This document shows, piece by piece, positions 1 to 16,880 of a stretch of 16,880 nt of DNA; positions within the stretch are counted from its first letter, which is position 1; each line of letters starts with the position of its first letter. The translations under genes were made by a program, and so were the position numbers. The DNA lies in contig CAVTNR010000006.1 in assembly GCA_963736115.1 (NCBI GenBank), forward strand, positions 1-16,880, read 5' to 3'. This DNA is from an uncultured bacterium. GTDB taxonomy: Bacteria; Zhuqueibacterota; QNDG01; DTFT01. The notes beneath the pieces are model-generated. The model saw nothing but the letters and a program-made list of their open reading frames with translations, was not told where the DNA came from and made no database searches.

Positions 1-81
1 GGCCGGTAAGACCTTTCAGGTCTGTCAAAAAATCGACCCTGGGGTTCGCACTCTTTGATATCCACGCGTTTGCGAGTAAAG

Positions 82-134
82 ATGAAAGGCTGAAGCCTGA
101 ATTCCCGGAAGGAGTTCAGGCTTCAGCCTTTCAT
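82..134. repeat. Long inverted repeat (24-bp arms, 5-nt loop); probable terminator of the metal-uptake operon and/or REP-like doublet
   Basis: ATGAAAGGCTGAAGCCTGAATTCC (82-105) pairs with GGAGTTCAGGCTTCAGCCTTTCAT (111-134) with one T:G; lies 16 nt past the permease stop codon; each arm holds an internal palindrome AGGCT-NN-AGCCT. Confidence 0.75.
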
Positions 135-150
135 TTGAGCACCCCTTCGT

Positions 151-900
151 TCAACCGGACGCGTCCGTCCTCGGCCGGATCGCCGAAGCGACGAGCGCGG
201 CCAGCGCGTTCATAAAAACGATGGCATATCCCGTGGGCAGATCGAGCCGGTACGAAAGGGCGATCGCCGCGAGATTCACGGCTGTGCCGATGCCCCAGGC
301 GGCGAGAAGGGGCTGCCGGAAGCTGCATTTCAGCGCGACCAGGGCGGGCGCCACCAGTAGGGCGAACACCACGAGAACACCCGCCAGACGCACCGAACTG
401 GTGACGGTCATCGCGAATGTGACGAAAAAGATCACGTCCCGCACCGTTCCGGGCTTCTGGCGCCGGGACAGGAACAGCACCGCGCCCAGCACAGCATACA
501 GAACGGCCGTCTTGACGATCTCCGTCGCGGGCGTGAACAGTATGTCCGCGGCCATCAGCCGGTCGAACATTTCCGTGCCGTGATACGACTTGGACAGCAG
601 CAGGAACACACCGGACAGTCCGAACGCGTACAGGAGCCCGATGAAGGCTTCCAGGTGGATATCCCGCCGGGAGGCGAAAGCGATGATGAATCCCCCGGCG
701 AGTGCGAATCCGAGGGATATCGGATAGATGAAATGGCCGTCCAGAAACAGGAGGGATATGGCCGCTCCCAGGGCGGCCATCTGCCCGATCGCGAGATCGG
801 TGAAGATGATGCCGCGCCGGATGATTTCCAGCCCGAAATACGAGTGTATTCCCAGCAGGACGAGGCAGAGCACAAACGCTGAAAACAGGATGTCACTCAT
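151..900 (-). CDS. Metal (Zn/Mn/Fe) ABC transporter permease, ZnuB/MntB (ABC-3) family
   Basis: Multi-TM hydrophobic protein; 'HSYFGLEIIRRGIIFTDLAIGQMAALG', 'SSVRLAGVLVVFALLVAPA' and 'DLPTGYAIV' motifs of ABC-3 permeases; start overlaps upstream binding-protein gene. Confidence 0.9.
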   Translation of the reverse strand: MSDILFSAFVLCLVLLGIHSYFGLEIIRRGIIFTDLAIGQMAALGAAISLLFLDGHFIYPISLGFALAGGFIIAFASRRDIHLEAFIGLLYAFGLSGVFLLLSKSYHGTEMFDRLMAADILFTPATEIVKTAVLYAVLGAVLFLSRRQKPGTVRDVIFFVTFAMTVTSSVRLAGVLVVFALLVAPALVALKCSFRQPLLAAWGIGTAVNLAAIALSYRLDLPTGYAIVFMNALAALVASAIRPRTDASG

Positions 901-1786
901 GGGTCAGCCTCGCGACGATTTCATCGAACAAAGTAACGATCCCTTCCGCGCCCGGAACCGCGCCCACGTCATGCGGGAGCGCCACCATCGGAATTCCGTG
1001 CTTGTGCGACAGGTGCCGGGCCGCGGCGTCGGGGTTGTAGATGTCCTGCAGGATGAAACGGATGCGCGTATTCCGGATGATCTGTTCCAGGCCTTCGATG
1101 TGACGCGAGGTCGGCGGAATGCCGGGAAGCGGTTCAATGGTACCGGCCAGCGCCAGGTGGAAACGCCGCATGAAGTAATCGAAGTTTTTGTGGTATTCGA
1201 TGACCGAAGCGCCGCTCAGCGGCTTCAGTCGGCTTTCCCACTCCGACATTTTGACAGCCCAGGACTCCTGAAAAGCCTTGAGATTCGAATTGAAAACCGG
1301 AGCCAGCCCGGGATCCATCTCCCCGAGCCGGACGGCGATCGCCTCGGCCAGGGGCGGGATATTTGCCGGGTCGAGATAGTAATGCGGATTGCCCTCCGGA
1401 TGAACGTCGCCCTGCGCGCGCGACACGCTGGAGGGAACGTCGATCAGAGTGACGGCCATGGACAGATCCAGCAGGCCGGACGTGCCGGCCTGGATTTTCG
1501 AATTGTTGGCCTGGTTCAGAAGCGGCGGGAGCCACCCGATTTCCAGCTGGCCGCCGTTGATGACCAGGAGGTCCGCCTTCCGGAGGTGGGCGATAAAGGA
1601 GGGCTTGGGAACGATGGTATGGGGGTTCCAGTCGCCCCGGGCAAGTGCATGGACCCGGACGTTATCCCCGCCGACTTTCCGCGCGAGTTCCGCTATGTAA
1701 GGATACGTGGTGACGACCTGGATGCGGCGAGCCGAAGCCTGGGTGACGCAGGTCAGAACGGCCAGCGCCAGAATGCATCTTTTCAT
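893..1786 (-). CDS. Periplasmic metal-binding protein, ZnuA/TroA (cluster A-I) family
   Basis: Signal peptide ending ASA; 'VVTTYP', 'DWNPH', 'GDVHPEGNPHYYLDP', 'EYHKNFDYF', 'EPLPGIPPT' motifs; SD AGGAG upstream. Confidence 0.92.
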   Translation of the reverse strand: MKRCILALAVLTCVTQASARRIQVVTTYPYIAELARKVGGDNVRVHALARGDWNPHTIVPKPSFIAHLRKADLLVINGGQLEIGWLPPLLNQANNSKIQAGTSGLLDLSMAVTLIDVPSSVSRAQGDVHPEGNPHYYLDPANIPPLAEAIAVRLGEMDPGLAPVFNSNLKAFQESWAVKMSEWESRLKPLSGASVIEYHKNFDYFMRRFHLALAGTIEPLPGIPPTSRHIEGLEQIIRNTRIRFILQDIYNPDAAARHLSHKHGIPMVALPHDVGAVPGAEGIVTLFDEIVARLTHE

Positions 1787-1805
1787 TGGACTTCTCCTTG
1801 TTTTC

Positions 1806-3107
1806 TTAAAAGGGATGCGCGCCGTGCGCGCCGATCGAAAGGTTGCACTGCAGAACCAGCTCCCGCACGGACACCGGACGGAAAGACATGCCTTCCCTGC
1901 GGAAAAGGGAGCGGTCCTCGTTGACCTGAAGCCGGATCCGGGAGAACTCGGTCGGATTGAATTCCGTCATGACCGACACCCGGCGCAAACCGTCCGGGAA
2001 AACCTCCCGTACACCGTCTGCCCGCCAATCGTTGCCGAGAATGCGGTCGACTCGGACGCCGAGGCGGCTCCGCATGCCGTACTTGAAAACCAGCTGTCCG
2101 TATGCTCCCGACTGACGCGTGAGAAGCGACGCATCCTGAACGGCATCGAGTGCGTCCTTCCCGTAGTGCCGCCCCTCCATCCGCCGGTGCATGAATTCGG
2201 ACTGAAAGGAAAGATATCGGTTCGAATCGATGAGGCGCTTGAGAGTGAGGCTCCCCCCGAGCAGGCGGGTGTCCGCCCGCAGGGCACTCCCCTCGATTCC
2301 GGAGACTTCCAGGCCGTCATCGGTCCGGGTCCCTCCGGACGCACACGATGCCCCCAGCAGAATGATCCAGTCCCCGACATCGAAGGACGTGCGCGTGAAA
2401 ACAGTGAACAGATTCGGACCGTCCTTGTCGGCGACCCGGAACGTTCCGGACGGGTCCTCGAATCCGGACCGGCCGAAACTGGCTTCGTTCTCTCCGGTCA
2501 GGGCCTCCGCGCCGATCATCCAGTACACGGAAGAAGGAAGTACGCAGGTCAGCTGAACCCCCTTTTCATTCAATCCCTCTTCCCCCAGAAACGCCCGGTG
2601 AATCAGGGGCGATCCTGAAAAATCCCAGGAATGCTCATGCTGTTCATTGATGCGGGAAAAGGCGCTCAGGAATTTGCCGGCCTTGACCTGCGTTCCCATC
2701 GGCAGTTTCCGCGTCGTGAAATACCCCTCCTCTATTTCAAATCCCTCTTCCGACAGATGAAAAACACCGGCCAGGTTGAAGTACGGATCCACGACTGACG
2801 AGACCATCAATTCCCCGTAATTCAGGTTGAATCCCCGGCCCGGGAAATCCCCTTCATGGGCATGCCCCGCCTCCGATCCTCCGCCCGTCGAAAGGACCAG
2901 GCCGGGCACCGTCAGGTTTTCAAGCCGATAATCGCTCCGATTCCTCATCACTCCCGAAAAATCCAGGATAAAGGATATGTCCGGAACAAAGGATTGCTGG
3001 GAGAAGGGATTCCCGGTCCGGGAATCCGATCCCGCCTGTCCGGCCGCAAAAGCGGCCGGCATCCAGCATAACAGAAATAATATCCCACGGTTCAAGCGTT
3101 TTCGCAT
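1806..3107 (-). CDS. Outer-membrane beta-barrel protein of the family commonly labelled 'zinc-regulated (TonB-dependent) outer membrane receptor'
   Basis: Start moved to ATG 3107 (SD GGAG at 3114-3117); signal peptide ending AFA; His patch GHAHE; 'GFNLNYGEL', 'VDPYF', 'EEGYF', 'RINEQHEHSWDF', 'PTEFSRIRLQ' and C-terminal 'IGAHGAHPF'. Confidence 0.8.
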   Translation of the reverse strand: MRKRLNRGILFLLCWMPAAFAAGQAGSDSRTGNPFSQQSFVPDISFILDFSGVMRNRSDYRLENLTVPGLVLSTGGGSEAGHAHEGDFPGRGFNLNYGELMVSSVVDPYFNLAGVFHLSEEGFEIEEGYFTTRKLPMGTQVKAGKFLSAFSRINEQHEHSWDFSGSPLIHRAFLGEEGLNEKGVQLTCVLPSSVYWMIGAEALTGENEASFGRSGFEDPSGTFRVADKDGPNLFTVFTRTSFDVGDWIILLGASCASGGTRTDDGLEVSGIEGSALRADTRLLGGSLTLKRLIDSNRYLSFQSEFMHRRMEGRHYGKDALDAVQDASLLTRQSGAYGQLVFKYGMRSRLGVRVDRILGNDWRADGVREVFPDGLRRVSVMTEFNPTEFSRIRLQVNEDRSLFRREGMSFRPVSVRELVLQCNLSIGAHGAHPF

Positions 3108-3319
3108 GTTGGACTCCGTATCGATTGAGACGGGAGAAGACACAGTCCACCGTCCTGCCCGAAGCCGAAAGGGCCGCGCTCAAACGGCGGCGGCGAGAAA
3201 CTTCCGAGCGCGCGGCGAACCGTTCGAAAAGGGATAGAACGACGGCCGTCCGGTCCCGGAAATCCGTGTCCGGAAGGACAAGCCGGTTAAAAAAACAGGT
3301 CAATGGAAAGCGGGAAAAA
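3108..3319 (-). promoter_or_regulatory. Structured intergenic leader, candidate attenuator with alternative anti-SD pairings
   Basis: Pairings found by eye: 3139-3149 with 3110-3122 (covers SD), 3236-3249 with 3142-3156 (competes), hairpin 3248-3279; pyrimidine-rich tract just after the upstream ORF stop. Confidence 0.45.
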
Positions 3320-3694
3320 TCAGAAAGCCAATGCGGGAGGGCCTCGCAAGCATGCGGTATCGAAACAGCGGAAATTGTACGGGGATTTCGGACGGATCAA
3401 ACCGGCCGGACGACTGCGGGACAGCAGAATGGGTACAGCGGCAAAGCAGACAAGAAAAACGAATATGGACCGGACGAACAGGCCCAGCAGGAGCGCTTCA
3501 TCATCCGGGTGATGATGATTCGGCAGGGAACGGGATTGGGATTCGTTCCGCTCGAATGGATGGGCGTGGAATACGGTTCCGTTCCCGTTGACAACATGGC
3601 AGTGACCGAAGTAAGAAACATTGAACTGGAGCCATGCCCAGGGAATGAGAACACACGATAAACCAAGAAAGATTTTCAGCCGTTTCCGGATCAT
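3320..3694 (-). CDS. Small His-rich membrane protein with C-terminal RGPP motif (candidate metal-sensing ribosome-arrest leader)
   Basis: Basic N-terminus plus hydrophobic segment, HCH...HAHPF...HHH loop, second hydrophobic segment, then LRGPP-ALAF-stop; ATG 3694 with GGAG close upstream (alternative TTG 3703); own promoter. Confidence 0.8.
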   Translation of the reverse strand: MIRKRLKIFLGLSCVLIPWAWLQFNVSYFGHCHVVNGNGTVFHAHPFERNESQSRSLPNHHHPDDEALLLGLFVRSIFVFLVCFAAVPILLSRSRPAGLIRPKSPYNFRCFDTACLRGPPALAF

Positions 3695-3721
3695 AATCTC
3701 CAATCGACAGTCAAGACGCTA

Positions 3722-3750
3722 AATATATTAAATGGACGTGTTTCTGTCAA
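3722..3750 (-). promoter_or_regulatory. sigma70-type promoter of the metal-uptake unit
   Basis: Minus strand TTGACA (3750-3745), exactly 17 nt, TATATT (3727-3722), in an AT-rich island ~30 nt upstream of the ATG at 3694. Confidence 0.85.
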
Positions 3751-3760
3751 TCGGTTTTTC

Positions 3761-3792
3761 AAAAAGAAAGAAGGGCGCCTTCCCAAAGAAGG
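3761..3792 (-). terminator. Possible intrinsic terminator of the ORP-type operon
   Basis: Minus strand GAAGG-CGC-CCUUC hairpin followed by UUUCUUUUU; short stem, with a competing upstream CCUUC. Confidence 0.45.
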
Positions 3793-3815
3793 TGACTTTT
3801 ATTCTCTTCAAAGAA

Positions 3816-3833
3816 TCCGACCCCGGGGTCGGA
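3816..3833. repeat. Perfect 18-bp palindrome TCCGACCCCGGGGTCGGA
   Basis: Self-reverse-complementary; 8 nt past the MBL hydrolase stop; related sequence at 34-48. Confidence 0.7.
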
Positions 3834-3841
3834 ACTTGATC

Positions 3842-4681
3842 TCACCCGAATTTGAACCGCATACCCGCGCGGCAGGGCCGGACGCGGCCCACGAAGGCTT
3901 CCGTCAGCGTCCGGACCGCGTTTTCACCCGTGCAATGGCAGGGCATCATCAGATCGGGCGGTTCGGTCATGAGCGCCGCCACGGTCCGGTCCAGCCTTTC
4001 CTGCGACGCTTCATGCAGGTGAAATCCGCCGATGACCGCGTGTATTTTGCGGGTGCCGCTGACCTGCCGGCAGCGGCTCAGGGTGTTGATCAGACCGGCA
4101 TGCGAGCATCCCGCGCAGACTACGATTCCGTACCGCGTGATAAACCACAGGGCTATGTCGTCGTCGAGCAGGTCCGGCCTGCGGCCGTCGGGATCCAGGT
4201 AGAACGGGCCGCCGGTGTCCTCCCACGTCGTCTCCCGCGGTACTGCGCCTGTCGTACCGATGCCCGGTCCGAGGAGGGCCGGTTCCGCGGAGGCGTGCAG
4301 ACGGTCCTGGGGAAGCGCTTCCAGCGATAGCCGACTGCCTTCGGGCATATGAACCGGTTTGGCTTTCCCGTTCCGGATGCTGGTGCGTCGGAGGAAGACG
4401 CCGGGGTGGCAGTACACATGAACCGCGGGACTGGCCTTAAGCGCGACCGGCACACCGCCGGTATGGTCGTAATGGCCGTGGCTCAGCACCAATTGATCCA
4501 TTGCGGACAAGTCCACATCCAGCATGCGGGCGTTTTCCGCCAGCGCGCCGACCTGGCCCGTGTCGAACAGAATGCGCCGGTTCCCGGTTTCGATCCAGAG
4601 GGACAGTCCGTGTTCCGGACGAAGGCCCTGTTCAGCCGTGTCATTGACCAGCACAGTCACTCTGAAAGACGTTCCGGTCAT
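3842..4681 (-). CDS. MBL-fold metallo-hydrolase (COG1237 type)
   Basis: 'EHGLS', 'LFDTG', 'SHGHYDHTGG', 'GCSHAG', 'GGFHL', 'PCHCTG'; ATG 4681 overlaps upstream stop (ATGA). Confidence 0.92.
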   Translation of the reverse strand: MTGTSFRVTVLVNDTAEQGLRPEHGLSLWIETGNRRILFDTGQVGALAENARMLDVDLSAMDQLVLSHGHYDHTGGVPVALKASPAVHVYCHPGVFLRRTSIRNGKAKPVHMPEGSRLSLEALPQDRLHASAEPALLGPGIGTTGAVPRETTWEDTGGPFYLDPDGRRPDLLDDDIALWFITRYGIVVCAGCSHAGLINTLSRCRQVSGTRKIHAVIGGFHLHEASQERLDRTVAALMTEPPDLMMPCHCTGENAVRTLTEAFVGRVRPCRAGMRFKFG

Positions 4682-5112
4682 GTTGTTTCCTTCATACTCA
4701 TGAAGGAGGCCACTGCATCGGCTTTCAGGCAGCCTCCACACCTGATCTCTGCTGACATGCGGTAGACCGGCTGTTTTGCCTTTTCAAGTCGAGCGCGGAT
4801 TAGACAGGATTCGCCGCACGCGACAGACGATCGGTACCTCACGTGGAGATCGCCGGTCAAACCGGCAATCCCGTGATGGAACAGACAATGTGTCATGGCA
4901 GCGTCCAGAAGGGTGGCGATCACGCCGCCGTGAAGGATCCCGCAATACCCCTGAAAGGCCGGATCCGACCGGAATTCGGCGTAGACGCTCCCGTCACTGT
5001 CCGGCCGGAAGCGAAGCCCGAGCGAACGCGGATTCTCCGCGCCGCAGACAAAGCATTGCTCATGCCGGGTGTCCTGAAGCGGCCGGACCTCGTCATCAAT
5101 GGTCGCAGGCAT
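4678..5112 (-). CDS. PaaI-family (hotdog fold) thioesterase
   Basis: 'CFVCGAENPRSLGLRF' and 'FQGY..ILHGGVIATLLD' motifs; start ATG 5112 preferred. Confidence 0.88.
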   Translation of the reverse strand: MPATIDDEVRPLQDTRHEQCFVCGAENPRSLGLRFRPDSDGSVYAEFRSDPAFQGYCGILHGGVIATLLDAAMTHCLFHHGIAGLTGDLHVRYRSSVACGESCLIRARLEKAKQPVYRMSAEIRCGGCLKADAVASFMSMKETT

Positions 5113-5434
5113 TGTCGCCGGTCTGAAGCGTGCCCGCGAGATAATCGGCAACCAGTTTCTCCGGCGCTTCCGACGGGACGCCGACGATCACACGTATGCC
5201 CTGCTCCTCGAAAAGTGCCTTGGCGCGCTGACCCATGCCGCCTGCGAGCACGACCTTGGCACCTTTACGTGCCAGCCACGGCGGCAGAAGGCCCGGCTGA
5301 TGGGGCGGCGCGTCGACGTCCTCTCGCTTGAGAATGGCGTGCGTCGCGGGATCCGTGTCCAGAAGAGCGAACTGGGCGCAATGCCCGAAATGCTGGGCCA
5401 GTCTGCCCTCCGCGATGGGAATGGCGATGATCAT
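5096..5434 (-). CDS. NifB/NifX-family (MTH1175-like) Fe-Mo cluster-binding protein
   Basis: 'MIIAIP..GRLAQHFGHC', 'PPHQPGLLP', 'AGGMGQRA', C-terminal 'NACDH'; ATG 5434 with SD AGGAG. Confidence 0.9.
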   Translation of the reverse strand: MIIAIPIAEGRLAQHFGHCAQFALLDTDPATHAILKREDVDAPPHQPGLLPPWLARKGAKVVLAGGMGQRAKALFEEQGIRVIVGVPSEAPEKLVADYLAGTLQTGDNACDH

Positions 5435-5459
5435 TTTAGAACTCCTGTCTAATTGAGGT

Positions 5460-6356
5460 TTATTCCGATCCCCGGCCGGACGGAATGTCGTCCAGAACCG
5501 CGATCGGACGGATGATGTCCCGCATGATCCGGGCCGTCGGACTGGAGGCGTGATGATGGATGAACACGCGGCCCTCGTCGCAGGCCCGGCCGACCGCCGG
5601 ATCAAAAGGCAAGGACCCGAGGAACGGCACGCCCATGTCCTCCGCGATCCGCCGGCCGCCGCCGAAACCGAGGATGGGTGTCACTTCGCCGCATTTCGGG
5701 CACGCGAATCCGCTCATGTTCTCCACCACGCCGAGCACCGGCAGGTTGAGCCTTCGGCAGAACGTGATGGATTTCCTCACGTCCACGGCCGCGACTTTCT
5801 GGGGCGTGGTCACCACCACGGCCCCGTCGAGGGAACCGATGAGCTGGACGACGGAAAGAGGCTCGTCCCCGGTGCCTGGCGGAGAATCGATAATGAGAAA
5901 GTCGAGATCACCCCATTCCACGTCCGCGAGGAACTGCCGGATCACGCCCATTTTCAGGGGACCGCGCCAGATCACGGCTTCGTCCGGGTCCCCCAGCAGA
6001 AAGCCGGCCGATACGACTTTCAAATCGCCGACTTCCACGGGGACAATTCCGTCCGCGTCTCCGGCCAGCGTCTGTCCTTCGAGCCCCAGCAGGGTCGGCA
6101 CGCTCGGGCCGTGAATATCGACGTCGAGCAGGCCCGTGCGCTTGCCTGAAAGGGAGAGCGCGGCGGCCAGGTTCACGGCCACGGTGCTCTTGCCCACTCC
6201 GCCCTTTCCGGACAGAACGATCACTTTATGTCGGATGCGGCAGAGCCGCGACAGGAGCTTTTGGCGGTCGCGGAACTCCTGTTCGCTCTCCTCTTTACCG
6301 CGCTGGGATGCGGCACAGTCGGTCTTCTTGCAGCCGCCGCAGGAGGATGCGTTCAC
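5460..6356 (-). CDS. mrp: Mrp/NBP35 (ApbC) family Fe-S cluster carrier ATPase
   Basis: 'SGKGGVGKST', 'DVDIHGPS', 'AVIWRGP', 'DSPPGTGDE', 'VTTPQ', 'ENMSGFACPKC'; GTG 6356 after SD AAGGA; N-terminal CGGC...C. Confidence 0.93.
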   Translation of the reverse strand: MNASSCGGCKKTDCAASQRGKEESEQEFRDRQKLLSRLCRIRHKVIVLSGKGGVGKSTVAVNLAAALSLSGKRTGLLDVDIHGPSVPTLLGLEGQTLAGDADGIVPVEVGDLKVVSAGFLLGDPDEAVIWRGPLKMGVIRQFLADVEWGDLDFLIIDSPPGTGDEPLSVVQLIGSLDGAVVVTTPQKVAAVDVRKSITFCRRLNLPVLGVVENMSGFACPKCGEVTPILGFGGGRRIAEDMGVPFLGSLPFDPAVGRACDEGRVFIHHHASSPTARIMRDIIRPIAVLDDIPSGRGSE

Positions 6357-6357
6357 G

Positions 6358-6762
6358 TCATTCCTTTCCGGTTTCGGTGATGGATCTGGAGAGAAAATCT
6401 TGGCACGCGGCCCGGAGCACGTTCGAGGCCAGCAGGGCGCAGTGTTCCATGCCTTCGGGCAGGCCGCCGAGCGCCCGCAGGATATCCGCCTGAGTGACGG
6501 CGGCCACGTCCGCAACGGACCTGCCCTGCGCCAGGCACGTGGCCATGCTGCCGCAGGCCATGGAGGATCCGCACCCGTCCGTCGTGAAGGCGATTTTTTC
6601 CGCCCGGCCGTTCCTGACGGTCAGCCAGAATTCCATGGTGTCCCCGCAGGGTCCGGTGATCCGGGCGTGTCCGTCCGCGGCCTCCATCGGACCGAGGTTG
6701 CGCGGGTTGAACGCGTGATCCAGAACGAGATGCGAAACCAGGGGTAATTCGCTCTCCGCCAT
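6358..6762 (-). CDS. IscU/NifU N-terminal-type Fe-S scaffold protein
   Basis: 'LDHAFNPRNLG', 'GPCGDTM', 'DGCG', 'HCALLA' with the three scaffold cysteines. Confidence 0.9.
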   Translation of the reverse strand: MAESELPLVSHLVLDHAFNPRNLGPMEAADGHARITGPCGDTMEFWLTVRNGRAEKIAFTTDGCGSSMACGSMATCLAQGRSVADVAAVTQADILRALGGLPEGMEHCALLASNVLRAACQDFLSRSITETGKE

Positions 6763-6774
6763 GTGTTGCCTCTT

Positions 6775-7686
6775 TTAAAAGCCGGGTCCGGCCGGAAGAC
6801 CGGCGAGTTTCAGGATATTCTTCCACAACGCGGTCATGTCCTCTCCGGCGCCGGATCCGGTTTCGACCGCCGACAGAGACCGCATCTGCGCGCCGGTCAC
6901 TGCCGCGTCGTACCGCACGCGCCCCGCGATATGGGCGCCGGCTGTCCGCGCCGAATCCTCGATGCGCTGCGTCATGTCCTCATGAATATCCCACTTGTTC
7001 ACGCACACGGCCGTTGGAACGCCGAAATGCCGCGCCAGGGACAGTACGCGTTCGAGATCGTGCGCTCCGCTGACCGTGGGCTCCGTCACGGCCAGAATCA
7101 GGGAAGCGCCCGTCACGGAGGCGATGACCGGGCAACCGATGCCGGGCGGTCCGTCGGCCAGGATCAGGAAACGGGACTCCGCTTCAGCGACGCGTCTGGC
7201 CTCGCGGCGCACCGTGGAGACCAGTTTGCCGGAATTGTCCGCGGCCGGAAAAAGTCTCGCATGCACCATGGGCCCGCACCGGGTGTCCGACACCATCCAT
7301 TCGCCGCAGACCTTTTCGGGAAAGGCGATGGCGTTCTCCGCGCAGAAACGGACGCAGACGCCGCATCCCTCGCATGCGGCCGGATCCACGGCGTATCGGA
7401 CGCCGTCCGGCCGGCCTTCGACCCTTCGGATCGCGTCGAACCGGCACATCTCCTCGCACGTGCCGCACCCGGAACAGCGATCAGGATCGATGACGGCTGA
7501 ATGACCGCCGCGGAATTCGTGCTTCTCCCGGACCCGCGGCGACAGGACCAGGTGCAGGTCCGCGGCGTCGACGTCGCAGTCCGCGATCACCGGCCGGTGC
7601 GCGAGCGCGGCGAATGCGGCCGTGATGCTGGTCTTGCCGGTTCCGCCTTTCCCGCTGATGACCACGATTTCCGTCAAATCAGCCAT
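6775..7686 (-). CDS. MinD-superfamily P-loop ATPase with inserted 2x[4Fe-4S] ferredoxin domain
   Basis: 'ISGKGGTGKTS', 'DCDVDAADLHL', CSGCGTCEEMC and CEGCGVCVRFC, 'NSGKLV', 'DGPPGIGCPV', 'VTEPT..G.HDL'. Confidence 0.93.
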   Translation of the reverse strand: MADLTEIVVISGKGGTGKTSITAAFAALAHRPVIADCDVDAADLHLVLSPRVREKHEFRGGHSAVIDPDRCSGCGTCEEMCRFDAIRRVEGRPDGVRYAVDPAACEGCGVCVRFCAENAIAFPEKVCGEWMVSDTRCGPMVHARLFPAADNSGKLVSTVRREARRVAEAESRFLILADGPPGIGCPVIASVTGASLILAVTEPTVSGAHDLERVLSLARHFGVPTAVCVNKWDIHEDMTQRIEDSARTAGAHIAGRVRYDAAVTGAQMRSLSAVETGSGAGEDMTALWKNILKLAGLPAGPGF

Positions 7687-8566
7687 GCAGCCATCCTTCC
7701 GGGCCGCCGGGCGGAGCGTTCAGATGATCCGCCACTGCGCGGAACACGGCTTCGACCGTCGGGCTCTCCGGCAGAACCGCCCGTATTTTTTCCAGGTAGC
7801 CTCTTTCCTTCAGGCGTTCTACCGTAACCGTAAAATGAATGTCATACACCCAGCCGACCTGAAGCAGCTTGAAATCGTTCAGGCTGCGGATGTGATCGGA
7901 CCGGACGATCCGCTTTTCCATCAGGTCCCGGACCACCGCATCCGACACCCCGGGCGTGTCCGGAAGGTCCAGCTCGATGGTCGTGTCGGCCGGCCCTTCG
8001 GTGCGGCCGTAGTAGTCGGTGACGACTTTCCAGATATCGAGTTTGTCCGCGTCCCTGAGCATCAGGCAGAACATCCGTTCGCGTCCGGCCAAGTCCGGGG
8101 GCAGAAAGGCTATATTATGGCACGCCACCGCGCGCCGGACTTCGGACGCGGTCTCCCCGTCGAGGCCGGCCAGGACATTTCGCTGATCCAGAATCCGCAC
8201 GCCCAGTTCGGCGTGGTTCAAGGACTTCCGGTCCGCGAACGTCCGGTGAACGGCGTACTGCTCGAACCGGCCGATGTCGTGCAGAAGCGCGATGGTCTCG
8301 GCGAAACGAATTTCCGGACCGTCCAGGTTCAGGGATTCCCCGATCCGGACGATTTCTTCGCACACCCGCAGGCTGTGGTCCCTTTTCAGGACCATCGGAC
8401 CGGCATCCGGCCCGCCGGCGTCCGTGAATGTTCGGACGTACCGGTCGAACCAGTCGCGGATGGCGTCCCGTTCCGGCCGTCCGACGGCCGTCCGCCTTTC
8501 CTCCGGGCGGATCCGAGGCGCGGACGGAGTGTCTCCGCCGGAAAACCGGCTTTCCGTTTCCGTCAT
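7679..8566 (-). CDS. HD-domain phosphohydrolase
   Basis: 'LKRDHSLRV', 'LLHDIGRFEQY', 'NHAELG', 'CHN', 'RDADKLDI'; start ATG 8566, or 8611 overlapping the upstream stop. Confidence 0.88.
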   Translation of the reverse strand: MTETESRFSGGDTPSAPRIRPEERRTAVGRPERDAIRDWFDRYVRTFTDAGGPDAGPMVLKRDHSLRVCEEIVRIGESLNLDGPEIRFAETIALLHDIGRFEQYAVHRTFADRKSLNHAELGVRILDQRNVLAGLDGETASEVRRAVACHNIAFLPPDLAGRERMFCLMLRDADKLDIWKVVTDYYGRTEGPADTTIELDLPDTPGVSDAVVRDLMEKRIVRSDHIRSLNDFKLLQVGWVYDIHFTVTVERLKERGYLEKIRAVLPESPTVEAVFRAVADHLNAPPGGPEGWLHG

Positions 8567-8607
8567 TCGATCAGCCCCCTGCCCCGCTCCATCCCGAATG
8601 CAGTCCC

Positions 8608-9054
8608 TCATTCGTATCGCTTCATGATTTCCCGGTCCTCTGCGGTCAGTTTCGCCGCCAAATCCCCGATGCCCGTTTTGTCCCAGGACTTGAGCCGGTT
8701 GTGCGTTTCCAGGTAATGCAGGGGAATGGGATGGGTGCCGACCACGACCGGTATTCCATAGCGGCTTTCGATGAATTCCTTGAAATAACGGATGCGGGGG
8801 CAGGGCGGATAACCCACGACCAGACCCGTGGCCAGATGAATCGCCCCTGCGCCGTTCCGTATCATTTCCGCGGGCACTGTTTCGACGTTGCCTCCGGGAC
8901 ACCCGCCGCAGGAGGAATAACCGACGATTTCCAGTCTGTCCTCCGCCGGGTAAATCGAGAACCCGCCCGCGCGTTCACGGCTGGCGCGAAAGCATTTTCC
9001 CCCGCCGCAGCCGCGATACCGGTCGCAGATGATGATGCCGATTTTATGTTCCAT
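8608..9054 (-). CDS. CGGC-domain putative metal/Fe-S-binding protein
   Basis: 'IGIIIC....CGGGKC', 'GYSSCGGCPG', 'YPPCP', 'VVVGTH'; ATG 9054 with SD GGGAG. Confidence 0.9.
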   Translation of the reverse strand: MEHKIGIIICDRYRGCGGGKCFRASRERAGGFSIYPAEDRLEIVGYSSCGGCPGGNVETVPAEMIRNGAGAIHLATGLVVGYPPCPRIRYFKEFIESRYGIPVVVGTHPIPLHYLETHNRLKSWDKTGIGDLAAKLTAEDREIMKRYE

Positions 9055-9057
9055 CGT

Positions 9058-9235
9058 TAACTCCCGTTCTTCGTCCGGCGTGTCCACCTCGGAGCAAGAG
9101 ACCCTCTGCTGAATGGCCATGCCGATCACGTTGATCAGCCCGCCGCAGATGAGCCTCCGGTCGCCTGGCTGTTCCCGCGCTGACCATCCCCGCCGGTCCG
9201 CCTCCGATGATCAGAATATCCGTCTGAAGCTTCAT
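9058..9235 (-). pseudogene. Remnant of an FAD-dependent pyridine nucleotide-disulfide oxidoreductase (NADH oxidase/CoA-disulfide reductase-like)
   Basis: ATG 9235 with SD AGGA encodes MKLQTDILIIGGGPAGMVSAGTARR (GxGxxG Rossmann start); then, in a shifted frame, RRLICGGLINVIGMAIQQRVSCSEVDT, resembling the C-terminal dimerisation helix; the body of the gene is missing. Confidence 0.75.
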
Positions 9236-9258
9236 GGTTTTTCCTAATGCATGGGTGT

Positions 9259-9888
9259 TTATTTCACCGCCCGGATGACGACAAAGGATCCTTCTCCCCA
9301 GCCCGGCCGCACCGGTTCGACGCTTCGGATTTCCTCCATGGGCGAAAAAAGCGTCTGGCCGGCTTCGGGCCGCGACCATCCGGTTTCCGCCAGAAGCTCC
9401 ATAACGGCTTGAACCGGGTAAAAAACAGCGTCACGATAAAACCGGCTCCGCTGCGACGCGTCCCGGTACTGCCGCCCCAAAGGACTCTCCGCGTCCACAA
9501 AACCGACGACCAATCCTCCGCCGGACCTGACGATGCGGCGGGTCTCCCGCAATGTCTGCGCCGGGTCATCGAGAAAACAGAGAGTGGTCACCATGACCGC
9601 GAAGTCAAACGCGCGGGAACGGACAGGCAGAGCCTCGCCGGTTCCGCGGATGACCCGGATCCCCCTGGCCGCGGCGATCCGCGCCATCCGGCCGGCGGGC
9701 TCGACCCCGAACCGGATTCCAAGGCGGGACGCGAAGCGACCCGTTCCCGCACCGATTTCAATGCCCTCGCCTTGCGCGGGTATGAACCCAGCCACGGCCT
9801 GAAGCTCGGAACGGTAAACGGCGTCATGCTTTTCGAACCAGCCGTCGTACCGGTCGGCATGCGTTTCAAACGGCTCAATACGCGGCAT
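9259..9888 (-). CDS. Class I SAM-dependent methyltransferase
   Basis: 'YDGWF', 'IEIGAGTGRF', 'GVEP', 'GEALP...FD', 'TLCFLDDP'. Confidence 0.92.
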   Translation of the reverse strand: MPRIEPFETHADRYDGWFEKHDAVYRSELQAVAGFIPAQGEGIEIGAGTGRFASRLGIRFGVEPAGRMARIAAARGIRVIRGTGEALPVRSRAFDFAVMVTTLCFLDDPAQTLRETRRIVRSGGGLVVGFVDAESPLGRQYRDASQRSRFYRDAVFYPVQAVMELLAETGWSRPEAGQTLFSPMEEIRSVEPVRPGWGEGSFVVIRAVK

Positions 9889-9948
9889 GCGGAACGCCCC
9901 GTGACCAGGCGGCCGGCACCGCGGCCGAACGGGCCGCCTGGAGCGATA

Positions 9949-10743
9949 TCACCGCGCGACGCGAAATCCGTAGCATTCGTAGAAATTTTTCGGCCGATTC
10001 CGGAACCGGTTCGTCGTCCCGCAGCTCGCGGGGTCATTCATCCACGATCCGCCCCGCAGGACGCGATGCGTCCCGCATGCGGGCCCTTTCGGATCAACGG
10101 CGGGCTCCGGCAAATACGGACCGTGCCAATCCGCGCACCATTCCCAGACATTCCCCGTCATATCGTATAGCCCGAGCGGGTTGGGATTGAAAGACGCGAC
10201 CGGGGACGTATACCGCCAGCCGTCCGTGTATCCCTCGAAGATGAGGGTCCTCGGCTTCACGATCCGGAGCGATTCGTCCGCCACGTTTCCTCCGGCAGTA
10301 CCGGACGGCGCCGCGTTCCCCCAGTCGAACCTGAGCGAGTCGCCGCGGTTCCGCGCCGCGTATTCCCATTCCGCCTCCGTCGGAAGCCTGCATCCGGCCC
10401 AGTCGCAGAATGCCCGGGCCAGGTTCCAGCTCACATTGACCACCGGATGATCCTCCTGAAACCCCCATTCAGGCGCCAGGGGCATACGCCTTCGGGTCGC
10501 CTTGCAGAATACCCGGAACTGGGCGACCGTGACTTCGGTCTTTCCCAGGTAAAAATCGGAAACCGTGACCCGGTGCACGGGCCGGCTGTCCGCGTCCCCG
10601 CGGTTGAAAATATCGCCTATGTCGAAGGTCCCGCCCTTGACGAAGACAAATTCCAGACCGGCAGGATTGTTGTCAGCGACCGGGGTCCGGCCGGACAGGG
10701 CCAGACCGCATCCGAGGCAGAGCAGAAAAGTGATCCGTTTCAA
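9949..10743 (-). CDS. Secreted formylglycine-generating-enzyme (FGE-sulfatase/SUMF1) domain protein
   Basis: TTG 10743 after SD GGAGA gives signal-like MKRITFLLCLGCGLALS; 'TEVT', 'HPVVNVSW', 'RLPTEAEWEYAAR', 'GLYDMTGNVWEWC', 'RGGSW', 'GFR'. Confidence 0.9.
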   Translation of the reverse strand: MKRITFLLCLGCGLALSGRTPVADNNPAGLEFVFVKGGTFDIGDIFNRGDADSRPVHRVTVSDFYLGKTEVTVAQFRVFCKATRRRMPLAPEWGFQEDHPVVNVSWNLARAFCDWAGCRLPTEAEWEYAARNRGDSLRFDWGNAAPSGTAGGNVADESLRIVKPRTLIFEGYTDGWRYTSPVASFNPNPLGLYDMTGNVWEWCADWHGPYLPEPAVDPKGPACGTHRVLRGGSWMNDPASCGTTNRFRNRPKNFYECYGFRVAR

Positions 10744-10818
10744 TTCATTCTCCGGTTTTGTCCAAATCCGTGATGAAAACCGATGCGGCCGGGTCAACCG
10801 CCCGTCACAGTACAAGGA

Positions 10819-11790
10819 TCAGGCCGGAGGACCCTCCGTCCCGGCCAGGACATAGAGGCACTTGCCGTCCTGCGCCACGACACGGACAATTCCGGCACGG
10901 GTCCACTCGTCCAGCTGTTTCAGCAGGACCATCTCCCGAACCGCGAGACCGGCGGCGATGTCCTCGAGCGTGCAGGGCCTCCGCGCCAGGAGTCCCCGGA
11001 TTTCAGCTTCGGAGACGGTGTCCCCCTCGATCGGTCCGGCGGTTCGGTACGCGGCGATCACCTCGGCGGCGGGATCGAACCGTGCAGCCAGGGCTTCCAG
11101 CGCCTCCTGAGGAACGGCCTTGGTAAATCCGTCCGGCGCCGGACGGGTGACCGTGTTGAGCTGAATCCGTTCAGGCCTGATTTTCGCCGCGCACGCGGCG
11201 ATCGAAGCCGCCTGAACGGGTTTATCCGTCACGCCCTTCATGAGAAAGACTTCCAGCCAGACGGGCTTTTTAAAGACGGCTGTGAATGCGGCCAGACCGT
11301 CGACCATACGCTCGAAGTCTACAGCCGGATGCGGCCGGTTCACGGTCAGGAAAGTGCGCTCATCCCCGGCGTCCAGGGACGGAATCACCCGGTCGGCCTC
11401 CATCAGAGCCTCCCGCACCTCCGGAATCCAGAGAAGCGATCCATTGGTCAGCACGGTGACCGGAATCCGGGTGACCGTCTTGATCCGATCGATGAGTCCG
11501 CCGATTCCGGAATGCAGGGTCGGCTCGCCGGATCCCGCCAGCGTGATGGTGTCCGGCGTACCCGCCGAGGCCAGCTTCCACTCCAGCTCGTCGATGATCT
11601 CGTCCGTATCGGCGTGGTTCCGCCGCTCCGTCGTCAGACAGGTCGTGGGTCCGAGCTGGCAATAGGCGCAGTCATAGGTGCAGGTTTTAAAAGGGACGAG
11701 ATCCACGCCCAGGGACCGGCCGAGACGCCTGGAGGGAACGGGACCGTACAGGTAGCGCAGACCGCCCCTGTCCGGGTCTAACTCCCGCAC
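10819..11790 (-). CDS. Radical SAM protein (COG0731-like) with C-terminal winged-helix-like tail
   Basis: 'YGPVPSRRLGRSLGVDL', CTYDCAYC (CxxxCxxC), 'GSGEPTL', 'LTNGSLL'; start inferred at GTG 11790. Confidence 0.9.
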   Translation of the reverse strand: MRELDPDRGGLRYLYGPVPSRRLGRSLGVDLVPFKTCTYDCAYCQLGPTTCLTTERRNHADTDEIIDELEWKLASAGTPDTITLAGSGEPTLHSGIGGLIDRIKTVTRIPVTVLTNGSLLWIPEVREALMEADRVIPSLDAGDERTFLTVNRPHPAVDFERMVDGLAAFTAVFKKPVWLEVFLMKGVTDKPVQAASIAACAAKIRPERIQLNTVTRPAPDGFTKAVPQEALEALAARFDPAAEVIAAYRTAGPIEGDTVSEAEIRGLLARRPCTLEDIAAGLAVREMVLLKQLDEWTRAGIVRVVAQDGKCLYVLAGTEGPPA

Positions 11791-12038
11791 GACGCGTCCC
11801 CGCAGCGTTCCTCCCGTCCGCAGCAGGTCCTGCCCGTGGAATGGAGCGCGCAGTCCCCGGCCTCCCGCCGGGTCCTGCCGCCGGCTCCGTCCTTGAGAAG
11901 GAATCCGACTCCGCCGCTGATCACCCGGTTCACTTTTCCGCCGCATTCCGGACAGGCGGTCACGGGCGGTTCGGAAATGCCCTGCTGCCTGTCGAACCGG
12001 CCGCCGCATCCCTCGCAGATGTATTCGTAAGTGGGCAT
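11778..12038 (-). CDS. FmdB-family zinc-ribbon protein
   Basis: 'MPTYEYICEGCG...CPECGG....IS' plus Cys-rich tail C...CC.....C....C; SD AGGAGG. Confidence 0.9.
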   Translation of the reverse strand: MPTYEYICEGCGGRFDRQQGISEPPVTACPECGGKVNRVISGGVGFLLKDGAGGRTRREAGDCALHSTGRTCCGREERCGDASCGS

Positions 12039-12042
12039 GGCT

Positions 12043-12945
12043 TCAACCTCCTTGCGACCGTGCGGTCACGGTACGCCACAATTCCTGAAACAGGGGAACG
12101 TATTCCGGCAGGGCGTCCACGATGAGCTCTCCCCTGGAATAAGCCTCGGCGATGCGGCGGTCGTCCGGCACCTCCGCGAGAATGGGGATGGCTTCGCGTC
12201 TGCAGTATTCATGGACGCGGCCGTCTCCCACGCCCATCCGGTTGACCACGACCCCGCAGGGAATACCCAGCTGGCGGATCATGTCCACGGCCAGGGTCAG
12301 GTCATGCAGACCGAACGGCGTCGGCTCCGTGACCAGCACCGTGAAATCGGCCCCCCGCACCGCGGCCATGACGGGGCAGGAGGTCCCGGGGGGCGCGTCC
12401 ACGATCGCCGGCGTCCCGGCCTCCATCCGCTTCTTCACCGCGTGAATGAGGGGCACCGACATGACCACGCCCACGTCGAGCAGGCCCTGGATCAGACGGA
12501 TGTCCCCGGCGTCCATGGTTTCGATGGCGCCGATGCGCCGCGGTATCTCCCGGATGGCGCCGCGTGGGCAGACTCGACTGCACCCGCCGCAGGCATGGCA
12601 GAGTTCGGGAAACAGGATGGGCCTGTCCTTCGGCACCGCGATGGCGTGAAACGCGCAGAACCGGCCGCATTCACCGCATCCGTCGCAGAGCGATTCGTCC
12701 ACCTGCGGCACGGAGAGATTGACGGTTTCCGTGCTCCAGGACCGGCCCCCGAGAAACAGATGGCCGTTCGGCTCCTCGACATCGCAGTCGAGTATCTGCA
12801 CTTTCGACACGCACGCCTTTGCCAGATTCAGCGTGACCGTGGTCTTGCCCGTGCCGCCCTTTCCCGAGGCAATCGCGATGACCGGACTGCTTCGGCCTTT
12901 CGCGGGTGCGGGCGCGCCTGCCGGAATCCGTTCGGACGCCTTCAT
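12043..12945 (-). CDS. MinD-superfamily P-loop ATPase with inserted 2x[4Fe-4S] ferredoxin domain
   Basis: 'ASGKGGTGKTT', 'DCDVEEPNGHLF', CDGCGECGRFC and CHACGGCSRVCP, 'DAPPGTSCPV', 'VTEPTPFGLHDL'. Confidence 0.93.
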   Translation of the reverse strand: MKASERIPAGAPAPAKGRSSPVIAIASGKGGTGKTTVTLNLAKACVSKVQILDCDVEEPNGHLFLGGRSWSTETVNLSVPQVDESLCDGCGECGRFCAFHAIAVPKDRPILFPELCHACGGCSRVCPRGAIREIPRRIGAIETMDAGDIRLIQGLLDVGVVMSVPLIHAVKKRMEAGTPAIVDAPPGTSCPVMAAVRGADFTVLVTEPTPFGLHDLTLAVDMIRQLGIPCGVVVNRMGVGDGRVHEYCRREAIPILAEVPDDRRIAEAYSRGELIVDALPEYVPLFQELWRTVTARSQGG

Positions 12946-12964
12946 GATACCGCCGATCCCCGTT

Positions 12965-13543
12965 TCACCGGGACCGTTTCACCAGCACGGCAGCGGCAAG
13001 CACCGTTGTCCACAGGCCGTTCTTGTCGCCCTTGGCAGTCTGGGTGATCTCCCGGGTCGTGACGATTTCTCCGCCGAGCCGGTATTGTTCCTTGCGCTGG
13101 TCGTAGTCCTTGTCCGCGTCGAACGGCACGCCAAGGGTCGTCGCCAGCATCTGCGCCGCGAGGTCCTCCGCGTAATCGCCCGCGGTTTTCTCGGTCATTC
13201 CAGAGCAGTGATGCTCGGAGAGGTATCCGTAATGCTCCTTGTTGCGGGGAATGGCGAGGCCGATGCTCGCGGCGATCAGACGGTTCGGCTCGTTCGATTC
13301 CGAACGCGCCATGACGCAATAAACGATCTGCCCGGGCCGGAGGTGCTTCTGGCCCTCTTTATTTGAAATGAGCCTGCACCTCGGGGGAAAAATCGAACTG
13401 ACGCTGACCAGGTTGTACATGGCGATGCCCGCGTCCCGCAGGGCCTCCTCAAAGGAGGACAGCTTCTCCCGGCTCCTGCCGACCCCCTTGGTCAGGAACA
13501 CGCTGTCGGGGATGAAGCTCGAAGTCGATTCCATCATTTTCAT
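12965..13543 (-). CDS. pdaD: Pyruvoyl-dependent arginine decarboxylase
   Basis: 'FLTKGVG....LSSFE.ALRDAGIA.YNLVSVSSIFPP' with the Ser-Ser self-cleavage site, 'YGYLSEHH', 'WTTVLAAAV'; ATG 13543 overlaps upstream stop (ATGA). Confidence 0.92.
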   Translation of the reverse strand: MKMMESTSSFIPDSVFLTKGVGRSREKLSSFEEALRDAGIAMYNLVSVSSIFPPRCRLISNKEGQKHLRPGQIVYCVMARSESNEPNRLIAASIGLAIPRNKEHYGYLSEHHCSGMTEKTAGDYAEDLAAQMLATTLGVPFDADKDYDQRKEQYRLGGEIVTTREITQTAKGDKNGLWTTVLAAAVLVKRSR

Positions 13544-13800
13544 GTCCCTCTCTGATTCTCCTTCACCACGGACTGTTTCAGCATCCGGATTCGCCATTGA
13601 AGGCCTTCCATCCGCATCCGGATCTGAAGCCTGTGGAGGACCGGGTCGGGGAATCCGCTCATGATAGGACGACCGGAAAGTCCCGCAAAGCCGATGAGCG
13701 ACCTGCCTCCGGTTCCGGATTTTTTCAGAATGCAGTACCCGTTCACCCGGCCGGTCATCGGTCCCCGTCCGGTCGGCCCGGTTCCGTCAAATCCGGGCAT
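13540..13800 (-). CDS. DUF5320-family protein (second, divergent copy)
   Basis: 'MPGFDGTGPTGRGPMTGR..GYC' signature and C-terminal coiled-coil-like segment; SD AGGAGG. Confidence 0.8.
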   Translation of the reverse strand: MPGFDGTGPTGRGPMTGRVNGYCILKKSGTGGRSLIGFAGLSGRPIMSGFPDPVLHRLQIRMRMEGLQWRIRMLKQSVVKENQRGT

Positions 13801-13830
13801 GGCCGTCTCCTCCTGATTTCCGCAGGGGAC

Positions 13831-14193
13831 TCAAGTCCAATGCCCCTCGACGTCCGCGGAAGACGCCTCTTTCAGGCCGCCGGACCGGTATCTTTCGAGG
13901 GCCTCCGCGACCGTGGCTGCGTCGGTGTTGTACACCTTGACCCCGGCCGCGGACAGAACGCGGAAAGCTTTCGGGCCGCAATGCCCGGTCACCAGGGCTC
14001 CGGCGCCCAGCCGGCTGATCTGTTCAGCCGCCTGTATGCCCGCGCCCTGGGCCGCGTTCAGGTTCTGCTGATTGTCTATGACGTCGACCGTCCCGGCATC
14101 CGGGTCGTAGATCAGAAATTTCAACGCGCGGCCGAATCGGGGATCCAGTGGGGCGTTCAAATCGTCCCCGGATGCGGTAAAAGCGATTTTCAT
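13831..14193 (-). CDS. NifB/NifX-family protein closest in motif pattern to the Orange protein (ORP)
   Basis: 'MKIAFTA.G..L...LDPRFGRA', 'GAGIQAA', 'TGHCGPKAF.VL.AAG.KV' match the ORP/MTH1175 pattern. Confidence 0.92.
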   Translation of the reverse strand: MKIAFTASGDDLNAPLDPRFGRALKFLIYDPDAGTVDVIDNQQNLNAAQGAGIQAAEQISRLGAGALVTGHCGPKAFRVLSAAGVKVYNTDAATVAEALERYRSGGLKEASSADVEGHWT

Positions 14194-14301
14194 CTCAGGT
14201 GCTCCTTTAAAGTCGGCGGGGACCCGGCAGGCGCGTTCGCAACCACCCGGCAGAGCCGGGTCCGCCGCTTCATTGTTCAGAATCGCCGCGGATGGCGGCC
14301 G

Positions 14302-14664
14302 TCACCCGTCGACTTTTTCTGTTTCCAGGCCGCTGAGCCGCTTCTTGATGAAATCCAGTTCCGATTGAAGGGCTTCGGCCTGGGTTTTCAGAGCCTGCTT
14401 TTCCGCCTCCGGATCCGGATTCATGAAAGCCGGCTGAACCGGAGCGGCGCCGCCGAAACGGCTCCAGCCGGGCAGGCCGGTGGCATGAAACCAGTTCCGC
14501 CAGCCTCTTCCCCCGCCGGCCCATCCGCCTCCCCGCCGCATTCCCCTGCCGCCTCCGAATCCCGGATTCGCGTATCCCGGCATTCCATAACCCGCGCAAG
14601 TGCCCGCGCCGCGGCCCGTCATCTGGCCCATTCCCGTCGGCCCGGTTCCGTCTCCTCTTGGCAT
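14302..14664 (-). CDS. DUF5320-family protein
   Basis: 'MPRGDGTGP.G.G.MTGRGAG.C', Gly/Arg-rich middle, 'F.ATGLPGW.R', C-terminal 'LKTQAEALQSELDFIKKRLSGLE'; SD TAAGGAGG. Confidence 0.9.
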   Translation of the reverse strand: MPRGDGTGPTGMGQMTGRGAGTCAGYGMPGYANPGFGGGRGMRRGGGWAGGGRGWRNWFHATGLPGWSRFGGAAPVQPAFMNPDPEAEKQALKTQAEALQSELDFIKKRLSGLETEKVDG

Positions 14665-14709
14665 GACTGGTTCCTCCTTATTTTTCGTTTGCTTCGTTTT
14701 TCGTTATGG

Positions 14710-15195
14710 TTAAAATACTTTTCCCGCCCCTCGGCCGGCCGGACCCGTTCCGGTCCCGCCGTCTGGTCCGCACCGGCGCCTTCCCCTTCCGCCGCAATTC
14801 GGCCCGCGGCCGGGTCGGCTGCCCATTCCGCCGCCATGCGCCCGTCTGCGACAGCCCGGCATGGCAAAACGCTCGTCGTCCAGCCGGCCTTCAAGCCAGG
14901 CTTGAAGCACTTCGGCCGCGTCTCCGGACATGAAAGGGATCACGCGCACGCCGAAAGCGGAGGCCATTTCCTGAACCGGCCTGGATATGGCGCCGCAGAC
15001 CAGAATGCCGCAGCCCAGTTCCGCGATGCGCCGCGCCTTCTGAACCGGTGATTCTTCCGTCAGGTCGGCCTGGTCTTCGCGGACGATACACCCGTTCTCG
15101 GCTTCGATCAGACGGACATGCCGGGCCACATCGAACACCGGCGCGATTCGGTTTTCCCATACGGTGAAAGCGGCCTTGGTCATGCGAAACCCCAT
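14710..15195 (-). CDS. NifB/NifX-family protein with Gly/Arg-rich C-terminal tail
   Basis: 'W.NRIAPVFDVA', 'LVCGAISRP', 'VIPFMSG', 'FAMPGC' then G/R-rich tail; start 15195 or 15183. Confidence 0.87.
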   Translation of the reverse strand: MGFRMTKAAFTVWENRIAPVFDVARHVRLIEAENGCIVREDQADLTEESPVQKARRIAELGCGILVCGAISRPVQEMASAFGVRVIPFMSGDAAEVLQAWLEGRLDDERFAMPGCRRRAHGGGMGSRPGRGPNCGGRGRRRCGPDGGTGTGPAGRGAGKVF

Positions 15196-15222
15196 TTGGT
15201 CTGGTCAGTCACAGAGAGTCAA

Positions 15223-15238
15223 AGCAGGAATCGGGCCA
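15223..15238 (-). promoter_or_regulatory. sigma54 (-24/-12) promoter
   Basis: Minus strand TGGCCCGATTCCTGCT fits TGGCAC-N5-TTGCW with exact GG/GC spacing; directly downstream of a sigma54 activator gene. Confidence 0.85.
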
Positions 15239-15265
15239 TGATTTCGACGGGCGGCTGAACGACTC

Positions 15266-15278
15266 CAAGTATTTGTTT
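15266..15278 (-). promoter_or_regulatory. IHF-like binding site
   Basis: AAACAA-ATAC-TTG versus WATCAA-N4-TTR (one mismatch), AT-rich, between the sigma54 promoter and candidate enhancers. Confidence 0.55.
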
Positions 15279-15325
15279 AAGATAGATTTGGAAATATCGA
15301 AGCGGCTTCGGGGAATTCGAATAGA

Positions 15326-15375
15326 GTTGCGAAATAGCTACTCTATATTCTTATAATGGTTGCGGATTCGCTACT
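15326..15375. promoter_or_regulatory. Two tandem palindromic candidate upstream activator sequences
   Basis: GTTGCGAAATAGCTACT (15326-15342) and GTTGCGGATTCGCTACT (15359-15375), 14/17 identical, starts 33 bp apart, each GTwGC-N6-GCwAC. Confidence 0.7.
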
Positions 15376-16804
15376 GTTGATGGCCCGACCGGCCGTCCTT
15401 CTCCGGCAGGGAAATGCCCAGCCGCTTCATCCGGCGAAAAAGCGTGGTCTTGTGTATGCCGAGTTTCTTCGCGGCCGCGGACCGGTTGAATCCGCTTTTC
15501 TCCAGCGCGGACCGGATGGATTGGGCGTCGAGCAGGTCATGACCGGATCGGAGCTCCGAACCGGCCCGCTGCGGGACGATCCGGAGCGTAAGGGCTTCGG
15601 GCAGATGCCCGATGCCGATCGCGCCTTCACGGCACAAAATGAAACTCCGCTCGATGACATTCTCCAGTTCCCGTATATTGCCCGGCCACGAATGGGCCAT
15701 GAGCAGGGATAGCGCCTCTGCCGAAATCCCCGTGACCGCCCTGCCCTGGAGCCGGTTGAACCGTTCGATAAACTGGTCGACCAGAAGGGGAATGTCCTCC
15801 TTCCGGCTGCGGAGGGGCGGCAGTTCAACGCGGATGACGTTGACCCGGTAATACAGGTCCTCGCGGAACGCCCCTTTCCGCGTCAATTCCGCGAGGTCCC
15901 GGTTCGTGGCGACCAAAACGCGGCCGTCCGCCGGCACCGGATGCGTCGAACCGAGCGGCTCAAATACCCGCTCCTGAAGAACGCGCAGGAGCTTCACCTG
16001 CAGGGGCGGGCTGATCTCGCCGATCTCGTCGAGAAAAATCGTGCCCCCCCGGGCTATGGCGAAACGGCCCGGCTTGTCCTTGGCCGCGCCCGTGAACGCG
16101 CCGGCCTTGTATCCAAACAGTTCGGATTCCAGAAGCGTCTCGGGAAATGCACCGCAATTCACCGCGACAAAGGGCCCCCGGCTCCGCGGGCTGAGGCTGT
16201 GCAGGGTCCTCGCCATGACTTCCTTGCCGGTTCCCGTCTCTCCGAGTATCAGGACCGTGCTGGGGCTCGCCGCGATCGCGGGGAGCACCTCGAACAGCTT
16301 GCGCATCAGGGGACTGCGGCTGACCAGTTCGCCGACGCGATGCCGCCCATCGAGCTCCCGGCGGAGGGCTTCCACATCGCTCAGGTCGCGGAAGGTCTCG
16401 GCGCCGCCGATGACGCGGCCGGCCGGATCGCGGAACACGGCCGTGGAAATGCTGATGGGAATGCGGGACCCGTCGGCCCGAATGATGAATCCGGCCTTGC
16501 CGATGACCGGCTTTCCCGTCTTCAGGGTCAGGCGGAGTCCGCATTCGCTCTCGCACATGCTCGACCGGAACACTTCGGAGCATCGCCGACCCATCGCGTC
16601 CTTCCGGTCGATGCCGGTGATGACCTCAGCGGCGCGGTTAAAGGAAGTGATGTGCCACTCGCGGTCCACGGTGAACACGCCGTCCGATATGCTCTCCAGA
16701 ACGGTGTCCGCCGGGAATGGGGCCGGACGTTTCCGGGAAATCCGCGGTTTTTTCGCGATCTTCGCGTTTTTCGTTTTTTTATCCAGAATAGTTTTCCTAG
16801 TCAA
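15371..16804 (-). CDS. orpR: sigma54-dependent activator (PAS-AAA+-Fis HTH), OrpR-like Fe-S redox sensor
   Basis: PAS with C-x8-C-x3-C (CSEVFRSSMCESEC), Walker A GETGTGKE, ESELFG..GAFTGA, FLDEIGE, WPGNIRELEN, C-terminal HTH 'AAKKLGIHKTTLFRRMK'; TTG start uncertain. Confidence 0.9.
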   Translation of the reverse strand: MTRKTILDKKTKNAKIAKKPRISRKRPAPFPADTVLESISDGVFTVDREWHITSFNRAAEVITGIDRKDAMGRRCSEVFRSSMCESECGLRLTLKTGKPVIGKAGFIIRADGSRIPISISTAVFRDPAGRVIGGAETFRDLSDVEALRRELDGRHRVGELVSRSPLMRKLFEVLPAIAASPSTVLILGETGTGKEVMARTLHSLSPRSRGPFVAVNCGAFPETLLESELFGYKAGAFTGAAKDKPGRFAIARGGTIFLDEIGEISPPLQVKLLRVLQERVFEPLGSTHPVPADGRVLVATNRDLAELTRKGAFREDLYYRVNVIRVELPPLRSRKEDIPLLVDQFIERFNRLQGRAVTGISAEALSLLMAHSWPGNIRELENVIERSFILCREGAIGIGHLPEALTLRIVPQRAGSELRSGHDLLDAQSIRSALEKSGFNRSAAAKKLGIHKTTLFRRMKRLGISLPEKDGRSGHQQ

Positions 16805-16880
16805 TCCCTGTGTGGATCCATTCGAAATGTGCGTTTAATCCGTGTTCCATTGACGGTCCGGAACCGGCTGTCTGAACGTG

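Follow-up and report, generated by a model that had tools for sequence, protein, structure and literature searches.

A six-histidine membrane protein ending in RGPP as a candidate metal-sensing ribosome-arrest leader of a zinc-type uptake operon

Among the closest described counterparts of the locus analysed here is CruR of Bordetella pertussis (Bp2923), a DUF2946 protein in which CXXC is the invariant copper-binding motif. According to the authors of that work, the RAPP sequence and the metal motif of CruR control a TonB receptor through Rho; the spacing between the two is conserved, a C>G rut region lies inside cruR itself, and the regulation is independent of the signal peptide (PMC9426467). 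CruR is reported to stall at RAPP in vitro, and RGPP and RAPP are described as the most robust arrest cores (PMC12992588). The survey of RAPP/RGPP ORFs in that study treats the TonB class only statistically and raises the conversion of ligand binding into force as an open question (Fujiwara et al. 2025, PMC12992588). A second group, named after CutF of Rhodobacter capsulatus, is reported to include clusters with His-only motifs and many members from Bacteroidota (PMC9973294).

The concept of the arrest leader is therefore not new in itself: it is already published, as are small RAPP/RGPP ORFs that precede TonB receptors and metal genes (PMC12992588). The source-data list of that study holds sequences with H[AS]HP[FY] and RAPP upstream of TonB receptors, and sequences with the motif pattern of the family described below sit, undescribed, in its 2025 supplementary uORF list. 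Its main text mentions zinc 0 times and describes neither a six-histidine family nor its two-TM topology and spacing; likewise, the main text of PMC9973294 has 0 mentions of zinc and of ZnuA. A first-pass annotation of this DNA knew of no characterised His-type leader that controls a barrel-ZnuA-ZnuB unit. Given these reports of RAPP/RGPP ORFs before metal genes and of His-only CutF-like clusters, only part of that claim stands, namely that our literature search found no zinc-responsive or characterised His-type arrest leader.

Here, we describe a small gene at the head of a metal-uptake operon in the window, that is, the whole stretch of 16,880 nt that was analysed (Table 1). By analogy with the systems above, we propose, with a probability of about 60%, that the gene acts in cis as a metal-sensing ribosome-arrest leader, of the CruR/CutF kind but with a different sensor domain, probably for zinc.

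Table 1. Features of the leader gene and the operon behind it, with positions in the window.
Feature	Position	Strand	Basis or remark
Sigma-70-like promoter TTGACA-17-TATATT	3722..3750	(-)	11/12 matches
Shine-Dalgarno GGAG (3701-3698) and start ATG (3694-3692) of the leader ORF	3692..3701	(-)	sequence
Leader ORF including stop	3320..3694	(-)	unnamed His6/RxPP family member; sequence, homologue search
TM1 / signal anchor, residues ~8-24, preceded by a K/R-rich N-terminus	3623..3673	(-)	sequence; AF2 helix 2-29
Predicted periplasmic loop, residues 25-66	3497..3622	(-)	motifs and AF2 beta-hairpin 30-44
TM2, residues 67-91	3422..3496	(-)	AF2 helix 64-93
Linker, residues 92-116, about exit-tunnel length	3347..3421	(-)	length conserved, sequence variable
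RGPP arrest core R117 G118 P119 P120	3335..3346	(-)	sequence; expected stall register from CruR toeprinting
Tail ALAF, four codons, and TGA (3322-3320)	3320..3334	(-)	sequence
212-nt spacer, first 100 nt C-rich/G-poor	3108..3319	(-)	C-G skew +0.17 in first 100 nt
Porin-like barrel of the outer membrane, 433 aa, conserved HxH motifs; SD GGAG 3117-3114	1806..3107	(-)	predicted fold
ZnuA-type periplasmic metal-binding protein, zinc-type His triad	893..1786	(-)	PF01297, 7.6e-39
ABC-3 (ZnuB-type) permease	151..900	(-)	PF00950, 6.1e-11; contig end just beyond

The frame 3320-3703 on the reverse strand has no internal stop, and translation from the ATG at 3694 yields 124 residues (MIRKRL...CLRGPPALAF, then stop). 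The ortholog P0002 starts at the same methionine, and both promoter hexamers are identical in the G002 ortholog. Further upstream, a terminator-like hairpin of the preceding MBL-fold gene lies at 3833-3816. The translation bears out the layout that the first-pass annotation had read from the letters: TM1, a loop with seven histidines (H31 and H33 in HCH, H43 and H45 in HAHPF, H60-62 in HHH), TM2, a 25-residue linker, RGPP, four codons and the stop. Counted in the sequence, four K/R residues precede TM1, two lie in the loop and six follow TM2, a distribution compatible with an N-in/C-in topology. An AlphaFold2 model based on a 94-row alignment (mean pLDDT 80, and 80-90 over residues 1-90) consists of a helix (2-29), two strands (30-35 and 39-44), a second helix (64-93) and a C-terminal tail in coil conformation, predicted to be disordered; a Foldseek search of the protein against the PDB gave no match at E<=0.001.

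This ORF is translated and under purifying selection (Ka 0.071, Ks 0.32 and Ka/Ks 0.22 against the G002 ortholog). The occurrence of RGPP in it exceeds chance: among 17,010 mechanical ORFs of 50-220 codons from its own genome, 14 carry R[AG]PP among their final 18 residues, and the leader is the single one of these 14 with a hydrophobic N-terminus as well. None of the RNA sequencing runs contained the locus, which surfaced only in small-share contigs of sediment DNA.

A word-indexed protein search returned only an 85% identical ortholog, and it took a six-frame genome search and a full HMMER scan to reveal the family, which has 110 representatives among the 1.84 billion scanned (E<=1e-3). We conclude that the leader belongs to a widespread, unnamed family of small proteins, predicted to reside in the inner membrane. 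Its members are just 20-31% identical, yet they share the motifs of the loop, N25, H31xH33, G38, H43-A-H45-P-F and H60xH62-[ST]-x-x-E66. Six histidines are invariant or nearly so (H31, H43 and H45 in 109/109, H33 in 108/109, H62 in 107/109 and H60 in 106/109 sequences), as are G38 and P46; E66 is kept in 92/109, W21 and N25 are conserved, and the column of C32 is variable (Y in 28, F in 17, A in 12). The arrest motif is held just as firmly, with R117 in 105/106, P119 in 105/106 and P120 in 104/107. R[AG]PP occurs in 94 of the 110 representatives, in 92 of them no more than 13 residues from the C-terminus, and eight further representatives have R[SPV]PP within the same distance. The codons for RxPP differ synonymously across the family, so that selection appears to act on the peptide.

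The geometry is conserved as well. His62 and Arg117 are 54-56 residues apart in 89 of the 100 sequences, out of 165, that fitted the strict patterns used for measuring. A TM2-like hydrophobic 19-mer was present in 85 of 91 representatives measured, and from the end of this window to the last proline the median distance is 28.5 residues; the intervening linker is constant in length and variable in sequence. After RxPP, a median of five residues remains (IQR 3-6). Conservation of the His motifs, of RxPP and of the distance from the TM to RxPP had all been predicted in the first-pass annotation, which had named a non-conserved RGPP as grounds for abandoning the idea; each prediction held across the family. 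Within the small phylum to which this DNA belongs, a member is present in 46 of 167 genomes, and tandem paralogs occur at six loci.

The genes downstream are metal-import genes, as had been suggested: a porin-fold barrel, a ZnuA and an ABC-3 permease. The 433-aa barrel protein has no Pfam or NCBIfam match and its sequence profile against the PDB gave coiled-coil noise only, but it is predicted to be a 16-strand porin with Foldseek similarity to chitoporin, OmpT and OprP (E 2.7e-11). Its unnamed family, with the conserved HxH motifs, is flagged by the company of the leader family as a likely zinc channel. The closest solved relative of the ZnuA is Synechocystis ZnuA (E 4e-17), and histidines align at all three PH/PH/H positions, matching those of the Synechocystis nPHt, nPHyy and yHknf motifs, which we take to be the zinc ligands. 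The top NCBIfam match is AztC.

The same setting recurs throughout the family. In 60 distinct copies, the family ORF is the first gene of its operon in every case, and 33 of these are TonB-receptor operons and 15 porin-ZnuA-ABC3-ABC3 operons. Two more have a receptor further off, and ten are unclassified, mostly at contig ends, although one of them (L009) runs on into a porin. Its place as first gene before metal importers, another expectation of the first-pass annotation, is thus conserved in 50 of 60 copies. One operon (L017) combines receptor, porin and ZnuA. The spacers after the family ORF range from 35 to 776 nt, and many ZnuA homologs as well as some receptors have His/Arg-rich mature N-termini. 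The family therefore heads operons for outer-membrane metal uptake, and the associated metal is most likely zinc. When the upstream regions were inspected by eye for Zur boxes, only -35/-10-like promoters stood out, with a motif pattern that missed many divergent members. In the published uORF list (PMC12992588), 4 of 27 listed family-like rows precede genes for RND-efflux adaptors or TolC, a context in which the opposite polarity would be needed, and some family-like rows lack an obvious TM2.

The RNA between leader and porin gave a mixed picture. The first-pass annotation had called this spacer structured, a description that we could not uphold: the 212 nt show no excess structure over shuffled sequences (MFE z -0.06), and an Rfam scan of the whole window found no family. 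Compared with G002, the spacer has 15 substitutions (~7%) and one 3-nt indel, against a Ks of 0.32 in the ORF, which suggests that it may be functional; RNAalifold, run with two sequences only, gave one compensatory pair in 70. The mRNA is unusual in its base composition, being rich in C and poor in G. Family ORFs have a median C-G skew of +0.21 (G 14%) that continues for ~30 nt past the stop, compared with -0.03 to -0.06 in receptors, porins, ZnuA and even the hydrophobic ABC-3 permeases. Amino-acid composition may account for part of this skew. Rho is encoded in the genome. Intrinsic-terminator attenuation was rejected as a general mechanism, with terminator-like sites at 2 of 46 loci against 2.6 expected. 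Attenuation at His codons, as in the his leader, was likewise rejected, because these codons are scattered and their conservation is that of a structural motif.

From these elements, the following mechanism can be sketched. A ribosome reaching RGPP would stall in peptide-bond formation with Pro119 in the P site and Pro120 in the A site, a register taken from toeprinting of CruR (PMC12992588). At this point the end of TM2 would be 29 residues from the peptidyl-transferase centre, so that TM2 would be just out of the tunnel, and the His loop would already be periplasmic. Binding of a metal, most likely Zn2+, to the loop would alter the pull of TM2 on the arrested chain and with it the duration of the stall. 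A long stall would keep porin, znuA and znuB on, the likeliest route being that the C-rich, G-poor leader RNA is shielded from Rho, as for CruR; some relatives may instead rely on the stall to expose the ribosome-binding site downstream. Under metal sufficiency, the stall would be released and the importer switched off. Least certain in this scheme are which way the metal acts and how the stall is coupled to downstream expression, and the metal dependence of the stall is an assumption, since insertion of TM2 should pull on the chain with or without metal. We also entertain, tentatively, a more far-reaching version: a zinc-sensing 'mechanical' nascent-chain sensor, in which periplasmic Zn2+ bound by a His6/Glu beta-hairpin between the two TMs would be felt, by way of TM2 and a tunnel-length linker, at the RGPP-arrested ribosome. 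The module would be reused in Calditrichota and Bacteroidota before importers, before efflux pumps with inverted output, and as tandem two-input gates of an RGPP-type and a RAPP-type copy. In this version, zinc would have its first cis-regulator that acts after transcription.

It is possible, if unlikely, that the leader is an arrest peptide that works the other way round or through another step, with periplasmic metal prolonging the stall as in CutF, or with the stalled ribosome melting a helix between stall codons and Shine-Dalgarno/AUG, rather than through Rho. CutF provides a precedent, as copper is reported to enhance its stalling and to open a stem-loop over the cutO ribosome-binding site (PMC9973294; 10.1101/2025.02.05.636593), and such a polarity would suit the family-like sequences that precede efflux genes in the published list (PMC12992588). 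For the helix, the stall-site window ranks among the best 5% of partners of the downstream ribosome-binding site at 15 of 46 loci (2.3 expected) and is the best partner at 11, reaching -27.6 kcal/mol across a 219-nt spacer; native pairs have -11.1 versus -9.6 kcal/mol for mismatched ones (permutation p 0.0005), and native RxPP codons out-pair their synonymous alternatives (median rank 0.30, 10/46 at <=0.1, Wilcoxon p 0.003), although this signal is limited to a subset of loci and related loci are not independent. At the leader itself, RNAalifold pairs tail codons 3336-3327 with the SD/AUG of the porin. The duplex of stall site and ribosome-binding site is ordinary here, however: 44% of other windows pair equally well (rank 0.44), the rank for synonymous-codon pairing is 0.77, and in a thermodynamic model the accessibility of the porin ribosome-binding site is 0.42 with and without the stall site masked. 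Across the 38 loci computed, ensemble accessibility rises by at least 0.1 at only eight, four of them specific with respect to control masks, and falls at three. Moreover, the spacers are long and variable for such a helix, and a CutF-like polarity on an importer, in which metal lengthens the stall and switches uptake on, would amount to positive feedback.

We regard it as distinctly unlikely that the leader serves chiefly as a stable protein of the uptake system, a two-TM metal binder such as a periplasm-facing zinc chaperone or sensor. RxPP would then do no more than pace translation for membrane insertion or act as a binding motif, and would not gate the genes downstream. The six histidines, the glutamate and both TMs are conserved, the fold of residues 1-90 is predicted confidently (pLDDT 80-90), and six invariant histidines would equally suit a metal-binding membrane protein with its own function; the tandem paralogs at six loci and the Ka/Ks of 0.22 fit this as well. 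However, conservation outside the loop peaks at RxPP, which lies 1-11 residues short of the C-terminus, after a linker of fixed length and variable sequence. This is the anatomy of an arrest peptide, and the tail that carries RxPP is predicted to be disordered. R[AG]PP is also reported to be strongly avoided in proteomes and to arrest in every context tested (PMC12992588), and the gene always comes first in its operon, with its own promoter and a long spacer after it. The two roles, stable protein and arrest leader, are compatible with each other.

Far less probable is an arrest peptide that monitors membrane insertion capacity (Sec/YidC) or the proton-motive force, as MifM, ApcA and CliM do, instead of metal. 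The two-TM hairpin and the gap of ~29 residues between TM2 and the peptidyl-transferase centre form the geometry of a force sensor, and known RAPP peptides are described as monitors of Sec/YidC. Yet sec or yidC genes are never found downstream, where all 50 classifiable of the 60 copies have receptors or porin-ZnuABC, and the six invariant histidines and the glutamate would be left without a role. That the ORF arose by chance or masks a true gene on the opposite strand, as the many overlapping mechanical ORFs of this G+C-rich window might suggest (e.g. 3125-3661 on the forward strand), is refuted by 110 homologs that keep frame, motifs and length at ~25% identity and by the Ka/Ks of 0.22.

Transcription factors such as Zur account, to our knowledge, for nearly all of what is understood about zinc homeostasis in bacteria. 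If the metal-sensing arrest leader proposed here is correct and its metal is zinc, the control of this major nutrient metal would gain a new layer, at the level of the nascent peptide. According to Roy et al. (2022, PMC9426467), neither copper nor zinc has a known riboswitch. With six invariant histidines, a fixed distance of 55 residues and TM2 at the tunnel exit, the family would also make a good system for studying how ligand binding outside the ribosome becomes force at the peptidyl-transferase centre, and it would provide a testable role for small genes of FCB-group bacteria that number in the hundreds and lack annotation.

Of the known systems, CruR has many features in common with the leader. 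Both are small first genes with an export signal, a metal motif and R[A/G]PP a few residues before the stop; both keep a fixed spacing between metal motif and arrest core (45 residues in CruR, ~55 here, where it spans a TM helix), and in both a long spacer (162 versus 212 nt) leads to a TonB receptor or another metal importer. A C>G region in the leader and the expected logic, metal turning the importer off, are further parallels. CruR differs in its sensor, which is CXXC, whereas the leader has no CXXC and instead carries six histidines and a glutamate in a loop between two TMs; in its metal, copper there and an association with zinc here; and in its hosts, Proteobacteria there and Calditrichota-like bacteria and Bacteroidota here. 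The leader matches no Pfam family at E<=0.1 and so falls outside DUF2946 (PF11162), whose model matches 2 of 94 family members with a best E of 0.013, short of any curated level.

The leader also fits the published definition of CutF-like proteins: it is shorter than 150 aa and has PP in the last 15 residues, its N-terminus carries an export signal, and another gene on its strand lies within 1000 nt, here behind the 212-nt spacer (PMC9973294). Both would sense the periplasm through a co-translationally exported chain, which is a prediction in our case. In CutF, by contrast, metal is reported to enhance stalling and to turn on a detoxifying enzyme, by way of a short spacer and a stem-loop, and the His-only CutF-like clusters 14 and 17 adjoin HupE/UreJ (Ni/Co) (PMC9973294). 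A further relative in kind is DUF6769 (PF20558), which in the ESM Atlas is the closest cluster that has a name (0.93). It too is a small protein of Bacteroidota/Calditrichota that combines an N-terminal TM with a stretch rich in histidine; the one member examined (L054) ends in LRAPPLA. Its sensor is HHHH plus Cys and it has one TM, and its model weakly matches 2 of 94 family members (best E 0.0038) and neither the leader protein nor G000.

ApdA, ApdP and ApcA are, like the leader, small membrane or secretory proteins whose arrest core sits close to the C-terminus, RGPP being the form reported as most robust, and the surveyed RAPP/RGPP uORFs share the position upstream of TonB receptors and metal genes (PMC12992588); the three Apd/Apc peptides differ in that they monitor Sec/YidC. 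Finally, SecM, MifM and VemP follow the same principle, in that the next gene is controlled by a nascent chain, exported or inserted into the membrane, whose arrest responds to force; their arrest sequences are different, and what they monitor is the translocation machinery rather than a metal.

Translation of the leader ORF bears out the architecture proposed in the first-pass annotation: a K/R-rich N-terminus runs into a hydrophobic segment, followed by a loop with seven histidines (H31-C-H33, H43-A-H45-P-F and H60-H61-H62), a second hydrophobic segment (residues 67-91) and a 25-residue linker to RGPP, which lies four codons before the TGA stop. The ORF is preceded by a sigma-70-like promoter of its own (TTGACA-17-TATATT, 11 of 12 matches), and a GGAG Shine-Dalgarno sequence stands three bases 5' of its ATG. 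Downstream, on the same strand, three genes encode a 433-aa protein, ZnuA and an ABC-3 permease. The 433-aa protein matches no Pfam or NCBIfam model; AlphaFold2, with 16 homologs, folds it as a 16-strand barrel (pLDDT 64, pTM 0.65), for which Foldseek returns porins, chitoporin at 2.7e-11 and then OmpT, PorB and OprP. The earlier description of a barrel-ZnuA-ZnuB unit is therefore correct, the latter two genes being assigned by Pfam.

This porin and its 16 homologs form an unnamed family in which an HxH (H157, H159) is invariant and an H-x-H-x-x-aromatic motif occurs C-terminally; most of the homologs carry an N-terminal coiled-coil segment, which is absent from the window's porin. An ABC ATPase gene is absent from these porin-ZnuA operons (the window, the loci L020 and L023, and others): those of the relatives end after two ABC-3 permease genes, and in the window, where the contig stops at base 1, one permease gene is present. 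Elsewhere in the window, a cluster of Fe-S-related genes encodes a Nitro_FeMo-Co domain, a NUBPL/Mrp-type ParA ATPase, NifU_N, a radical SAM protein and two MinD/CbiA ATPases with 4Fe-4S domains; further along lie a pyruvoyl arginine decarboxylase and a sigma-54 activator.

By sequence, the leader belongs to an unnamed family of some size. While a word-indexed protein search retrieved one ortholog only (85% identical) and a six-frame search of relatives gave weaker matches in 17 of 61 genomes, a full HMMER scan of 1.84 billion representatives returned 110 proteins at E<=1e-3, almost all of 115-135 aa and one of them an unrelated 866-aa protein. When 109 of the 110 are aligned with MAFFT, identity to the window's leader is just 20-31%, and the His motifs and RxPP are fixed or nearly so, as the first-pass interpretation would have it. 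The loop columns are N25 (86/108), H31 (109/109), H33 (108/109), G38 (98/109), H43 and H45 (109/109 each), P46 (106/109), F/Y47 (102/109), H60 (106/109), H62 (107/109), S/T63 and E66 (92/109); some 50 unconserved columns separate them from R117 (105/106), G/A118, P119 (105/106) and P120 (104/107). R[AG]PP occurs in 94 of the 110 representatives, in 92 of them at most 13 residues from the C-terminus, and 8 more have RSPP, RPPP or RVPP within the same distance of it; RxPP is absent in 7, three of which are near-variants (RAPT, RAPA, KSPP) and the others apparently truncated. Since the RxPP codons vary freely at synonymous positions across the family, it is the peptide that is conserved. The window's genome contains 17,010 mechanical ORFs comparable in length; 14 of them have R[AG]PP near the end, and only the leader combines it with a hydrophobic N-terminus. 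The sole copy without RxPP among 60 family copies is L070, whose profile match ends at position 110 of 124 and which may be a decayed or frameshifted leader.

Compared with its ortholog in genome G002, the leader ORF has Ka 0.071, Ks 0.32 and Ka/Ks 0.22. The 212-nt spacer differs by 15 substitutions and one 3-nt indel, counted by hand on the alignment; this is about 7%, four times below synonymous sites, so that the spacer is constrained as well. Both promoter hexamers are unchanged.

The family profile matches 46 of the 167 species genomes of the phylum (labelled Calditrichia after one source name), and 31 of 105 high-quality genomes. We classified the downstream genes of 60 distinct copies by BLAST against references with Pfam-checked domains. 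The family gene always comes first in its operon, and the expected position upstream of metal transporters was found: 33 copies share an operon with a TonB-dependent receptor (CarboxypepD_reg-Plug-barrel, 765-874 aa) and 15, including the window's, precede porin-ZnuA-ABC3-ABC3. The receptor lies 1.8-2.5 kb off in two, and ten are unclassified, mainly owing to contig ends; one of these ten is the G002 ortholog, which is followed by the porin (237/285 codons identical). The two cargo types are tied together by the L017 operon, with the order leader, receptor, 103-aa gene, porin, ZnuA. In six loci, tandem family genes precede one receptor, the RGPP-type first (profile E ~1e-30 to 1e-37) and the RAPP-type second (~1e-21 to 1e-27); these could be two-stage or two-input leaders. 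At L021 (G017:C349), a leader-receptor pair is immediately preceded, on the same strand, by a porin of the window type and a 297-aa ZnuA; no family ORF was detected ahead of this porin.

Coordinates of features in the window and in related loci
Feature	Position	Strand	Remark
Leader promoter	3750-3722	-	
Leader ORF, 124 aa	3320-3694	-	MIRKRL...CLRGPPALAF; translation
RGPP of leader	3346-3335	-	
Porin-like protein, 433 aa	1806-3107	-	ATG at 3107, GGAG in front
ZnuA	downstream of 433-aa gene	-	PF01297, E 7.6e-39
ABC-3 permease	151-900	-	Pfam search
Fe-S-related cluster	5096-7686, 10819-12945	-	
L020 ZnuA homolog	3477-4553	-	
L021 genes	8435-9721, 7437-8330, 6676-7440, 5847-6239, 3319-5700	-	all five
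L054 (G120:C98)	5001-5384	-	DUF6769 member
L055 tandem leaders	2444-2881, 3112-3495	+	likewise L057, L058, L059, L061, L062
L070 (G095:C5)	1793775-1794086	+	
L087	7056-7433	-	complementary, with its porin start
L061	3130-3495		complementary
L057	3010-3441		complementary
L069, L023			complementary

Spacing was measured in the 100 of 165 distinct sequences in which strict patterns picked up each of the three motifs. The Arg lies 54-56 residues from the second His of the last HxH in 89 of the 100 (range 50-57), and 16-17 residues separate the two His motifs in 87. Median values are 5 residues for the tail that follows RxPP and 28.5 residues from the end of the best hydrophobic 19-mer C-terminal to the loop to the last Pro; the TM-to-RxPP distance is thus conserved, as had been suggested. 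A TM2-like segment is found in 85 of 91 representatives measured. The AlphaFold2 model of the leader (94-row alignment, pLDDT 80) has helices at 2-29 and 64-93, a beta-hairpin (30-35/39-44) that bears HxH and HAH, and a C-terminal coil of lower confidence. With four K/R before TM1, two in the loop and six after TM2, both termini are predicted to be cytoplasmic and the His loop periplasmic. A stall with Pro119 in the P site would place TM2 just clear of the exit tunnel; for CruR, this stall register was reported from toeprinting (PMC12992588). An invariant arrest core behind a linker that varies in sequence but not in length is how a regulatory arrest peptide is built, and the fixed His-to-RxPP distance parallels the fixed CXXC-to-RAPP spacing, shown to matter in CruR (Roy et al., PMC9426467).

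Our best guess for the metal is zinc. Among solved structures, the window's ZnuA is closest to the zinc-binding ZnuA from Synechocystis (E 4e-17), and His residues align at three positions of the latter, which we take to be its zinc ligands; the best NCBIfam match is AztC. The porin family has its invariant HxH motifs, and His/Arg-rich runs open the mature part of many ZnuA homologs and some receptors in family operons. Runs of the type QHxHRHRHG directly follow the signal peptide in ZnuA homologs (L020, L067, L071, L074, L078, L083) and open the mature TonB receptors of L088, L085 and L079. Nickel or cobalt is also conceivable.

How a stall might be coupled to the downstream genes can be narrowed down. 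Intrinsic termination is rejected: of 46 spacers, 2 have a terminator-like site, where 2.6 would be expected. The long structured spacer of the first-pass annotation did not hold up either: at 212 nt, the window's spacer has a fold z of -0.06 and no Rfam match, which leaves a generally structured spacer unsupported. A helix between stall site and downstream RBS, the mechanism of the SecM, MifM and CutF type, may operate in a subset of loci. When partners for the downstream RBS are ranked, the stall-site segment falls in the top 5% at 15 of 46 loci and comes first at 11, with strong duplexes in L087 (-27.6 kcal/mol) and in L069, L061, L057 and L023 (-18 to -20). Native pairs outdo mismatched ones (permutation p 0.0005) and native RxPP codons outdo synonymous ones (Wilcoxon p 0.003), although both p values overstate the significance, since related loci are not independent. 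Predicted ensemble RBS accessibility rises by at least 0.1 in just 8 of the 38 loci computed; in the window, accessibility of the porin RBS is unchanged at 0.42 and the duplex is ordinary. In the same five loci, complementarity is extensive between the codons for Leu-Arg-Ala-Pro-Pro and the next gene's Shine-Dalgarno/AUG, 70-260 nt away, and the Arg codon (AGA or CGU) seems to co-vary with the intervening SD-AUG sequence.

The family ORFs have a median C-G skew of +0.21 with 14% G, compared with -0.03 to -0.06 for the receptors, porins, ZnuA and even hydrophobic ABC-3 permeases encoded alongside them; the skew spans the ORF to ~30 nt beyond the stop and is then gone, and amino-acid composition may be behind part of it. 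In the window it is +0.16 in the ORF and +0.17 in the first 100 nt of the spacer, and the genome has a Rho gene. Such C-rich, G-poor ORFs resemble cruR, within which a C>G rut region was mapped (PMC9426467). Taken together with the tests of terminators, spacer structure and RBS pairing, the skew and Rho favour a CruR-type scheme for the window: the stalled ribosome would shield the leader RNA from Rho, so that the importer is transcribed, whereas metal binding would release the stall, the ribosome would terminate four codons on, and Rho would then halt transcription within the spacer. The first-pass observation holds, as do all those predictions of its interpretation that can be checked by computation.

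The general idea of RAPP/RGPP, CutF-like and TonB-linked leaders is already in print. Ozturk et al. (2023; PMC9973294) describe 5,334 "CutF-like" proteins in 29 clusters, 40% Bacteroidota after normalisation, with two His-only clusters adjoining HupE/UreJ; their main text does not mention zinc. Fujiwara et al. (2025; PMC12992588) showed RGPP to be the most robust arrest core and found RAPP/RGPP small ORFs to be enriched in front of TonB receptors and genes for metals; the family is not described in their main text, from which the word "zinc" is absent. Source-data file 8 of that study holds, by the family motif pattern, at least 21 HAHPF, 20 HAHPY, 115 HSHPF and 63 HSHPY sequences, and among the 27 family-like rows listed the next gene is a TonB receptor in 23, an RND adaptor in 2 and TolC in 2. 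Some family-pattern RAPP sequences before RND adaptor/TolC genes in this file lack the second hydrophobic segment; the module may thus be used with opposite output and a one-TM topology. The family, widespread in Calditrichota-like and Bacteroidota genomes, has so far been published only as unannotated supplementary-table rows. Our literature searches turned up no zinc-responsive arrest peptide or uORF, and the 300,000 characters covered of a 2024 metallostasis review mention neither CruR, CutF nor uORFs.

The window's leader matches no Pfam or NCBIfam model, and of 94 family members, two touch DUF2946 (E 0.013) and two DUF6769 (E 0.0038); as CXXC is also absent, the family does not belong to DUF2946/CruR. 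The ESM Atlas places the leader among unnamed, largely Bacteroidota clusters, with DUF6769 (0.93) and DUF2946 (0.92) as the nearest named ones. One DUF6769 member (L054) has one TM, an HHHH run, several Cys and an LRAPPLA end, followed by a long spacer and a gene for an exported protein; the RAPP ending is therefore common to several unrelated-looking sensor domains, and DUF6769, named but uncharacterised and found in the literature in one unrelated paper, looks like another RAPP arrest leader. In its general architecture the family resembles CruR on every count; it is, with arrest and metal sensing as predictions, a His6, two-TM, zinc-context relative of the CruR and CutF leaders in function, not in sequence.
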